Assembly: GCA_963841735.1 (NCBI GenBank) | Contig: CAWJDT010000004.1 | Location: 160,001 to 224,000, forward strand | DNA from: an uncultured Actinomycetes bacterium | Lineage (GTDB): Bacteria; Actinomycetota; Thermoleophilia; RBG-16-64-13 | Direction of reading: 5' to 3' | Length of the DNA: 64,000 nt | Shown: piece after piece, positions 1 to 64,000 of the stretch | How the letters are laid out: every line of letters starts with the position of its first letter | Numbering within the stretch: position 1 is the stretch's first letter | The notes under the pieces: model-generated | Databases searched by the model: none | What the model was told of the DNA's origin: nothing | The model's input: the letters and a program-made list of their open reading frames with translations, nothing else | Position numbers and translations under genes: made by a program

Positions 1-2
1 GG

Positions 3-449
3 TGCGACTGCGGCGAGCAGCTCCAGGGGGCACTGGATATCATCGAAGAAGAGGGCCTGGGTGTTCTTTTGTACATGGCGCAAGAGGGCCGGGGCATCGG
101 GCTGCTCAACAAGCTACGGGCCTACGAACTGCAGGAGCAAGGCCGGGATACAGTAGAGGCCAATGTCGAGTTGGGCTTTGCGCCTGACCTTCGCGATTAC
201 GGCATAGGCGCGCAGATACTGGTAGATCTGGGTCTGACTTCTATTCGTATCATGACCAACAACCCGCGCAAGCTCGTCGGCCTCGAGGGATATGGGCTGA
301 CGATCAGCGAACGGGTGCCGCTGGAGATGAAGCCCTGCGGAACTAATCTGCGTTATTTGCAGGCCAAGAAGGACAAGCTTGGGCACATCCTGCATCACCA
401 GGGACTTCAATATGTCGAAGACACAGGAAAGGACGAAGAGGATGAGTAG
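3..449 (+). CDS. ribA: GTP cyclohydrolase II (RibA/RibBA) C-terminal part, 5' truncated by window
   Basis: [32 protein letters not shown] and TNNPRK motifs; the frame is open from position 3. Confidence 0.93.
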
Positions 450-990
450 TGGCGGAAGGGTCTATGAGGGGTTCTGAAGGGCGAAGGACTGCGGTTCGCC
501 ATCGTAGTGAGCCGTTTCAACGAGTTCATCAGCAGCAAGCTGCTGGGAGGGGCTCGTGATTGTCTCATCCGTCACGGCGTGGCCGAGGGTGACGTCGCTG
601 TCGCTTGGGTGCCCGGGGCCATGGAGATCCCTCTGGTGGCCCAAAGGCTGGGTCGTTCCGGGCAGTACGATGCCATCATCTGTCTGGGGGCTGTGATCCG
701 CGGGGTCGACGCCTCACTTCGACTACGTGGCCGGCGAAGCTGCGAAAGGCGTTGCCAAGGTGCAATTGGAGACAGGTGTACCGGTTATCTTCGGGGTGCT
801 TACCACCGAAACCATCGAGCAGGCCGTAGAACGAGCCGGCACCAAGTCGGGCAACAGAGGATGGGATGCCGCGATGTCAGCGCTGGAAATGGCGAGTCTG
901 CTAAACGGACTCGACGCGAACGGTCAAGTAGTAGGCGCTTACGCTACTTTCTCGACCTTGTGCGCCTTCAGGCACTTGGCGCAAACATAG
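449..990 (+). CDS. ribH: 6,7-dimethyl-8-ribityllumazine synthase (frameshifted; ends approximate)
   Basis: SRFNEFI...VPGAMEIP...CLGAVIRG in ORF 507, then PVIFGVLTT...[13 protein letters not shown] in ORF 727; indels break the frame. Confidence 0.88.
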
Positions 991-1130
991 GCCCTGCCTG
1001 GTTTGCCGGCGATCATAATGCGGATCTTATGGACATTGACATTCCAGCGGCGCGGAGTCGCGCGCATCGAGTGACTCCGATTGCTGCCAAAACTCGGCTT
1101 CTTGCCGCATATAGCGCACACCTTGGACAT
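939..1130 (-). CDS. rpmB: 50S ribosomal protein L28 (Zn-binding C+ form)
   Basis: [21 protein letters not shown]...RRWNVN...VCAKCLK; ATG at 1130. Confidence 0.95.
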
Positions 1131-1274
1131 ATCCACGATCCTTCTTGCGATTACCCTGACTTGGGAGTCACGTAGTATGCCGCAGGTGGCCACGTTCTGA
1201 CAAGGGGCGGCGACAAAACGGCAGGCTTGCCTGCGCGTAGGTTACGGTAGAATACCGTCACATCAGCGAGAGCG

Positions 1275-1505
1275 ATGCCGGGAAAGGAGACTGCCATCTT
1301 CACCAGGGACATGTCGATGATGGAGGCTCTGCAGGCGGACCCTCGCGCCCGAGACGTCTTTGCCGCTTATGGCATGGGATGTGTCGGGTGCATGGGCGTG
1401 AGCATGGAGTCCATCGAGGACGGGGCGCGCATGCACGGGATCGACCCCGAGGCAGTGCTGGCCGATCTGAATAAGTTGGTTCCGTCGGAGGAAGACAAGT
1501 CCTGA
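1275..1505 (+). CDS. DUF1858 domain protein
   Basis: 76 aa with GMGCVGC...ESIEDGARMHGID pattern typical of DUF1858. Confidence 0.8.
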   Translation: MPGKETAIFTRDMSMMEALQADPRARDVFAAYGMGCVGCMGVSMESIEDGARMHGIDPEAVLADLNKLVPSEEDKS

Positions 1506-1900
1506 TGGCCGGACCGTCAAGAGTCAAGAGACAGCTTGAGCGACTCGGGCCGGCCCAGAAGAGCAGCGGCGGGCGCATGATCATCAGCGACCGGGCCGTC
1601 GCTGACATCGTGGGTTGGACGGTACTCGAGTGTTACGGCGTGGTCGGCATGGCGTCGCCGAATCTGCGGCAAGGGGTGGCCTCGCTGTTCAGTCGCGAGC
1701 GCCTACACCAAGGCATACGCGTGCGGCAGGCCTCGGAAGAGCTGCACCTCAAGGTCTACATCATTGTGGAGTACGGTCTCAACGTCGCCGAGGTAGCCGG
1801 CAACGTGCGCTCCCAGGTTGCCTACACGGTGGAGAAGATGGTGGGCACACCTATCACGACCCTGCGGATTTACGTGCAAGGGGTCCGGGTTGGCGAATAG
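1505..1900 (+). CDS. Asp23/Gls24 family protein (YloU-like); start may be 1577
   Basis: ECYGVVGMA...IIVEYGLN...IYVQGVRV; sits between rpmB and the DAK2 gene as in Firmicutes. Confidence 0.88.
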   Translation: MAGPSRVKRQLERLGPAQKSSGGRMIISDRAVADIVGWTVLECYGVVGMASPNLRQGVASLFSRERLHQGIRVRQASEELHLKVYIIVEYGLNVAEVAGNVRSQVAYTVEKMVGTPITTLRIYVQGVRVGE

Positions 1901-1902
1901 CG

Positions 1903-3539
1903 ATGGAGCGCTGCTAGGAGTCTCCGTGGTCCGCTCCCTTCTGGCGGCCAGTTTCGCAGGCTCTTGAAGAGCGGAAGCAGGAGATCAACGACCTGAATGT
2001 GTACCCTGTCCCAGATGGGGATACCGGTACCAACCTGGCTCTTACCCTGCGGGCCGTTCGTCGATGCGGTCGGTAGGCTCCCGGAAGACGCCACTGACCG
2101 GGAGTTGTGCGCGGCCGTGTCGCAGGCCGCGCTCATGGGCGCTCGTGGCAACAGCGGGGTGATTCTTTCGCAGATCGTTCGCGGCGCCATGGAAGTGTTC
2201 GGCAAAGGCGGGCCGATCACCAGCCAGACGCTACGCCGGGCCTTGGCCAGCGCATCGGACACTGCCTACCGGGCAGTACGCAGGCCCGTTGAGGGCACGA
2301 TGCTCACCGTCCTTCGGGAGATGGCCGAGGCCGCGGCGGAGGCGCCGGCAGATCTGGACGCGAAGTCGCTGATGGATGCATGTTGTCGAGGCGGGCTGGA
2401 AGAGCGTGGAGAGGACCCCCACGCTGTTGCGGGTACTCGCCGACGCGGGCGTGGTGGACGCAGGAGGCTATGGTCTCGTCGTGCTTGTCGAAGGGGCGGT
2501 GAACGGGCGAGCAGATGGGTCGACGCCCATCGCCACGAGGATCGTCGCGCCGCAGGTTATGCGGGGAGTCCCGGGGGAGAAGGTCGTGGATGCGGAAGAG
2601 AGCGAATTCACGTACTGCGTGAGTTTTCTGGTGAGCGGTGCGGGTCTCGATCAGGCCTTCCTTGAAGAGGCAGCCGGCAGGCTGGGGGATAGCCTGCTCG
2701 TGGTCGGCGACCGTGCTCAACTGAAGGTGCACGTCCATACGGATGAGCCTGGAGATGTACTCAAGGTGGGCACCGCCCTCGGCGCGCTCTCCGAGATCGA
2801 GATCGACAACATGAAGATCCAGACGGCCGCTCGTAGCGACCGACCTGGCCCAGGCCGCGGAGGTCGCACCCGTGGACGCCGGCCTCACTCAGGTGGTGGC
2901 TGTGGTGGCTGGGGAGGGCAATAAGGAACTGTTCCGCGAGCCTGGGCGTGGATCTCATCGTCGACGGCGGCCAATCGATGAACCCCTCGGCCGAGGATCT
3001 CATCCGGGCGGTGGAACGGGCTGCGGCTTCTTCGGTGGTCATCCTCCCGAACAACAGCAATGTGATCATGACGGCCGAGCAGAGTCTTGGCTTGACAAAG
3101 CGTGACGTCCATGTCGTTCCCAGCCGTTCTATCCCGGCGGGACTGAGCGCGGCTGTCGCTTCGACAAGCGCTCTTCGGGTGAGGAGAACGCCGCAGGAGA
3201 TGAAGGCGGCGCTGGAGCGGGTGGTCACCGCGGAAGTGACGCGAGCCGTGCGCAAGGCGCAGGCTGACGGGGTGAAGGTCAAGGCCGATGACTTCATCGG
3301 TCTAGTGGATGAGCAAGTGGTGGTGGCTTCGCACGACGTGGTGAACTGTAATAGAGCGGGTGATCGGACGGCTGCTCGGTGGGGACAGGGAGTTGCTGAC
3401 TGTCCTCCTGGGAGAAGGCGAAAGCGCGGCTCGGACGGCCGCGGCGGTGGAGAAAGCACGCAAACGCTACCCAGACGTGGAGATCGAGGTCCACGAAGGC
3501 GGGCAACCCTACTATCCGGCATTGCTCGCGGCAGAGTAG
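1903..3539 (+). CDS. fakA: DAK2-domain fatty acid kinase subunit A (YloV-like), several frameshifts
   Basis: GARGNSGVILSQ, PVEGTMLTV, GVVDAGG, KVHVHT, GGQSMNPS and ILPNNSN spread over ORFs 1997, 2376 and 2948. Confidence 0.88.
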
Positions 3540-3577
3540 ACAGAGACGGGGGCAACCGAACCAGAGGGGAGCCAGAC

Positions 3578-4439
3578 ATGATCGTCAACCGGGAGTACCA
3601 CGGCCATCGTCGTCGATTCCACGGCCGACCTGCCAAGCCATCTGGCGAACGACCCGAACATCACCATGGTGCCTCTCACGGTGTACTTCGGTGAGGATGC
3701 CTATCTGGATTGGGTGGATATCCAGCCGGAGGAGTTCTATCGAAAGCTCGAAGCGTCTCCCGTGCTACCGCGTACGTCACAACCGTCGCCCGGCGCGTTT
3801 CTCGAGCAGCTACAAGAGGCTTCGCGAGACATACGAACGCGTGTACTCGATCCATCTGAGCAGCAAGCTGAGCGGTACCTGGGCGAGCGCCGAGGTGGCG
3901 CGCGGCGAGATCGACGGCGTCGAGGTGGTCGACTCGCAACTCGCCACGTGCGGCATCGGCCTTTTTGTCGACCGGCTTCTGGCGCTGATGGACAAGGGCA
4001 CGCCGGAGGAGCGAGTTCAAGGCCTACATCGACTGGTTCGTGCAGCATTCGATGCTGCTGTTCCTGCCGCTTACTCTCGACCAGTTGTACAAGGGTGGAC
4101 GTATCGGCCGGGCTTCGCATCTTATGGGTGGCCTGTTGAACGTGAAGCCGGTGCTGAGCATCGTCGACGGGGTCGTTGACGTGCACAAGAAGGTGCGGGG
4201 CCAGCGGCAGGCGCTGGAAGTGATGCGCGACGGCGTTCTGGAGCATACCGAAGCCGGTAGGACTGTATACATAGGTCTGTCGCACTCGCTGAACGAGTCC
4301 TTGACCGCACAGCTTGCGCGCACTCCTTGAAGAAGTGACCGACCGCACGATCGAGGTCAGGCTGACGAGCCTTATCGGCTCGGTCATCGGCACCTACACC
4401 GGGCAGGGAACAGTCGGCATGGGCGTTATTCAGGAATGA
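3578..4439 (+). CDS. DegV family fatty-acid-binding protein, frameshifted
   Basis: PRTSQPSPG, HLSSKLSGT and LYKGGRIG...LNVKPVL in consecutive frames. Confidence 0.88.
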
Positions 4440-6555
4440 AAATCGCCACAAGGGGTGGGGTTCATTACCCCTTGGGCTCTGGGTCCGCGCTGCCTGTACT
4501 CTCGCCGACGCTGCCCGGCTACCTCCAAGAACAGCATCGACCCGCGCAGGTTGGAGCGGCCGATAGCTGGAGTGAGGGGCGTGGGCAAGAGCACCAATGC
4601 CAAGCTGCAGGGTATGGGTATCGACGAGCGTGCGCGACCTGCTGATGCACCTTGCCGTTCAGGCACGAGTCACCTTCGCGGGTGGCCGGTGTCGGCCGGC
4701 TCTGTGTGGGCGAAGAGGTGACGCTACGGGTGCGCGTGGTGTCGTGCGCTGTTCGCGAGACGGCCAGGCGCCGGGTGAAGGTGCTCGAGGCCCTGGTTTC
4801 CGACGACAGCGGCAGTGTCGTTGCCACTTGGTACAACCAGGCGTATCTGGAGGCAGCGTTCGCAGAGAAGCCGGAGGTACTGCTGCGCGGTTCTCTCATG
4901 CGCACTCGCGTGGGGTCGACCTTCATGGTCAAGCGGCACGAGATACTCGGCGCTGGCACGTGCAGAGCCATCACATCCTCGGCCTTATACCCGTTTATCC
5001 CAGCACCGCCGATCTGAGCGTGAGGACCATCCGCACGATCTTGCACCGTGCCGGCGCCGTACGCTCGTGATCTGATCGACCCGCTGCCGGCCGAACTGCT
5101 TGCCCGCAGGCGCTATCCCGGCAAGGCAGAGGCGGTGCTCGCCTGCCACTTCCCGAGCAGCATCAAAGAGGGGGAGTCGGCTCGTAGACGCCTGGCTTTC
5201 GAGGAGTTGCTCCTGCTGCAACTGGCGGTGCTACAGCAACGCGCCGGTCAGGATCGAGCGCCGCAAGGCTCAGGCGCTCGCGGCGCCGGCGGGACTCGCG
5301 ACCAGGTTCGTCCACTCGCTGCCCTACGCACCGACGGGCGCACAGACGCGGGCTATGGCGGAGATCGAGGGGGACCTGGTCAGAAGCGTGCCCATGCGGC
5401 GCCTGCTCCATGGGGATGTTGGCTCCGGCAAGACGATGGTGGCGACGTACTGTCTGCTGCGGGGTGTGGAACAGGGCGCCCAGGCCGCGATCATGGCGCC
5501 CACGGAGGTCTTGGCCGAGCAGCACTACCTCGGCCTGGCGATCTGCTGGCCGATTTGGGCGTCCGGGTCCGGCTGCTCAAGGGTAGCCAGAGCCGCTGGC
5601 GAAAGGCGGGCCGCGCGCAAGGCTCTCGAGGCCGGTGAGGCGGACGTGGTGGTGGGAACGCACGCTCTCATCCAGGAGGGAGTGCGGTTTCGCGATCTGC
5701 GGGTGGTGGTGGTGGACGAGCAGCATCGCTTCGGCGTCGGCAGAGAGACGCCATAGTGGCCGCGGCGAAGAGCGGGAGGATGTGGCCTCACGCTCTGCAT
5801 ATGTCGGCCACTCCCATCCCGCGGACTCTCAGTCTCACTCTGTACGGCGATCTCGATATCAGCGTGCTCGATGAGATGCCCAGAGGGCAGGCGTCCGGTG
5901 CGCACACGCCTGGTGTTCGGCGACACTCAGGCGCGTATGTGGGATTTCGTGCGTCGCGAGCTCGAGCGAGGCCGGCAGGCGTATGTCGTCTGTCCTCTGA
6001 TCGAGGAGAGCGAGACCCTGCAGACGGCCTCCGCGCGTCGCACGTTCGAGGAGCTGGTCTCTGGCGAGCTCACGGGGTTCCGGCTTCAGCTGCTTCACGG
6101 ACAGCTTCCGCCGGCGGAGAAGGCAGGAGCCATGGCGGCCTACGCCAGCGGGCCAAGCGGACGTTCTGGTGAGCACTTCGGTGATAGAGGTAGGCGTGGA
6201 TGTTCCCAACGCGACGGTCATGGTGATCATGGGTGCACGGCGCTTCGGTCTTTCGCAGCTTCACCAGTTGCGTGGCCGCGTGGGTCGGGGCACGGACGAA
6301 TCTCACTGCTTCGTACTGGTGGAGGGCGAGGAGGAGGCTGTGCTCGAGCGACTTGCACTGTTCGCGCGCGTGTCCGACGGGTTCGAGCTGGCTGAAGCCG
6401 ATCTGGCGGCCAGAGGCGAAGGCCAACTCTTCGGAGAACGGCAGTCGGGACTTGGTGACCTTGGAGGTAGCTTCACTTCTGCGCGACAGAGCCTCTGCTC
6501 GAGGAGGCTCGCGCGGAGGCGCCAAGCGGTGCTGGCTACCGAAGGCCTCGTCTGA
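4436..6555 (+). CDS. recG: ATP-dependent DNA helicase RecG, frameshifted (end approximate)
   Basis: [39 protein letters not shown] and [17 protein letters not shown]. Confidence 0.92.
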
Positions 6556-6658
6556 GGGGCCCCGGCCCTACGTTTCTTGCTTCGAGGCCGCCGGATTCGC
6601 GGTTTGGAGAGAGGATGCAGTGGATGAACAGGCTGTGAACGCGCGGCCGCCAGGAAGG

Positions 6659-7199
6659 GTGCGCATCGTGGGTGGCGTCCAAGCGTGGCCAAGCGATCCG
6701 GGTGCCGCCGGTCACCAACGTCCGGCCCACCGGCCAGAAGGTGCGCGAAGCGATCTTCGATGTGTTGGGCCCGATCGTCGGGTCTGCGGAGCGCTGGACC
6801 TGTTCGCGGGCACCGGCGCCATGGGCCTTGAGGCTCTCTCCAGGGGAGCGGCGCAGTGCGTCTTCGTGGAGAGCGATGCGGCGGTCGCAGCCGTGCTGCG
6901 CGCCAACATAGAGGCCTTGGGCTTTGAGGCGGCGCCCGGATTATGCAGAGTCGGCTATCTTCCGGCCATTAGGATCCTGGTCCAGGCGTGGCGCTTGTTT
7001 TGATTTGCTCTTTGTGGACCCTCCCTATAGAATGCTGGCAGAAGTGGAAGTTTTGTTGGCGCCGCTGTTGCCAATGCTTCTGTCCGACGATGGAGTTGTG
7101 GTGGTGGAGGGGCAGAAGTCCACGAACGTGGCTCTTGGCCAGACCCCAGTATTCGAACGGGTCTACGGTGACACCAGAGTCACCATGATCAGATTGTAA
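6659..7199 (+). CDS. rsmD: 16S rRNA m2G966 methyltransferase, frameshifted
   Basis: VRPT...VREAIF, LDLFAGTGAMGLEALSRGA and DPPY motifs; recG-rsmD-coaD order. Confidence 0.88.
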
Positions 7200-7222
7200 T
7201 GAGACTGTAGGAGGATCGGTCG

Positions 7223-7714
7223 GTGAAGACCGCACTTTGCCCAGGCACGTACGACCCTGTCACCGTTGGCCATTTGGACGTCATCGGTAGATGCAGCGCC
7301 ATGTTCGACGAGGTTGTGGTGGCCGTCGTGGACGACTCCTTTCGCAAGACGGTTCTCTTCAAGTGTGAGGAGCGCCTGCATTTCTTGGAGGAGTCCACCA
7401 AGCATCTGCCGAATGTTAGGGTCACTGTGATGCACAATCTGGTGGTTAGGTTGGCCAGAGAGGTCGGGGCCAGCGTCTTGGTCAAGGGGCTTCGCGCCCT
7501 TACCGACTTCGAATACGAGCTTCAGATGGCACAACTCAACCGAAAACTGGACCCTGACTTGGAGACGATGTACCTTATGGCTTCACCGGAGTACTCCTTT
7601 TTGAGCTCGAGCGGGGTAAAAGAGATCGCCCGCTACGGCGGGAACGTGAGCGACCTTGTGCCCGCGGTGGTCGGGCGTCGCTTCGCCGAAATGTATGGAA
7701 ACGTGGAGGGCTAA
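7223..7714 (+). CDS. coaD: phosphopantetheine adenylyltransferase
   Basis: PGTYDPVTVGH, KGLRALTDFEYE and SFLSSSGVKE. Confidence 0.95.
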   Translation: MKTALCPGTYDPVTVGHLDVIGRCSAMFDEVVVAVVDDSFRKTVLFKCEERLHFLEESTKHLPNVRVTVMHNLVVRLAREVGASVLVKGLRALTDFEYELQMAQLNRKLDPDLETMYLMASPEYSFLSSSGVKEIARYGGNVSDLVPAVVGRRFAEMYGNVEG

Positions 7715-7717
7715 CTC

Positions 7718-8179
7718 ATGGACGTTCTTGTTCTGATCGATAGGCTGGACGACTTGGTCCACGGCGCAAGTACCTTTCCCATGACCGACAAGGTGATGAT
7801 CGATCGGGACGAGATCTATGACTTGCTCGATCAGATGCGGGCCACCATACCCGAGGAGATAAAGCAGGCTCGTTGGATCGTCAAGGAACGCCAAGAGATG
7901 CTCCAGGAGGCCAAAGAAGAGGCCGACCGCATCCTTACCGAGGGCCGAGAGGAAGCTCAGCGTCTGGCCAGCGAGCAGGAAGTGGTCAAGCGGGCGCAGC
8001 GGCAGGCGGAGGACATCATCCGAGAGGCGGAAGCTCGGGAGCGGGAGATCCGCTTGGGCGCAGAGGACTATGCCGACGAGATCCTGAAGACTCTTGAGAC
8101 CAATCTCGATCGTTTCCTGGCCGCGGTACAGAGAGGCAGAGAACGCCTGCAGACCGGGCAATCCGGGGAGGAAGCATAG
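7718..8179 (+). CDS. coiled-coil protein (ATP synthase B/DivIVA-like family found after coaD)
   Basis: LLDQMRATIPEEIKQARWIVKER...GAEDYADEIL; conserved coaD-X-yceD-rpmF order. Confidence 0.75.
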   Translation: MDVLVLIDRLDDLVHGASTFPMTDKVMIDRDEIYDLLDQMRATIPEEIKQARWIVKERQEMLQEAKEEADRILTEGREEAQRLASEQEVVKRAQRQAEDIIREAEAREREIRLGAEDYADEILKTLETNLDRFLAAVQRGRERLQTGQSGEEA

Positions 8180-8204
8180 ACCTAGAGGGTCCCGGCGGTA
8201 GATT

Positions 8205-8687
8205 ATGCCCATTCGTCTTGATCTTGACGGAGCTTCGTCTGCGCGGGGGAGAGCGGCACGAGTCGGTTCAGCAGTGTCGATCTAGCTCCCATCACGCTTG
8301 GCGGTACCGAGTACCGCGTTTTGCTGCGGCAGGGCGTGGCGATCACCGTTGATCGTGTGGCGGGCGGGATATTTGGTGAACGTCTCTACCGACGTGAAGC
8401 TCTATGGTCCGTGCGCGCGTTGTCTCTCGGAAGTGGCTCTTGGAGGTGCGGGCAGCGGAACAGGAGTTCGCGCCGACGGCTGGGGGGAGCTGGGATGAGG
8501 CCGATGTCAGCCCCTTCATCGAGGGTTTGGTGGTGGATGTCGAAGCCATCGCTCGAGAGGCGGTGATCCTCGGCCTGCCGGCGCAGGTGTTGTGCACTAC
8601 TACCTGCAAGGGGCTTGTGCGGCCAGTGTGGGCAGGACCTCAATCTAGGGGACTGCGGGTGCAGAGCCCTTGAATTAATCCAGTAGA
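8205..8687 (+). CDS. YceD/DUF177 family protein, frameshifted (ends approximate)
   Basis: GPCARCL and LC..CKGL Cys motifs in shifted frames; directly upstream of rpmF. Confidence 0.75.
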
Positions 8688-8735
8688 TGGGGTACAAACG
8701 TTCGGTTTCCCCATTGGTAAAGAGAGAGGCAGATA

Positions 8736-8915
8736 ATGGCCGTACCCAAGAGAAAGACCTCGCGGGCTCGCCGCGACGCGCGTCGGGCGACGCATGTCGG
8801 CGTTCCTCCGACTGTGGGCGAGTGCCCGCATTGCCATAGCCCGCGGGTGCCGCACCGGGTGTGCCCCACTTGTGGGATGTACAACGGCAGGCAGGTCGTC
8901 AAGGTCGAAGAATAG
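8736..8915 (+). CDS. rpmF: 50S ribosomal protein L32 (59 aa, missed by the ORF track)
   Basis: Translated by hand: MAVPKRKTSRARRDARRA...CPHC...PHRVCPTCGMYNGRQV; purine-rich RBS upstream. Confidence 0.95.
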   Translation: MAVPKRKTSRARRDARRATHVGVPPTVGECPHCHSPRVPHRVCPTCGMYNGRQVVKVEE

Positions 8916-8968
8916 ATTAAGGCGGTCAGTCCGTCTGCAAACGGTCGTTCGCGGGAGGTGAAGGGTTC

Positions 8969-9214
8969 ATGCAGATCATAGTGCAAGAAGGCAGAGCCTT
9001 GATTAGCCTTGTGACCCCCATCCAGGCTCCCGATGAGAACCTGCGTACGACGACAGTGCAAAGCGTCTCAGGACTCGTGAAGGCGTACTACCGCGATCAC
9101 GAGTTGGTCATGCTTGAGGCGAGGGATGGGGCCCTGGAGGTCATGCCTGCTGCGATAGGCGGCATCACCTGGGTACAGAAGGACCGGCGCTATCAGTTGA
9201 AGGTCGGTCCGTAG
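8969..9214 (+). CDS. hypothetical protein (81 aa)
   Basis: GGAGG Shine-Dalgarno upstream of the ATG; no recognised motif. Confidence 0.6.
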   Translation: MQIIVQEGRALISLVTPIQAPDENLRTTTVQSVSGLVKAYYRDHELVMLEARDGALEVMPAAIGGITWVQKDRRYQLKVGP

Positions 9215-9307
9215 GCCGTTCGGGGCTCGATGTACTACAACATGACGACTGAAAAGGACCGCGCACAGACCGTCATTGGTCTCGGTGACATGCGCACTTT
9301 GTAAATG

Positions 9308-9340
9308 AAGGGCGCCGCCTGTTAGGCGGCGCCCTTTGTT
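9308..9340 (+). terminator. intrinsic terminator
   Basis: AAGGGCGCCGCCT-GTT-AGGCGGCGCCCTT hairpin followed by TGTT. Confidence 0.75.
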
Positions 9341-9402
9341 CATCGTGCGGGTGCCTCGGCGTTCTGAGCGGCGGTCACGAAGGACTGAAGCGAGGAGGAT
9401 TC

Positions 9403-11491
9403 ATGGCGTTGGTAGACCCGGCCAAGATCAGGAATATCGCGGTGGTGGGCCATCGTGGGGCGGGGAAGACCTCGCTGGTGGAGGCCCTGTTGTTCACGGC
9501 AGGCGCCAAGAATCGGCTCGGCGTGGTCGTGGACGGCACAACCACGATGGGTCATGACGAGGATGAGATCAAGCGGCAGATGAGCATATCTGCCGGGCTG
9601 GCGCATGCAGATTGGGCCGGACACAAGCTGAACATGCGTAGACACCCCGGGGGAGGCCTCGTTCATCAGCGAAGCTCTGGGGGCCTTGCCTGTAGTGGAG
9701 ACGGCCTTGGTTGTTGTGAACGCCGTGACGAAGGTCGAGGTGCAGACCGAGCGGGTGTGGAAGCGCGCTGGGGAGATGGGCGTATCCCGTGTGGTCGCCG
9801 TGAACATGCTGGACAGGGAGCGCGCTGTTTTCGCCGAGGCCCTTGCTGCTCTGAAGGCGCGCTTTGGCGACGAGGTGGTGGCCATAGGACTGCCTATAGG
9901 GGAAGAGGCCGGCTTCAGTGGCGTGGTCGACCTGGTTGACATGAAGGCGTATATGTACTCAGGAGGGGCCGCCAAGCCTACGGAGGCTGCCATCCCCGAG
10001 GAACTCAAGGCAGCGGCGGCGGAGGCGCGCGAAGCGCTGCTCGATCGCGTGGCTGAGTCCGATGACGCGTTGCTCGAGAAGTACCTGGAGGGTACGAGTT
10101 GACGCGCGAAGAGGTCATTATAGCTCTGAAGGCCGGCTTAGCCGCGGGAACGGTCTCGCCGGTTGTGCCGGTATCCGCGACGAAGAATATGGGTGCGGAC
10201 AGGCTTATGCAGGTCCTCTTGGCCTCGCCTTCGCCCCTGGACCGGGGCTCGCGGAAGGCCCTGTCCGGGACGGCAGGTACCGACGAGACGGAGATCAAGG
10301 TCGATTCGGCGGCACCCACGGTGCTGTTCGTCTTCAAGACGATCTACGATCAGTTCTCCGGCCGTGTGAACTTGGCGCGCCTGTTCTCGGGCAGGATCGC
10401 TACCGACAGTCAGCTTCTCAACGCTCGCGCCGGCGAAAAGGAGCGGACGGGCAACATCCTTTTGATGCAGGGCAAAGAGACTAAGGCCATCGAAGAGGCC
10501 GGCGCCGGAGATATCGTGGCCTTGGCGAAGCTGAAGGAGACCGGCACCGGAGATACGCTTTGCGACCCGGCTCATCCAGTGCGTTTCCCGCGCTATGAGT
10601 TCTCTCCTCCGGCGATCTCGTTCGCCATCACCCCGAAGAACCGTGGTGACGAGGAGAAGGTGAGCAACGGGCTCAAGCGCTTGGCCGAAGAGGACCCGGC
10701 GATGGAACTGCGCTTCGATGCGCAGACCAAGGAGATGCTGATCTCGGGCACAAGCCAAGTGCACGTGGAAGTGATACTCGATAAGCTCAAGCGTCGTTTT
10801 GGAGTGGAAGTCGAGCTGCACCCGCCTCAGGTGCCCTACCGTGAGACCATCAGGAAGAAGGCCAACGCTCAAGGTCGGCACAAGAAGCAGACCGGGGGCC
10901 GGGGTCAGTTTGGGGATTGCTGGATCGAGGTGGAGCCCAGGCCCCGGAGCGAGGGATACTCGTTCGAGGACGCCATCTTCGGGGGGTCGATTCCCGCGTA
11001 ACTTCATCCCCGCTGTAGAGAAGGGGGTCGTGGAGGCCATGGAGCGCGGCGTGGTGGCCGGCTATCCAGTGGTGGACGTCAAAGTCAAGCTTTACGACGG
11101 CTCGTATCACAATGTGGATTCTTCTGAACTCGCGTTCAAGTTGGCCGGCGGTCTGGCCTGGAATCATGCGATGGCCGAGGCCATGCCGGTGCTCCTTGAA
11201 CCAGTGATGAACGTGGAAGTCATCGCCCCCGAGGAGAACATGGGCGACATCATGGGAGACCTATCCGGCAGGCGTGGCAAGCCCCAGGGCAGCGAGTCTC
11301 TAGGGGAGATGGACGTGATCCGAGCCCAGGTGCCCCTCGCCGAGATGCTCAGTTACGCGCCGCAGCTACGGTCCATGACGGGCGGGCGTGGGTCGTTCAC
11401 TCTGCAATTCGACCACTACGAAGAGGTGCCCTCGCACTTGACCGAGAAGATCGTCGCCGAAGCGAAGGCGCGCAAGGCGGCCGAGGGGTAG
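9403..11491 (+). CDS. fusA: elongation factor G paralogue (EF-G2 type), frameshifted
   Basis: IRNIAVVGHRGAGKTSL, VPYRETI, KKQTGGRGQFGD, DGSYHNVDSSELAF and LRSMTGGRG; divergent G1 motif and outside the str operon. Confidence 0.9.
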
Positions 11492-11543
11492 TTTCAGGAC
11501 ACAGCGGACTCGTCGTCCGCGATTCGAAAGCAGTGTGACCGTA

Positions 11544-11580
11544 GTCCGGCGGCCCTTTCTGGGGCCGCCGGACCTTTTTC
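11544..11580 (+). terminator. intrinsic terminator after EF-G2
   Basis: GTCCGGCGGCCC...GGGCCGCCGGAC followed by CTTTTT. Confidence 0.8.
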
Positions 11581-11637
11581 GGGCGAACCCGATGCTAAAG
11601 CAAGCGGCGTTGCGTTCCGAAGAAAAGGCAGGATGCT

Positions 11638-11657
11638 TGCAACGAATGTTGTATAAT
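11638..11657 (+). promoter_or_regulatory. -10 box overlapped by an imperfect palindrome (possible RpiR operator)
   Basis: TATAAT at 11652-11657; TGCAAC-N4-GTTGTA at 11638-11653. Confidence 0.4.
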
Positions 11658-11693
11658 TAGGGGGATGCAACTCCTGGTATTGCTGGAGGGCAG

Positions 11694-12557
11694 TTGGAAG
11701 ACGCCAGAACACGGCGAGTGAGCGATATGCTGCGAGAGGGATTTGATGGTTTCTCTCGGTCGCAGAAGGCTGTCGCTCGCTATATCATCGACCACTTAGA
11801 GGAAGTCGGGTACCTCAGCGCCGAGGAACTGGGACAGAAGGGTAACACCTCCAGTTCGACGGTGGTGCGGTTTGCGCAGTCACTCGGGTTCGGTGGCTAC
11901 CCTGAGCTACAGAAGGCGGCTCGCGATGAGTACCGTCTGGGCGCGACAGCGAGGCCTGTTGTCCACGATGACCAATTGGGCTTCTCGATTGAAGAGGATC
12001 TGCTCACTCGGTCGCTCAAGACGGATGTGCTCAGTCTTGAGGAGACCATCAGCAAGAACACAGTCGACCGGTTCAACCGATCGGTGAAGCTGCTCGCCGC
12101 AGCCCGCCAAGTGCTCGCGGTGGGTCTGCATGAGGCTGCGGTGGTCGCCGAGCACACGTCGTACGTGTTGGAGCTGCTGGGCATCCCCTGTCTGGCTGTG
12201 ACCGACAGCTCCGAAGCAAACGTGGCCCGGCTGAGCCGCCTAGGCGGCGAGGATGTGCTTCTAGCCATCGGTTTCAGACGTGCTCATTCTGTGACGATTT
12301 CGTTTGCCGAGAAGGCAGCCGCACAAGGAGCTAACGTCATCGTGATAACCGACAACACCCTGTCTGAACTCGCGGACAAGGGAACCATCACGCTTTATGC
12401 AGACATCGACTCCACGTTTTTCGCGCATTCGCTTGTGGGGCCGGTGGGTCTGGTGAGCGCACTGGCGTCGGCCATCTATAGCAAGGACAGGGACCTGTAC
12501 GACGCGCGCGTGCGCGGCCTGCGAGACAAGGCCGCCGAGTCGGGGTGGCTTCGCTAG
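11694..12557 (+). CDS. MurR/RpiR family transcriptional regulator
   Basis: N-terminal HTH (SSSTVVRFAQSLGFGGYPELQ) plus SIS domain (VIVITD...S). Confidence 0.92.
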   Translation: MEDARTRRVSDMLREGFDGFSRSQKAVARYIIDHLEEVGYLSAEELGQKGNTSSSTVVRFAQSLGFGGYPELQKAARDEYRLGATARPVVHDDQLGFSIEEDLLTRSLKTDVLSLEETISKNTVDRFNRSVKLLAAARQVLAVGLHEAAVVAEHTSYVLELLGIPCLAVTDSSEANVARLSRLGGEDVLLAIGFRRAHSVTISFAEKAAAQGANVIVITDNTLSELADKGTITLYADIDSTFFAHSLVGPVGLVSALASAIYSKDRDLYDARVRGLRDKAAESGWLR

Positions 12558-12663
12558 GACTGCGTAGTCATTGCAGCGTTGAAGCGCTACCGGGGCTCGG
12601 CTAAACTCATACGACAAACGAAGTCGGTGATTGCGAGCCGAGGCTCGAGTGGAGGTCCGAATT

Positions 12664-13416
12664 ATGTCGGGGCATTCAAAGTGGGCTGGTATCAAGCACA
12701 AGAAGGCTCTGGTGGATGCCAAGAGAGGCAATCTCTTCGGCAAGCTCGCGCGAGCCATTACCGTCGCGGCTCGTGAAGGCGGCGGTGATCCGGATCACAA
12801 CGCGGCGTTGACGCAGGCGATTCTCAAGGCCAAGGACGCCAATATGCCGCACGACAATATCGATAGGGCCATCAAGAAGGGCTCTGGGGCTGGATCTGAC
12901 GCCGAGACGTTTCTCCACCTCACCTACGAGGGATACGGTCCCGCCGGAGTCGCCGTGTACATGACGATATTGACGGATAACAAGAACCGCACGGCGGCCG
13001 ATGTCCGCTACATCTTCGATCGGACCGGCGGCAAGCTCGGCACTGACGGCTCGGTGAGTTGGATGTTTGAACGCAAAGGAGTCTTCTTCGTGGATGCGGC
13101 CGGACGCGACGAAGAGGAGCTGATGCTCGCCGCCATCGAAGCCGGCGCCGAGGACGTCCTCGCCGAGGGTGACATGTTCGAGATCCGCTGTGACGTGGCC
13201 GACTTCATGACTGTGCGTACCAACCTGGACGCGGCGGGCATCAAGTTCTCGTCGGCAGAGCTGACCATGATCCCCAAGAACACTGTTGCTCTGGACGAAG
13301 CCGACGCCCGCAAGACCCTGCGTCTGCTCGATGCTCTCGAAGACAACGATGACGTACAAGAGGTCTTCGCCAACTTCGACATCTCAGATGAAGTCATGCA
13401 GCGTCTTGCCGGGTGA
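12664..13416 (+). CDS. yebC: YebC/PmpR family protein
   Basis: MSGHSKWAGIKHKK, YEGYGPAG and DDVQEVFAN. Confidence 0.95.
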   Translation: MSGHSKWAGIKHKKALVDAKRGNLFGKLARAITVAAREGGGDPDHNAALTQAILKAKDANMPHDNIDRAIKKGSGAGSDAETFLHLTYEGYGPAGVAVYMTILTDNKNRTAADVRYIFDRTGGKLGTDGSVSWMFERKGVFFVDAAGRDEEELMLAAIEAGAEDVLAEGDMFEIRCDVADFMTVRTNLDAAGIKFSSAELTMIPKNTVALDEADARKTLRLLDALEDNDDVQEVFANFDISDEVMQRLAG

Positions 13417-13432
13417 GAGCGAGCCTGCCGAC

Positions 13433-13978
13433 GTGAATGCTCCGGCCGGCCGGGTGATATTGGGAATCGACCCGGGGACGGCCTCTACCGGCTACGGAGT
13501 GATCTCTGTCGAAGGAAGTCGATTGCGTGCTGTCGACTACGGAGTGGTGGAGACTCCCGCGGGGGCGCCTTTGGAGAAGAGGCTGGAGGCGATCTTCACC
13601 CGCGTGTCGGAGATACTGCAGGCTCACCAGCCGGTGGCTACGGCCATCGAGTCGCTGTATTTCGGCGCGAATGTGCGGTCGGCCTTGGCGGTCGGCCAGG
13701 CACGTGGCGTGAGTCTTTTGGCTTGTTCCCGTGTTGGATGCCGGGTGTTCGAGTACACACCGCAACAGGTGAAGCTCGCCGTAGTGGGTTACGGCAAGGC
13801 GAGCAAGGAACAGGTGATGGAGATGGTACGCGTACTACTGCGCCTGCAGGAGACCCCGAGCCCCGACCACGCGGCCGATGCTCTCGGCATCGCGATCTGC
13901 CACGCCAATAGCGCGAGTATGGGGGAACGTGTGGCTAAGAGCGAGGCGGCGGCGTTGGTCAGGCGAGGTAAGGCATGA
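13433..13978 (+). CDS. ruvC: Holliday junction resolvase RuvC
   Basis: ILGIDPG, VGQARGV, EYTP..VK and DHAADALGIAICH. Confidence 0.95.
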   Translation: MNAPAGRVILGIDPGTASTGYGVISVEGSRLRAVDYGVVETPAGAPLEKRLEAIFTRVSEILQAHQPVATAIESLYFGANVRSALAVGQARGVSLLACSRVGCRVFEYTPQQVKLAVVGYGKASKEQVMEMVRVLLRLQETPSPDHAADALGIAICHANSASMGERVAKSEAAALVRRGKA

Positions 13979-14562
13979 TCGAACGACTGGAGGGCGTCGT
14001 CGTCATGAAAGGCGCTGACGGAGTGGTGATGAGCGTCGGCGGTGTTGGCTTCCTATTGGATGTCTCGGCTGTGACACTTCGAGACGTGCCTGGGATCGGC
14101 GAAAAGGGCATGCTCTTCACTCACTTGCACGTGCGTGAAGAGTCGCTACAGTTGTTCGGCTTCTCCAGCGAAGAGGAGCGGGAGCTGTTCAGGCTGTTTC
14201 TGGGGGTGAGCAAGATCGGTCCGAAGCTGGCCTTGGCCGCGCTCTCGTGCCGGCGCGCTCCTGAGCTCAGGAAGGCTCTTGCCGGCGGGGATGCTGCTCT
14301 ATTTGCCTCCGTGCCTGGTATCGGCAAGAAGACTGCCGAGCGGATCATCCTGGAACTTCGCGAGAAGATGGGTGATGTCGGCGTTTCCGGAGGGCCGGCA
14401 GGTGGCGGGACCGTGACAGACGACGACACCAAGCTCCTTGCGCGGACGGGTTTGATGGAGCTGGGCTACACGTTGCTGGAGGCGGACAAGTTGCTGGCCG
14501 GCATCGACCCGGAAGAATCCGTGGAACAGATGGTCCGGCAGGCGCTGGCCAAGCACTCATGA
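13975..14562 (+). CDS. ruvA: Holliday junction branch migration protein RuvA
   Basis: [20 protein letters not shown] and [16 protein letters not shown]. Confidence 0.95.
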
Positions 14563-14566
14563 CAGA

Positions 14567-15635
14567 GTGAAGGACTTCGAGGAAGACGGCGTGGAAGAGC
14601 AAGACGAGAGACTGGCCGATCCGGAGGTTGCTCCACTGGAGCAGGAATTGGAACGGACCTTGCGTCCGCGGTCGCTGACAGCTTTCGTAGGGCAGCCTGC
14701 CCTTCGGGAGCAGCTTCAGATCTTCATAGAGGCTGCCACATCGCGGGGCGAGCCCCTCGACCACGTGCTCTTGGCCGGGCCGCCCGGATTGGGCAAGACG
14801 ACCCTGGCCAACATCATCGCGGTCGAAATGAGGGTGAACATCGTCACCACCTCTGGGCCGGCGCTGGAGCGCAAGGCCGACATGGCTGCCATCCTCACTC
14901 ATCTACAGGAGGGCGACGTTCTCTTTATCGACGAGATCCATCGTCTCAACCGCGCCATCGAAGAGATCCTCTACCCGGCCATGGAGGACTTCGAGATCGA
15001 TATCGTGATCGGGCAAGGCCCCAGTGCCCGGACCATCCGACTGGAGTTGCCTCGGTTCACTCTCATCGGAGCTACCACGCGGAGCGGGTTGATCACCACA
15101 CCCCTGCGCGACCGCTTTGGCTTCTCCCATAGGCTCGACTACTATTCGATGGAAGACTTGGGCCAGATCGTCCGGCGGTCGGCCGACATACTCTGCGGTG
15201 TCCATCGACGGCGAAGGGGCCACTGAACTCGCCATGCGCTCGCGGGGCACGCCCCGCATCGCCAATCGGCTGCTTCGGCGGGTGCGCGATTACGCTCAGG
15301 TACGGCACCAGGGGAGCATCACCAAGACCATCGCCCTCGAAGCATTGCGCCTGTTCGAAGTGGACGACGAGGGGCTCGACCGGGTGGACCGGGAGATTCT
15401 CAATCTTATCCTTCAGAAGTTCGATGGCGGACCGGTGGGCCTTTCGACGCTGGCCGTGGCCATCGGCGAAGAGCCGGATACAATCGAGGATGTATACGAG
15501 CCTTTCCTACTGCAACGGGGCTTCCTAATGCGCACCCCGCGGGGGCGGGTGCTTACGCGCTTGGGCTACGAGCATTGCGGAGTGACGCCCCCAGGCGGCA
15601 CCACGCCGGCACCGCCGGACACGCTGTTCAGGTGA
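14567..15635 (+). CDS. ruvB: Holliday junction helicase RuvB (one frameshift near 15195)
   Basis: [39 protein letters not shown] and RTPRGR. Confidence 0.95.
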
Positions 15636-15661
15636 GCGGCCGGGCTGGGCTGGGTAGATAA

Positions 15662-16213
15662 GTGCGTCTCTTGCTCCATATTTGTTGCGGTCCATGCGCT
15701 TCAGGCGCGATTCCCTTTTGGCAGGGGAAAGCCTCTGAGGTCATGGGATTCTTCCACAATCCCAACGTGCACCCTCTGCTCGAGTATCGACGGCGACTCA
15801 CTGGTGCTGGGGAGGTCGGTGAGGCCCTGGGCCTGCAGTTGACGGTCGACGAGTCGTACGACCCACAGGCCTGGTTCTTATCCGTGGCGACCGGGGAGCC
15901 GGGAAGGTGCGCGCGCTGCATCGGAGAGCGTCTGAGAAGGACCGCGCGCGAAGCAGCGACTCTGGGGTGTGACACTTTTTCAACCAGTCTGTCGATCAGC
16001 CCTTGGCAGGATCACGAAGCCATCAAACGCGAGGGGACGCTAGCCAGCGAAGCGTACGGGGTGAAGTTCTTGTACGAAGATCTGCGGCCCCTATATGGGC
16101 AATCGCGCCGGTTTAGCAGGCAGCTGGGCATCTACCGCCAGAAGTACTGCGGGTGTCTGGTGTCGGAATGGGAGCGCTACCGCGTCGGAAGCGAAGAAGT
16201 CGGGTCGTCCTGA
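15662..16213 (+). CDS. queH: epoxyqueuosine reductase QueH (DUF208)
   Basis: LLHICCGPC, NPNVHP..EY, RCARC and YRQKYCGC. Confidence 0.9.
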   Translation: MRLLLHICCGPCASGAIPFWQGKASEVMGFFHNPNVHPLLEYRRRLTGAGEVGEALGLQLTVDESYDPQAWFLSVATGEPGRCARCIGERLRRTAREAATLGCDTFSTSLSISPWQDHEAIKREGTLASEAYGVKFLYEDLRPLYGQSRRFSRQLGIYRQKYCGCLVSEWERYRVGSEEVGSS

Positions 16214-16214
16214 G

Positions 16215-17355
16215 GTGCTGTTAAGAGAGCTCGACTTCGATTGCCCTGCGGAGCTCATCGCCCAGCATCCGCTTGAGCCGAGAGACTCATGCCGGCTGAT
16301 GTTGCTGCCTGCCGTCGGAGCAGCGAGGCACTTGGTGTTTTCCGACCTAGAGACCATCCTGCGGCCAGGGGACACGCTGGTGTTCAACGACTCTAGGGTC
16401 TTGCCTGCGCGGGTGCAGGCTCGAAAGGTATCGGGTGGGGCGGTGGAACTGCTCTTCCTGCACCGTAGTGATCAACGTGACGAAGACGGAGCGGAGTGTT
16501 GGGAAGTCCTAGCCAGGCCGTCGCACCGGCTGCGGCCGGGCGGTGAGCTGACGCTGGCAGATGGTGAGCGCCTCACGCTGGTGCGTTTGCTGGGAGAGGG
16601 ACGTTGGGTGGTAACCGGTACCTCGGGGCGTCCGATGGTCGCCGTGATGGAAGCGAACGGTCGTCTGCCCATTCCGCCGTACATCAAGACCTACCCGCTG
16701 GTACCGTCGAGCTATCAGACGGTCTATGCCGCAGTGCCGGGATCAGCCGCCGCGCCGACCGCTGGCCTACACTTCACGCCGGAGTTGATGACACGGCTGG
16801 CGGACATGGGGGTGAACTCGGCTTACGTAACTCTCCACGTGGGCTTGGACACCTTCTTGCCCATACGTGAAGAAGTAGTGGAGGAACCATCGTCATCCAC
16901 ACCGAGACATGGAGCGTCGGCTCCGAGGCCATGCGTACAATCCGGGAGGCGGTCACGCCGGCACGCGCCTGGTGGCGGTTGGTACGACCGCTGCCCGGGT
17001 GCTCGAGACTCTCGGCGGCGCAGGCGGCGACGCGCGCCTGTCCTTGACGAGAGGGGACAGGCGGGACCACCAGTATCTTCATCACGCCGGGATACCGCTT
17101 TCACCTGGTGGACGCGCTGCTGACCAACTTCCACCTGCCCAAGAGCACCGTGCTCGCGCTTTGACCATGGCGTTTGCGGGTATGGAGCGGATCCGTCGGG
17201 CCTACGCAGAGGCAATCGCTTTGGACTACCGCTTCTTCAGCTTCGGGGATGCGATGTTGATCGAGTCGCTCGCGGCCGCCGGGAGCGGGCGGAGGCGGGG
17301 AGAACATCGGGGGCGCAGATGCGCAGCCTTGACGGTCTGCCTGACTTCCCGCTGA
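16215..17355 (+). CDS. queA: SAM:tRNA ribosyltransferase-isomerase, frameshifted
   Basis: [23 protein letters not shown]...[10 protein letters not shown] and [10 protein letters not shown]. Confidence 0.92.
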
Positions 17356-18454
17356 CCATCGAGGCGACTGACGGGGACGCCCGCGCGGGTCTACTCGCGA
17401 CGCCCAGGGGAGTGGTCCGCACACCTTGCTTCATGCCTGTGGGCACCAAAGGCACGGTGAAGGCAATGACCCCGGAGGGCCTGCGCAACGTGGGTGCGCA
17501 GATCATCCTGGCGAACACATACCATCTGGCTCTGCGTCCAGGCAGCGACGTCGTGAGGCGACTCGGGGGGTTGCACCGCTTCATGCACTGGGATGGACCC
17601 ATCCTGACCGACAGTGGCGGCTATCAGGTGTTCAGCCTGCGTGACACGGCGCGGGTGGAGGAGCAGGGCGTGAGCTTCCGCTCTATCTACGACGGGTCGG
17701 CGCAGGTCTTTACTCCCGAGCGGGCCATGGCGGAGCAGGCGGCGCTGGGAGCCGACTTCGTGATGTGCTTCGATCAATGTCCTCCCGGGACGGCCTCTGA
17801 TAAAGAGGTCGCCGAGGCCGTGGAGCGTACGGCTAATTGGGCCCGTCGCTGCAAAGGGGTCCACCAAGAGCGTGGGAGGCCTGGGCACGATGGACCCCAG
17901 ATGCTGCTAGGCATCGTCCAGGGAGGGGTAGCGCGGAGTTGCGCCGAGAGAGCGTGGAGCGGACCGTGGAGTTGAAGTTTCCAGGCTATGCCATCGGAGG
18001 TCTTACCGTGGGCGAAGACAGAGAGGCGATGCTCGACACTACAGCTTTGACCGCTTCGCTTCTGCCTCTCGATAGACTGCGCTACTTCATGGGTATAGGC
18101 GATCCGGTGGGGTTGATCGAGGTGATCGCCCGGGGGGTGGACATATTCGACTGCGTGCTCCCCACCCGCACGGCTAGGATGGGCACTGCGTTCACAAAAG
18201 CCGGCCGACTCAATATGCGCAACGCGAAGCATGCCCTCTCGCAGGCGCCCCTCCAAGAAGGCTGCCCTTGTACCGCTTGCACGGGGTTCTCCCGTGGCGC
18301 GATAAGGCATTTTGTCATGCAGAAGGAGATCCTCGGTCTTCTGCTCCTGACCGAACACAATCTGTGTTTCCTGGCGAGGTTGGTAGAGGATGCCCGTCGC
18401 GCGATAGTGGAGGGAACCTTCACCGCATTTCGCCGTGAGGCCGGCAGCGCGTGA
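17319..18454 (+). CDS. tgt: tRNA-guanine transglycosylase (frameshift near 17930)
   Basis: FMPVGT, ANTYHL, LTDSGGYQVFSL, GIVQGG, FDCVLPTR and CPCTAC. Confidence 0.94.
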
Positions 18455-18516
18455 TAACATAACGCGTTGCGTAAGGAGTCATTTCCCGCAAGCGGGCGGT
18501 TTTCAACAAGGAGGAT

Positions 18517-18915
18517 ATGTTGGGCAGCTACTGGCTGATCATCTACGTGGTGGCATTTATAGGTATTTTCTACTTCATGGCCATCAAGCCACAGCAGAAA
18601 CAGCGCAGGGCTCATCAGGAGCTTCTGTCGTCGCTCAAGAAGGGCGATCGTATAAGCACTGCTGCTGGGATCTACGGCACTGTCAAGCGCATCGAGGATA
18701 ACGTCGTGGTGGTCGAGATCGCCAAGGGCGTGACCATGAAGATAGCGCGGCGCGCCGTCAGTGAGATCCTCAACAAAGACAGCGACGAGGGTCGTGCGGC
18801 TGCTCCCGAGGGGGCTTCCCGCAGGGGTAAGTCGGCGCAGACGGAGATCGAAGAGGTTGTTGACGAGACCCAGACCGACGACGGCGATGATACCGAGGGC
18901 GAAGACCAGGCGTAG
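18517..18915 (+). CDS. yajC: preprotein translocase subunit YajC with acidic tail
   Basis: N-terminal TM, FYFMAIKPQQK, LKKGDRIST.AGIYG; tgt-yajC-secDF order. Confidence 0.93.
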   Translation: MLGSYWLIIYVVAFIGIFYFMAIKPQQKQRRAHQELLSSLKKGDRISTAAGIYGTVKRIEDNVVVVEIAKGVTMKIARRAVSEILNKDSDEGRAAAPEGASRRGKSAQTEIEEVVDETQTDDGDDTEGEDQA

Positions 18916-19023
18916 TATGTATTCGACCTGTACGGGGTGAAGAACACCGAACTGGTCTTAGGCCCGTGTCGCCATCAGCGCCGGGTCGCGCAATAACGAA
19001 CTGCTGCTCAGGAGGGTGGGTAC

Positions 19024-20454
19024 TTGTCGGCAACAAAGCGTGACGCCCTGGTCCTTGCGCTGGTCGCAATCATGCTTGGGGTGTGTGCATATTTCGCTTT
19101 TCCACTCTCCAAGACCAATCTGGGTCTGGATCTGCAGGGGGGGCTGGCGGTTATCCTCCAGGCAAAGGAATCGGCGGAGGCCACGGACATCTACGGCAGC
19201 ATGGACGCGGCCATCGATAAGGCCAAGACCATCATCAAGGACCGGGTCGACAAGCTCGGTGTAGCCGAGGCCGAGATCCAGCGCCAGGGCGCGACTAAGA
19301 TCAGCGTACAGTTGCCCGGCATCGAGAACACGCAGCAGGCCCTTGATCTCATCGGTAAGACGGCCGTTCTTGAGTTCTTCGACATTGCTGAGTTCGGTCA
19401 AGCGTTTGGCTCCAATGAGGAAGCGCTGGCGAGCGTTGGTGCGGCTACGGCCGACGATCTGCCGAAGGGCTACTCAGTTGTGTTCTGGCCTCAGAAGGAC
19501 GGTGGGGTAGACCAGTACTACGTTGTCACAACTCCGCCACCAGTTACCGGTGCGATGCTCAAGAACGCGCGTTGGGAGTACGGTCAGCTCGATAAGCCCC
19601 AGGTCAGTATGACTTTCAATGCAACTGGAACCGAGGCTTTCGCGGCAATCACCAAGCGTATGGCGGAGACCGGTGCCATCGTGAACGCTCCTCAGCGTCT
19701 GGCCATCGTCCTGGATGGCAGGGTGGAGTCGGCTCCGCAGGTGCATGAGGAGATTTCGGGCGGTCAGGCCGAGATAACCGGCAACTTCACAGTAGAGCAA
19801 GCGAAGAACCTGGAGCTCGTTTTGCAGACGGGTGCGCTACCGGTAGAGCTCGTAGTGGTTAGTCAGAACGCTATCGGGGCGACACTCGGGAAGACCGCTC
19901 TAAATCAAGCTCTGATAGCGGGTGCGGTGGGCTTGTTGCTCATCATGGTCTTCATGGTGGCCTACTATCGGCTGCTTGGGTTGGTCGCGTGTGTGGCTCT
20001 GGTCATCTATAGCGTACTGTTCTTGGGTGTCCTTAATGCGATCGGGGTCACCATGACTCTGCCGGGCATCGCCGGGATGATCCTCACCTTGGGCATGGCG
20101 GTGGACGCGAATGTGCTCATCTTCGCCCGGATGCGCGACGAGGTTGCCGCCGGCAAGACAGTGGCCGCCGCCACGAGCGCGGGCTTCAAGAAGGCCTTCC
20201 GGGCGGTGTTTGACTGCAACATGACCACCATCATTACCGCCCTCATCCTGTTCTGGTCGGCGACGGGCGGCATCAAGGGGTTCGCCCTCACCCTGGGCGT
20301 CGGAGTAGTCCTGTCGTTTCTCACCGCGGTCCTGGTTACGCGTTCGATGCTGAACCTGCTGAGTAGGTGGCGGCCGTTCCGCAACCGCAGACTTCTGGGG
20401 CTACACGTACCTAGGGAGAAGATGCTCTCGATGGATGAAGGAGGTCGTCCATGA
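19024..20454 (+). CDS. secD: protein translocase subunit SecD
   Basis: LGLDLQGG, LAIVLDG, GALPV and TLPGIAG..LTLGMAVDANVLIF. Confidence 0.95.
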   Translation: MSATKRDALVLALVAIMLGVCAYFAFPLSKTNLGLDLQGGLAVILQAKESAEATDIYGSMDAAIDKAKTIIKDRVDKLGVAEAEIQRQGATKISVQLPGIENTQQALDLIGKTAVLEFFDIAEFGQAFGSNEEALASVGAATADDLPKGYSVVFWPQKDGGVDQYYVVTTPPPVTGAMLKNARWEYGQLDKPQVSMTFNATGTEAFAAITKRMAETGAIVNAPQRLAIVLDGRVESAPQVHEEISGGQAEITGNFTVEQAKNLELVLQTGALPVELVVVSQNAIGATLGKTALNQALIAGAVGLLLIMVFMVAYYRLLGLVACVALVIYSVLFLGVLNAIGVTMTLPGIAGMILTLGMAVDANVLIFARMRDEVAAGKTVAAATSAGFKKAFRAVFDCNMTTIITALILFWSATGGIKGFALTLGVGVVLSFLTAVLVTRSMLNLLSRWRPFRNRRLLGLHVPREKMLSMDEGGRP

Positions 20455-21560
20455 GGGTATTTCACCTGATGCGCTACAAATGGTGGTTCCTTGGCTCTCT
20501 AAGCGCGGTCACGGTCTTTGCCATCGTTCTAGTGTTCATAGTGGGTCTGGACCTGGGCATTGACTTCCGCGGAGGAGTGCGGATGCAGTTCGCCTTGGAA
20601 CAACCGGCCGACGTAGATGGCATCCGGGCGCTGGTCACAAAAGCTGGTGTGCAGGAACCTGTGGTGCAGTCGGTGGGCACGGCTACCACGGGCAGCGCCT
20701 TTATGATCACTGCTGAGCAGGAAGATATGGCGCAGGCCCAGATAGACCAGATCAAAGCCGACCTAGATGCGGCCTACGGACTCGATGAGGCATCCCTGGG
20801 GGTCGAGCAAGTGGGGGGCAGCTTCGGAAAGGAGACAACCAACCGGGCGTTCATAGCCGTGGCCATTGCCGTGCTTGCGATTATCGGCTACCTGTCTTTC
20901 CGCTTTCACTTCAAGTTCGCTATCCCCGCGATCATCGCCTTGGTGCACGACGTAGGGCTGACTTTGGGCATATACGCGGCCAGCGACCGCTTGGTGACTT
21001 CAGCGACGGTTGCCGCCATTCTGACCATCCTGGGCTACTCGGTACACGATACGATCATTGTGTTTGACCGCATGCGCGAGAACACTCTTCTTATGAAGAA
21101 GGAGACCTACGGTGACATGGTCGACCTATCGATTAGGCAGACCATGATCCGTTCCATCAATACCACTGTCGCGATCTTGCTGCCGCTTCTAGCCATTCTG
21201 ATCTTCGGGGGGCCAACCCTGAAGGACTTTGCGCTGGCCCTGACCATCGGAGTAGTATCCGGGACGTATTCGTCGTTCTTTGTGGCGGCGCCACTGGTGA
21301 CCATCTGGAAGGAACGCGAACCTCGGTATCGCAAACGGATAGCGGTGGGCGGCACTGGTGGCATGGGGAACGTCGAGGTCTCTCTCGCGACGGGCGATGT
21401 GAATATGCTCTCTGACAGCGGCAAGACCAGTAGGCCGGGCCAGGCCCCCAAGTCTGCGGGAGCCAAAACGAGTCAGCATCGTTCCGGTCAGAAGGCCACA
21501 GGGGGCAAGAGTTCGGGGAAGAGGCCGACAGGGCAGGGGAGCAAGAAGACTTCGCGTTAG
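20451..21560 (+). CDS. secF: protein translocase subunit SecF
   Basis: LGIDFRGG, LTILGYSVHDTIIVFDRMRE and GTYSS. Confidence 0.95.
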   Translation: MRVFHLMRYKWWFLGSLSAVTVFAIVLVFIVGLDLGIDFRGGVRMQFALEQPADVDGIRALVTKAGVQEPVVQSVGTATTGSAFMITAEQEDMAQAQIDQIKADLDAAYGLDEASLGVEQVGGSFGKETTNRAFIAVAIAVLAIIGYLSFRFHFKFAIPAIIALVHDVGLTLGIYAASDRLVTSATVAAILTILGYSVHDTIIVFDRMRENTLLMKKETYGDMVDLSIRQTMIRSINTTVAILLPLLAILIFGGPTLKDFALALTIGVVSGTYSSFFVAAPLVTIWKEREPRYRKRIAVGGTGGMGNVEVSLATGDVNMLSDSGKTSRPGQAPKSAGAKTSQHRSGQKATGGKSSGKRPTGQGSKKTSR

Positions 21561-21577
21561 AAGAAGAGGAGGCTACC

Positions 21578-21991
21578 GTGACGGATGAGCCGGGTACCAG
21601 AGCCGAAACCTCCGGCAAGAGCACCGCTTCGCAGAGCATCCGGGAGCTGATTGAGCGCACTTTTCTAGCGGGAATGGGGGCGGCTGCGCTCACTAAGGAC
21701 CGCATTCAAGAAGTCGTCGAGGAGTTCGTTCGCCGAGGGCAACTGGATAGAGAAGAGGGCTTGGACGTCGTAGAGCAGCTCGTGGAGCGGAGCCGCGAAG
21801 AGGCTCGGGCTGTGCTCAAAAAGGCGGACTCGTCCTTGCAGGGAGCGTATAGGGATCTTGGGCTGACTCCAAAAGGCGAGCTGGACGATCTGAGGCTGTT
21901 GGTCGATCAACTCAGTCACAGGGTGTCGCTTTTGGAGGCGGCTGCGGACGTTTCTCGCGGGGACGAATCGGGGGGCACCGCAGCGCGCTAG
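21578..21991 (+). CDS. phasin-family/PHA-regulator-like coiled-coil protein
   Basis: FLAGMGAAALTKDR...EFVRRGQL..EEG pattern; commonly paired with an AarF kinase. Confidence 0.7.
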   Translation: MTDEPGTRAETSGKSTASQSIRELIERTFLAGMGAAALTKDRIQEVVEEFVRRGQLDREEGLDVVEQLVERSREEARAVLKKADSSLQGAYRDLGLTPKGELDDLRLLVDQLSHRVSLLEAAADVSRGDESGGTAAR

Positions 21992-22030
21992 ACGGTTCCC
22001 GCCGGACAGGCGGTAGACTAGGGGGTTGTT

Positions 22031-23710
22031 TTGCCGTCATCGCGGATCAGGCACCCGAGCTTCATAACGAGGCTACGCAATCTCGAACGGATGCGTGAGA
22101 TCACCGAGGTCGCGGTCCGTCACGGATTCGGCTATTTCTTTGAGCGGCACAGGCTATACGCTCTGCTCCGCTTCCGACGGCGTAAGCGTGTACCTCCGCC
22201 GGCCCAACGCGGTAGGCACATTCGGGAGATGCTGGACGAACTGGGGCCGACCTTTGTGAAGTTCGGTCAGCTGCTTAGCACCCGGCCAGACATCGTTCCT
22301 GCGGATATCCTACATGAGTTGGCAAAGCTGCAGGACCAGGTGTTGCCGTTCGACTTCAGCCTGGTGGAGGAAGTTATCCAACGCGACCTCGGGCTGCGTC
22401 TAGACCGACTATTCGAGAGCTTTGAGACAGAGCCTCTCGCCTCAGCTTCCATAGGCCAGGTCCACGGCGCGGTGCTTCCTGGGGGCCTTCGTGTAGTGGT
22501 AAAGGTTCAGCGACCGGAGGCTGCGCGTCTCATTCGGCGCGACCTGGATCTCATGTTGCAGTTTGCCGAGCTGCTTGAGGACAGGATCGACCTAGGCGTG
22601 TCGCCGGTGGGGGTGGTGCAGGAGTTCGCGCGCTCGCTCCACCGGGAACTGGACTATGCGCTCGAGGCCCGAAACGCCATGCGGTTCGCCCAGAACTTCA
22701 AGGACTCGACAGAGGTTGCGGTCCCTGGGATATACGCACGCTACTGCAGCAAGCGAGTGCTCACTATGGAGCGTTTCGATGGGCCTACGCTCAACAGTGA
22801 CCAAGTGGCCGCACTGGACATCGACGAGCGGCGACTACTTGCGCAAGGCATCGCACGCTGCTGGCTGCAGCAGATTCTGCGTGACGGGTTTATCCACGCC
22901 GATCCCCATCCGGCGAACATCGTCTATCTCGGAAATGGACGTTTCGGCATGCTGGATTTTGGCATGGCGGGATTCCTACGCGCCGAGGACCTGGATGAAG
23001 GCACCAAGCTGTTTCTGCACGTCATGCAGTCGGACATCGGAGGAGTGAAGCGCTCGCTGAAGAGGCTGGGTGTGCAGTGGAGTCCGTCTGCGGACGATCT
23101 GGTTACCGAGACCATCGAGGAGAACTTCGCTCGCTACTTCGGTGCGGCCGTCAGAGAGATCGACGTTCGCTCGCTCATCCAGCAGATGTTTGATGTGATC
23201 TACTCGCTACGCCTACGCTTGCCCAGCCGTTTCTTCGTCTTGGACAAGGCCCTACTGACCCTCGAAGGGGTGGTTGGCCAGCTGTATCCCGAAATCAATC
23301 TGTTTGATATAGCCCGGGAGTTCACCGGGGATCTGAAACGCAGGTTGGTCGACCCCCGACGGATCGCCGAACGCGCCAAGCGCTACACCGCGGAGTATGC
23401 GCAGATCGTTGGAGACTACCCCTTTATGCTTCACGATCTGCTTGAAGAGATGCGGGCCGGCGAGCTGGAGATTAAGTACCGGCATACGGGGCTCGAAGAC
23501 GTTACGCACCGTCTGGATCTCATCACGAATAGGCTTGTGGTAGCCCTGGTGAGTATCGCCCTGGGGGCCACCAGCACTGCAGTGGCCATACTCATCGAGG
23601 GAGGCCCTCACGTGGCGGGAGTCTCAGTATGGGGACTGCCTGGCTTCGCGGGATCGCTCTTCTTCGGTCTTTGGCTTATCTACGCGATCATCCGTTCGGG
23701 CAGGCTCTGA
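22031..23710 (+). CDS. AarF/ABC1/UbiB family kinase
   Basis: LGPTFVKFGQLLSTRPD, ASASIGQVH, VVKVQRP, HADPHPAN and LDFGM; C-terminal TMs. Confidence 0.93.
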   Translation: MPSSRIRHPSFITRLRNLERMREITEVAVRHGFGYFFERHRLYALLRFRRRKRVPPPAQRGRHIREMLDELGPTFVKFGQLLSTRPDIVPADILHELAKLQDQVLPFDFSLVEEVIQRDLGLRLDRLFESFETEPLASASIGQVHGAVLPGGLRVVVKVQRPEAARLIRRDLDLMLQFAELLEDRIDLGVSPVGVVQEFARSLHRELDYALEARNAMRFAQNFKDSTEVAVPGIYARYCSKRVLTMERFDGPTLNSDQVAALDIDERRLLAQGIARCWLQQILRDGFIHADPHPANIVYLGNGRFGMLDFGMAGFLRAEDLDEGTKLFLHVMQSDIGGVKRSLKRLGVQWSPSADDLVTETIEENFARYFGAAVREIDVRSLIQQMFDVIYSLRLRLPSRFFVLDKALLTLEGVVGQLYPEINLFDIAREFTGDLKRRLVDPRRIAERAKRYTAEYAQIVGDYPFMLHDLLEEMRAGELEIKYRHTGLEDVTHRLDLITNRLVVALVSIALGATSTAVAILIEGGPHVAGVSVWGLPGFAGSLFFGLWLIYAIIRSGRL

Positions 23711-23771
23711 AGGGCCATCGGCCCTGTGGCGGCCCGGGGGTGTCCGCCCGGGCCGGTATAGTAGTAGCAGT

Positions 23772-26300
23772 ATGAGTTACCCGATGTCGAAGATCCCCAT
23801 GGCCTGGAAGGTCAACGCCTACTCGTGGCAAGCCGCCCACACATTGGCCGAGGCATTGGGACTACCGCCTGTGGTAGGCATGGTCCTCGCGGGACGGGGG
23901 CTGTCGGATCCTGCTGAGGCACGCGCATTCCTAGGCTGCGCGTTCCCACCCGGCGATCCCTTTCTGTTCTCCGGGATGGAGGGGGCTGTCGCCTTGCTTG
24001 TCTCTGCCATCGACGAGGGCAGACGGATCGTGGTGCACGGCGACTATGACGCCGACGGCATAACGGCCACGGCGCTGATGCTGTTGGGCCTGCGCGAATT
24101 CGGCGTAGAGGCGGAATGGTACTTGCCCAGCAGGTTCGAAGAGGGGTATGGGCTTTCCCGGCGCGCGGTTGAGGCCATCGCCGCCAAGGGGCCCGGTGTG
24201 CTGGTCACCGTTGACTGCGGGGTCAACTACCCCGAGGAGGTGGCCCTGGCGAGGAGCCTTGGCTTGGACACCGTGGTTGTTGACCATCATCAGCCCGGTC
24301 CAGTCCTTCCGGACTGCCATCTCATTCACCCTGTGGCGGGGCGCTACCCGCACGCCGACCTATGTGGAGTCGGCCTAGCATTCAAACTCATGCACGCCCT
24401 GCACGTCACCCGGAATGGGGCCGCACGGGACGTTGTGCCTGAGGCGCTTACGCCGCTTCTCGACCTGGTGGCGGTTGGTACGATCGCCGATCTGGCTTCT
24501 CTCAGAGGCGAGAATCGCTACTTTGTTCGCGAGGGCCTGAAACTCATCGAGATAGGTCAGCGCCTAGGGTTGAGGGCTCTGGCACGGGTGTCGGGATGTA
24601 CCGGCGCAGTGGACTCGGGTACCGTGGCCTATCGGCTGGCACCTCGTCTCAACGCGGCCGGGCGCTTGGCCGACCCCTCGCCGCCGCTCCGGTTGTTGCT
24701 CGCAGATGATGAAGACGAGGCCACCCATCTAGCGGCACAGCTGCACGAACTGAACGGTGCCCGCCAGGACGTCGAGCGCCAGATATTCGAGCAGGCCGTG
24801 TGCCAAGTGGAGGCGCTGGGGGAGTTGCCGCCGGTGCTAGTGTTGGCTGCCGAGGAGTGGCACGAGGGAGTGGTGGGCATAGTAGCGTCTCGCATGGTAG
24901 AGCGCTATCACCGTCCTGCCGTCCTGCTCGGCATCCGAGACGGGGTGGCCAAGGGGTCCGGCAGAAGCATATCCTCGTATGACCTATTATCTGGCCTGGC
25001 GGACTGCGAGCGCTATCTGAGCGTCTACGGGGGTCACACCCAGGCCGTAGGTCTCACCCTCGGCCGAGACTTGGTAGACGACTTCCGGTCTGCGCTTCAA
25101 GAGCACGCCGCATGCGCCATCGAGGCTAGTGACCTGGTGCCCGTCTATGTTGCCGACGCGGTGGTACGCGGCGACGAGCTCGACGCCGACACCGCAGCGG
25201 CGCTGGCCACGCTGGGTCCTTTCGGCAGCGGCAACCCACGGCCGCGACTGATAGTGATCGATGCAGCCATACGCGACGTTGAGACCACCCGTACCGGCTC
25301 TCATCTGCGGTGCAGCATAGTGGCCGACGGCATGCGTGTGCGCGGCATAGGGTTCGGCATGGGCGACTTGGTGGACGAACTGCGCGCCGACCCCGAAGGG
25401 CGGATCGTCGGCGGACAGCTGCGCGTGGACGAATGGCGCGGCACTCTGCGGCCGGAGATCCTACTGGAGCGTGTGAGTTCCATCGCAGAGGGGGAAGGGT
25501 GGGCCCTGGAGTGCAACGACAGTCTGTGCGAGAGCGGCAGACGTACCTCGGCCACGGTGGACACCGGCCTTGATGCTGTGGGGCAGCGTCGTGAGGACTT
25601 CAATCTAGCTGCGGCGCATGATCTACGGGACCGGCATGGGCGCACTGCAGCTTTGGCGCAGGTGCTTGCGACGCGCCAGAGCGTACTTATGTTGACGTGT
25701 TCCATCGCCCTAAGTATGCCCAGCTTGCGGCGGGTGCCGGCCGCCGCGCTGACGAGGGGAGAGGTGGCGTGCGCACATGCCGGAGGTTGTTTGGAAGGCG
25801 GGCTCCCGGTATCGGCGCCCGTGGTCCTAGCAGAGTGGGACCTGGCGGCGGAGTCCCCGGAAATCATTGCCGGACGTTCGCATATAATCGCGCTCGATCC
25901 GCCTTACCGGAGTGCGCATACTCAGATGATGTGGCAATGGTGCCAGCAAGGGGCAGTAGCCCACCTGCTGTATGGCGAGGAAGAGAGGCAAGCGACTGAG
26001 TGGTTCTTGCGACACCTGGTGCACCCGCGCTTCGCCATGGTGTGTTTGTTTCGAGCCATGCAGGATGGCGCCGGAGAAGGATGCGAGCAGAGTTTCACCC
26101 GGGCTGCCATGATCGCCCGAGAGGAGGCACAGGTGGGTCTGAACTGTGCGCGATTGCAGAGAGCGGCACGGATATTGGACGAACTCGGTGTGCAGCACCA
26201 TCCGCTGGGGAAAGCTAAACTTGACACGCGGAGCAGCCCTACCTTTATGGCGGCACAGATGGAATATGAGGAGTGTTTGAGGCTTTGTCGGACCCTCTGA
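23772..26300 (+). CDS. recJ: ssDNA exonuclease RecJ with long C-terminal extension
   Basis: GDYDADG, TVDCG, DHH, GTIAD, PRLNAAGR, GSGRS and GGH. Confidence 0.93.
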   Translation: MSYPMSKIPMAWKVNAYSWQAAHTLAEALGLPPVVGMVLAGRGLSDPAEARAFLGCAFPPGDPFLFSGMEGAVALLVSAIDEGRRIVVHGDYDADGITATALMLLGLREFGVEAEWYLPSRFEEGYGLSRRAVEAIAAKGPGVLVTVDCGVNYPEEVALARSLGLDTVVVDHHQPGPVLPDCHLIHPVAGRYPHADLCGVGLAFKLMHALHVTRNGAARDVVPEALTPLLDLVAVGTIADLASLRGENRYFVREGLKLIEIGQRLGLRALARVSGCTGAVDSGTVAYRLAPRLNAAGRLADPSPPLRLLLADDEDEATHLAAQLHELNGARQDVERQIFEQAVCQVEALGELPPVLVLAAEEWHEGVVGIVASRMVERYHRPAVLLGIRDGVAKGSGRSISSYDLLSGLADCERYLSVYGGHTQAVGLTLGRDLVDDFRSALQEHAACAIEASDLVPVYVADAVVRGDELDADTAAALATLGPFGSGNPRPRLIVIDAAIRDVETTRTGSHLRCSIVADGMRVRGIGFGMGDLVDELRADPEGRIVGGQLRVDEWRGTLRPEILLERVSSIAEGEGWALECNDSLCESGRRTSATVDTGLDAVGQRREDFNLAAAHDLRDRHGRTAALAQVLATRQSVLMLTCSIALSMPSLRRVPAAALTRGEVACAHAGGCLEGGLPVSAPVVLAEWDLAAESPEIIAGRSHIIALDPPYRSAHTQMMWQWCQQGAVAHLLYGEEERQATEWFLRHLVHPRFAMVCLFRAMQDGAGEGCEQSFTRAAMIAREEAQVGLNCARLQRAARILDELGVQHHPLGKAKLDTRSSPTFMAAQMEYEECLRLCRTL

Positions 26301-28558
26301 AGACAACCGGGCGGGCGGCGGATGAGGCGGTGGTTACCGACGACGCCGGGCTGCAACAGGCCGGTGAATGGCCCAAGGCCGTGGCTGACCTATTCCTGAA
26401 GATCGAGAAGTACAATCCCGCTCTTGACCGAGAGCTGATCGGCCGGGCCTACAGAGTAGCTGAGGAACAACACGGCTCCCAACGTAGGGCGAGCGGCGAA
26501 GCGTATATCAATCACCCCATCGGGACTGCGGTCATCTGTGCCGACTTAGGGCTAGACAGCGCGACCATAGCGGCTGCTTTGTTGCACGACGTGGTCGAAG
26601 ACACCGGCATGTCCAGTGAGAGTATCCGCGAGCAGTTTGGCGACGAGGTGGCTCTGCTGGTGGACGGAGTTACCAAACTGTCGCAGCTGTCGTTCACCAC
26701 GGCCGAGGAGCAGCAGGCCGAGAACATCCGCAAGATGATCGTGGCTATGGCGAAGGACATCAGGGTGATCCTGATCAAGCTGGCCGACCGCCTGCACAAC
26801 ATGCGCACGGTCGGCTACTTGGGCAAAGACAAGCAGATCCAGAAGGCCAAGGAGACGCTCGAGGTATACGCGCCCCTGGCGCACCGGCTGGGAATCGAAT
26901 CCATCCGCTGGGAGCTGGAGGACTTGGCCTTCTCGACGCTGCATCCGCGGAAGTTCTCCGAGATCCAACGTATGGTCGCTCAGCGCCGCGGCGATCGAGA
27001 ACGGGACATGGAGGAGGCAAAGAACATCCTCTCGCGGGAATTGGGGGCGGTAGGCATCGAAGCCGAGGTGGCCGGCCGCACCAAGCACTTCTACTCGATC
27101 TACGACAAGATGGTCCGCAAAGGCAAGGAGTTCAACGAGATCTTCGATCTGACCGCTCTGCGGGTGCTCGTCGAGTCGGTGAAAGACTGCTACGCGGTGC
27201 TCGGGATCATACACTCCCTCTGGAAGCCACTTCCCGGCCGCTTCAAGGATTTTGTGGCCATGCCTAAGTTCAACATGTACCAGTCATTGCACACAACAGT
27301 GATGGGACCCCAGGGTAAGCCGCTCGAGATACAGATCCGCACATATGAGATGCACGAGACGGCCCAGTACGGCATCGCTGCGCATTGGATGTACAAAGAG
27401 CGCGGAGCCCGGGGAGGCCAGCGCGGCGATGGGCACATGGAGAAGCTGCAATGGTTGCGGCAGATCATGGATTGGCAGTCGGAGACGAAGGATGCCGGCG
27501 AATTCATGGAGGCGCTGCACATAGACCTGTTTCGAGACGAGGTCTACGTCTTCACCCCCAAGGGCGAGGTAAAGAACCTTCCGGCTGGTTCCACCCCTGT
27601 GGATTTCGCCTACGCCATTCATACGGACGTGGGCCACAGCTGTATCGGGGCGAAGGTCGACAACCGCATCGTGCCCCTTACCTACCGGCTTCAGTCGGGA
27701 GATATCGTCGAGATCCTCACGTCCCGAACTCCGCAGGGACCGTCGCGCGACTGGCTGCAGTTTGTCCAGAGTTCGGGAGCCCGCAACAGGATTCGGCAGT
27801 GGTTTAATCGCGAGAAGCGCGAAGACGCGGAGCATCTCGGCCGCGAGGCCCTGCTGGAGGCGTTTCGCAAGCAGGGACTGCCTGCCCAGCGACTTATGAA
27901 CTCAGACCTTCTGAGCGCGGTCATGACCGAGAGCAACATCACGAAGAAGGATGACTTCTTCGTGGCTGTGGGCTCAGGCAAGATCAGCCCGCAACATGTG
28001 GTGACCCGGGTAATCCAGGGCCTGGAACGCGCTGATGACGTGGCCTCGACCGCCATTACCCTGCCGGAGGCGTTGGCGAAGGACGGAAAGGACGGACGAC
28101 TCTCCAGCGAACTCGGCATTATCGTAGGCGACTCCACGGATGTCGCCGTGCGCTTGCCTCAATGCTGCCGGCCTGTGCCTGGGGATGATGTGGTGGGTTA
28201 CATTTCGCTTGGCCGTGGCATTACTGTGCACAGACGCGATTGCCCCAACCTTCGCGCGTTGGAGAAGAACCCGGAGCGGCTCATCAGTGTGGCCTGGGAT
28301 CCGAGCACCAAGGCCCCGTTGCGAGTCGAGGTCCAAGTGGAAGCTTACGATCGCGCTCATCTGCTGGAAGACATCTCGCGCACACTGAGCGAGAGCGGTG
28401 TCAGCATCATCGCGGCCCAGATCACCACGGCTCGTGACAGCATGGTGAAGGACAGGTTCGTGTTCGAGGTTCCGGAGATCGGGTACCTTGAGACGGTCCT
28501 ACAGAGGATCAGGCGGATAGACACGGTCTATGATGCCTACCGGGTCACTCCGCGCTAG
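26273..28558 (+). CDS. rel: bifunctional (p)ppGpp synthetase/hydrolase Rel
   Basis: LLHDVVED, KLADRLHNMRT, YQSLHT, EIQIRT, TGS (DFAYAIHT), CC-C and ACT domains. Confidence 0.96.
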   Translation: MFEALSDPLKTTGRAADEAVVTDDAGLQQAGEWPKAVADLFLKIEKYNPALDRELIGRAYRVAEEQHGSQRRASGEAYINHPIGTAVICADLGLDSATIAAALLHDVVEDTGMSSESIREQFGDEVALLVDGVTKLSQLSFTTAEEQQAENIRKMIVAMAKDIRVILIKLADRLHNMRTVGYLGKDKQIQKAKETLEVYAPLAHRLGIESIRWELEDLAFSTLHPRKFSEIQRMVAQRRGDRERDMEEAKNILSRELGAVGIEAEVAGRTKHFYSIYDKMVRKGKEFNEIFDLTALRVLVESVKDCYAVLGIIHSLWKPLPGRFKDFVAMPKFNMYQSLHTTVMGPQGKPLEIQIRTYEMHETAQYGIAAHWMYKERGARGGQRGDGHMEKLQWLRQIMDWQSETKDAGEFMEALHIDLFRDEVYVFTPKGEVKNLPAGSTPVDFAYAIHTDVGHSCIGAKVDNRIVPLTYRLQSGDIVEILTSRTPQGPSRDWLQFVQSSGARNRIRQWFNREKREDAEHLGREALLEAFRKQGLPAQRLMNSDLLSAVMTESNITKKDDFFVAVGSGKISPQHVVTRVIQGLERADDVASTAITLPEALAKDGKDGRLSSELGIIVGDSTDVAVRLPQCCRPVPGDDVVGYISLGRGITVHRRDCPNLRALEKNPERLISVAWDPSTKAPLRVEVQVEAYDRAHLLEDISRTLSESGVSIIAAQITTARDSMVKDRFVFEVPEIGYLETVLQRIRRIDTVYDAYRVTPR

Positions 28559-28606
28559 ACGTGGACGCGTGAGTCGGCCCCGGCGGCTCTGGTAAAATCC
28601 TGCTTC

Positions 28607-29242
28607 ATGGAAATGCTCTGCATACCCGTAGGCCCGCTCCAAGCCAACTGCTATTTGCTGTGGGACGACGCACGCCGAGGATGTTTGGTCGATCCCGGAG
28701 GCGAACCGGAGCGGCTTGTATCGGCGGCCGCTCGTGAGGGCGTGACCGTGGAGGCGATCCTGGTCACTCACGGCCATTTCGACCACATCGAAGGAGTTAG
28801 CGGGGTGGCGACGGCGACAAAGGCGACTGTGTACTGCTCAGCCACGGTCGCGCCGGTGTTGCGGGGAGTCGAAGGTTGCTCGGCTACCGGGTATCCGGTC
28901 CCCAGCATTGAGGCCGGGGGCATCACGGTGGTCACCGAAGACAAACCGATCGAGGTCGGCAGTCTATCTGTTGGGGTTATCTCCACACCTGGGCACACTC
29001 CAGGGGACGTCACCTACGAGATCGCCGGGCAACTCTTCTGCGGCGATCTGCTGTTTCGCGGCTCTGTGGGCCGTACCGACTTTCCCGGTGGAGACTTCGG
29101 TCAGTTGCTGCAGTCGGTGAGCAAGCTGGTGAAGCGCTATCCCGCGTCGACGCCGGTTCACCCTGGCCACATGGAGTCCACCACCTTGGGGATAGAGTTG
29201 GCGTCCAATCCCTTTCTTGTCGGACTGGGGTCTAATGGCTGA
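28607..29242 (+). CDS. MBL-fold metallo-hydrolase (glyoxalase II-like)
   Basis: THGHFDH, TPGHTPG, GDLLF..SVGRTDFPGG and PGH. Confidence 0.92.
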   Translation: MEMLCIPVGPLQANCYLLWDDARRGCLVDPGGEPERLVSAAAREGVTVEAILVTHGHFDHIEGVSGVATATKATVYCSATVAPVLRGVEGCSATGYPVPSIEAGGITVVTEDKPIEVGSLSVGVISTPGHTPGDVTYEIAGQLFCGDLLFRGSVGRTDFPGGDFGQLLQSVSKLVKRYPASTPVHPGHMESTTLGIELASNPFLVGLGSNG

Positions 29243-30542
29243 GCAGATCGGCGCACCGAAGGGCACGTATGACGTGCTCCCACAGGACCAGACGCTGCGG
29301 CGCTGGGTGGTGGCTTGTGCGGAGGATGTGTTCGAGCGCTTTGGCTACCGGCGCATCGACACTCCCATCTTCGAGGAAACCAGGCTGTTCTCTCGCGGAG
29401 TGGGGGAATCGACCGATATTGTCCGCAAAGAGATGTACACCTTCGAGGACCTAGGCGGGCGCAGCATGACGCTCCGCCCGGAAGGCACTGCCCCGGTGGC
29501 GCGCGCGTACGTGGAGCACGGCATGCACACGCTCGCTCAACCGGTGAAGCTGTACTATCACAGCCCCATGTTCCGGTACGAGAGTCCACAGTCAGGGCGT
29601 TACCGGCAGCACTTCCAGCTTGGAGTGGAAGCCATGGGATCGGAGGCGCCAGAACTCGACGCAGAAGTCATCGGTGTGTTGGCGGCCCTGTACAAAGCGC
29701 TGGGGCTGAAGGGGCTTGATCTGCGGCTGAACTCGATGGGATGCCCAGCCTGCCGCCCGGCCTACTCGAAGGTGCTGCGTACGTTCTTGGCTGAGCAGAC
29801 CGGCGTGCTCTGCCGGGAGTGTGTCGCCCGGGCAACGCTCAACCCTTTGCGGGTGTACGACTGCAAGGTGGACACTTGCCGGGCGGCCCTGGCAACGGGG
29901 CCACGCCTGACTGATCATTTGTGTGCCGCCTGCTTGGACCATCACGGTCGGGTGCAGCGCTGTCTGGAGATCCAGGACTTGGCGTACTCCAACGACGCTA
30001 CTTTGGTACGTGGGATGGACTATTACACCCGAACCACGTTCGAGTTCAGTTCGTCGCTCCTAGGGGCGCAATCGGGTGTGGGCGGGGGCGGCCGTTACGA
30101 CGATCTTGTGGCTGCCATCGGGGGGCCTGCTGTACCCGGGGTGGGTTTTGGCACGGGCATCGAGCGCATCCTTCTCAGTCTCGAGCGGTCCGGCGTCGGT
30201 GGCCCAGAGGCGCACAGTCCGTTGGTGTACTTGGTGGCTATGAGCGCCGCCGCGCGACAGGAGGTCTTCGCGCTTGCGCACGAGCTGCGCGGGGCTGGGG
30301 TACACACTGAGTTGGACTTCATGGCCAGGAGCGGCAAGGGCCAGATGAAGCAGGCCGGGCGGAGCGGAGCGCGGTACGCGTTCATCATGGGAGAAGAGGA
30401 GATGGCCGGCGGAACGGTGACGGTGCGCGATCTGCGGTCAGGCGAGGAGCAGCGCGTGCCCCGCGGTGCCGCGTCTGGCTTGGTGATAGCCGGGGAAGTC
30501 ACTGCGCGGCGATCAGGCAAAGAGATTATGGGAGAAGGATAA
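29235..30542 (+). CDS. hisS: histidine--tRNA ligase
   Basis: KEMYTF, LRPEGTA, FRYESPQSGRYRQ, LVRGMDYY and GGGRYD. Confidence 0.96.
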   Translation: MAEQIGAPKGTYDVLPQDQTLRRWVVACAEDVFERFGYRRIDTPIFEETRLFSRGVGESTDIVRKEMYTFEDLGGRSMTLRPEGTAPVARAYVEHGMHTLAQPVKLYYHSPMFRYESPQSGRYRQHFQLGVEAMGSEAPELDAEVIGVLAALYKALGLKGLDLRLNSMGCPACRPAYSKVLRTFLAEQTGVLCRECVARATLNPLRVYDCKVDTCRAALATGPRLTDHLCAACLDHHGRVQRCLEIQDLAYSNDATLVRGMDYYTRTTFEFSSSLLGAQSGVGGGGRYDDLVAAIGGPAVPGVGFGTGIERILLSLERSGVGGPEAHSPLVYLVAMSAAARQEVFALAHELRGAGVHTELDFMARSGKGQMKQAGRSGARYAFIMGEEEMAGGTVTVRDLRSGEEQRVPRGAASGLVIAGEVTARRSGKEIMGEG

Positions 30543-30545
30543 GCC

Positions 30546-32300
30546 GTGGCATATCGAGACGAATGGTGCGGGAACGTCCACGAAGACAAGGTCGGCAGCA
30601 AGATCAAGGTTGCCGGTTGGGTGCAGAGGCGCCGGGACCACGGGGGTCTGATTTTTGTCGACGTGCGCGACCGCACTGGGATATTGCAGTTGGTTTTCGA
30701 GGCGGAGAGCGGTGCGCCGGTGCACGAGCGCGCGCAGCTACTCCGGGGCGAGTACGTTCTGTCTGCTTTCGGTACGGTGGTGGCTAGGGCCGAAGAGCGT
30801 ATCAACCCCAATCTAAGCACCGGCATGGTGGAGATGGTGGTTGAAGAGCTGGAGATCCTTGCCGAGGCAGAAACGCCCCCATTCTTTCCAGAAGACGACG
30901 TCGAGGTGGACGAGACGCTGAGGTTGAAGTATCGCTACATCGATCTGCGCCGTCCGCGGATGTTCCGCAATCTAGAACTGCGCCACAGGGTTGTTCAGAA
31001 GGCGCGGCAGTACCTGGGCGATCTGGGTTTCCTGGAGGTAGAGACACCTATTCTCACGAAGAGCACTCCCGAAGGTGCTCGTGACTTTCTGGTGCCCTGC
31101 CGATTGCAGCCTGGGGAGTTCTACGCACTGCCTCAGTCGCCACAACTCTTTAAGCAGCTGCTGATGGTCGCGGGATTCGAGCGCTACTATCAGGTTGCCC
31201 GGGCTTTCCGCGACGAGGATCTGAGGGCCGACAGGCAACCGGAGCACACCCAGATCGACCTTGAGATGAGTTTCGTCGAAGAAGAGGACATCCAGCGGGT
31301 AGTGGAGGGCATGTTCGCCGGCATGTTCGAGGAGACTTTGGGCGTGCAACTCACGCTCCCGTTCCCGCGGTTGACGTATGCCGACGCGATGGCCCGCTAC
31401 GGCAGCGACAAGCCGGACTTGCGCTTCGGCATGGAGATCGTGGATGTCAGCGACCTGGCCGCAGCGGTGGAGTTCAAGGTCTTCGCCGACGCTGTGGCCG
31501 CCGGCGGGGTGGTGCGGGGTATCAGAGGCATCGGTGGAGCCGGGCTTTCCCGCAAGGATGTGGACGATTTGGCCGCGGGGGCTGCCGCACATGGGGCGCG
31601 CGGCCTTCTGCCCGTGTGGCTTGAAGAGGGTGGACCGCGCACCCCTCTGCAGAAGTTCCTCACCCCCAAGCAACTTGCCTCCTTCGTGGAGCGCTTGGGC
31701 GGGGAGACAGGAGATGTGCTGCTATTCGCCGCCGGTCCCAAGGCGGTGGTGGCACCCAGCATGGGGGCGGTGCGGCTTTCGTTGGCGCAGCGCCTCGCCG
31801 TTAAACGCGAGGGGTGGGCTTTCTCCTGGATCTTGGACTTTCCGATGTTCGAGTATGACGAGAGAGAAAAGCGGCTCAAGGCCCAGCATCACCCTTTCAC
31901 CAAGCCGAGACTGGACAATCTGCAGGACCTGCAGAAGCGACCCCTGGAGTTGGGCACTTATGCCTACGACCTGGTACTCAACGGGGTGGAGTTGGGTAGC
32001 GGCTCATTGCGCATCGCCGACCCACGACTTCAGGAGGCGGTCTTTGGCGCCCTGGGTCTCGAAGAGGCTGATATCAAGGCCAAGTTTGGCTTTTTGGTGG
32101 AGGCGATGGACTACGGTATCCCGCCTCACGGGGGCATCGGACTGGGACTCGACCGCACCGTGATGCTCATGGCGGGGGAGTCGTCCATCCGCGAAGTGAT
32201 TGCCTTCCCCAAGACCCAGAGTGGCTCGTGTCCGTTGACAGACGCCCCCTCGGAAGTGAGTGCGGAGCAGTTGCGAGAAGTCGGTATCCGCACCGTGTGA
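30546..32300 (+). CDS. aspS: aspartate--tRNA ligase (likely non-discriminating)
   Basis: RRRDHGG, RLKYRYIDLR, ALPQSPQLFKQ, FRDEDLRADRQPE and PPHGGIGLGLDR. Confidence 0.96.
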   Translation: MAYRDEWCGNVHEDKVGSKIKVAGWVQRRRDHGGLIFVDVRDRTGILQLVFEAESGAPVHERAQLLRGEYVLSAFGTVVARAEERINPNLSTGMVEMVVEELEILAEAETPPFFPEDDVEVDETLRLKYRYIDLRRPRMFRNLELRHRVVQKARQYLGDLGFLEVETPILTKSTPEGARDFLVPCRLQPGEFYALPQSPQLFKQLLMVAGFERYYQVARAFRDEDLRADRQPEHTQIDLEMSFVEEEDIQRVVEGMFAGMFEETLGVQLTLPFPRLTYADAMARYGSDKPDLRFGMEIVDVSDLAAAVEFKVFADAVAAGGVVRGIRGIGGAGLSRKDVDDLAAGAAAHGARGLLPVWLEEGGPRTPLQKFLTPKQLASFVERLGGETGDVLLFAAGPKAVVAPSMGAVRLSLAQRLAVKREGWAFSWILDFPMFEYDEREKRLKAQHHPFTKPRLDNLQDLQKRPLELGTYAYDLVLNGVELGSGSLRIADPRLQEAVFGALGLEEADIKAKFGFLVEAMDYGIPPHGGIGLGLDRTVMLMAGESSIREVIAFPKTQSGSCPLTDAPSEVSAEQLREVGIRTV

Positions 32301-32308
32301 GCCCTGCG

Positions 32309-32337
32309 TTGCCGCTTATGGGGGCTTGTGCTAACCT
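32309..32337 (+). promoter_or_regulatory. housekeeping-sigma promoter of 6S RNA
   Basis: TTGCCG-N17-TAACCT with extended TG; predicted TSS ~32344 matches the start of the RNA stem. Confidence 0.7.
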
Positions 32338-32343
32338 CAGCTC

Positions 32344-32492
32344 GCTCGACCTTGCGCGTGATCTGGCCTCAACTTGAGCCAACACACATCGCTTGGGAGG
32401 CTTGTTCACCTGAACGGCGTATATCCTTTCAGGGACGGCCACCCACCTGCTTAGGCAGGTTCAAGCGACTGTCAGACACGGCAAGGTGGAGC
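32344..32492 (+). ncRNA. ssrS: 6S RNA
   Basis: Closing stem GCTCGACCTTGC..CGTG.TCTGGC / GTCAGA.CACG.GCAAGGTGGAGC; hallmark TTGAGCCAACAC...GGGAG...CACCCACCTGC..GCAGGTTCAA; downstream of aspS as in Bacillus and clostridia. Confidence 0.85.
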
Positions 32493-32513
32493 ATTCTTCT
32501 AGGAGGGAACATT

Positions 32514-33020
32514 ATGCTAGGACGGAGTAGCCGGCGGCTAGTAGTCCTGCTCATCGTCGGGCTAGCAGCCTTCTTCGTAGGAGGCTGCGGTGGCGGAGCG
32601 GATGTGACCACCTCGACCACCACAAAGAGCGTGGTTACTACGCTGCCCTCGGGAGGGTTCGGCGGGGACGACGCGCGCATCGGTGCGACGATCAAACCCA
32701 CAGTCGATACTCCCCAGGCTTTCATTGACGTCTACGCGACCCAGCCTATCGTGGTCTTGTTCTACGTCTCAGGCGGACGTGATGATGAATTGGTGAGGCA
32801 GAACCTGGAAACGTTGCAGCCCTCCTTCGGAGCGTATGCGTTCTTCTCTTACGACTACAGCGACCCTGAGGCATATGGCGATGTTGCCACCCTGCTGGCC
32901 GTGGACTATGCGCCGCTGATCGCGATGATAGATCGACAGGGCATAATTCAGACCGTCTGGAGCGGATTCGTGGACGAAGGGAGCCTCAACCAGAGCCTGG
33001 TTAACCTCGGTCGCGATTGA
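32514..33020 (+). CDS. lipoprotein with thioredoxin-like fold, no CxxC
   Basis: AGGAGG RBS; lipobox FVGGC; Thr-rich linker; PIVVLFY...P.IAMIDRQG.I Trx-like pattern. Confidence 0.7.
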   Translation: MLGRSSRRLVVLLIVGLAAFFVGGCGGGADVTTSTTTKSVVTTLPSGGFGGDDARIGATIKPTVDTPQAFIDVYATQPIVVLFYVSGGRDDELVRQNLETLQPSFGAYAFFSYDYSDPEAYGDVATLLAVDYAPLIAMIDRQGIIQTVWSGFVDEGSLNQSLVNLGRD

Positions 33021-33093
33021 GCGGAACCGATAGGCAAGACGACTCCGAAGGCCGGGCGATCCCGGCCTTCACCATGAATGGTAAGGGGCGAAT

Positions 33094-34185
33094 GTGACGG
33101 TCCTTCCAAGGCAGGCAGAGGGACAAGGGGTGGCCGTCGGCATGAGCGGCGGCGTAGACAGCGCTGTGACAGCGTTTCTGCTCCAACAACAGGGGCATCG
33201 AGTAGTCGGCGTGACTCTGCGGCTATGGAGCGACCCAGAGGTTCACGACGAACGAGCCTGCTGCTCGCCCGAGACGGCCGAGCGGGCGAAGACAGTCGCT
33301 CATCACCTTGGCATCCCGCACTTAGTGATCGATGCGGTCGAGGAATTTCGAGAGAAGGTCGTTGAGTATTTCATTGCTGAGTACGGTCGTGGCCGTACTC
33401 CCAACCCTTGCGCAAAGTGCAACTCCAGACTCAGATTCGAGCTTCTCCTGTGTGTGGCGCGTAGGTTGGGTCTTGAAGCGGTGGCCACGGGCCACTATGC
33501 GCGTTTGCTTGGAGACCCTGCCGTTCTCGCTCGCGGTGTAGACCCGGTTAAGGACCAATCGTACGTGCTTGCGGAGGTCTCGCCGGAAACCCTGAGGCAA
33601 TGCATCTTCCCGCTCGGCACTATGACAAAGGCCGAGGTGCGCGCGGTGGCGGCTCAGGCTGGTTTGGCTCAGCGGATCTCCCCCGAGAGCCAAGAGATCT
33701 GCTTCGTCCCCAATGACGACTACCGCTCGTTCCTGCGGAAGAGCATAGGAGAGCGCCCTGGGGCTATCGTCGACGTAAGCGGAAAGGCGTTGGGGGAGCA
33801 TTCGGGCACCTACAACTTCACCATCGGACAACGTAAGGGCCTCGGCATAGGCTTTCACGAGCCTCTGCAGGTAGTAGCGCTTGATGCAGACCAAGCTCTC
33901 GTGATGGTCGGCGCGCCGGACGCGGGTAGGGTGAGGGCCGTCGAGTTGAGCGACGTGGTAGTCCATCAGCAAGCTCCTGTAGGTGCGGTTGGCGCGCAGC
34001 TGCGCTCGCAAGGCCACGCTTTGCCCGCGTGGGTAGAGGGAGGGCATCGAGTGGTGCTGGAGCGGCCCGAGGGGGGTGTTGCGCCCGGCCAGACGGCGGT
34101 AGTCTACGAAGGAGATAGGGTGGTGTTGGCCGGGACCATAGCCTCGACTGAGGGCTTGATGGGCGTCGAGAGGGAGCGCCCTTAG
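33094..34185 (+). CDS. mnmA: tRNA 2-thiouridylase
   Basis: MSGGVDS, TPNPCAKCN, ATGHYA, KDQSY, ESQEICF and TIGQRKGLG. Confidence 0.95.
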   Translation: MTVLPRQAEGQGVAVGMSGGVDSAVTAFLLQQQGHRVVGVTLRLWSDPEVHDERACCSPETAERAKTVAHHLGIPHLVIDAVEEFREKVVEYFIAEYGRGRTPNPCAKCNSRLRFELLLCVARRLGLEAVATGHYARLLGDPAVLARGVDPVKDQSYVLAEVSPETLRQCIFPLGTMTKAEVRAVAAQAGLAQRISPESQEICFVPNDDYRSFLRKSIGERPGAIVDVSGKALGEHSGTYNFTIGQRKGLGIGFHEPLQVVALDADQALVMVGAPDAGRVRAVELSDVVVHQQAPVGAVGAQLRSQGHALPAWVEGGHRVVLERPEGGVAPGQTAVVYEGDRVVLAGTIASTEGLMGVERERP

Positions 34186-34249
34186 AGCGGGCCAAAACAG
34201 GCCCTGTGGTATAGTTTTGACGTTTCGAGATACGGGAAGGGAGCCGCAG

Positions 34250-34624
34250 ATGGAATGGAGCCTCGGCGAGATCATGAAGCTTTGTATCGGCTTCTTCTTC
34301 GTGGCGCTCGGGGTAGGAGCGGCCTTCGCGCTATTCCGTCTTGCCAGCGTGTTGAAGAGAATGACGAGCATTCTGACCGACGCGAACACAAAGGTGATCC
34401 CTCTTCTTACGCGTGTCGAGACCACTCTCGACGGAGTGAATGCCGAACTGGACAAAGTGGACCAACTAACCGGGTCGGTGGTTCAGATCGTGAAGGCGGC
34501 GGAACACACGACGACCGCCGTCCACGACGCTGTGGCAAGGCCTATGCGCAAGATAGCAGGCGTGGCATCTGGTGTCAGCGAGGGAGTGTCTTCATTTTTT
34601 GCGGGCAAGCGAAAGGAGAATTGA
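34250..34624 (+). CDS. DUF948 (YtxG-like) membrane protein
   Basis: N-terminal TM followed by amphipathic coiled coil; extended -10 TGTGGTATAGT upstream. Confidence 0.7.
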   Translation: MEWSLGEIMKLCIGFFFVALGVGAAFALFRLASVLKRMTSILTDANTKVIPLLTRVETTLDGVNAELDKVDQLTGSVVQIVKAAEHTTTAVHDAVARPMRKIAGVASGVSEGVSSFFAGKRKEN

Positions 34625-34881
34625 TGGGAACGTTTCGTTCGCTGTTGATCTTGGGGACTGGAGTGGTCATTGGTGGGGCTGTGCTCATCGCCTATCGGAT
34701 CTCACAGGAGACCGGGAAGCCCTTGCAGGACGCGCTGCTGGACGTGCCGGCGGAAGCCGGTCGCATGTTCGCAGACGTGAGGGAGCGCGCGACCGAGGCC
34801 GTCGATCGCGGGCGCGAGATGTACGAACAGCGCCAAAACGCTTTTGCAGAGCAGTATGAGGGCGAGCCGACTGCTGAGTAG
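34624..34881 (+). CDS. YtxH-like small membrane-anchored protein
   Basis: Gly-rich N-terminal TM, ETGK motif, helical tail; coupled to the DUF948 gene. Confidence 0.55.
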   Translation: MGTFRSLLILGTGVVIGGAVLIAYRISQETGKPLQDALLDVPAEAGRMFADVRERATEAVDRGREMYEQRQNAFAEQYEGEPTAE

Positions 34882-34883
34882 CA

Positions 34884-35303
34884 GTGGCGGTTTCGCATGT
34901 GAGCACTAGTCAAGACATCGTTGTACTGCACACCCCAAGGGGCGCGCAGGCTCTGCCATTGATGCGCGTGGTCATGGGAGGAGTGGCATCTCGACATGAC
35001 ATTCCTCTGGAACGGCTGGACGATCTCCAGCTGGCCGTTGAGACGCTGCTGGCAGAAGAGACGGCGGACGGTGGTGAGTTGGGCCTGATCGTATCCTGCG
35101 ATGCCGCGGCCTTGACGATAAGGCTCGAGGGTCTTGCCAACCAGGCGTTACGCACGGCCCTAGTAGCCCCTGATGCTTTTCGGCCGAGTTCGCTGTGTCG
35201 GCTGGACGTTCGTTTGTTCCTCGACGCCTTGGTAGACGGTTACCAGGTGGTCGGAGAAGCCGGCGGGGTCTTTGCGGTCGAGATGGAGAAACGGACCCGC
35301 TAG
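34884..35303 (+). CDS. RsbW/UsfX-like anti-sigma factor
   Basis: R.VMGGVA...LDDLQLAVE and FLDALVD; directly upstream of a SigB-type sigma. Confidence 0.75.
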   Translation: MAVSHVSTSQDIVVLHTPRGAQALPLMRVVMGGVASRHDIPLERLDDLQLAVETLLAEETADGGELGLIVSCDAAALTIRLEGLANQALRTALVAPDAFRPSSLCRLDVRLFLDALVDGYQVVGEAGGVFAVEMEKRTR

Positions 35304-36149
35304 ATGGGGGAAGAGGGGCGGGCAAACACTCAGAAGAGCTCCCTTGGGTCGGAGACGGCATTCGGCGAGCGTATCGAATCGGTGCCCGAAAGGGCCCTTC
35401 TCATCAGGATCAGGGACGGCGATACGGCTGCCCGCCAGGAGCTGATAACGCGTTACCTACCTTTGGTGAGAAGCATCGCTAGGCGCTTTGCGTCGCGGGG
35501 GCAGCCTGTGGAAGACCTTACTCAAGTGGGGTCCATCGGGCTTATCAAGGCGGTCGACCGCTTCGATCTTGAGAGGGGAGTGGAGTTGTCGACGTATGCC
35601 ACTCCGACCATAATGGGCGAGATCAAGCGCTACTTCCGGGACAAGGGCTGGGCCGTCAAAGTGCCCCGAGCGCTGCAGGACCTGAATGTTCGGCTCAATA
35701 AGCTCCTAGAGCAGCTCACGGTTGATCTGCAGAGATCGCCCAGTATCGCTGAACTCGCGACGGCGGCCGGGGTTAGCGAGGAGGAAGTGGTAGAGGCGAT
35801 GGAGAGCGGGCGCGCCTATAGTTCGGTCTCCATCTTCTCCGGGGGGGCAAATGAAGAAGATGACTCTTTGGAGATCCTGGATTGCCTTGGGAAGGAAGAG
35901 CCGGCATACGAGATATTCGAGCAGCGCCGGCTGCTTGCGCCGGCCATGGAGCGCTTGGACCCTCGAGAGCGTCTCATCCTTCACCTGCGCTTCTTTGAGG
36001 GCATGACGCAGACGCAGGTGGCCGCGCGCATAGGCATCTCCCAGATGCACGTGTCGCGGCTCATCCGCAAGTCTATCGAGAATCTCCGGCAGAACATATT
36101 GGAAACCGAGGTCCTGGTAGAGAGCGCCAGGGGGAGAGGTAAGGGCTAG
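35304..36149 (+). CDS. SigB/SigF/SigG family sigma factor
   Basis: GLIKAVDRFD, YATPTIMGEIKRYFRD.GWAVKVPR and GISQMHVSRL. Confidence 0.94.
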   Translation: MGEEGRANTQKSSLGSETAFGERIESVPERALLIRIRDGDTAARQELITRYLPLVRSIARRFASRGQPVEDLTQVGSIGLIKAVDRFDLERGVELSTYATPTIMGEIKRYFRDKGWAVKVPRALQDLNVRLNKLLEQLTVDLQRSPSIAELATAAGVSEEEVVEAMESGRAYSSVSIFSGGANEEDDSLEILDCLGKEEPAYEIFEQRRLLAPAMERLDPRERLILHLRFFEGMTQTQVAARIGISQMHVSRLIRKSIENLRQNILETEVLVESARGRGKG

Positions 36150-36153
36150 AGGC

Positions 36154-38787
36154 GTGAAGACGGCCGAGCTGCGCAAGATGTTTCTTGACTATTTCGTAGA
36201 ACAGGGGCACCTGCTGGTGCCAAGTTCTTCCCTGGTGCCGTTTAAGGATCCTTCAGTGCTCCTTACCACTGCGGGAATGCAGCAGTTCAAGCCCTATTTC
36301 CTGGGCCTAGCCGAACCACCAAGCCGGCGCCTTGCCAGCGTCCAGAAATGCTTTCGCACGTCCGACATAGACAAGGTCGGCCTTACTGCTCGGCACTGTA
36401 CGTTCTTCGAGATGCTGGGCAACTTCTCGGTAGGAGACTACTTCAAGGAGGGCGCGATCCGCTTTGCCTGGGAGTTCTCACTGGACTACCTGAAGTTCGA
36501 CCGTGAGCGCCTATGGGTCTCGTATTTCGAAGGCGACGATGCCATCGACCCGGATACTGAGGCCCAGGAACTATGGACAGCGGTAGGAATGCCCAGGGAG
36601 CGCATGGTAGGTCTACCTCGCAGCGACAACTTCTGGGGTCCCGTAGGCAACAGCGGACCCTGTGGACCGTGCTCGGAGCTGTATTACGACCGGGGCCTCG
36701 CCTTTGGGTGCGATGACCCCGAGTGCCGGCCGGGATGTGACTGCGATCGTTTCGTGGAATATTGGAATTTGGTCTTCACCGGCTACAACATGGATGAACA
36801 GCAGCAGCTTAGTCCCTTGCCCGCGCAGAATATCGACACAGGCATGGGTCTGGAACGGGTGGCGGCCCTCAAGCAGGGGGCAGAGTCGGTCTTCTTCGTC
36901 GATGTGTTCGAGCCGCTGATCGAGCTTGGTGAGGAGATCGCCGAGCGGCGCTTCGGTGAGGATCCCAAGCTGGACGTGGCTCTCAGGGTGTTGGCCGACC
37001 ACTCGCGGGCGATCGCTTTCTTGGTGGCCGACGGGGTGATCCCGAGCAATGAAGGGCGGGGCTATGTGCTGCGGCGCGTCTTGCGGCGGGCCGCCCGTAT
37101 TAGCCGGTCTGCCGGTATGCAGCCGCCTTTCCTCGGCCGTTTCGTAGACCGGGTGGTCGAGGTCATGGGCGGGGCGTATCCGGAGTTGGCCGAGCGACGG
37201 GACGGCATCGTGCGGGTGGCCAAGGCCGAGGAGGAACGCTTCAATCGCACGCTGGACCAGGGTTTGGTGTTGGTGGAGGAAGCAATGGGCAAGGCAACTG
37301 CGGAGGGGAGCGAGGTCTTCCCAGGATCAGTGGCCTTCATGCTGCACGACACGTTTGGCTTCCCCGTGGAAGTCACTCGCGAGATAGTTGAGGAACGGGG
37401 CTTCGCTCTGGATTTCACGGGTTTTGAAAGTGCGATGGAAGGACAGAGAAGGCGTGCTCGTGGAGCTCAGAAGGGTGATGACACGCTTGGCAACGCCCTA
37501 GTGAGGTTTGCGCGGGAAACTGTTCACCCAACTGTGTTCCTGGGCTACGAGCGCGAAGACTTGTTCACGGTAGTTGAGAACGTTGCATCGCTCCTCGACG
37601 GTCGGTTAGCGGTCGCTCTGCGTGAGAGTCCCTTCTATGCCGAATCTGGAGGCCAGACTGCGGATCTGGGCTTCATCGAATCCGATGAAGGCAGGGCCGC
37701 AGTAGAAGACGTTCAACAGCACGGCGAGGTGCAGGTGATTGTGGCGCGCGTGCTTGATGGTCGCCTGGAAGCGGGGACCCGCGTCAAGGCGTCACTCTCG
37801 TTGAGCCACCGGCACGACGTGGCAGCCAATCATACCGCGACTCACTTGCTCCACTGGGCCCTAAGAACCCGTCTCGGGAAGGACGTCACGCAAGCCGGTT
37901 CGTCCGTACGGGCCGACAAGTTTCGCTTTGATTTCGCTTACCACGAACCCCTTGGAGTAAAGCGGCTCAATGAGGTGGAAGAAGCGGTCAACCGGCGAAT
38001 CGTCGAGAACCACCCTGTGCGGACCTTCACCACCACTCTCGAGCACGCAAGAGACCTAGGAGCCATGGCTCTCTTCGGAGAGAAGTATGCGGACTTTGTC
38101 AGGCTTGTGGAGATCGATGACTTCAGCAGGGAACTGTGTGGGGGTACTCACGTCGGGAGCACCAGTGAGTTGGGTGTCTTCAAGATAGTGTCTGAGGGTA
38201 GCGTGGGAGCCAACATACGCAGGATCGAGGCGGTGACCGGCCGCGAAGCGGTGGCCTACTACCGGATGCGGGATGCGATGGCCGGCAAGGCTGCGGAAGC
38301 ACTTGGGTCAGCAAATGACGATCTGCTGCGCGCTGTGGAGCGCACAGTGGCGCACATGCACTCCCTGGAGGAGCAAGTGCGAGCGTCTAGGGCCGACACG
38401 GCCAAAGACCTTGCTCAATCTCTCGCGGCTTGCTCGTCACTACAGAATGGTGTGTCCATAGTGGCCGAGGTCGCACAAGCTCACGATATGAGGCACCTGT
38501 TGTCGCTTGTCGATCAAGTGCGCAATAGAACCGCTCCCTCAGTCGTCGCACTGGGGGCCGAGCTGGATGGCAAGGGAGTGTTGGTTGTCAGCGTTACACC
38601 AGGCGTGACCGGGGTAGACGCGGGTGCCATCGTGAAGGCCTGTGCTCAGCAATTTGGTGGAGGCGGCGGCGGCAACGCTCAATTGGGCCGCGGGGGCGGC
38701 AGTGATCCGGCTCGACTTCCGGAGGCGGTCGCAGCTGCCAAACTTGCTGCGATAAGGGGCCTAGAGGCGGCGGGTTGCGCGTCCTAG
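36154..38787 (+). CDS. alaS: alanine--tRNA ligase
   Basis: AGMQQFKPYF, FFEMLGNFS, IDTGMGLER, NHTATHLLH, ELCGGTH and C-terminal GGGGG. Confidence 0.97.
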   Translation: MKTAELRKMFLDYFVEQGHLLVPSSSLVPFKDPSVLLTTAGMQQFKPYFLGLAEPPSRRLASVQKCFRTSDIDKVGLTARHCTFFEMLGNFSVGDYFKEGAIRFAWEFSLDYLKFDRERLWVSYFEGDDAIDPDTEAQELWTAVGMPRERMVGLPRSDNFWGPVGNSGPCGPCSELYYDRGLAFGCDDPECRPGCDCDRFVEYWNLVFTGYNMDEQQQLSPLPAQNIDTGMGLERVAALKQGAESVFFVDVFEPLIELGEEIAERRFGEDPKLDVALRVLADHSRAIAFLVADGVIPSNEGRGYVLRRVLRRAARISRSAGMQPPFLGRFVDRVVEVMGGAYPELAERRDGIVRVAKAEEERFNRTLDQGLVLVEEAMGKATAEGSEVFPGSVAFMLHDTFGFPVEVTREIVEERGFALDFTGFESAMEGQRRRARGAQKGDDTLGNALVRFARETVHPTVFLGYEREDLFTVVENVASLLDGRLAVALRESPFYAESGGQTADLGFIESDEGRAAVEDVQQHGEVQVIVARVLDGRLEAGTRVKASLSLSHRHDVAANHTATHLLHWALRTRLGKDVTQAGSSVRADKFRFDFAYHEPLGVKRLNEVEEAVNRRIVENHPVRTFTTTLEHARDLGAMALFGEKYADFVRLVEIDDFSRELCGGTHVGSTSELGVFKIVSEGSVGANIRRIEAVTGREAVAYYRMRDAMAGKAAEALGSANDDLLRAVERTVAHMHSLEEQVRASRADTAKDLAQSLAACSSLQNGVSIVAEVAQAHDMRHLLSLVDQVRNRTAPSVVALGAELDGKGVLVVSVTPGVTGVDAGAIVKACAQQFGGGGGGNAQLGRGGGSDPARLPEAVAAAKLAAIRGLEAAGCAS

Positions 38788-39194
38788 GAGTGGACTTTGG
38801 GAGCAGACGTACGGGACTGGCGCTGTCGGACCCGCTTCGAGTGACGTGCCGTCCCCTTGAGGTACTTACCGAGCGCAATCAGGAAGTGCTTATCAAGGGT
38901 ATTCTGAGTAGGTCCAGAAATGAGGGAGTGACGTTGATTGTGGTGGGACTCCCGAGACCTTTGGGGGGAGGAACGAATAGTCAGATGACACAGGTCCTAG
39001 ACTTTGTCCGACATCTGCAGCTCGAAACGAGCATTCCTGTCGATACATGGGACGAGCGGTTTACTTCACGCCTTGCCGAACAGGGTCACTCGTCGTCGGA
39101 GGCGCGGGACGCCGTGGCTGCGTGCTATATGTTGCAGAATTATCTCGACGCGCACACCGACATCACGAGGCAAGATTCAAGTGAACATATATAG
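38775..39194 (+). CDS. ruvX: YqgF/RuvX pre-16S rRNA nuclease
   Basis: LGVDFG.RRTGLALSD, VVGLP and WDERFTS. Confidence 0.92.
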   Translation: MRVLGVDFGSRRTGLALSDPLRVTCRPLEVLTERNQEVLIKGILSRSRNEGVTLIVVGLPRPLGGGTNSQMTQVLDFVRHLQLETSIPVDTWDERFTSRLAEQGHSSSEARDAVAACYMLQNYLDAHTDITRQDSSEHI

Positions 39195-40320
39195 GCACAG
39201 CCGGGGCCCCGGCCGAAAGCAGAATAGTGAGCGGGGTTCCAGCACGACATGGGGCCGACAAGACAGAGGGCGCGGTTGGCGTCGGTGGCTCTTGCGCGCT
39301 GTCGTAGTGATCGGGTTCCTGGGCTTTGTCTCGGGGGCGGCATATTTCGTTAATCGGGGGGTCGATTGGTATCAGGAGCGATCCACCACCACTACCGAAC
39401 ACGAGGCGACCAACACGACTAGATCGGTCACGATAGCCTCGGGCACCTCTGCGGCCGAAGTGGGACGCCTGCTCGAAGACGGGGGAGTTATCGAGTCGGC
39501 GGCAGAGTTCGTCGACGTAGTGAAGTCGCGGGGTACCGAGAGCGCGCTGCTGCCGGGTAAGTACGTGTTCAGCGAAGGGCTTGCCTTGATCGATGTGGTG
39601 GACATGCTTGAGACAGGTAAGGGAGCGTCCATCTTCAAGGTCACTATCCCCGAAGGCCTGGCGGTCTCCCAGGTCGCGGCCGCTCTGACGGATGACGGAC
39701 ACATAGCGGGCAACAGCTACCTCGAGGTAGCCACGAGCCCAGAGGATTTCGAACTGCCCCAAGTGGGCGGAGAGGTTCCAACCGGGCTGACGACTCTGGA
39801 GGGGCTGCTATACCCCAGCACCTATTGGCTCACGGAGGGCGATGGTGCTACACAGCTTGTCGGTGCGCAGTTGGCAGCATTTGCTCAGAAGACCGCGAAC
39901 CTGCCGTGGGCGAACGCGGAGGCTCTCGGCCTGACCCCCTACGAAATCGTCATCGTTGCGTCTCTGATCGAGAGGGAGGTCAGCGTACCCGAGGAAAGAC
40001 CCGTCGTGGCGGCTGTGATCTACAATCGCCTCAAGGAGGGCATGACTCTCGGCATCGACGCGACGGTCCGCTACGCACTGAACAAGTGGACAGGAGCACT
40101 TACCTCTGAAGATTTGAAGGTAGATTCAGCCTACAACACCCGGTTAGAGAAGGGCCTTCCGCCGACGCCCATCGCCAACCCACGGGTGGAGTCGCTGCAG
40201 GCCGCCCTCGAGCCTGATGACGTGGACTACCTCTACTACGTGCTAGAAGACACCCAGGGCAACCATTTCTTCACGGCCTCTTACGACGATTTTCTCCAGG
40301 CGAAGGAGAATCAGCCCTAG
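39181..40320 (+). CDS. mltG: endolytic murein transglycosylase
   Basis: TM anchor, VTIPEG, LEGLLYPSTY, ASLIERE, IDATV.Y and YNT...GLPPTPIANP. Confidence 0.93.
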   Translation: MNIYRHSRGPGRKQNSERGSSTTWGRQDRGRGWRRWLLRAVVVIGFLGFVSGAAYFVNRGVDWYQERSTTTTEHEATNTTRSVTIASGTSAAEVGRLLEDGGVIESAAEFVDVVKSRGTESALLPGKYVFSEGLALIDVVDMLETGKGASIFKVTIPEGLAVSQVAAALTDDGHIAGNSYLEVATSPEDFELPQVGGEVPTGLTTLEGLLYPSTYWLTEGDGATQLVGAQLAAFAQKTANLPWANAEALGLTPYEIVIVASLIEREVSVPEERPVVAAVIYNRLKEGMTLGIDATVRYALNKWTGALTSEDLKVDSAYNTRLEKGLPPTPIANPRVESLQAALEPDDVDYLYYVLEDTQGNHFFTASYDDFLQAKENQP

Positions 40321-40477
40321 CAACAGGCCTGGGCGCCGCCGCCGCGCTTCTGCACCAGTCAGCACTGAAGGCCAACGGCGAGCCAACGTCGAACTTAGGT
40401 ATCAGTTCGGGTGTCGCCGGTCTGAGGTAGGCTGATTGACTGACGGGGCACCCACGTGAGCTGAAGAGGAGGCACAG

Positions 40478-41335
40478 TTGGCGGCCGGAGGCACGAATAT
40501 CAGCGCGGCAACTAGACTGCTGTGTGTCCTGGGCCATCCCGTGCACCACTCACTGTCACCGAGGATCCACAACGCGGCCTTTCAGCACCAAGGACTGGAT
40601 CTGGCGTACTTGGCCTTCGACGTGCCGGCCGGAGAGCTTGCTGACGCGTTTTCGGCCCTCCGCCTACTGGGCGCGAGGGGTGCGAACCTGACCATTCCGC
40701 ATAAGGAGGCGGCGCTGGCCTTGGTCGACGAAGTTGACCCAGCGGCCGCCAGAATCGGCGCCATCAACACCGTGGTAAACCATAAAGGGCGGCTTACCGG
40801 GCACAATACCGACGTCAGTGGGTTTGCCGCTGCCCTGTGCACTATGCGACCCGGAGGAGCGCGGGGTCTTCGATGTGTGGTAGTCGGCGCAGGAGGGGCT
40901 GCTCGTGCGGTGGTGGCCGCATTGGTCGATGGGGGTGCCGAACACGTTTGGATCTGCAACCGCACTCACCAGCGCGCTGTGATGCTGTGCAGAGCTGCGG
41001 CGGCATGGGGAAACGTGCCCTGCGAGGTGATTACGGCAGAAGCGGTATCCGGAGTCATTTCAGGGGCCGACCTCATCGTCAACGCCACCTCTTTGGGGCT
41101 GGTGGCGTCGGTCAAGGACTTTGCTATTGATGTCGATAATCTGCAGTGTGGCCATATAGTGGTGGACCTCGTCTACGGGTGATGGATCCACCGCCTTGGT
41201 TCAAGCGGCACAAGCCAAGGGCGCACGCGCCATTGATGGCAAGGAGATGCTGGTTATGCAGGCTGCCGATTCATACCGGTTGTGGACGGGTCGAGAGCCT
41301 CCGGTCGATGTGATGCGCGCCGCGGCGGAGCGTTG
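40478..41335 (+). CDS. aroE: shikimate dehydrogenase (frame break near 41180)
   Basis: HSLSPRIHN, NLTIPHK, GAINT, NTD, GAGGAARA and DLVY; the GKEMLVMQAA..Y.LWTG C-terminus continues in another frame. Confidence 0.9.
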
Positions 41336-41355
41336 AGAAAGGTGATACGGCTCTA

Positions 41356-43083
41356 ATGCAGACCGCCAGAGAGGAGAATCTGCAGCGCAAGTTGTCGGGC
41401 AAACGCACCGGCGAAGTGCTCGTGGAGATGGGCATCCTCACGCAGGAACAGGTAGAGGAGGCTATCACCGAGCAGCGTGTTTCGCGGAAGCGCATCGGTG
41501 ACATCGCCCTTGAGAAGGGTTGGGTGACCAAGGGCATTCTCATGGAAGCTCTTGGACGCCGTCTGGGAGTGAAGCACCTCGACCTTGCCGGCACTCGTAT
41601 CGATCCGGTGACCGCCGACCTGATCTCCGAGCGAGACGCCCGTCGGTACGGCGCGATCCCGGTGAGCTTCGTTGATGATCATACCCTCTTGGTTGCGATG
41701 GCCGATCCATCCAATATCGTCGCCATCGACGACCTTAGGATCCTTACCGGCTTCGACATCGAACCCGCCATCGCCAGCGCCGAGGATATCCTCACCATGC
41801 TGGGCAACATGCGGGGATCTCAAGACCAGATAACAGAGAACTTGGAAGAGAAGATCGATGGGGGTGACGACGAAGCAACCCCTGTCGAACTGCGCGACAT
41901 CCGAGAGCAGGTGGACGCAGCCCCCGTGGTCAAACTGGTCAACGGGATTATGGCTCGGGCGGCAGATGAAGGCGCGTCGGACATCCACTTCGAGCCTCAA
42001 GCCAAAGACCTGTTGATTCGTTTCAGGCACGACGGTGTGCTTCACGAGATCATGTCGGTCCCCAAGAGGCTTCAGCCTGGCATCATCTCGCGTCTCAAGA
42101 TCATGGCCGACTTGGATATTGCCGAACGGCGGGTTCCGCAGGACGGTCGTATCGGCCTAGTGGTTGGTGGACGGCCCATCGATATGCGCGTCGCATCTTT
42201 GCCCACCGTCTACGGCGAGAAGATAGTCATCAGGCTTCTCGACCGGTCGAACGTCATGCTGCGTCTGGAGCAACTGGGATTCTCCGACGTGGCCTTAAAC
42301 AGGTACACGCGGTCATACAAGAAGCCGTACGGCGCCATCCTGGTCACGGGACCGACCGGCTCAGGTAAATCCACCACCCTTTACGGCACACTGAACATCC
42401 TCAACACTCCCGACAAGAACATCATCACGGTAGAGGATCCCGTTGAATACCGGCTGTCAGGTATCAATCAGGTGCAAATCAACATGAAGGCGGGCCTTAC
42501 GTTCGCTTCCGGACTGAGGTCGATCCTGCGCTGCGACCCCGACATCATCATGGTGGGGGAGATCCGTGATAGGGAGACGGCCCTTATCGCAATCGAGTCG
42601 GCCCTCACCGGCCACTTGGTGTTGTCAACACTACACACCAACAATGCTCCCGGGGCGCTCTCCCGCCTAACTGAGATGGGAGTGGAGCCGTTTCTCTCGG
42701 CCTCAGCCGTCGACTGTGTCATAGCCCAGCGTCTTGTAAGGAAACTTTGTGAGTACTGTCGCGAAGCGTACCCGGCGACCCGCGAGATGCTGGAACGGCT
42801 TGCCTTCGGCACTGAGGCGATCGAGAAGTGGAAGGACATCACACTCTATCGACCAGCGGGATGCGCCCACTGCAACAGCACCGGCTACAAGGGCCGACTG
42901 GGCATCTACGAGGTCATGGCTGTGAGCGAGGCTATTGAGCGGCTCATTGTCGAGCGCAAAAGCGCCGATGAGATCATGAGGGTGGCGATCGCCGAGGGAA
43001 TGGTGTCACTACGCCAAGATGGACTCGAAAGGGTTCTGCAAGGGGTCACAAGCATTGAGGAGATATCTCGCGTTATCGTCTAG
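41356..43083 (+). CDS. pilB: type IV pilus assembly ATPase with N-terminal MshEN domain
   Basis: ASDIHFEP, DIAERRVPQDGR, GPTGSGKST, EDPVE, DPDIIMVGEIRD and tetra-Cys. Confidence 0.95.
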   Translation: MQTAREENLQRKLSGKRTGEVLVEMGILTQEQVEEAITEQRVSRKRIGDIALEKGWVTKGILMEALGRRLGVKHLDLAGTRIDPVTADLISERDARRYGAIPVSFVDDHTLLVAMADPSNIVAIDDLRILTGFDIEPAIASAEDILTMLGNMRGSQDQITENLEEKIDGGDDEATPVELRDIREQVDAAPVVKLVNGIMARAADEGASDIHFEPQAKDLLIRFRHDGVLHEIMSVPKRLQPGIISRLKIMADLDIAERRVPQDGRIGLVVGGRPIDMRVASLPTVYGEKIVIRLLDRSNVMLRLEQLGFSDVALNRYTRSYKKPYGAILVTGPTGSGKSTTLYGTLNILNTPDKNIITVEDPVEYRLSGINQVQINMKAGLTFASGLRSILRCDPDIIMVGEIRDRETALIAIESALTGHLVLSTLHTNNAPGALSRLTEMGVEPFLSASAVDCVIAQRLVRKLCEYCREAYPATREMLERLAFGTEAIEKWKDITLYRPAGCAHCNSTGYKGRLGIYEVMAVSEAIERLIVERKSADEIMRVAIAEGMVSLRQDGLERVLQGVTSIEEISRVIV

Positions 43084-43124
43084 TGGCGGTCGCGTGGGCA
43101 CAGCAAAGGCAAGGGACGGCGGCA

Positions 43125-44189
43125 ATGGATATCAGTGACATCCTGAGGGAAGTCGTGGACCGAGATGCATCGGATCTGCATCTTTCTGTAGGATTACCCC
43201 CGGTAGCGCGCATCGACGGCCAGCTGCAAGCCCTCGACTATCCGGTTCTGGAACCCAACACCACCCGGGAGCTCATCTACGGCATCCTCACCGGAGACCA
43301 GAGGCAGAAGCTCGAGACGGACTGGGAGGTTGATCTCGCCTACTCGCTCTTCGGCGTGGCGCGCTTCCGTGTCAATGCTTTCTTCCAGCGGGGTACTTTG
43401 AGCGCGGCGTTCCGGCTGGTGCCCATCGAGATACGACCCGTCGACTCACTCGGTCTGCCGAAGGTTATTCATTCTTTTTGCCACAAGCCTAGGGGGTTCA
43501 TCATCGTGACCGGCCCGACCGGTTCTGGGAAGACGACAACCTTGGCGGCCATCATAGACGAGATCAACCAGACTCGGTCGCATCACATAGTCACCATCGA
43601 GGACCCAATCGAGTTCCTTCATCATCACAAGCGCTGCGTAGTCAACCAGCGAGAGTTGGGCACTGACACCAAGTCATTCCCGGCGGCTCTGCGCGCTGCG
43701 CTCCGCCAGGACCCGGACGTGGTGCTGATTGGCGAGATGCGCGACCAAGAGACCATACAGATTGCCTTGACGGCTGCCGAGACAGGGCACCTGGTCTTTG
43801 CAACCCTGCACACCCAGGACTGCCCGCAGTCCATCGACCGCATAATCGACGTATTCCCGCCGCACCAACAGGAGCAGATCAGGGTTCAGGTAGCAGCCAC
43901 GCTTGAAGGTGTTGTGTCACAACAACTGCTGGCCAAGGCGGGGGGCAAAGGACGAGTAGCTGCCTGCGAAGTTTTAGTCAGCACCCCCGCAGTAAGAAAC
44001 CTCATCCGCGAAGGCAAGACTCACCAGCTGTACACGGTGATGCAGACAGGAAGTCAGCACGGCATGCAGACCATGAACGCTGCCCTTGCCGATCATGTGC
44101 GCCATGGCCGCATCACCAAGGAACTGGCCCTGAGACGCACCATGGTGCCCGACGAGCTCGAACGGCTGCTGCTTGTGGGCGCGGCCTAG
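43125..44189 (+). CDS. pilT: type IV pilus retraction ATPase
   Basis: ASDLHL, GPTGSGKTTT, LRQDPDVVLIGEMRD and AVRNLIRE. Confidence 0.95.
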   Translation: MDISDILREVVDRDASDLHLSVGLPPVARIDGQLQALDYPVLEPNTTRELIYGILTGDQRQKLETDWEVDLAYSLFGVARFRVNAFFQRGTLSAAFRLVPIEIRPVDSLGLPKVIHSFCHKPRGFIIVTGPTGSGKTTTLAAIIDEINQTRSHHIVTIEDPIEFLHHHKRCVVNQRELGTDTKSFPAALRAALRQDPDVVLIGEMRDQETIQIALTAAETGHLVFATLHTQDCPQSIDRIIDVFPPHQQEQIRVQVAATLEGVVSQQLLAKAGGKGRVAACEVLVSTPAVRNLIREGKTHQLYTVMQTGSQHGMQTMNAALADHVRHGRITKELALRRTMVPDELERLLLVGAA

Positions 44190-44236
44190 TCAAGGCCGCC
44201 CCGAAGAGCGGGGGAGAGGACTCTTGGGTTGGTTGC

Positions 44237-44264
44237 TACAGCGCAGAGGGCTTATGGTCGATAA
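44237..44264 (+). promoter_or_regulatory. sigma28/WhiG-like promoter upstream of pilC
   Basis: TACA-N16-GTCGATAA versus the TAAA-N15/16-GCCGATAA consensus, in the pilT-pilC intergenic gap. Confidence 0.55.
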
Positions 44265-44318
44265 TCACTCCAGAGAGGGCCTTTACGCGAAGGCCGGCAC
44301 ATAGGGGAGACAGCAGAG

Positions 44319-45533
44319 ATGGCGACATATTCATATACTGCTAGACGAGATCGCGGAAGTCCGTTTAACGGTAAGGCCTCCGGAGATTCTAAAGCGGCTG
44401 TAGTCGCCGACCTTCGGCGCAAAGGTTTTACCGTCCTCAAGTTGCAGGAGAATCGCAGTTCTTTCGATCTGAAGACGCTCCTTGAGAACAGCACGAAGAT
44501 CAAGACGCGAGACAAGGCTGTATTCGCGCGGCAGTTTGCCACAATGATCAACTCTGGTCTTGCGGTGCTCAGGGCTCTCTACGTGCTTGAGGAGCAGACG
44601 GAAAACCCCCGATTCAAGAAGATCATTGCGGCGGTGCGTGCCGATGTGGAGTCGGGCATGCCGGTCTCCGATTCCATGGAACGACATCCTGCCGCTTTCG
44701 ACCGTCTCTATGTGTCAATGGTGCGTTCGGGCGAGGCCAGCGGCGCCCTCGATCAGTCGCTGGGGCGCCTGGCAACGCAGTTGGAGAAGGATGACAGCAT
44801 TCGCAGGACCATCAAGGCTGCCATGGCCTACCCGGTTCTCATCGCGTGCTTCGCGATCGTGGTCATGATCGCCATGCTGCTATTCATAATCCCGATCTTT
44901 GCAAAGATGTACGCGGATCTCGGTGGACAGTTGCCCTCTCTTACCAGACTGATGATGACTCTCAGCAACATGCTCAAGGGTTACTGGTTTATCGTTTTCC
45001 CCGGCATCGCGGGTGTCATCTGGGGAATCGCCCGCGTTAAGAAGAGCGAGCAGGGCAAGCGGACCTGGGACAGAATGAAACTGAAGCTCCCCATGAAGCT
45101 CGGACCGGTCATACAGAAGATCGCCGTCGCCAGATTCAGCCGGACGTTTGCTACTCTGGTGGGCTCCGGTGTGCCGATACTCCAGGCAATCGAGATCACC
45201 GGCAAGACATCAGGCAATTCTGTCATCGAGGAAGCCATGGTGCAGGTGCGAGAAAGCATCCGCACCGGAGAGTCCATTGCCAAGCCCTTGGGTCGCGTGA
45301 AGGTATTTCCTCCGATGGTCACTCACATGATCTCCATTGGTGAAGAGACAGGTGCACTGGACGCCATGCTCAACAAGGTGGCAGATTTCTATGAAGACGA
45401 AGTCGATGCCCAGATCAAGTCGCTCACTTCAATCATTGAGCCCATAATGATGCTGTTTGTCGGTGGTCTCGTCGGGGTCATCGTTATCTCCATGTATCTG
45501 CCCATGTTTAACATGATGAACCTGGTGAAGTAG
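44319..45533 (+). CDS. pilC: type IV pilus inner-membrane platform protein (GspF family)
   Basis: FARQFATMINSG, GEASGAL, AMAYP, GEETGALD and IEP...YLPMF. Confidence 0.95.
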   Translation: MATYSYTARRDRGSPFNGKASGDSKAAVVADLRRKGFTVLKLQENRSSFDLKTLLENSTKIKTRDKAVFARQFATMINSGLAVLRALYVLEEQTENPRFKKIIAAVRADVESGMPVSDSMERHPAAFDRLYVSMVRSGEASGALDQSLGRLATQLEKDDSIRRTIKAAMAYPVLIACFAIVVMIAMLLFIIPIFAKMYADLGGQLPSLTRLMMTLSNMLKGYWFIVFPGIAGVIWGIARVKKSEQGKRTWDRMKLKLPMKLGPVIQKIAVARFSRTFATLVGSGVPILQAIEITGKTSGNSVIEEAMVQVRESIRTGESIAKPLGRVKVFPPMVTHMISIGEETGALDAMLNKVADFYEDEVDAQIKSLTSIIEPIMMLFVGGLVGVIVISMYLPMFNMMNLVK

Positions 45534-45584
45534 CCAGCGAAGCCTTGACAGGTGGCGACAGCCCCTATGTGCGCACGATGCTCA

Positions 45585-45612
45585 ATGCACGATAATGTGC
45601 ATTATGTCAAGT
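45585..45612 (+). other. chromosome dimer resolution site dif
   Basis: ATGCACGATAA-TGTGCA-TTATGTCAAGT: 11-6-11 layout with a XerD arm matching the actinobacterial dif consensus as I recall it; intergenic at the gene-strand switch. Confidence 0.85.
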
Positions 45613-45618
45613 AAGAGA

Positions 45619-46137
45619 TCAGACGTCGTATGTCAGCAGACTGAAGACTTCATGGCCCTTTAGCTTGTCTCTGCCCCCGAGCTCAGTGAGCTCGACAAGA
45701 AAGGCGAGGCCGGCCACGACACCGCCGGCCTCTTCGACCAGCTGTACCTTCGCTGCAGCCGTGCCGCCGGTAGCCAGTAGGTCATCGTGGATGAGCACGC
45801 GCTGACCGGGCTGGATAGCGTCTGCGTGTATCTCAAGAACATCGGTGCCGTACTCAAGATCGTACTCACAGCGACTTACCGCTCGGGGCAGCTTCCCAGG
45901 CTTGCGGGCGGCAGCGAAGCCTACGCCCAGCGCATACGCCAGGGCGGCCCCCAAGATGAAACCACGAGCCTCTGCGCCAAGAACCAGATCCACACCTTTG
46001 CCCCGTCCGAAGTCCGCCAAGCGGTCCACTGAATACCGCAGTGCAGAAGCGTCCTGCAATAGCGGCGTGATGTCATGAAACAGAATCCCTTCGCGCGGGA
46101 AGCCTGGGATGTGGCGGATATAGCTCTCGAGTTCCAT
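45619..46137 (-). CDS. apt: adenine phosphoribosyltransferase
   Basis: FPREGILFHDITPLL, EARGF, RKPGKLP and DDLLATGGT. Confidence 0.95.
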   Translation of the reverse strand: MELESYIRHIPGFPREGILFHDITPLLQDASALRYSVDRLADFGRGKGVDLVLGAEARGFILGAALAYALGVGFAAARKPGKLPRAVSRCEYDLEYGTDVLEIHADAIQPGQRVLIHDDLLATGGTAAAKVQLVEEAGGVVAGLAFLVELTELGGRDKLKGHEVFSLLTYDV

Positions 46138-46214
46138 CGTGCTCCTTGCAGCAGGTGATTCGCCGTTACGGCGCGGTCTTGAAGCCAAGAGCCATTGTAC
46201 GGCGGACGCCCTAC

Positions 46215-46961
46215 TTACAAAAGCCTACGCAGCTCTCGGTACAGCAACAGATGATTGAGCCGCGAAAAGAGGGAGCCGAGATCCTCAACCATCTGCACCC
46301 CATACTCCTTTTTGTCGGGATGAGTGGAGCGTAGTGAGGTCGTGGCTACTTGCTCCACCAGCCCCGCTTCCCTCTCGGCCGAAGAGCTTAGAAGACGCAG
46401 GTTACGTGGCTCCAAACGGAAACGCCCCAGCAGGTGACAGATGTGCACCGTCTCCAAGTCGCTGGCGGTGAACGCCGGGCCCGAATCGCTCGAGCGTTCT
46501 ACCAGACGGGACTCTTCCAAGCGCACAACAAATTCCTCGTCTACCCCAGCTGCCGCGCATACCTCTACCAGCGAGTACAGCGGCTCCTCGCGCCTCAGAG
46601 GCGCCGAAAAGGGGCCGGGTTCGCCGGTGGTGAGCAAGGGTCGTCCCGCGGTTAGAGCGGCCTTGTCTATGCGCTGCCGTATGACCTCCAAGGGCAGGTA
46701 CTCGTCACGCTGGAGAGAAAGCACCGTACGCAGAGTACGCAGATCGCCAGACGTGTAGCGGCGATAGCGTCCACTGGAGCGAACCGGCGAGACCAGCCCA
46801 CGCTGCTCCAGATAGCGAACCTTCGTTATGGTGAGGTCCGGAAACTCGCTCTGGAGGTCTCGCACTAGACGGCCGATGGTGAAGGTAGCTTCCGCGGCAG
46901 CCGGCGTTCCTTTTGTGCGCCTGGATGACGCTGACGTGCCGGGTGTGTCCATTACGGCCAC
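46215..46961 (-). CDS. MerR-family regulator (actinobacterial FtsR-like)
   Basis: EFPDLTITKVRYLE..GLVSP.R..GRYR.Y and LQRDEYLPLEVI. Confidence 0.85.
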   Translation of the reverse strand: MAVMDTPGTSASSRRTKGTPAAAEATFTIGRLVRDLQSEFPDLTITKVRYLEQRGLVSPVRSSGRYRRYTSGDLRTLRTVLSLQRDEYLPLEVIRQRIDKAALTAGRPLLTTGEPGPFSAPLRREEPLYSLVEVCAAAGVDEEFVVRLEESRLVERSSDSGPAFTASDLETVHICHLLGRFRLEPRNLRLLSSSAEREAGLVEQVATTSLRSTHPDKKEYGVQMVEDLGSLFSRLNHLLLYRELRRLL

Positions 46962-47435
46962 TCACACCCCTTCGGGACGATGCAGAAACTCCAACTTGAA
47001 CTTACCAATCTGCAGCTCGTCGCCATCCATGAGCTGATGTCGCTCGATGCGTTTCCGGTTGACATAGGTGCCGTTCAAGCTGTTGAGGTCCTCCACGAGG
47101 AAGCCGTCGGCATCGACCATTACGCGCGCATGGTGCCTGGATACCGTGACATCGTCAAGAAAGAGGTCGTTCTGCGGACTCCGCCCCACAGTGAAGGCGT
47201 CGCCCAGCAGAGGGGTGATCTCCCCCTCCCTGTCGCCGCCGGAGCGGATGATTAGAAAGGTCCCCGATGTCAGATGGGCGAGATCACGTCTGAGGGAGCC
47301 GGTGTCCTCGCGCTCGCCTAGGGCGAATGCCAGAGTCGTCTCCGCGGCCTCAGGCGGCAACAGGCGGGCGCCACACCGCCGGCAGAAACACGAGTCCCCT
47401 GTGTTATCCACCGCGCAACTAAGGCATTTGATCAT
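46962..47435 (-). CDS. zinc-ribbon + FHA domain protein (GarA/OdhI-like)
   Basis: CxxC...CxxCG, ETT phospho-motif, GR...FLDDVTVSRHHA...SLNGTYVN...QIGKFKL. Confidence 0.9.
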   Translation of the reverse strand: MIKCLSCAVDNTGDSCFCRRCGARLLPPEAAETTLAFALGEREDTGSLRRDLAHLTSGTFLIIRSGGDREGEITPLLGDAFTVGRSPQNDLFLDDVTVSRHHARVMVDADGFLVEDLNSLNGTYVNRKRIERHQLMDGDELQIGKFKLEFLHRPEGV

Positions 47436-47450
47436 TGCTGTAACTCCCCC

Positions 47451-47795
47451 CTATTTCGGCTCACACTCGGATCCACCAGATTTGGTGGCCGAGCGATAAG
47501 TCGCAAACTGCTCGCTAATCTCATGCTCGATCGCCTTGATCACCGCGGGGTTTTGAAGTATCTGCGCCCTACCGACTTCGCTGGTGTGCTCCAGAAGGTA
47601 CCCGTCACTCATGACGTCGTCCACATGTCTGCCCAGACAGACCTGTCTGACGATGTAACGGATGACCCTCTCCCCTCGCACGTCCACCGACAGGTCACGG
47701 AAGCGTTGTTCTATCCTCCGTGCTACAGGTGCTACGTCTTCGCCCACGCGGACCACTACTCCTTCGGCGGCTCCCCATACCCCCCGTGTCCACAA
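47451..47795 (-). CDS. hypothetical protein (start probably ~47746)
   Basis: ORF fills the gap between rsiG and the FHA gene on the same strand. Confidence 0.6.
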   Translation of the reverse strand: MWTRGVWGAAEGVVVRVGEDVAPVARRIEQRFRDLSVDVRGERVIRYIVRQVCLGRHVDDVMSDGYLLEHTSEVGRAQILQNPAVIKAIEHEISEQFATYRSATKSGGSECEPK

Positions 47796-48031
47796 AGAAT
47801 CTCACTGAGCAGTGCCACGTCGCCGTCTTGCACGAGGCCCTTGCCGCCACTACGTTTGTCGCGGAGTCTTCTTACCATCTCTGCTCTCACAATGTCCAGT
47901 TCCCCATGAAGCAATCGCCTACGCATAGAGACCTCTCGCTCTTGTTCGGAGAGTCGCGCGGCGAGCTCTTTGAGCTCCTCGTCGGAATAGGACTGGATGT
48001 TGATCAGACGCTCAAAAGAAGACTCTTCCAT
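47756..48031 (-). CDS. rsiG: RsiG-family c-di-GMP-binding anti-sigma factor, single-motif form
   Basis: LSEQEREVSMRRRLLHGELDIVRAE fits E-X3-S-X2-R-X3-(Q/H)-X3-D once, within a coiled coil. Confidence 0.8.
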   Translation of the reverse strand: MEESSFERLINIQSYSDEELKELAARLSEQEREVSMRRRLLHGELDIVRAEMVRRLRDKRSGGKGLVQDGDVALLSEILCGHGGYGEPPKE

Positions 48032-48145
48032 AGCGGCCCCGCTTTCACAATAGCGGCATATATCGCAACCTTCAAGCTCAGGTTGAGAGCCACACCCTTT
48101 TCGTGACCCGTGTGGGCCACATCTCATGTTTCGCTTGAGAGCGCT

Positions 48146-48529
48146 CTACTCCTCCGCGGCAAGAAATTCGTTGTACTCATCTGCGGCGAGTAGTTCGTCC
48201 GCTTCGGCAGGCTCAGTGAGCCTCACCTTTATGAGCCAACCCTCACCGTAAGGGCTGTCGTTGATGAGCTCCGGAGCGTCCACGACCTCTTCGTTGACCT
48301 CGACGACCGAACCACTCAGGGGTGCATAGACGTCGGAGACGGCCTTCACTGACTCGACCTCGGCGTACGGCGTCCCAGCCAGAACCTCCGCGCCTACCTC
48401 CGGGAGTTCGATGAATACAATGTCACCGAGTGTCTCCTGGGCATAGTCGGTGAGACCGAATACCGCTGTCTCACCCTCGATGCGGGCCCAGTCGTGCTCC
48501 CTGTGGTATTTGAGGTTTTTTGGGTTCAC
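48146..48529 (-). CDS. gcvH: glycine cleavage system H protein
   Basis: GLTDYAQ..LGDIVF, VESVKAVSD lipoyl Lys and INDSPYGEGW. Confidence 0.96.
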   Translation of the reverse strand: MNPKNLKYHREHDWARIEGETAVFGLTDYAQETLGDIVFIELPEVGAEVLAGTPYAEVESVKAVSDVYAPLSGSVVEVNEEVVDAPELINDSPYGEGWLIKVRLTEPAEADELLAADEYNEFLAAEE

Positions 48530-48675
48530 ATGCGCTCCTTTCTCGCCATATCCGGCTGGCCGTCATGATATCACAGCGCTTTTTTGTGGCTAGGTGTCTT
48601 AAGGTGCGCGCACGGAGTCGGTGCCTTGTACCTTGTATACTGTCATGGCAACTAATGAGCCGAAGGAGGACCGCT

Positions 48676-49179
48676 GTGGCTCGACGCAGAGGACTCGTCA
48701 TAAGTGACGAACAGATGCAGATGATCGATGGGGTTCTCACCAAGTTACAGCACGTTACCGGCTCTAACTTCGTGGCGCTGATATCGACGAGTGGCCAGCC
48801 TATCACCATGGTGCCGCCAGACGCTGATTCGGACACGCTTTCGCTTGCCGCCTTGGCGGCGGGGTCGTTTGCCGCCACAAGGCAGCTCGCCCAAGTGCTT
48901 AAGGAGCGCGAGTTCACGTTGCTCTTCCATGAGGGCAAAGAATCCAACCTCCACGTCATGCAAGTGACCGAGCAAATCCTGATGCTCCTCACGTTCGGCC
49001 GCGAGACTCAGGTAGGCCGGGTGCGTCTATACACCTCCCGGGCCCTCGAGGTGCTCAAGCCTATTTTTGAACGTGCCGAAGATAACGAAGGGGACTCCAG
49101 GATGATGGACCCGGAATACTCTCTGGGAGTCGGGTCAGCGATAGACGATCTGTTTCCCGAAGAGGACAGCCCACAGTAG
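48676..49179 (+). CDS. mglB: Roadblock/LC7 protein MglB
   Basis: SLAALAAGSFAATRQLA...EFTLLFHEG..NLH...GRVRL; AGGAGG RBS. Confidence 0.88.
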   Translation: MARRRGLVISDEQMQMIDGVLTKLQHVTGSNFVALISTSGQPITMVPPDADSDTLSLAALAAGSFAATRQLAQVLKEREFTLLFHEGKESNLHVMQVTEQILMLLTFGRETQVGRVRLYTSRALEVLKPIFERAEDNEGDSRMMDPEYSLGVGSAIDDLFPEEDSPQ

Positions 49180-49193
49180 CAGGGGGCGCGCAA

Positions 49194-49778
49194 GTGGCAC
49201 TGATCAACTTAGCGGCACGAGAGATCAATTATAAGATCGTCTACTATGGCTGTGGCCTGTGCGGCAAGACCACGAACATTCAATACATACATCGCCGGGT
49301 CAACCCTGCGGCCCGGGGCCGTTTGGTCAGCATCGCCACCGAGGAAGAACGAACGCTGTATTTTGATTTTCTGCCCCTGTCGCTAGGCAGTGTCAAGGGG
49401 CTGCGCACCCGCTTTCATCTGTACACGGTTCCTGGGCAGTCGTTCTACAACGCTTCTCGAAAGCTGGTGCTCCAAGGAGTAGACGGGGTGGTTTTTGTCG
49501 CCGACAGTCAGATCTCTCGCTTGGACGAGAATGTCGACAGCTATCTCAACCTGTGGGACAACCTCATGTCTCTAGACGAGGAAGTATCCAATCTAGGCAT
49601 GGTTCTGCAGATGAACAAGCGGGATCTAGGTTCGATCTTCTCCGTGTCCGACCTTACCGAACTGCTCAACCACACCGGCTCACCGGTGCTGGAGGCCTGT
49701 GCGCTCACGGGGGTGGGTGTCTTCGAGACACTCAAGACGGTCTGCAAGCAGGTGATTGCAAAGAGTTCGCGTACCTGA
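49194..49778 (+). CDS. mglA: small GTPase MglA
   Basis: KIVYYG.GLCGKTTN, ERTLYFDF, YTVPGQ, GVDGVVFVADS and NKRD. Confidence 0.93.
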   Translation: MALINLAAREINYKIVYYGCGLCGKTTNIQYIHRRVNPAARGRLVSIATEEERTLYFDFLPLSLGSVKGLRTRFHLYTVPGQSFYNASRKLVLQGVDGVVFVADSQISRLDENVDSYLNLWDNLMSLDEEVSNLGMVLQMNKRDLGSIFSVSDLTELLNHTGSPVLEACALTGVGVFETLKTVCKQVIAKSSRT

Positions 49779-49794
49779 CGGCGGGCCGCAGCGG

Positions 49795-52305
49795 CTAGCC
49801 CCGCTCGGCTTCCTTCTGGGCCTCCGCAAGAATCGCTTCGTACTCCTTCGCCAACTCGAGGGCGCGCTTGTCATCGGCGGCTTCAGCGTACACGTGAAAC
49901 ACGGGCTCCTCCGGGTCTGGAAGCACCAGCACCCACTCCGATTGGTCGAGAAACACCTTGATTCCGTCCACCAGGGACACCCGTGCCTGCCCCAGCCTCT
50001 GTGTCAAACGGCGCATCACCGCACCCTTCAGCTCCCACGGGCAGTCGGAGGACAACTGGGCCATGTGCGCCACAGGAATCTTTCGCACCAGTTGCGATAG
50101 GGGCACAGAAGCAACAGACACCAATTCGAGGACCTTGCCAAGAGCGTAGAGACCGTCCATGGAAGCCAGGACCCCGGGATAGATGTATCCACCGTCGATG
50201 CTGGCGGCAAAGATGGTCTTGGGCCTAGCGGCCTCAGCCATCAAGGCCCCGCGCGAGCACTTGCTGCGCCGGATACTGACGCCGGTCGCGGCGACGCTCT
50301 GTTCCGCCAGGCGCGTGGCGTGCAAGGGCAAGGCCGCCACTCCCCCGCCTGCTTCCTTGGCGACGTTCTGAAGAAGCAGCAAGAGCAGGGCCGAGTGAGG
50401 CACCAGGTTACCCTTGTCATCGACCACGTAGAGGTATTCGGCACCGGGGTCGAGGATTGCTCCCAAATCGGCGTCGGTAGCGCGGACAAGGTCGGCCACA
50501 CGGGCGACGGCGGCGGGGACGCTCTCCGCCAGGGTGAAACGGGAACGCACCCGAGAGAAGGTGTTGAGAGCGATTGTCTCCACCCCCAGCTTGTCCAGAG
50601 TGGCAGAGAAGAAGAATGCTGGAGCGGAAGAAGAGTAGTCCAGCACCAGCCGGGGCTGCCGCCCCCTAATGGCCACAGTGTTCCAGTTATCGAGAAGCAG
50701 GCTGGTGTACGTCTCAATGACGCGTGGCGGATAGACCACGTGCCCCATCTCCTCGAAATGAGCCCGGCGGAAATCTTCGCGGAAGTAGATGTTCTCTATG
50801 GCCCGCTCGCGTTTGCTGTCGATAGGAACGCCCGGCGACTCCGAGAAGAGGATCTCCACGTGCTCTGGGTTGTCTAGGCTCATCTGCACGTGAATGCCGC
50901 CCACAGCGTTGCCGCCCTTTACGTCGAAACGATTAACGGCTAGAGGCGCGGTAGTGAGATCACGAACGCAGACTCCGGTTGAGTTGAGGCCGCTGATGAT
51001 GGCGCGTTTGATGACCCGGCAAGCAGAATGAGTGTCGCGGCTGGTCGTGACGAAGGCGCCTTTGGTGACGAGCGACCCGTACGCCATAGCGAGGCGCATG
51101 ACTGTCTCTGGGGTCACGTCCACGTTGGCCAACCCGCGTACCCCGTCACGACCGAACAAGGTACTGGGTCCCCGGGTCTCCCACACGATGGATGAGCGGA
51201 TGGTCGAGCCAGGCTCGATGTTCTTAAAGGGATAGACCTTCACGTTGTTGGCGATCACCGCGTTGCGCCCCACCACTGAGCGGTCGCCCACCACCGCTCC
51301 GTCGGCTATGTGGGCATTCTCGTGGACCTCCACCCCATCCCCCAGAATGGCTCCCTCGACGGTGGCGCCGGAGGCGATGTAGACGTTCTCGCCCAGCACC
51401 GAACCTCCGACATTTGCGCCGGTCCGTACCACGGTGTTGTCTCCCAAGACGGTGTGCGCCAGGACTCGGCCGCCTGCGTCGATGCGAACGTTCGCGCCTA
51501 TCACAGCAGGACCTTCTACGTCGTCTAGGCCTTCAAGGGCAGCTCCCTGGCCTATCCAGATATTGCCGCGCAGCCTGACCCCGGGTGGGGTCAGTTGGAT
51601 CTTACCGTCCAATGCATCGCGATTGGCCTGCAGATACTGTTCGAGGCTCCCGATATCTTGCCAATAGCCCTCGCAGGCTAGGCCGTATAGCGGTTTCTGC
51701 ATTTCGAACAACTTTGGGAAGAGATCGCGACTGAAGTCGTACGGTTGGCCCTCAGGTATGTGGTCGAAGATCTCTGGCTCGCATACGTAGATGCCCGTGT
51801 TCACCGTATCCGAGAAGACTTGACCCCAACCGGGCTTCTCAAGAAACCGCTGGATGCGCCCCTCGTCGTCGACGATGACTACTCCGAACTCGAGGGGATT
51901 GGCGACACTCTTGAGTGCGATGGTAACCATGGCCTGGCGTTCACGATGAAAGGCGATGACGCTGGTTAGATCGAAATCTGTAAGAGCGTCGCCGCTGATG
52001 ACGAGGAATGTCTCGTCTAGGTAGTCTTTGGCCAGCCGAATAGAGCCTGCCGTGCCCGCGGGGATCTCTTCTACCGTGTACTCGATGTGCATACCCATGC
52101 CGCTGCCGTCGCCGAAGTAATTGCGAATATGCCGGGGCAGGAAGGCCAGGGTCATCACGACTTCGTTTATGCCATGGCGCTGGAGCAGTTCGAGGATGTG
52201 CTGCGCCGTTGGTTTGTTCACCACAGGCACCATGGGTTTGGGCTGATTGGAGGTCAGCGGCCGCAGACGTGTACCCTGACCTCCTGCCATGACGACTGCC
52301 TTCAC
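49795..52305 (-). CDS. mannose-1-phosphate guanylyltransferase / phosphomannomutase fusion
   Basis: [29 protein letters not shown], hexapeptide repeats, then LFGRDGVRG phosphohexomutase domain. Confidence 0.9.
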
Positions 52306-52429
52306 GGGTACCTCCCGACGGGAAACTCCACTACGACACTACCAGTGGTACCCTACCCGTTTTGGAAGACAATGAGAAGTGGGCGCTGCCAAGCGTCCTC
52401 CCCCTTAGCAAAATCGGCGCCACCCATCA

Positions 52430-52477
52430 AAGTCGGGACGGCCGGATTTGAACCGGCGACCTTCCGGCCCCCAGCCG
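52430..52477. repeat. att core repeat (duplicated 3' part of tRNA-Pro)
   Basis: AAGTCGGGACGGCCGGATTTGAACCGGCGACCTTCCGGCCCCCAGCCG, identical to 60196-60243. Confidence 0.95.
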
Positions 52478-52604
52478 CTTACAGGCCGATTCTGGCCATT
52501 TTAGCCTGTCGGAGGCTGTCTCCCAAAAGACGCGGTTTGCAGGGCTTTGCTGCCGTGAGCGCCGACAGGCTGAGACAGGCAGTAACACCTGTGCGGGACT
52601 TTTC

Positions 52605-52626
52605 GTGGAACATTCGTGGAACATGG
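52605..52626. repeat. putative integrase arm-type sites (left)
   Basis: GTGGAACATTCGTGGAACATGG (tandem GTGGAACAT), identical to 60120-60141. Confidence 0.75.
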
Positions 52627-52690
52627 AGCCGCTCGCCTCGCTTGGCCACGTAGCCCGTGCCCGAACCCAGGGAAGCCCGATCTTGCGGGC

Positions 52691-52719
52691 TTGCTTTCTG
52701 GTATACCTCCGAGTATGCT
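52691..52719 (+). promoter_or_regulatory. sigma70-type promoter for the accessory two-gene operon
   Basis: TTGCTT-N17-TATGCT, ~40 nt upstream of ATG 52760. Confidence 0.55.
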
Positions 52720-52759
52720 TTGCAGTGTCACTTCCAGCATCACTAGAGGGGCGGCAGAC

Positions 52760-52996
52760 ATGACCGATCTTGAGAAGGTGCGCGAGAATCGACTCCGGCG
52801 CATGGCCGCTCGGCAGGGGCTCATGCTCCGCAAGTCGCGACGCCGCGATCCCTACGCGCTCGACTACGGCACGTATCAGCTCGTTGATATGTCCACCAAC
52901 ATCCTCATTCAATGGGAAGGCATCGCCTACCCCGGCTGGAGCCTTGACGAAGTCGAGGAGTGGCTAACCAGGGACCATGATGCGAGGAAAGCATGA
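52760..52996 (+). CDS. small Arg-rich hypothetical protein (78 aa)
   Basis: GAGGGG RBS; MTDLEKVRENRLRRMAARQGLMLRKSRRRDP...; ATGA overlap with the next gene. Confidence 0.75.
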   Translation: MTDLEKVRENRLRRMAARQGLMLRKSRRRDPYALDYGTYQLVDMSTNILIQWEGIAYPGWSLDEVEEWLTRDHDARKA

Positions 52997-53367
52997 GCAC
53001 GACCACCAGCATTCTCAAGGCTGCTTTGGCGGCAACGGTTAGGTCGACCGCCGAGTGGCGAAAACTCAAGGCTGAGGAATACGCCGGAGACGAGCGCAAC
53101 GCGCAGTGTGCGGCCGGGCTCGAGGATCTCGCGGTGTGGATCGAGGCCCTCGACGATACGGACGCACGGCTCGTGCAGCTTGCGGCGCTCGATTGGGCAG
53201 ACGACTTCTTCTCAGCGGGCGAAGAGCCGTCCCGCTTGTTGGGTCGCTATCGTTTCGATAGGGAAGATGAGAGCCCCGATCAGTTCCTGGACAGGTTCGT
53301 CGAAGCTTGCATCCAAGAGGCGATGGTCAACGCGGATGAGCCGTTCGACGGCGATATCGCCCGGTAG
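52993..53367 (+). CDS. acidic hypothetical protein (124 aa)
   Basis: GAGGA RBS; translationally coupled; AEWRKLKAEEYAGDERN motif, function unknown. Confidence 0.75.
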   Translation: MSTTTSILKAALAATVRSTAEWRKLKAEEYAGDERNAQCAAGLEDLAVWIEALDDTDARLVQLAALDWADDFFSAGEEPSRLLGRYRFDREDESPDQFLDRFVEACIQEAMVNADEPFDGDIAR

Positions 53368-53417
53368 GCTTCACAGGATCAACGTAGGCGCAACAGACAG
53401 CGGCCGGAGTAGGAAGA

Positions 53418-53765
53418 CTACCCGGCCGCTTCGCTTTGCCCGTGCGCCGGCGTCGGAAGAAGACGGTCGAGAAAGGCGGTCGCACCGCGATACAGCCCCA
53501 GGATCACAGGGTAGAGCTTGGCCTCCGGCGTGCGTTTGGTGCCGGATTGGCTCGGCCCGTTGTTCCAATCGACCGTGAGGCTGTGCGCGGTCATGTGCCT
53601 CTGGAGATCGTCCAGGGTCACGCCCAGGAAGGCGGCTTGCCCCAAGAGCGAGTCGAGCCCACGCAACCGCTCCGGACCAATGTCGCGGTAAATGCGGCGA
53701 AGTCGGGCCTTCTCTCGCTTGATCCGGCGAGCTTTCTGCTGGGGCTCTAAGTCGGGCGAAGTCAT
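53418..53765 (-). CDS. putative phage terminase small subunit (P27-like)
   Basis: Resembles Gram-positive cos-phage TerS (RL..I...AAF..VTL.DL......NG..Q.GTK..PE..LY...L..LLP); GAGGTG RBS. Confidence 0.7.
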   Translation of the reverse strand: MTSPDLEPQQKARRIKREKARLRRIYRDIGPERLRGLDSLLGQAAFLGVTLDDLQRHMTAHSLTVDWNNGPSQSGTKRTPEAKLYPVILGLYRGATAFLDRLLPTPAHGQSEAAG

Positions 53766-54058
53766 CGCAAATCACCTCATCTTGAGGGCCGTTGGGGCCG
53801 CTTATTCTTGACCCCCCCTATGCCGGGTTTTTTCTGCCGCGCTGAAGTTATTCTCCACTTACCGGTCTCCAGCCATGCTTCACATTTTGCATGCACGGGG
53901 GGATCACCTCTGCCAAGTTGGTGTGCAGGCCTCCCGCCGCAGAGACGAGAGGCCTGCTCTGCTGCTCTCTTTCCCTGTATCCCGCGCGCATGAATCGAAC
54001 ACGCAGGAGGCCGGCAGGGCAGCATGGCGGGAAGGATGCCCGCGACCGTTGGCACCTA

Positions 54059-55462
54059 TCAGCTAACCGCCGACGTGGCCAGGTTCAAGATCCTGAAGGC
54101 TTCGGGAACCACTACGTCGGAACCGGTCCTGAACCAGAGGAAAGCCCCGCGCTGGCCAGTGGGCCGGCGGTTCTCTCCGAAGACGTGCGGGACGATCTCG
54201 ATGGTGCTGCCGATCCGGTCCGCGATGATGAAGTTGCTCCAATCCCCATAGCAGAGAATGAGGTTGTCTTCGGTCGCGCCGGTGTCAACGTCGTCCGTGT
54301 CCGCCATGTTGGAGCATTCATGGAGCGGCCGCCTCAGCAGCTTGCCGTCGGCCAGTTCGGGGAAGACCCTCGACCCATTGTCGGTCTCAAACTGCGCGAT
54401 GCTGTTGATCGTCGGGAGACCGGCGACCCACCGCGCGTTGGGCTGGAACCGAGCGGGAAGAGCGTTCTGCACCGCGTAGACATCCGGCGTCGTGAACGTC
54501 TCGAATGTTGCCGGAGACAACTCAGAGCCGGTGCCCGCAAGAGCGGTCACAAACCCGGTCGGCTGGCCGTCGCCGCTGCCGGTTGTGAAGGCCGCTGCCT
54601 GCAACTGGTCTGCCGCGTCGACGAGCAACTTGGCGAGCTCTTCAGCAAACCGCAAGCCGTCCATCCCGATCTCAAAACTGAAGGGGACGAACGCGTCTCC
54701 GAAGTGCACCGGAACTTCGGCCTCGGCAAGCGTGGGGCTCGCGTCGGCTGCCTCGCTTCCTTCGCTCTTCCATTCCGCACTACAGCCGGCGCTGGTCACG
54801 CCTTGCCAAGTGTTCGAAGTGGTCTGGACCACTCGGGCGATTTGGCGAAGCGGATTGTTGGAACCGTCGGAGGTCAGCAAGATCGCGGGATCCAAGAACA
54901 AAGGCAGCATTTCGCCACCGTAGCCGGCCCCGGTGCTGAGAGCCGCGCGAAAGTCGCGCTTGACGGCCTGGACCTGCTGGTATGCGGCACGCTCTTCGTC
55001 GGTCCACATCATGTGGCCCTTTGAAGGGTCGGCCATCATCTTGAAGAAGGCGCTGGCGTAGGCGTCGCTCCCGGTGGCCTGCGCCCACCTGGACGCCAGG
55101 TCGCGGGATGCGTCGTCGCCGGTCGTGACGAGCCTCTCGGCCACAGCCGCCGCGGGCGCCGGCAGCAGACCGCGCTCGTGAGCCGCGTTGATGATGCGGC
55201 GCGCCGGGTCGGTATCACGGGAGCCGAAGACCGGACTGTTGCTACCGCGGGCGTCCGGCTGGGGGAACGTGCGGGCGGTGGGCTGAGGCGGGGCCTTCAG
55301 CGCGTCGGGGTCGGCCCCAAGACGGATGGCGGTGTTCCTGCGCTTGCGTTCCTCCGTGAGTGCGTCCACCTCGGTCTCCAGAGCATCGAGGTCGGCGTCG
55401 GGCTTCTTCAGCTCGGCCTTGATCTCGCTGAGCCGGGCGTCAATCTGTGCGATACGTTTCAT
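54059..55462 (-). CDS. HK97-fold major capsid protein with N-terminal coiled-coil scaffold (phiRv1/phiRv2-like)
   Basis: LDPAILLTSDGS.NPLRQIARVVQTT, GSGDGQPTG, GDWSNFIIADR.G and RPTGQRG...WFR.GSDV..PEAFR. Confidence 0.92.
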   Translation of the reverse strand: MKRIAQIDARLSEIKAELKKPDADLDALETEVDALTEERKRRNTAIRLGADPDALKAPPQPTARTFPQPDARGSNSPVFGSRDTDPARRIINAAHERGLLPAPAAAVAERLVTTGDDASRDLASRWAQATGSDAYASAFFKMMADPSKGHMMWTDEERAAYQQVQAVKRDFRAALSTGAGYGGEMLPLFLDPAILLTSDGSNNPLRQIARVVQTTSNTWQGVTSAGCSAEWKSEGSEAADASPTLAEAEVPVHFGDAFVPFSFEIGMDGLRFAEELAKLLVDAADQLQAAAFTTGSGDGQPTGFVTALAGTGSELSPATFETFTTPDVYAVQNALPARFQPNARWVAGLPTINSIAQFETDNGSRVFPELADGKLLRRPLHECSNMADTDDVDTGATEDNLILCYGDWSNFIIADRIGSTIEIVPHVFGENRRPTGQRGAFLWFRTGSDVVVPEAFRILNLATSAVS

Positions 55463-55806
55463 GACGAAAACCGCCTTTCAGGCGTAGAAAGTCAGTGTTC
55501 TTGGGGGATCATCCGGTGCCGGACGATCAGTGTCGGCGCCTCTGCGGCCCCGACAGGACCTGGCCACCTCTGCGGCGGCAGGTGCCGAGTTGTAGGACAG
55601 GCATCTCTCCGACACCAGCACCACCCGGGCTCTCTCCGACCCCGGCCGTCGCCATGCCCTCTCGGGCAGCATGGCCCCCGCCCTTCGGCGGTCGTCCGGT
55701 GTGCCATGCCGGACTGTCGGAAGCTCTTCGCTTCCAGCGAATCACCCGACCGATAGCAGCATGGCATCTCTGCGACGCCAGCCCGTCCGGGGCCTCTGCG
55801 GCACCT
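55463..55806 (-). ncRNA. putative structured leader RNA with an array of C(GNAGA)G hairpins
   Basis: Seven pentaloop and two tetraloop hairpins; stem wobbles read as G-U on the - strand; begins just after a TATAAT box. Confidence 0.65.
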
Positions 55807-55808
55807 AG

Positions 55809-55849
55809 ATTATACCGCTTCCAGCGGACAGGGAATACGCTCTGAGCGT
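55809..55849 (-). promoter_or_regulatory. late promoter: -10 box plus upstream palindrome
   Basis: TATAAT (- strand, 55814-55809), no good -35, perfect palindrome ACGCTC-T-GAGCGT at 55837-55849. Confidence 0.55.
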
Positions 55850-56113
55850 TCATGCGACCACCACACCCACGTCTTCGTTGCAGCCGCACTTCCGGCATAC
55901 CCACCACTCGGCCGGCAGTTTGGAAGCCGGGTTGCCCCACAGGATCGCTCCCAGGGTCGCGCCGCACTCCGGGCAGGTGAACGTTACGATCTTGCCGCCG
56001 CCGGTCTCTTGCACAGCGAAGGTGAACATGGCGCCGTGCGGTGGTACTTGGCCGCACCAGGGCTCTTGCTGCTGTGCGGGTGCACCGGTGAGGGCTTCGT
56101 GATGTAGGGTCAT
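55850..56113 (-). CDS. zinc-ribbon protein (87 aa)
   Basis: CPEC-x22-CRKC. Confidence 0.7.
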   Translation of the reverse strand: MTLHHEALTGAPAQQQEPWCGQVPPHGAMFTFAVQETGGGKIVTFTCPECGATLGAILWGNPASKLPAEWWVCRKCGCNEDVGVVVA

Positions 56114-56137
56114 AGGATCACCGCCTTCTTGCTGAAC

Positions 56138-56332
56138 TCATCGCCATAGACCCGGCCGGATGAACACTGGCCTTTGCTCCCTGGCTTCCCGGGCCCGCGC
56201 TGCCTGATCCCTGGCGGCCGTCTGCGTAGTGCAGACCCCGAAGGCCACGGACCGGCCGCTGTCCCATAGGCGCCAGGTCCACAGAGGCGCGTCGGGCTTT
56301 GATCGCTCGGATTCTCGGATCTCTACCCTCAC
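56138..56332 (-). CDS. small hypothetical protein (64 aa; WxWRL motif, DUF1508-like)
   Basis: AGGAGG RBS before GTG 56332; LWTWRLWDSGRSVAFG..T...A. Confidence 0.6.
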   Translation of the reverse strand: MRVEIRESERSKPDAPLWTWRLWDSGRSVAFGVCTTQTAARDQAARAREAREQRPVFIRPGLWR

Positions 56333-56354
56333 GCGCGGACCCTCCTTTTGGAGT

Positions 56355-56460
56355 TTCTTACTCTTACCTCCTATAGAGAAAGAGGAACGGTAAGATTCCG
56401 TTCCCTCTCTCTTTCTCTTACCGGTAAGATTCATCGTTCTTACCACGGTAAGATTCATCC
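56355..56460. repeat. iteron cluster / putative replication origin
   Basis: CGGTAAGATTC at 56388, 56422 and 56446; inverted TCTTAC(C) copies; palindrome CTTACCGGTAAG; AT-rich with purine/pyrimidine tracts. Confidence 0.75.
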
Positions 56461-57707
56461 GCACGGCTCCACCTGCCCCGGCCCACGTTCTGAATGAGCC
56501 CCTTGTCCTTCAACTGAGTGAGGGTCTTACTCACTGTGCCAGGAGTGGTCCCGATGGCTTCGGCAAGCTCTGACGGTCCACAGGGGCCATTCTCAAGCTC
56601 GGTGAGGATCATGTCCCGGATGGCGCCGGCCTCCGTCGATACATCGTTGACGGCCGCCTCCTCTACCACCAGGGCGTCACGGTCGAAGATCATCCGCAGA
56701 CCCACGGGCTCCACGTCGCCCATGTTGGTCTTGCGCGGGAAGAGCCCGACGCGGTACACGCCCGGCCGCTCGCGCTCGGAGCGGATCTCCCAGGTGATCC
56801 GTGCGAGGTTCTCCCAGTAGATGCTCCCAATCGGCAGCCGGTGGTGGTTCTCTTCGCGCCGGTCTGCCTTCGTGGTGTGGGTCTGGATATCGACGGCGGC
56901 GCCGGTGCTCGCTGTGACCTTGCGCAGACTGCCGAAGAACTGGATGGCAAGCTCAGAGCTGGCCACGTCTCCCCCACACGCGAGGCCCGCACTGTCGATA
57001 ACGACGAACTTGATCTCATGCTTAGCGATAACCTTGGCGATCTCGGAGGCCTCGTCTGCCATCGGGCCCGTGCACCTGCGGTAGAGCGGGAAGCGGATAT
57101 CACGGGCGATATAGGTCTTCTGGAGACCAGTCGCCAGCATCGTGCAGCGCCGCGCCGCCTCTGCCTCTGTCACTTCCCAATCGAGAATGAGCGTGTTCGC
57201 CTGTTTGGTGTCCCTGGCCTGGAAAGGCAGCCCGTTCTCTATGAGGAGGGCCTTGTAGATGGAAACGAAGCTCTTGAACTGGCCACCCGGAGCGAAGCTG
57301 AGGACCGGGAGCCCGTCTAGGATCACGTTCCCCAGCATGTACTCGACATCGACACTAGTCACCGGCTGAAGGCGCCGCGTAGGCGATCCCTGCTCCTCGT
57401 GCTCCAGGATAAGCGTGCAACTGGTCTCGATTACCCGGTCCCAGTTGACGCTGTCGCGCGGGAGTCGCTCCTCTAGCGTCTGCGACAATCGGCGCCGGGT
57501 CTGGCCGGCCGCCAGATTCATGGCCTCGTGGTGAACTTTCTCGGGATCTCGGCCGGGAAGAGCGACGAAGATCTTGACGGTACCTTGCACCCGGCCGTCA
57601 GAATGGGTCCGCAGACGCCCGGCCTCAAACTCGACCATGGCATCCGGGAACGACCATCGGACGATGTACTCCCCTGGCGCCGTGGTGATGGTGGGCGTCA
57701 CATCCAT
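56418..57707 (-). CDS. RepA/AAA_25-type helicase-ATPase with C-terminal wHTH (replication protein)
   Basis: Walker A APGGQFKS, LILDWE, Walker B VVIDS, QTH.K, GS..W...AR; C-terminal ELAEAIG..PGTVSKTL..L...GLI...GRGRW. Confidence 0.82.
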   Translation of the reverse strand: MDVTPTITTAPGEYIVRWSFPDAMVEFEAGRLRTHSDGRVQGTVKIFVALPGRDPEKVHHEAMNLAAGQTRRRLSQTLEERLPRDSVNWDRVIETSCTLILEHEEQGSPTRRLQPVTSVDVEYMLGNVILDGLPVLSFAPGGQFKSFVSIYKALLIENGLPFQARDTKQANTLILDWEVTEAEAARRCTMLATGLQKTYIARDIRFPLYRRCTGPMADEASEIAKVIAKHEIKFVVIDSAGLACGGDVASSELAIQFFGSLRKVTASTGAAVDIQTHTTKADRREENHHRLPIGSIYWENLARITWEIRSERERPGVYRVGLFPRKTNMGDVEPVGLRMIFDRDALVVEEAAVNDVSTEAGAIRDMILTELENGPCGPSELAEAIGTTPGTVSKTLTQLKDKGLIQNVGRGRWSRADESYRGKNDESYR

Positions 57708-58009
57708 GGCTTCGCCCTGGGTCTCTTCCTTGGCGGGCGGGCCATCTCCGAGCCGAGTAACTCACTCCGCAGTCTTTCGCAGATCCCGATGCGCTCGTCT
57801 GCCCATGCGGAGACGCTCAGCCTGCGCATTCCTCGCCACATGATGTTTCGCGGGTAGAGCTCGGCGATGCGAGCGGCCTGATACTCGGCGCTCAGCAGCT
57901 CGCACAGCGACATGTCCCGCAAGTCCAGGTTGTAGACCTGCAGGAACTCCTCATAGCTATTCGCCGCGTTGGGCGGGCGAAGCTGAAGGCGGTATGCCCT
58001 CGCGCTCAT
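57698..58009 (-). CDS. hypothetical protein (103 aa)
   Basis: Coupled ORF between xis and rep in the leftward operon. Confidence 0.6.
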   Translation of the reverse strand: MSARAYRLQLRPPNAANSYEEFLQVYNLDLRDMSLCELLSAEYQAARIAELYPRNIMWRGMRRLSVSAWADERIGICERLRSELLGSEMARPPRKRPRAKPWM

Positions 58010-58013
58010 GCGT

Positions 58014-58241
58014 CTAACCCCTGCCCTCGACCCGCTCTATGATCTTTGCCCGCGGGACGAAGACATTACGGCCTACAGTCAGCACCGGTACTCCCATGAG
58101 TGTGCCGTGGGCCTTGATCTCCCCATATAGAGCGTTCAGCCCTGGGCCGTGCGGCAGAGCCTCCCAGAACTCTCGCGGTTTCGAGAGCGGGTTTGGGTCC
58201 ATCTTGAACCGCTCCCAGGATGTCAGTGTGCGCGATGGCAT
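58014..58241 (-). CDS. excisionase-like HTH protein (start may be ~58202)
   Basis: LY..IK..G...VPVLTVGRNVFVPR winged-helix Xis pattern; first gene divergent from the repressor. Confidence 0.7.
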   Translation of the reverse strand: MPSRTLTSWERFKMDPNPLSKPREFWEALPHGPGLNALYGEIKAHGTLMGVPVLTVGRNVFVPRAKIIERVEGRG

Positions 58242-58281
58242 TGAAACCCTCCCAGGTTCAGTGAGCCTTGTGACGTATCAA

Positions 58282-58339
58282 ATTGTAGGCCAACGGATGT
58301 TGACAGTGCAAGCGGTTCTATGATACTAATGCAGTATCA
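58282..58339. promoter_or_regulatory. divergent promoters and repressor operator (genetic switch)
   Basis: + strand TTGACA-N16-GATACT; - strand TTGCAC-N18-TACAAT; palindrome TGATACT-N5-AGTATCA at 58321-58339. Confidence 0.7.
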
Positions 58340-58359
58340 ACGACGGCCGGAGGAGAGAC

Positions 58360-58911
58360 ATGACGGATACAGAGAGGGCAAAACCGCGGGAGTTGGTCGG
58401 TCGCAACCTTCGGAGGATTCGCCAGGATCGCGGGCTTTCTCAACGTCGGCTGGTCGAGCGAATGAGGGGGCTCCGGTTTTCGTGGCACCAGACAACCGTT
58501 CAGGGAGTTGAGACGGGCACGAGACCCGTCTCGATCGATGAACTAGTAGCTCTCGCCATCTGCCTGGACACTGACATTGCATCGTTGCTCGATCCCGTTG
58601 GCGCCGGTCTCCCGAGCCTTCCGATGGAGCAGGGCACACTTGCGGAGGCGGGGACTGTAGACGTCGGTCTTCCGTGGGGCTTGTGGGGCCGTTTCTTTCG
58701 CAACCTCATTCCCGTGTCGCAGGCGCAAGGTAGCAGCCCGCGGTTCGTCCAGACCATTCCAGACTGGCGCGATGGGGAGCCGGTGGGCGGTCTACAGCAG
58801 GAATTCGCCATCCCTGCCGATGAGGACGCGCTCCACACCAAGGTGAAAGAACTCGAAACCCTGGTCGAACAATTGAAGGCGGCGTTGCCGGCACAAGGGA
58901 GGAAGTCGTGA
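58360..58911 (+). CDS. XRE-family HTH repressor
   Basis: VGRNLRRIRQDRGLSQ..L...WHQTTVQGVETGTR.VSIDELVALA. Confidence 0.88.
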   Translation: MTDTERAKPRELVGRNLRRIRQDRGLSQRRLVERMRGLRFSWHQTTVQGVETGTRPVSIDELVALAICLDTDIASLLDPVGAGLPSLPMEQGTLAEAGTVDVGLPWGLWGRFFRNLIPVSQAQGSSPRFVQTIPDWRDGEPVGGLQQEFAIPADEDALHTKVKELETLVEQLKAALPAQGRKS

Positions 58912-60107
58912 GAGGCTCCGTTCGTCGTTGGCGCAATGGTTGGCAGTGGCGCGTGCGGACGCCGGAAGGCCGGTGGATCTCCAAGTCCGGTTATCGCCTT
59001 GAGCGCGAGGCTCAGGACGCGCTCACCAAGGAACTAGCGAAGATGGGCGAAGGCCGGTTCGTGGAGCCCGACCGGATCACGGTCGGGGCGTACCTGGAAG
59101 ATGTGTGGCTCCCGGCCGTGAAAAGCTCTGTCGGGCCTAGTCAGTACACGAGCTATCAGACCATTCTAGAGCGGCATATCAAGAAGCACATAGGCGACGT
59201 GAAACTGCAGAAGCTCACGGAGCCCCACGTCATCCGCATGTACCGCGAACTCGAAAGGACAGGCCATCGCTACTCTACCGACGATGCCCCTCGCGGTCTG
59301 GCTCCAAAGTCCGTGCGTCACGTTCACGCCATGTTGCACCGGGCTTTGAATGACGCCGTAGAGTGGCGCTACGTGCCCCGCAACGTTGCCGAGAGCAAGA
59401 AGACCAAGCCGCCCCGGCCCAAACGTCAAGCCGACATGAAGGTCTGGACTGCGGAAGAGCTGCAGCGCTTCCTTGCCGCGGTGCAATCGGACCGGCTGTT
59501 CCCGTTCTGGCGCTTCCTCGCACTTACCGGCGTTCGCCGTGGCGAGGGTCTCGCGCTCCAATGGTCCGACGTGGATCTTCGCGCCGGCGTCGCGTCGATC
59601 GCTCGGGCTCGCACCATTCACGGCACGTCGGCGCCGAAGACGGAACGTAGTCGCCGCTCCCTTGACCTAGACCCGCAGACCGTCGCCGTGCTCAAGTCGT
59701 GGCGCAAGCGGCAGCTAGAGGAACGGCTCCGCTGGGGCGAGCTTTGGAGTGATACCGGCCTTGTGTTCACCCGCGAGAACGGCAACGGCTACCACCCGGA
59801 CGGGATCACCGGGATCTTTGAACGGCTGCAGCGTCAGCACAACGACGCGAAGAAGAAGGAAGCCGAAGAGCGGAAGAAGGCCGGCGACGCCACAGCGCAA
59901 CCGGAGGGCCTTCTCCCCCGAATCCGGCTGCATGACCTTCGCCACACTCACGCGACGCTGCTACTTGCGAGCGGCGTCAATGCCAAGATCGTCTCAGAGC
60001 GTCTCGGCCATGCCTCCGTGGCGTTCACCTTGACCGTGTACGCGCACGTTTTGCCCGGCCAACAGAAGGAAGCGATCGGGCGCCTGGCGGCCCTGGTCGA
60101 TGGCTAG
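58908..60107 (+). CDS. tyrosine integrase
   Basis: Arm-binding N-terminus, TGVRRGE, PKT, HDLRH, LGH and VYAH; adjacent to att. Confidence 0.96.
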   Translation: MRGSVRRWRNGWQWRVRTPEGRWISKSGYRLEREAQDALTKELAKMGEGRFVEPDRITVGAYLEDVWLPAVKSSVGPSQYTSYQTILERHIKKHIGDVKLQKLTEPHVIRMYRELERTGHRYSTDDAPRGLAPKSVRHVHAMLHRALNDAVEWRYVPRNVAESKKTKPPRPKRQADMKVWTAEELQRFLAAVQSDRLFPFWRFLALTGVRRGEGLALQWSDVDLRAGVASIARARTIHGTSAPKTERSRRSLDLDPQTVAVLKSWRKRQLEERLRWGELWSDTGLVFTRENGNGYHPDGITGIFERLQRQHNDAKKKEAEERKKAGDATAQPEGLLPRIRLHDLRHTHATLLLASGVNAKIVSERLGHASVAFTLTVYAHVLPGQQKEAIGRLAALVDG

Positions 60108-60119
60108 TCCGGAGTTTTG

Positions 60120-60141
60120 GTGGAACATTCGTGGAACATGG
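60120..60141. repeat. putative integrase arm-type sites (right)
   Basis: Identical to 52605-52626. Confidence 0.75.
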
Positions 60142-60162
60142 CCGGCCGCCAAGCCTTCAGGG

Positions 60163-60193
60163 CAAGAAAAAAGCCCCGCGTTTGCAGGGCTTC
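60163..60193 (-). terminator. element-supplied terminator downstream of tRNA-Pro
   Basis: - strand AAGCCCTGC-AAAC-GCGGGGCTT followed by TTTTT. Confidence 0.7.
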
Positions 60194-60198
60194 TGAAG

Positions 60199-60272
60199 TC
60201 GGGACGGCCGGATTTGAACCGGCGACCTTCCGGCCCCCAGCCGGATGCGCTACCAAACTACGCCACGTCCCG
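60199..60272 (-). tRNA. tRNA-Pro(GGG), CCA not encoded
   Basis: CGGGACG acceptor stem, TAGTTTGGTA D-loop, TCCGG-CTGGGGG-CCGGA anticodon arm, GGTTCAAATCC T-arm. Confidence 0.96.
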
Positions 60273-60363
60273 AAGCGCCGAACCAGTATAGCGCGCCCTT
60301 CGGCGCTCAACTAGCGCGAAACAGGCTCAACCCTTACAGCGCCTCACCAGCTGTCAGGCGCAG

Positions 60364-61017
60364 TCACTGCTCTTCCGCTTCCGCCGGTGACTGAGGCACA
60401 CAGCGTTTCTTGTTCCAAGGAAACGTGAAGCGGTGCTCTTCCCCCCGCGCCAGTCTCTTGAAGTTGGCTCGATGCGCCCAGAGGACCACTACCGCCATCA
60501 GACAACAGGCGATCACGTACTCAAGCGGCTGGTGCAGAACGGCGGCCATGATCGGCAGCGCGATGGTGCAGGTGATGGAGGCTATTGAGACGATGCGTGT
60601 GCCAAAGACCAGCAACGCGAACAACCCGAGCAGAAAGGCCATGGGAATAGGCATCATGCCTATGGCGGCTCCGGCCCCTGTGGCCACGCCCTTGCCCCCA
60701 CGTCCGCGCAGGAACAGTGAGTAGTTGTGGCCCATCACGCATGCAAAAGCTACGAATACCGTCACCAAAGGCGTACTCAAGTAGCGCGCCAACAGCACGG
60801 GCCCCACCCCTTTCAGGATGTCCAGGATGAACACCGTGACCCCTAGGCGCTTGCCGAGAACCCGGAATGCGTTAGTAGTGCCCGCATTGCCGCTACCGTG
60901 CTTCCGTACATCCAGACCCTTGAAAGCCCTACCCAAGAAGACGCTGGGCGACAAAGAGCCCACCAGGTAACCCAACACTACAAGACCGAAGCCTATCAAC
61001 ACCTCACGGACGGTCAA
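60364..61017 (-). CDS. plsY: glycerol-3-phosphate acyltransferase
   Basis: GYLVGS, GSGNAGTTN..R..G, D.LKG, GGKGVAT and HRAN.KRL..GEE. Confidence 0.95.
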   Translation of the reverse strand: MTVREVLIGFGLVVLGYLVGSLSPSVFLGRAFKGLDVRKHGSGNAGTTNAFRVLGKRLGVTVFILDILKGVGPVLLARYLSTPLVTVFVAFACVMGHNYSLFLRGRGGKGVATGAGAAIGMMPIPMAFLLGLFALLVFGTRIVSIASITCTIALPIMAAVLHQPLEYVIACCLMAVVVLWAHRANFKRLARGEEHRFTFPWNKKRCVPQSPAEAEEQ

Positions 61018-62333
61018 GAATACCTCTCTTCCTTGCCCTCGAAATCGATGATGATCGGCACGCCCGACAATGAGAAGTCCTCACGGAGGCGATTCTCCAG
61101 ATAGTAGGCAAATGATTTGTTCACCAAAGCCCGAGAGTTGACCATCACCTTGAAGCGCGGTGGGCTGACTTCGTATTGCACCATGTAAAAGGCCTTGATG
61201 GACTTGCTTCCTCTTCCCGTAGGCGGGCGGCGTACGTGCACTTCCCCCAGCCAGCGGTTGAGTTCGGCCGTAGCTATGCGCCCGCTGTAGCCGTGATAGA
61301 GATCTCGGGCCAGGGGAAGAATACGATCCACGCCCCGACCGCTCACAGCCGAGACCGTGAGCCAAGGGGGCTTCATTTGGACCTTCGCTTGGATCCGCTC
61401 AGTGGCCTTATCAAGCTCGAGAGTGCTGATATCCCATTTGTTGAACAGCATGGCTGTGGCGCATTTGGCGCGCTGCGCCTCATAGGCTATCTGCAGGTCC
61501 AGATCGACCAGGCCTTCCGAAGCGTCGACCACGACCAACGCTACGTCGCACTGCTCCAGGGCGTGCAACGCCCGCAAAGAGCTGTAGTACTCGACGTCCG
61601 TTGTGGTGCGCTTGCGTGGCCGGCGAAGACCGGCGGTATCCACCAACGTCACCGGCAGCCCTTCGAAGAGGAGGTCGGTGTCGATCGCGTCTCGGGTGGT
61701 GCCGGGGATTGGCGACACGATTGTGCGCTTGTCCCCCAGCAGAACGTTGAGCAGTGAACTCTTGCCCACATTGGGTCTCCCGACGATGGCCACCCGCATG
61801 GAAACAACTTGCTCCTCCATGTCTTGTGCAGCGGGGAGGTGGTCGACCACGGCATCAAGCAGATCCCCCACCCCCAGACCATGCTCGGCTGAGATAGGCA
61901 CGGGCTCCCCGAGACCTAGCCCCCAGAAGTCGTGCAGGTTGGCCTGCGCCACCTTGACGTCTTGCTTGTTCACGGCGAGGATCACAGGGAGACCGCTCCG
62001 TCTGAGGATCTGGGCGATCTCGTGATCCTGAGGAGCCAGGCCCGCGCGTCCATCAACTAGGAACACAGCGACCGCCGCCTGCTCCACCGCCAGCTCCGCC
62101 TGCCGTCTGACATCGTCGATCAGCGGCTCGTCGGCCTGGATGTCGATTCCCCCCGTGTCGATAACCACGAAGTCGCGACCCCTCCACTCAGCCACGCCCT
62201 CCTTGCGGTCGCGGGTCACGCCGGCTTCGGGGGCCACCACCGCGTCACGCGTGCCTGTGAGACGGTTGTAGAGGGTCGACTTGCCCACGTTGGGGTAGCC
62301 AATGATAGCGACGCGAGGCAATGCGGTGCTCAC
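61014..62333 (-). CDS. der: ribosome biogenesis GTPase Der
   Basis: Two G domains (GYPNVGKST; GRPNVGKSSL, GTTRD, DTAG, NKWD) and a C-terminal KH-like domain. Confidence 0.96.
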   Translation of the reverse strand: MSTALPRVAIIGYPNVGKSTLYNRLTGTRDAVVAPEAGVTRDRKEGVAEWRGRDFVVIDTGGIDIQADEPLIDDVRRQAELAVEQAAVAVFLVDGRAGLAPQDHEIAQILRRSGLPVILAVNKQDVKVAQANLHDFWGLGLGEPVPISAEHGLGVGDLLDAVVDHLPAAQDMEEQVVSMRVAIVGRPNVGKSSLLNVLLGDKRTIVSPIPGTTRDAIDTDLLFEGLPVTLVDTAGLRRPRKRTTTDVEYYSSLRALHALEQCDVALVVVDASEGLVDLDLQIAYEAQRAKCATAMLFNKWDISTLELDKATERIQAKVQMKPPWLTVSAVSGRGVDRILPLARDLYHGYSGRIATAELNRWLGEVHVRRPPTGRGSKSIKAFYMVQYEVSPPRFKVMVNSRALVNKSFAYYLENRLREDFSLSGVPIIIDFEGKEERYS

Positions 62334-63178
62334 GGCTCGATCTCCCTTAGTCTTGCTAGTACCGCCTCGATCTGATGCTGGGGCGTCGATGCCCCAGCAG
62401 TGACTCCGACCACCCGGACACCCTCGAACCAGGAGGGGTCGAGCTCAGCCGCCGACTCCACGTGATGGGTATTAGGTTGCCCAGCGGAGCAAAGCTCGGC
62501 TAGACGTAGCGTGTTGCCGGAGTCCTTGCCCCCCACCACCACCACTGCGTCGGCCTCCGCAGCCATGTTGCCGGCAGCGGCTTGCCTCTGTTCGGTGGCA
62601 TTGCAGATAGTGTTATGCACCAGCAGTTCCTTCACTTTTGGGGCGAGATGACCAACAAGCTCCGACAGCCGTTCGGGCGATTGCGTGGTCTGGACCACGA
62701 TCCCGACTCGGCGACTCGGGAGTTTCGCCGGGAGATCGGCCGGGGATTGCACCACCAGCGAATCGTCTCCCGCATAGGACCGTAGCGCAGCGACTTCGGG
62801 GTGATCCTTGTCACCCAAGATTATAACGAGGTAGCCATCGCGATTGAGGCCCGCTGCCTTCTCCTGGGCGGATGTGACAAAGGGGCACGTGGCATCTACC
62901 ACCGTGAGGTGGGAGGCGATCAGCCTCTCCTTGACGTCTCGCGGAACCCCGTGCGACCGCAGGATCACGGTGCCCTCCTCCGCCTGGTCCAGGTCGGTCA
63001 GTACGCCGACCCCCTTCTCTTTGAGTTCCGCTATGACCCCGGGGTTGTGTATCAACGGACCCAACGTATGTACGGGTTGCGGTGCATCCTCTGCCGCTTC
63101 CAGAGTAAGCTGCAGCGCTCTCTCCACTCCCCAGCAGAAGCCCGCGCTCTCCGAGACACGAATAGCCAGCGGGCTCAT
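62330..63178 (-). CDS. ispH: 4-hydroxy-3-methylbut-2-enyl diphosphate reductase
   Basis: GFCWGVERA, LIHN, SHG, DATCPFV, HPEV, TICNAT..RQ and TAGASTP. Confidence 0.96.
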   Translation of the reverse strand: MSPLAIRVSESAGFCWGVERALQLTLEAAEDAPQPVHTLGPLIHNPGVIAELKEKGVGVLTDLDQAEEGTVILRSHGVPRDVKERLIASHLTVVDATCPFVTSAQEKAAGLNRDGYLVIILGDKDHPEVAALRSYAGDDSLVVQSPADLPAKLPSRRVGIVVQTTQSPERLSELVGHLAPKVKELLVHNTICNATEQRQAAAGNMAAEADAVVVVGGKDSGNTLRLAELCSAGQPNTHHVESAAELDPSWFEGVRVVGVTAGASTPQHQIEAVLARLREIEP

Positions 63179-64000
63179 CCCTGCTCCGGCGGGGTGGTCA
63201 GCAAAGCATTTACGGCTTCCGTCACCCGTTCGCTGATGATCCTGCCTCGTTCCGAGCGAGAAAGTCGAGAGTCTGGGCGTTCTATGGGCGGACCGAACAC
63301 CAGCTCCACGCGGGGCAGCCGGGGAACGCCGTGCCTGAACGCCCGCTCGGTCCCACGAAGGGCAGCGGGCACGGTGACCACGTCCTCGCGCATCGAGAAG
63401 AGGCTGACGCCAGAACGGATGGGAGCCAAGTGTGACCCGGTTCTGACCCCTCCTTCTGGAAAGAGTCCCAATACGCCCCCCGCGGCCAGGATATCCACTC
63501 CCCGTTGCACAGCAGACCGGTCCGCTTCGCCCCGAACCACGGGGAACGTTCCGAAGCCTTCCATCGCCCATGCCAGTGGCTTGAACTTCCACAACTCATG
63601 CTTGGCCATGTAGTGGATCTGTCGGGGCACGTTGATGCCGAGAAAGAAAGGGTCGGTCATGGCGCGGTGGTTGCACACCACTAGTACGGGGCCGGTCAGG
63701 GGGAAGTGCTCTGCTCCCCGCACTCTCATCCGATAGACGAACCTCCAAAAAGGCCCAAGAACAACATGGGTCATCCGGTAGAAGAGAGTGTCCATGGGGC
63801 CCCTGACCATACGCGATATCGGCCATCTCCTCAGCGGTCGCCCCGCGAGAGCAGCCTTGCGCTTGTCCTCGGCCAGTCCACAAACAGCCGCGATGACGTC
63901 GGAGACACTCAGGCCGGTGGTGTCGACCTCCACAGCGTCGTCCGCTTTGCGGAGGGGCGCTACCGCCCGGCCCGAATCAAGGGCGTCGCGGGTGGCAATT
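63175..64000 (-). CDS. cytidylate kinase C-terminus fused in frame to 1-acyl-G3P acyltransferase (5' truncated by window)
   Basis: RDALDSGRAVAPLRKADDAVEVDTT (Cmk) runs without a stop into NHRAMTD, MAK.EL, V.RG and FPEG (PlsC). Confidence 0.85.
   Translation of the reverse strand, partial: IATRDALDSGRAVAPLRKADDAVEVDTTGLSVSDVIAAVCGLAEDKRKAALAGRPLRRWPISRMVRGPMDTLFYRMTHVVLGPFWRFVYRMRVRGAEHFPLTGPVLVVCNHRAMTDPFFLGINVPRQIHYMAKHELWKFKPLAWAMEGFGTFPVVRGEADRSAVQRGVDILAAGGVLGLFPEGGVRTGSHLAPIRSGVSLFSMREDVVTVPAALRGTERAFRHGVPRLPRVELVFGPPIERPDSRLSRSERGRIISERVTEAVNALLTTPPEQG

What the first reader, a model, noticed from the sequence alone, without database searches (positions are those of the whole stretch)
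55463..55806. Array of C(GNAGA)G hairpins forming a ~340-nt leader in front of a satellite capsid gene
Seen: on the - strand, from just after a TATAAT box to the capsid ATG, seven hairpins have different stems but the same C-G-closed GNAGA pentaloop. The loops are GCAGA at 55795-99, 55769-73, 55569-73 and 55541-45; GAAGA at 55725-29; GGAGA at 55633-37 and 55606-10. Two more C-G-closed hairpins have GAAG (55679-90) and GAGA (55655-68) tetraloops. Several stems carry wobbles that are G-U on the - strand (TGGCGTC/GATGCCA, GGTGTC/GATGCC, GCCGCC/GGTGGC), which points to RNA from the capsid strand. Known: GNRNA pentaloops are the fold of lambda boxB, bound by Arg-rich peptides, and repeated stem-loops act as packaging signals in RNA viruses or as protein sponges (CsrB). 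Inference: a multivalent protein-binding RNA that controls capsid expression (antitermination or translation), sequesters a helper-phage factor, or nucleates capsid assembly/RNA packaging. I do not recognise it as a described family.
Basis: partly seen in the sequence, partly recalled or inferred. Interest (0 to 1): 0.92.

Follow-up and report, generated by a model that had tools for sequence, protein, structure and literature searches.

The report
Hairpin array in satellite capsid leader
The untranslated leader of a capsid gene on a small phage-satellite-like island carries nine hairpins with different stems but almost the same loop, which looks like a repeated docking site for an RNA-binding factor that has not been identified.

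Summary
On the minus strand, between a TATAAT box (55814-55809) and the capsid ATG (55462), there are seven C-G-closed GNAGA pentaloop hairpins plus one GAGA and one GAAG tetraloop hairpin, at the stated coordinates. The cluster is unique in the 2.8 Mb genome: 7 CGNAGAG motifs in 300 nt against at most 4 anywhere else. The stems covary. Wobble pairs fit only the capsid strand, and the region shows no coding signature. No Rfam family matches.

The leader belongs to a 7.8 kb island at tRNA-Pro whose only structural gene is an HK97 capsid. One related metagenomic island (L078) has three such hairpins in the same place. The closest capsid relative has none, and other relatives carry different repeated loops. 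No further example was found in the 67 genome, 80+118 viral-contig or 401 phylum-sample searches.

Best reading (about 0.4): reiterated recognition sites for an unidentified RNA-binding factor that controls capsid mRNA. The rivals are a trans-acting decoy, an RNA-only structural role, and neutral expansion. Expression and a binding partner are untested.

The parts
55809..55841 (-). Promoter-like region: AGCGTA (55841-36), GTCCGC (55829-24) and TATAAT (55814-09). There is no canonical -35.
   Evidence: Read. The same AGCGTA..GTCCGC..GGTAnAnT layout is conserved in front of the capsid gene of L078, L003/L009 and L076/77. No transcription data exist.
55789..55805 (-). Hairpin 1, ggtgcc-GCAGA-ggcccc (one U.C mismatch). 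It lies at the predicted 5' end of the transcript.
   Evidence: -8.1 kcal/mol; the weakest unit, z -0.9
55762..55780 (-). Hairpin 2, tggcgtc-GCAGA-gatgcca (one G-U)
   Evidence: -10.9 kcal/mol
55718..55736 (-). Hairpin 3, tggaagc-GAAGA-gcttccg. It matches a hairpin of L078 at 20 of 21 bases.
   Evidence: -10.6 kcal/mol
55678..55691 (-). Hairpin 4, ccgcc-GAAG-ggcgg (tetraloop variant)
   Evidence: -10.8 kcal/mol
55655..55668 (-). Hairpin 5, tgccc-GAGA-gggca (tetraloop, that is the pentaloop without N)
   Evidence: -10.4 kcal/mol
55625..55645 (-). Hairpin 6, ccggggtc-GGAGA-gagcccgg (one G.G mismatch)
   Evidence: -14.1 kcal/mol
55600..55616 (-). Hairpin 7, ggtgtc-GGAGA-gatgcc (two wobbles). Together with its upstream spacer it is a diverged duplicate of hairpin 2.
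   Evidence: The 31-nt direct repeat 55600-55630 / 55763-55793 is 81% identical (family D7).
55563..55579 (-). Hairpin 8, gccgcc-GCAGA-ggtggc (one G-U)
   Evidence: -11.3 kcal/mol
55531..55555 (-). Hairpin 9, tgtcggggcc-GCAGA-ggcgccgaca (one G.G mismatch)
   Evidence: -17.4 kcal/mol, z -4.8
55507..55528 (-). Tenth hairpin with a GCAC loop, not of the family
   Evidence: Present in the whole-leader fold
55467..55484 (-). Small 3' hairpin CGCC-UGAAA-GGCG followed by GUUUU. It holds the likely Shine-Dalgarno sequence (GAAAGG, 55479-55474) 12 nt before the ATG and is terminator-like but weak.
   Evidence: -6.9 kcal/mol. The same segment is conserved in L078.
54059..55462 (-). HK97-type major capsid gene (467 aa) served by the leader
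   Evidence: Pfam PF05065 E 5e-37; TIGR01554; phrog_10
55850..56113 (-). 87-aa Cys4 zinc-ribbon gene directly upstream of the promoter
   Evidence: Only sub-threshold zinc-ribbon hits. Homologues stand at the same place in L009 (60%) and L078 (41%).
52430..60243 (.). The whole island: a 48-nt att direct repeat at 52430-52477 and 60196-60243 (the 3' end of tRNA-Pro), integrase, repressor, Xis-like gene, AAA_25/wHTH replication protein and iterons.

Best explanation
The array is the non-coding 5' leader of the island's capsid mRNA. It folds co-transcriptionally into nine local hairpins. Each hairpin presents the same C-G-closed, GNRA-like loop, G(N)AGA, on a stem of arbitrary sequence. I infer that the loops are reiterated recognition sites for one RNA-binding factor. 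The factor is most likely a protein, made by a helper phage or by the island itself. I further infer that occupancy of the sites decides whether the capsid mRNA is completed, kept and translated. This would act at the small hairpin-plus-U-run that holds the ribosome-binding site just before the ATG, either by antitermination or by opening of the ribosome-binding site. Related islands carry other repeated loops in the same position, which suggests lineage-specific RNA-factor pairs, as with N and boxB in lambdoid phages. Shown here: the hairpins, their strand, their non-coding nature, their rarity, and their position between a conserved promoter-like element and the capsid start. Inferred: transcription, protein binding, and the regulatory outcome.
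For: Ten units were taken: every CGNAGAG in the two leaders, with no selection on stems. They have an invariant C-G closure and G.AGA loop. Their 7-bp stems are paired in 85.7% of cells against 66.0 +/- 3.8% in shuffles (0 of 500 reach the observed value) and 33-47% when the partner is slid. Six of 7 pairs show changes on both sides. There are 6 G-U/U-G cells and no A.C/C.A cell (my count), so pairing holds only on the capsid strand. The whole-leader fold has z -3.57 on the minus strand and -2.07 on the plus strand. The leader ORFs lack the genes' codon-position GC pattern (GC3 0.64-0.70 against 0.76-0.81; GC2 0.66-0.73 against 0.46-0.53), and the loops fall in all three frames. The cluster is unique in the genome. 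L078, an independent metagenomic island, has three C(GCAGA)G hairpins at the same position, and one matches hairpin 3 at 20 of 21 bases although the flanking proteins are only 41-57% identical. L076/77 has two hairpins with different stems and the same 12-14-nt loop. The L081/L004 leader starts with a C(GAGA)G-capped hairpin and holds a strong hairpin-plus-UUUU about 80 nt before the ATG. GNRNA pentaloops adopt the GNRA fold and are read by phage N peptides (passages in PMC9830547 and PMC12550061).
Against: No expression data exist, because no sequencing run was listed. No partner was identified. The island genes shared with L078 are also present in L009, which has no such hairpins, apart from an Xis-like gene. 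Zinc-ribbon identity runs the wrong way: 41% to L078 and 60% to L009. The closest capsid relative works with a 117-nt leader that lacks the loops, so the array is dispensable for capsid expression as such. One or two sites suffice in known antitermination systems, so nine copies are not explained. The 3' terminator-like hairpin is weak (5 bp, -6.9 kcal/mol). No boxA-like element is present. The covariation is among paralogous units from only two loci, and some units are recent duplicates (D7), so they are not independent. The full-leader MFE does not contain hairpins 1-3.
Confidence: 0.4

Rival explanations
1. Trans-acting decoy (sponge). On induction, the abundant capsid mRNA floods the cell with 7-9 copies of the loop. 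These titrate an RNA-binding factor away from its normal targets, for example a helper-phage late regulator. The effect is interference with the helper rather than control of the capsid gene.
For: High and variable copy number: 0, 3 and 9 units in related islands. Growth by duplication (D7). The motif sits in loops on stems of variable sequence, which is the architecture I recall for CsrB/RsmZ-type sponges. The array is dispensable in the nearest relative.
Against: No target factor is known. The assembly holds no resident helper: no second PF05065 capsid and no PF04860 portal, at 89.7% completeness. C(GNAGA)G hairpins are not enriched elsewhere in the genome: 92 of 13510 C-G-closed pentaloops with stems of at least 5 bp. 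There is no CsrA.
Confidence: 0.15
2. RNA-only role. The hairpins stabilise the mRNA through a structured 5' end, shield a long untranslated leader from Rho or RNases, or dock GNRA-like loops into helices to build a compact tertiary fold. No dedicated protein is involved.
For: Hairpin 1 begins at the predicted 5' end. The leader is unusually structured (z -3.57). GNRA-type loops commonly make RNA-RNA tertiary contacts (introduction of PMC12550061).
Against: Stability or shielding needs no invariant loop with a fixed C-G closure. Six positions are invariant in 10 of 10 units while the stems vary. No receptor motif was identified.
Confidence: 0.2
3. Neutral or selfish expansion. A short hairpin unit was amplified by slippage or duplication in a tolerant intergenic leader and has no function.
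For: Diverged duplicates lie within the array (D7). The array is absent from the closest relative. Only two loci are known.
Against: The units are not tandem copies. Stems differ with compensatory changes while the loop stays invariant. The same loop is kept in L078 although the neighbouring proteins have diverged to 41-57% identity. No copies lie elsewhere in the genome.
Confidence: 0.1
4. DNA-level element. The array is a packaging (pac/cos) site, a protein-binding array on duplex DNA, or hairpins extruded from single-stranded DNA during replication.
For: Satellites need a packaging site near their head genes (recalled general knowledge). The repeats have one orientation and are spaced 23-44 bp apart.
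Against: The arms differ in every unit, so no duplex-DNA protein could read them. All 6 non-Watson-Crick pairs that preserve pairing are G-U on the capsid strand and would be C.A on the other strand. Origin-like iterons lie elsewhere, at 56455-56389.
Confidence: 0.05
5. Capsid-assembly or RNA-packaging signals. Dispersed hairpins with one loop motif nucleate capsid protein assembly or are encapsidated, as in small RNA viruses.
For: The architecture (variable stems, one loop motif, next to the capsid gene) resembles what I recall of packaging signals in ssRNA viruses.
Against: The capsid is an ordinary HK97-type dsDNA phage capsid protein. Its closest homologues lack the hairpins. Nothing suggests RNA binding by the protein.
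Confidence: 0.04

Closest known systems
boxB hairpins of lambdoid nut sites, read by N proteins (processive antitermination)
   Same: A short hairpin presents a GNRNA/GNRA-like pentaloop in a phage-type leader RNA. Cognate loop variants differ between lineages. A terminator-like hairpin lies downstream.
   Different: There are seven to nine copies instead of one per operon. The closing pair is invariantly C-G. No boxA-like element is present. No N-like gene is adjacent. The host is an actinobacterium (Gaiellales-like). The array serves a single capsid gene of a satellite-like island. Antitermination was not tested.
CsrB/RsmZ-type protein-sequestering RNAs
   Same: Many hairpins with variable stems each show the same short motif in the loop. 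Copy number varies between relatives.
   Different: The motif is G(N)AGA, not GGA (only 2 of 9 loops contain GGA). No CsrA was found in the genome. The array is the 5' UTR of an mRNA, not a separate sRNA.
Type III toxin-antitoxin RNA arrays (ToxI-like)
   Same: Both have the layout promoter, repeat array, terminator-like hairpin, protein gene.
   Different: Those arrays are near-identical tandem direct repeats followed by an endoribonuclease gene. Here only the loops are shared, and the gene is an HK97 capsid.
[quoted passage not shown]
   Same: Hairpin 5 is C(GAGA)G, the same hexamer as in the host's own 23S gene. The pentaloops equal GAGA with one inserted base.
   Different: There is no bulged-G or flexible region and no further similarity. 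Only one of nine units is a true GAGA tetraloop. Any decoy role is speculation.
C-G-closed GNRNA pentaloops in solved structures (cluster CGYAYAG, for example CGUAUAG and CGCACAG; PMC9830547)
   Same: The same loop length, the C-G closure, and G at position 1 with A at positions 3 and 5.
   Different: Position 4 is G here. Those structures are single hairpins in unrelated RNAs, not arrays.
Capsid-encoding phage satellites (cf-PICI, MiniFlayer/MulchRoom, EPIPs)
   Same: A small integrated element with integrase, replication genes and its own major capsid gene. The satellite classes are as listed in PMC12822802 (main text read).
   Different: The only structural gene found is the capsid. There is no portal, protease, connector or tape measure gene. 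None of the satellite papers I opened or saw listed describes a hairpin-array leader.

Membership tests
lambdoid nut site (boxA + boxB) | boxB: hairpin with a GNRNA-type pentaloop | tested here: met
   Seven loops are G-N-A-G-A. The family definition comes from passages of PMC9830547.
lambdoid nut site (boxA + boxB) | boxA-like single-stranded element next to boxB | tested here: not met
   The leader has no match to the recalled 8-nt boxA core with up to 2 mismatches. That consensus is enterobacterial, so the test is weak.
lambdoid nut site (boxA + boxB) | Cognate arginine-rich N-type protein encoded nearby, and terminators that are read through | tested here: inconclusive
   A 78-aa protein with an arginine-rich N-terminus lies at the far end of the island (52760-52996, +). 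It belongs to a family of more than 1000 uncharacterised members and has no homologue on the L078 contig, which is incomplete. Only a weak terminator-like hairpin follows the array.
CsrB/RsmZ sponge RNA | GGA motifs in the hairpin loops | tested here: not met
   Only 2 of 9 loops contain GGA.
CsrB/RsmZ sponge RNA | CsrA/RsmA protein in the genome | tested here: not met
   PF02599 was not found in G000, which is 89.7% complete.
Any Rfam family | Covariance-model match | tested here: not met
   Window 50000-60000 has no match in the leader at E up to 10. The leaders of L078, L076, L081, L003 and L085 have none at E up to 1.
Type III TA antitoxin array | Near-identical tandem direct repeats followed by a ToxN/AbiQ-type RNase gene | tested here: not met
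   The units share only the loop. The downstream gene is an HK97 capsid.
REP/MITE-like dispersed palindromes | Many copies dispersed in the same genome | tested here: not met
   The leader occurs once in G000. No other cluster exists.
CRISPR array or RNA anti-CRISPR repeat mimic | Identical repeats, and a matching CRISPR repeat in the host | tested here: not met
   The stems differ between units. A simple k-mer scan found no CRISPR-like array in G000. The assembly is incomplete.
Protein-coding sequence | Codon-position bias, conserved ORF | tested here: not met
   GC2 and GC3 are flat in the leader ORFs, and the loops lie in all three frames. The leader ORFs have no Pfam hit. L078's leader is too short to hold them.
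Phage satellite (integrated, helper-dependent) | att repeats, integrase, replication module, incomplete virion gene set | tested here: met
   A 48-nt att repeat lies at tRNA-Pro. Integrase, repressor and an AAA_25 replication protein are present. The capsid is the only structural gene, and the genome has no portal. Helper dependence and mobilisation cannot be tested here.

The most novel reading that the evidence does not exclude
The leader is an RNA weapon of the satellite. Its 7-9 GNRA-like loops act in trans as decoys that soak up an RNA-binding factor during helper infection. The factor could be the helper phage's own late-gene RNA regulator, which would be interference and piracy by RNA mimicry. 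Less likely, it could be a nuclease or factor aimed at the ribosomal sarcin-ricin loop, whose C(GAGA)G cap the loops resemble. In actinobacteria, VapC20/26 cleave that loop (PMC5175351, passages read).
Probability: 0.15. Interest if true: 0.85.

Novelty: new variant of a known kind. Interest (0 to 1): 0.55.

Why it matters
Known phage satellites time their structural genes and interfere with helpers through proteins. A leader built from up to nine copies of one GNRA-like loop would be an RNA-level device for that purpose. It would also be a natural multi-copy relative of the boxB tags that are used as synthetic tethering arrays. Lineage-specific loops in sister islands hint at matching RNA-factor pairs that could set helper specificity. 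The practical limits are that the host is an uncultured Gaiellales-like bacterium, only two loci carry the motif, and nothing is known about expression.

Tried and rejected
**Protein-coding reading.** Rejected.

**REP/MITE.** Rejected.

**CRISPR or anti-CRISPR mimic.** No array was found in the host.

**CsrA sponge.** There is no CsrA and the loops are not GGA loops.

**boxA.** None was found. One search ran over the whole window and its listing was cut before the region, so I repeated the test on the leader alone.

**Known RNA family.** None.

**DNA similarity of the leader.** No blastn match in 50,697 phage records or 72,556 plasmid records.

**More examples through the capsid.**
- The single-protein scans of genome contigs and viral contigs found nothing.
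- The alignment scans gave 67 genome loci, 8 metagenome loci and 80 IMG/VR loci. Only L078 carries the motif.
- L110's two hits lie inside a coding repeat.
- Relatives, order and class searches found the capsid in 7 of 101, 3 of 61 and 7 of 401 genomes, with no new close relatives.

**More examples through the replication protein.** None in IMG/VR.

**More examples through the motif.**
- The exact hairpin-3 pattern had no match in IMG/VR.
All hairpin clusters among them were tandem repeats or pairs.
- The same kind of pattern matched in 29 of 401 phylum-sample genomes. Besides the window's own genome, all were tandem repeats or chance matches, and none lay next to island genes. Genomes G401 and G483 in that sample are flagged unpublished. 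Nothing rests on them except that they count among the 401 genomes.

**Generic search for arrays with the same loop and different stems.** In the first 75 loci it found only tandem repeats.

**Partner protein.**
- The zinc-ribbon protein has only sub-threshold hits, and the word-based homology search returned only the protein itself.
- The 78-aa arginine-rich protein belongs to a large uncharacterised family.
- No structure or complex prediction was run, because RNA cannot be included.

**Expression.** The look-up of sequencing runs listed no run, so read laying could not be used. This is no evidence either way.

**Literature.** Four searches were answered. None of the listings or the passages I read describes such an array, but the searches were narrow. 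No supplements were consulted.

Full report
**What is there.** I read 55300-55950 on the minus strand. The sequence runs from the stop of an 87-aa zinc-ribbon gene (55850) through a TATAAT box (55814-55809) and about 345 nt of non-coding sequence to the ATG of a 467-aa gene (55462). Folded one at a time, all nine give the expected hairpin, at -7.5 to -17.4 kcal/mol. Seven have z-scores of -2.4 or lower. Hairpin 1 is the weakest (z -0.9) and hairpin 5 follows (z -1.7). A tenth hairpin with a GCAC loop and a small hairpin-plus-U-run at 55484-55467 complete the leader.

**Is it more than chance?**
- The window's genome (G000: 2.82 Mb, 8 contigs, 63% GC, 89.7% complete) holds 2692 CGNAGAG motifs, or 4.8e-4 per nt-strand.
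- That gives 0.17 expected in the leader, against 7 observed.
- No other 300-nt stretch of the genome holds more than 4.
- With a perfect stem of at least 4 bp required, the genome has 205 such hairpins. This is the only place with 3 or more within 400 nt.
- The loop is not over-represented genome-wide: 92 of 13510 C-G-closed pentaloops with stems of at least 5 bp. The array is therefore a local construction.

**RNA, and on which strand.**
- I aligned all ten CGNAGAG units of the two leaders that carry them, seven from the window and three from L078. I did not select on stems.
- Six positions are invariant: the closing C and G, and G, A, G, A of the loop.
- For a 7-bp stem, 85.7% of cells are paired, against 66.0 +/- 3.8% in shuffles (0 of 500 reach the observed value) and 33-47% when the 3' partner is slid by 1-3 columns. 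Six of 7 pairs show changes on both sides.
- Of the cells that are not Watson-Crick pairs, 6 are G-U or U-G and the 10 unpaired ones are U.C, A.G, G.G, U.U or G.A. None is A.C or C.A (my count). The complementary strand would therefore lose six pairs.
- The whole-leader fold has z -3.57 on the minus strand and -2.07 on the plus strand.
- The caveat is that the units are paralogues from only two loci. Hairpins 1-2 and 6-7 are diverged duplicates (31 nt, 81% identical, D7). The counts therefore overstate independence.
- The whole-leader MFE re-pairs the first ~110 nt, so hairpins 1-3 are absent from it. Hairpins 5, 6, 8 and 9 are present.

**Not coding.**
- The ORFs that cross the leader (91, 64 and 176 aa) have flat codon-position GC: GC2 0.66-0.73 and GC3 0.64-0.70. 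The capsid, replication and zinc-ribbon genes have GC2 0.46-0.53 and GC3 0.76-0.81.
- The loops fall in all three frames.
- These ORFs have no Pfam match.

**Context.**
- A 48-nt direct repeat at 52430-52477 and 60196-60243, the latter being the 3' end of tRNA-Pro (60198-60272), bounds a 7.8 kb island.
- On the plus strand the island holds a tyrosine integrase (58908-60107) and an HTH repressor (58360-58911).
- On the minus strand it holds, in order: an Xis-like 75-aa gene; a 103-aa gene; an AAA_25 plus winged-helix replication protein (56418-57707); origin-like iterons (AATCTTACCG three times, 56455-56389); a 64-aa gene; the zinc-ribbon gene; the leader; an HK97-type major capsid gene (PF05065 E 5e-37; TIGR01554); about 290 nt of non-coding sequence; and a 115-aa gene (phrog_1066, function unknown).
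- Two plus-strand cargo genes (78 and 124 aa) close the island.
- The assembly holds no second capsid gene and no portal gene.
- This is a satellite-like element whose only structural gene is the capsid. No helper is known.

**Relatives.**
- The capsid family is common in Actinomycetota: 657 proteins at E 1e-20 or lower among the 8000 candidates scored.
- Five island types share the promoter-like layout AGCGTA..GTCCGC..GGTAnAnT in front of the capsid gene.
- Their leaders differ:
  - L003/L009 (an uncultured Gaiellales genome; capsid 68-69% identical) has a 117-nt leader without these loops. Its fold buries the ribosome-binding site.
  - L078 (a 6.6 kb sediment-metagenome contig; capsid 57%, replication protein 81% identical) has three C(GCAGA)G hairpins between the promoter and a conserved 3' segment. 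One matches hairpin 3 at 20 of 21 bases.
  - L076/77 (capsid 65%) has two hairpins with different stems and the same 12-14-nt loop.
  - The L081/82 and L004/85 leaders are nearly identical to each other. They start with a C(GAGA)G-capped hairpin and contain a long hairpin followed by UUUU about 80 nt before the ATG.
- The islands are mosaic. Next to the window's leader, the zinc-ribbon and capsid genes are closer to L009, while the replication gene and the hairpins are closer to L078.

**How rare is it?**
- No array of this kind was found in 67 capsid loci from the species-representative genome collection, in 8 metagenome loci other than L078, or in 80 IMG/VR capsid loci.
It returned only tandem repeats.
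- In a 401-genome sample of the phylum the same kind of pattern matched 29 genomes. Apart from the window's own genome, all were tandem repeats or chance matches.
- Rfam has no match in the window region or in four related leaders. blastn against phage and plasmid records found nothing.

**What it most likely does.**
- Shown: a set of independently stable hairpins displays one invariant loop, on the capsid strand, between a conserved promoter-like element and the capsid start. Copy number differs between relatives (0, 3, 9), and other repeated loops occur at the same place in sister islands.
- From the literature: GNRNA pentaloops take the GNRA fold, with one base turned out towards a protein. 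They are the recognition element of phage N peptides (PMC9830547 and PMC12550061, passages read).
- The GAGA tetraloop in the same array fits a G(N)AGA consensus in which N is the dispensable base.
- Inferred: the loops are reiterated sites for one RNA-binding factor, and occupancy controls completion or translation of the capsid mRNA at the 3' hairpin that holds the GAAAGG ribosome-binding site. A leader terminator in the L081-type islands makes antitermination plausible for the family.
- I put this reading at about 0.4.
- The main weaknesses are that nine copies are more than a cis switch needs, that no partner was found, and that the nearest relative does without the array.
- Those same facts favour the decoy reading (0.15). 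An RNA-only role (0.2) and neutral expansion (0.1) remain open. DNA-level and assembly-signal readings are unlikely.

**Comparison with known systems.**
- It works most like boxB/nut at the level of the loop and most like CsrB/RsmZ at the level of architecture. It is a member of neither family: there is no boxA, no adjacent N-like gene, no GGA loops and no CsrA.
- It is not a type III antitoxin array, a REP element or a CRISPR mimic.
- Hairpin 5 has the same C(GAGA)G hexamer as the host's sarcin-ricin loop. This supports only a low-probability decoy speculation.
- The island itself is a small capsid-encoding satellite-like element, different in gene content from the EPIPs described in PMC12822802. 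By my recollection it also differs from cf-PICIs.

**Verdict.** This is a real, statistically solid RNA motif array that is not yet described as a family. Its function and partner are unknown, its expression is untested, and it is known from only two loci.

Noticed in passing
window 52430-52477 and 60196-60243; 52596-52626 and 60111-60141: A 48-nt perfect direct repeat (the 3' end of tRNA-Pro) marks the island ends. A second 31-nt repeat (94% identical, containing TTCGTGGAACAT twice) lies just inside each end and may be integrase arm-type sites.
   Followed up: partly
window 56389-56455 (-): Three copies of AATCTTACCG and an inverted GGTAAG lie between the replication gene and the 64-aa gene. 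They look like origin iterons, and the same layout is present in L003.
   Followed up: partly
window 53766-54058 (-): About 290 nt of non-coding sequence lie between the capsid stop and the 115-aa gene. ARAGORN calls a 94-nt tRNA-Gly(tcc) at 53980-54073 that overlaps the capsid stop, but the Rfam scan at E up to 10 shows no tRNA there. The stretch also contains CTCTGCG, the exact complement of the CGCAGAG loop motif, paired locally with an upstream GCAGAG.
   Followed up: partly
L085 3800-3868 and L081 4032-4100: Sub-threshold tRNA-like matches (27.9 and 26.4 bits against a cut-off of 29) lie downstream of, or within, the capsid region of two related islands. The capsid match of L081/82 stops at residue 291, so that gene may be truncated.
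   Followed up: no
window 52760-52996 (+): A 78-aa protein with an arginine-rich N-terminus belongs to a family of at least 1098 small proteins that have no Pfam domain and no given name. It overlaps by 4 nt the start of an acidic 124-aa gene (52993-53367), so the two may be a pair.
   Followed up: partly
L076 3730-3812: Two hairpins with unrelated stems carry the same 12-14-nt loop, which contains a mini-hairpin. Five CCACU motifs are spread over this 215-nt capsid leader. This is a second, different repeated-loop leader in the same island family.
   Followed up: partly
L081 2641-2855 and L004 1250-1460: A capsid leader of about 215 nt is almost identical in two islands. It has a C(GAGA)G-capped 5' hairpin and a strong terminator-like hairpin plus UUUU. 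It is a candidate attenuator.
   Followed up: partly
window 49795-52305 (-): An 836-aa fusion of nucleotidyl transferase, hexapeptide repeats and phosphoglucomutase/phosphomannomutase domains lies directly outside the island's left end.
   Followed up: no
L301 (G674:C20:37678-40762), minus strand, about 1424-1580: A 39-nt tandem repeat, at least five copies, each forming a C(GCAGA)G hairpin with nearly the same stem. It is a repeat family unrelated to the island.
   Followed up: no
L078 2212-2481: L078 carries an extra 89-aa Cys-rich protein upstream of its zinc-ribbon homologue. That homologue has lost the second Cys pair, which is replaced by HHC.
   Followed up: no
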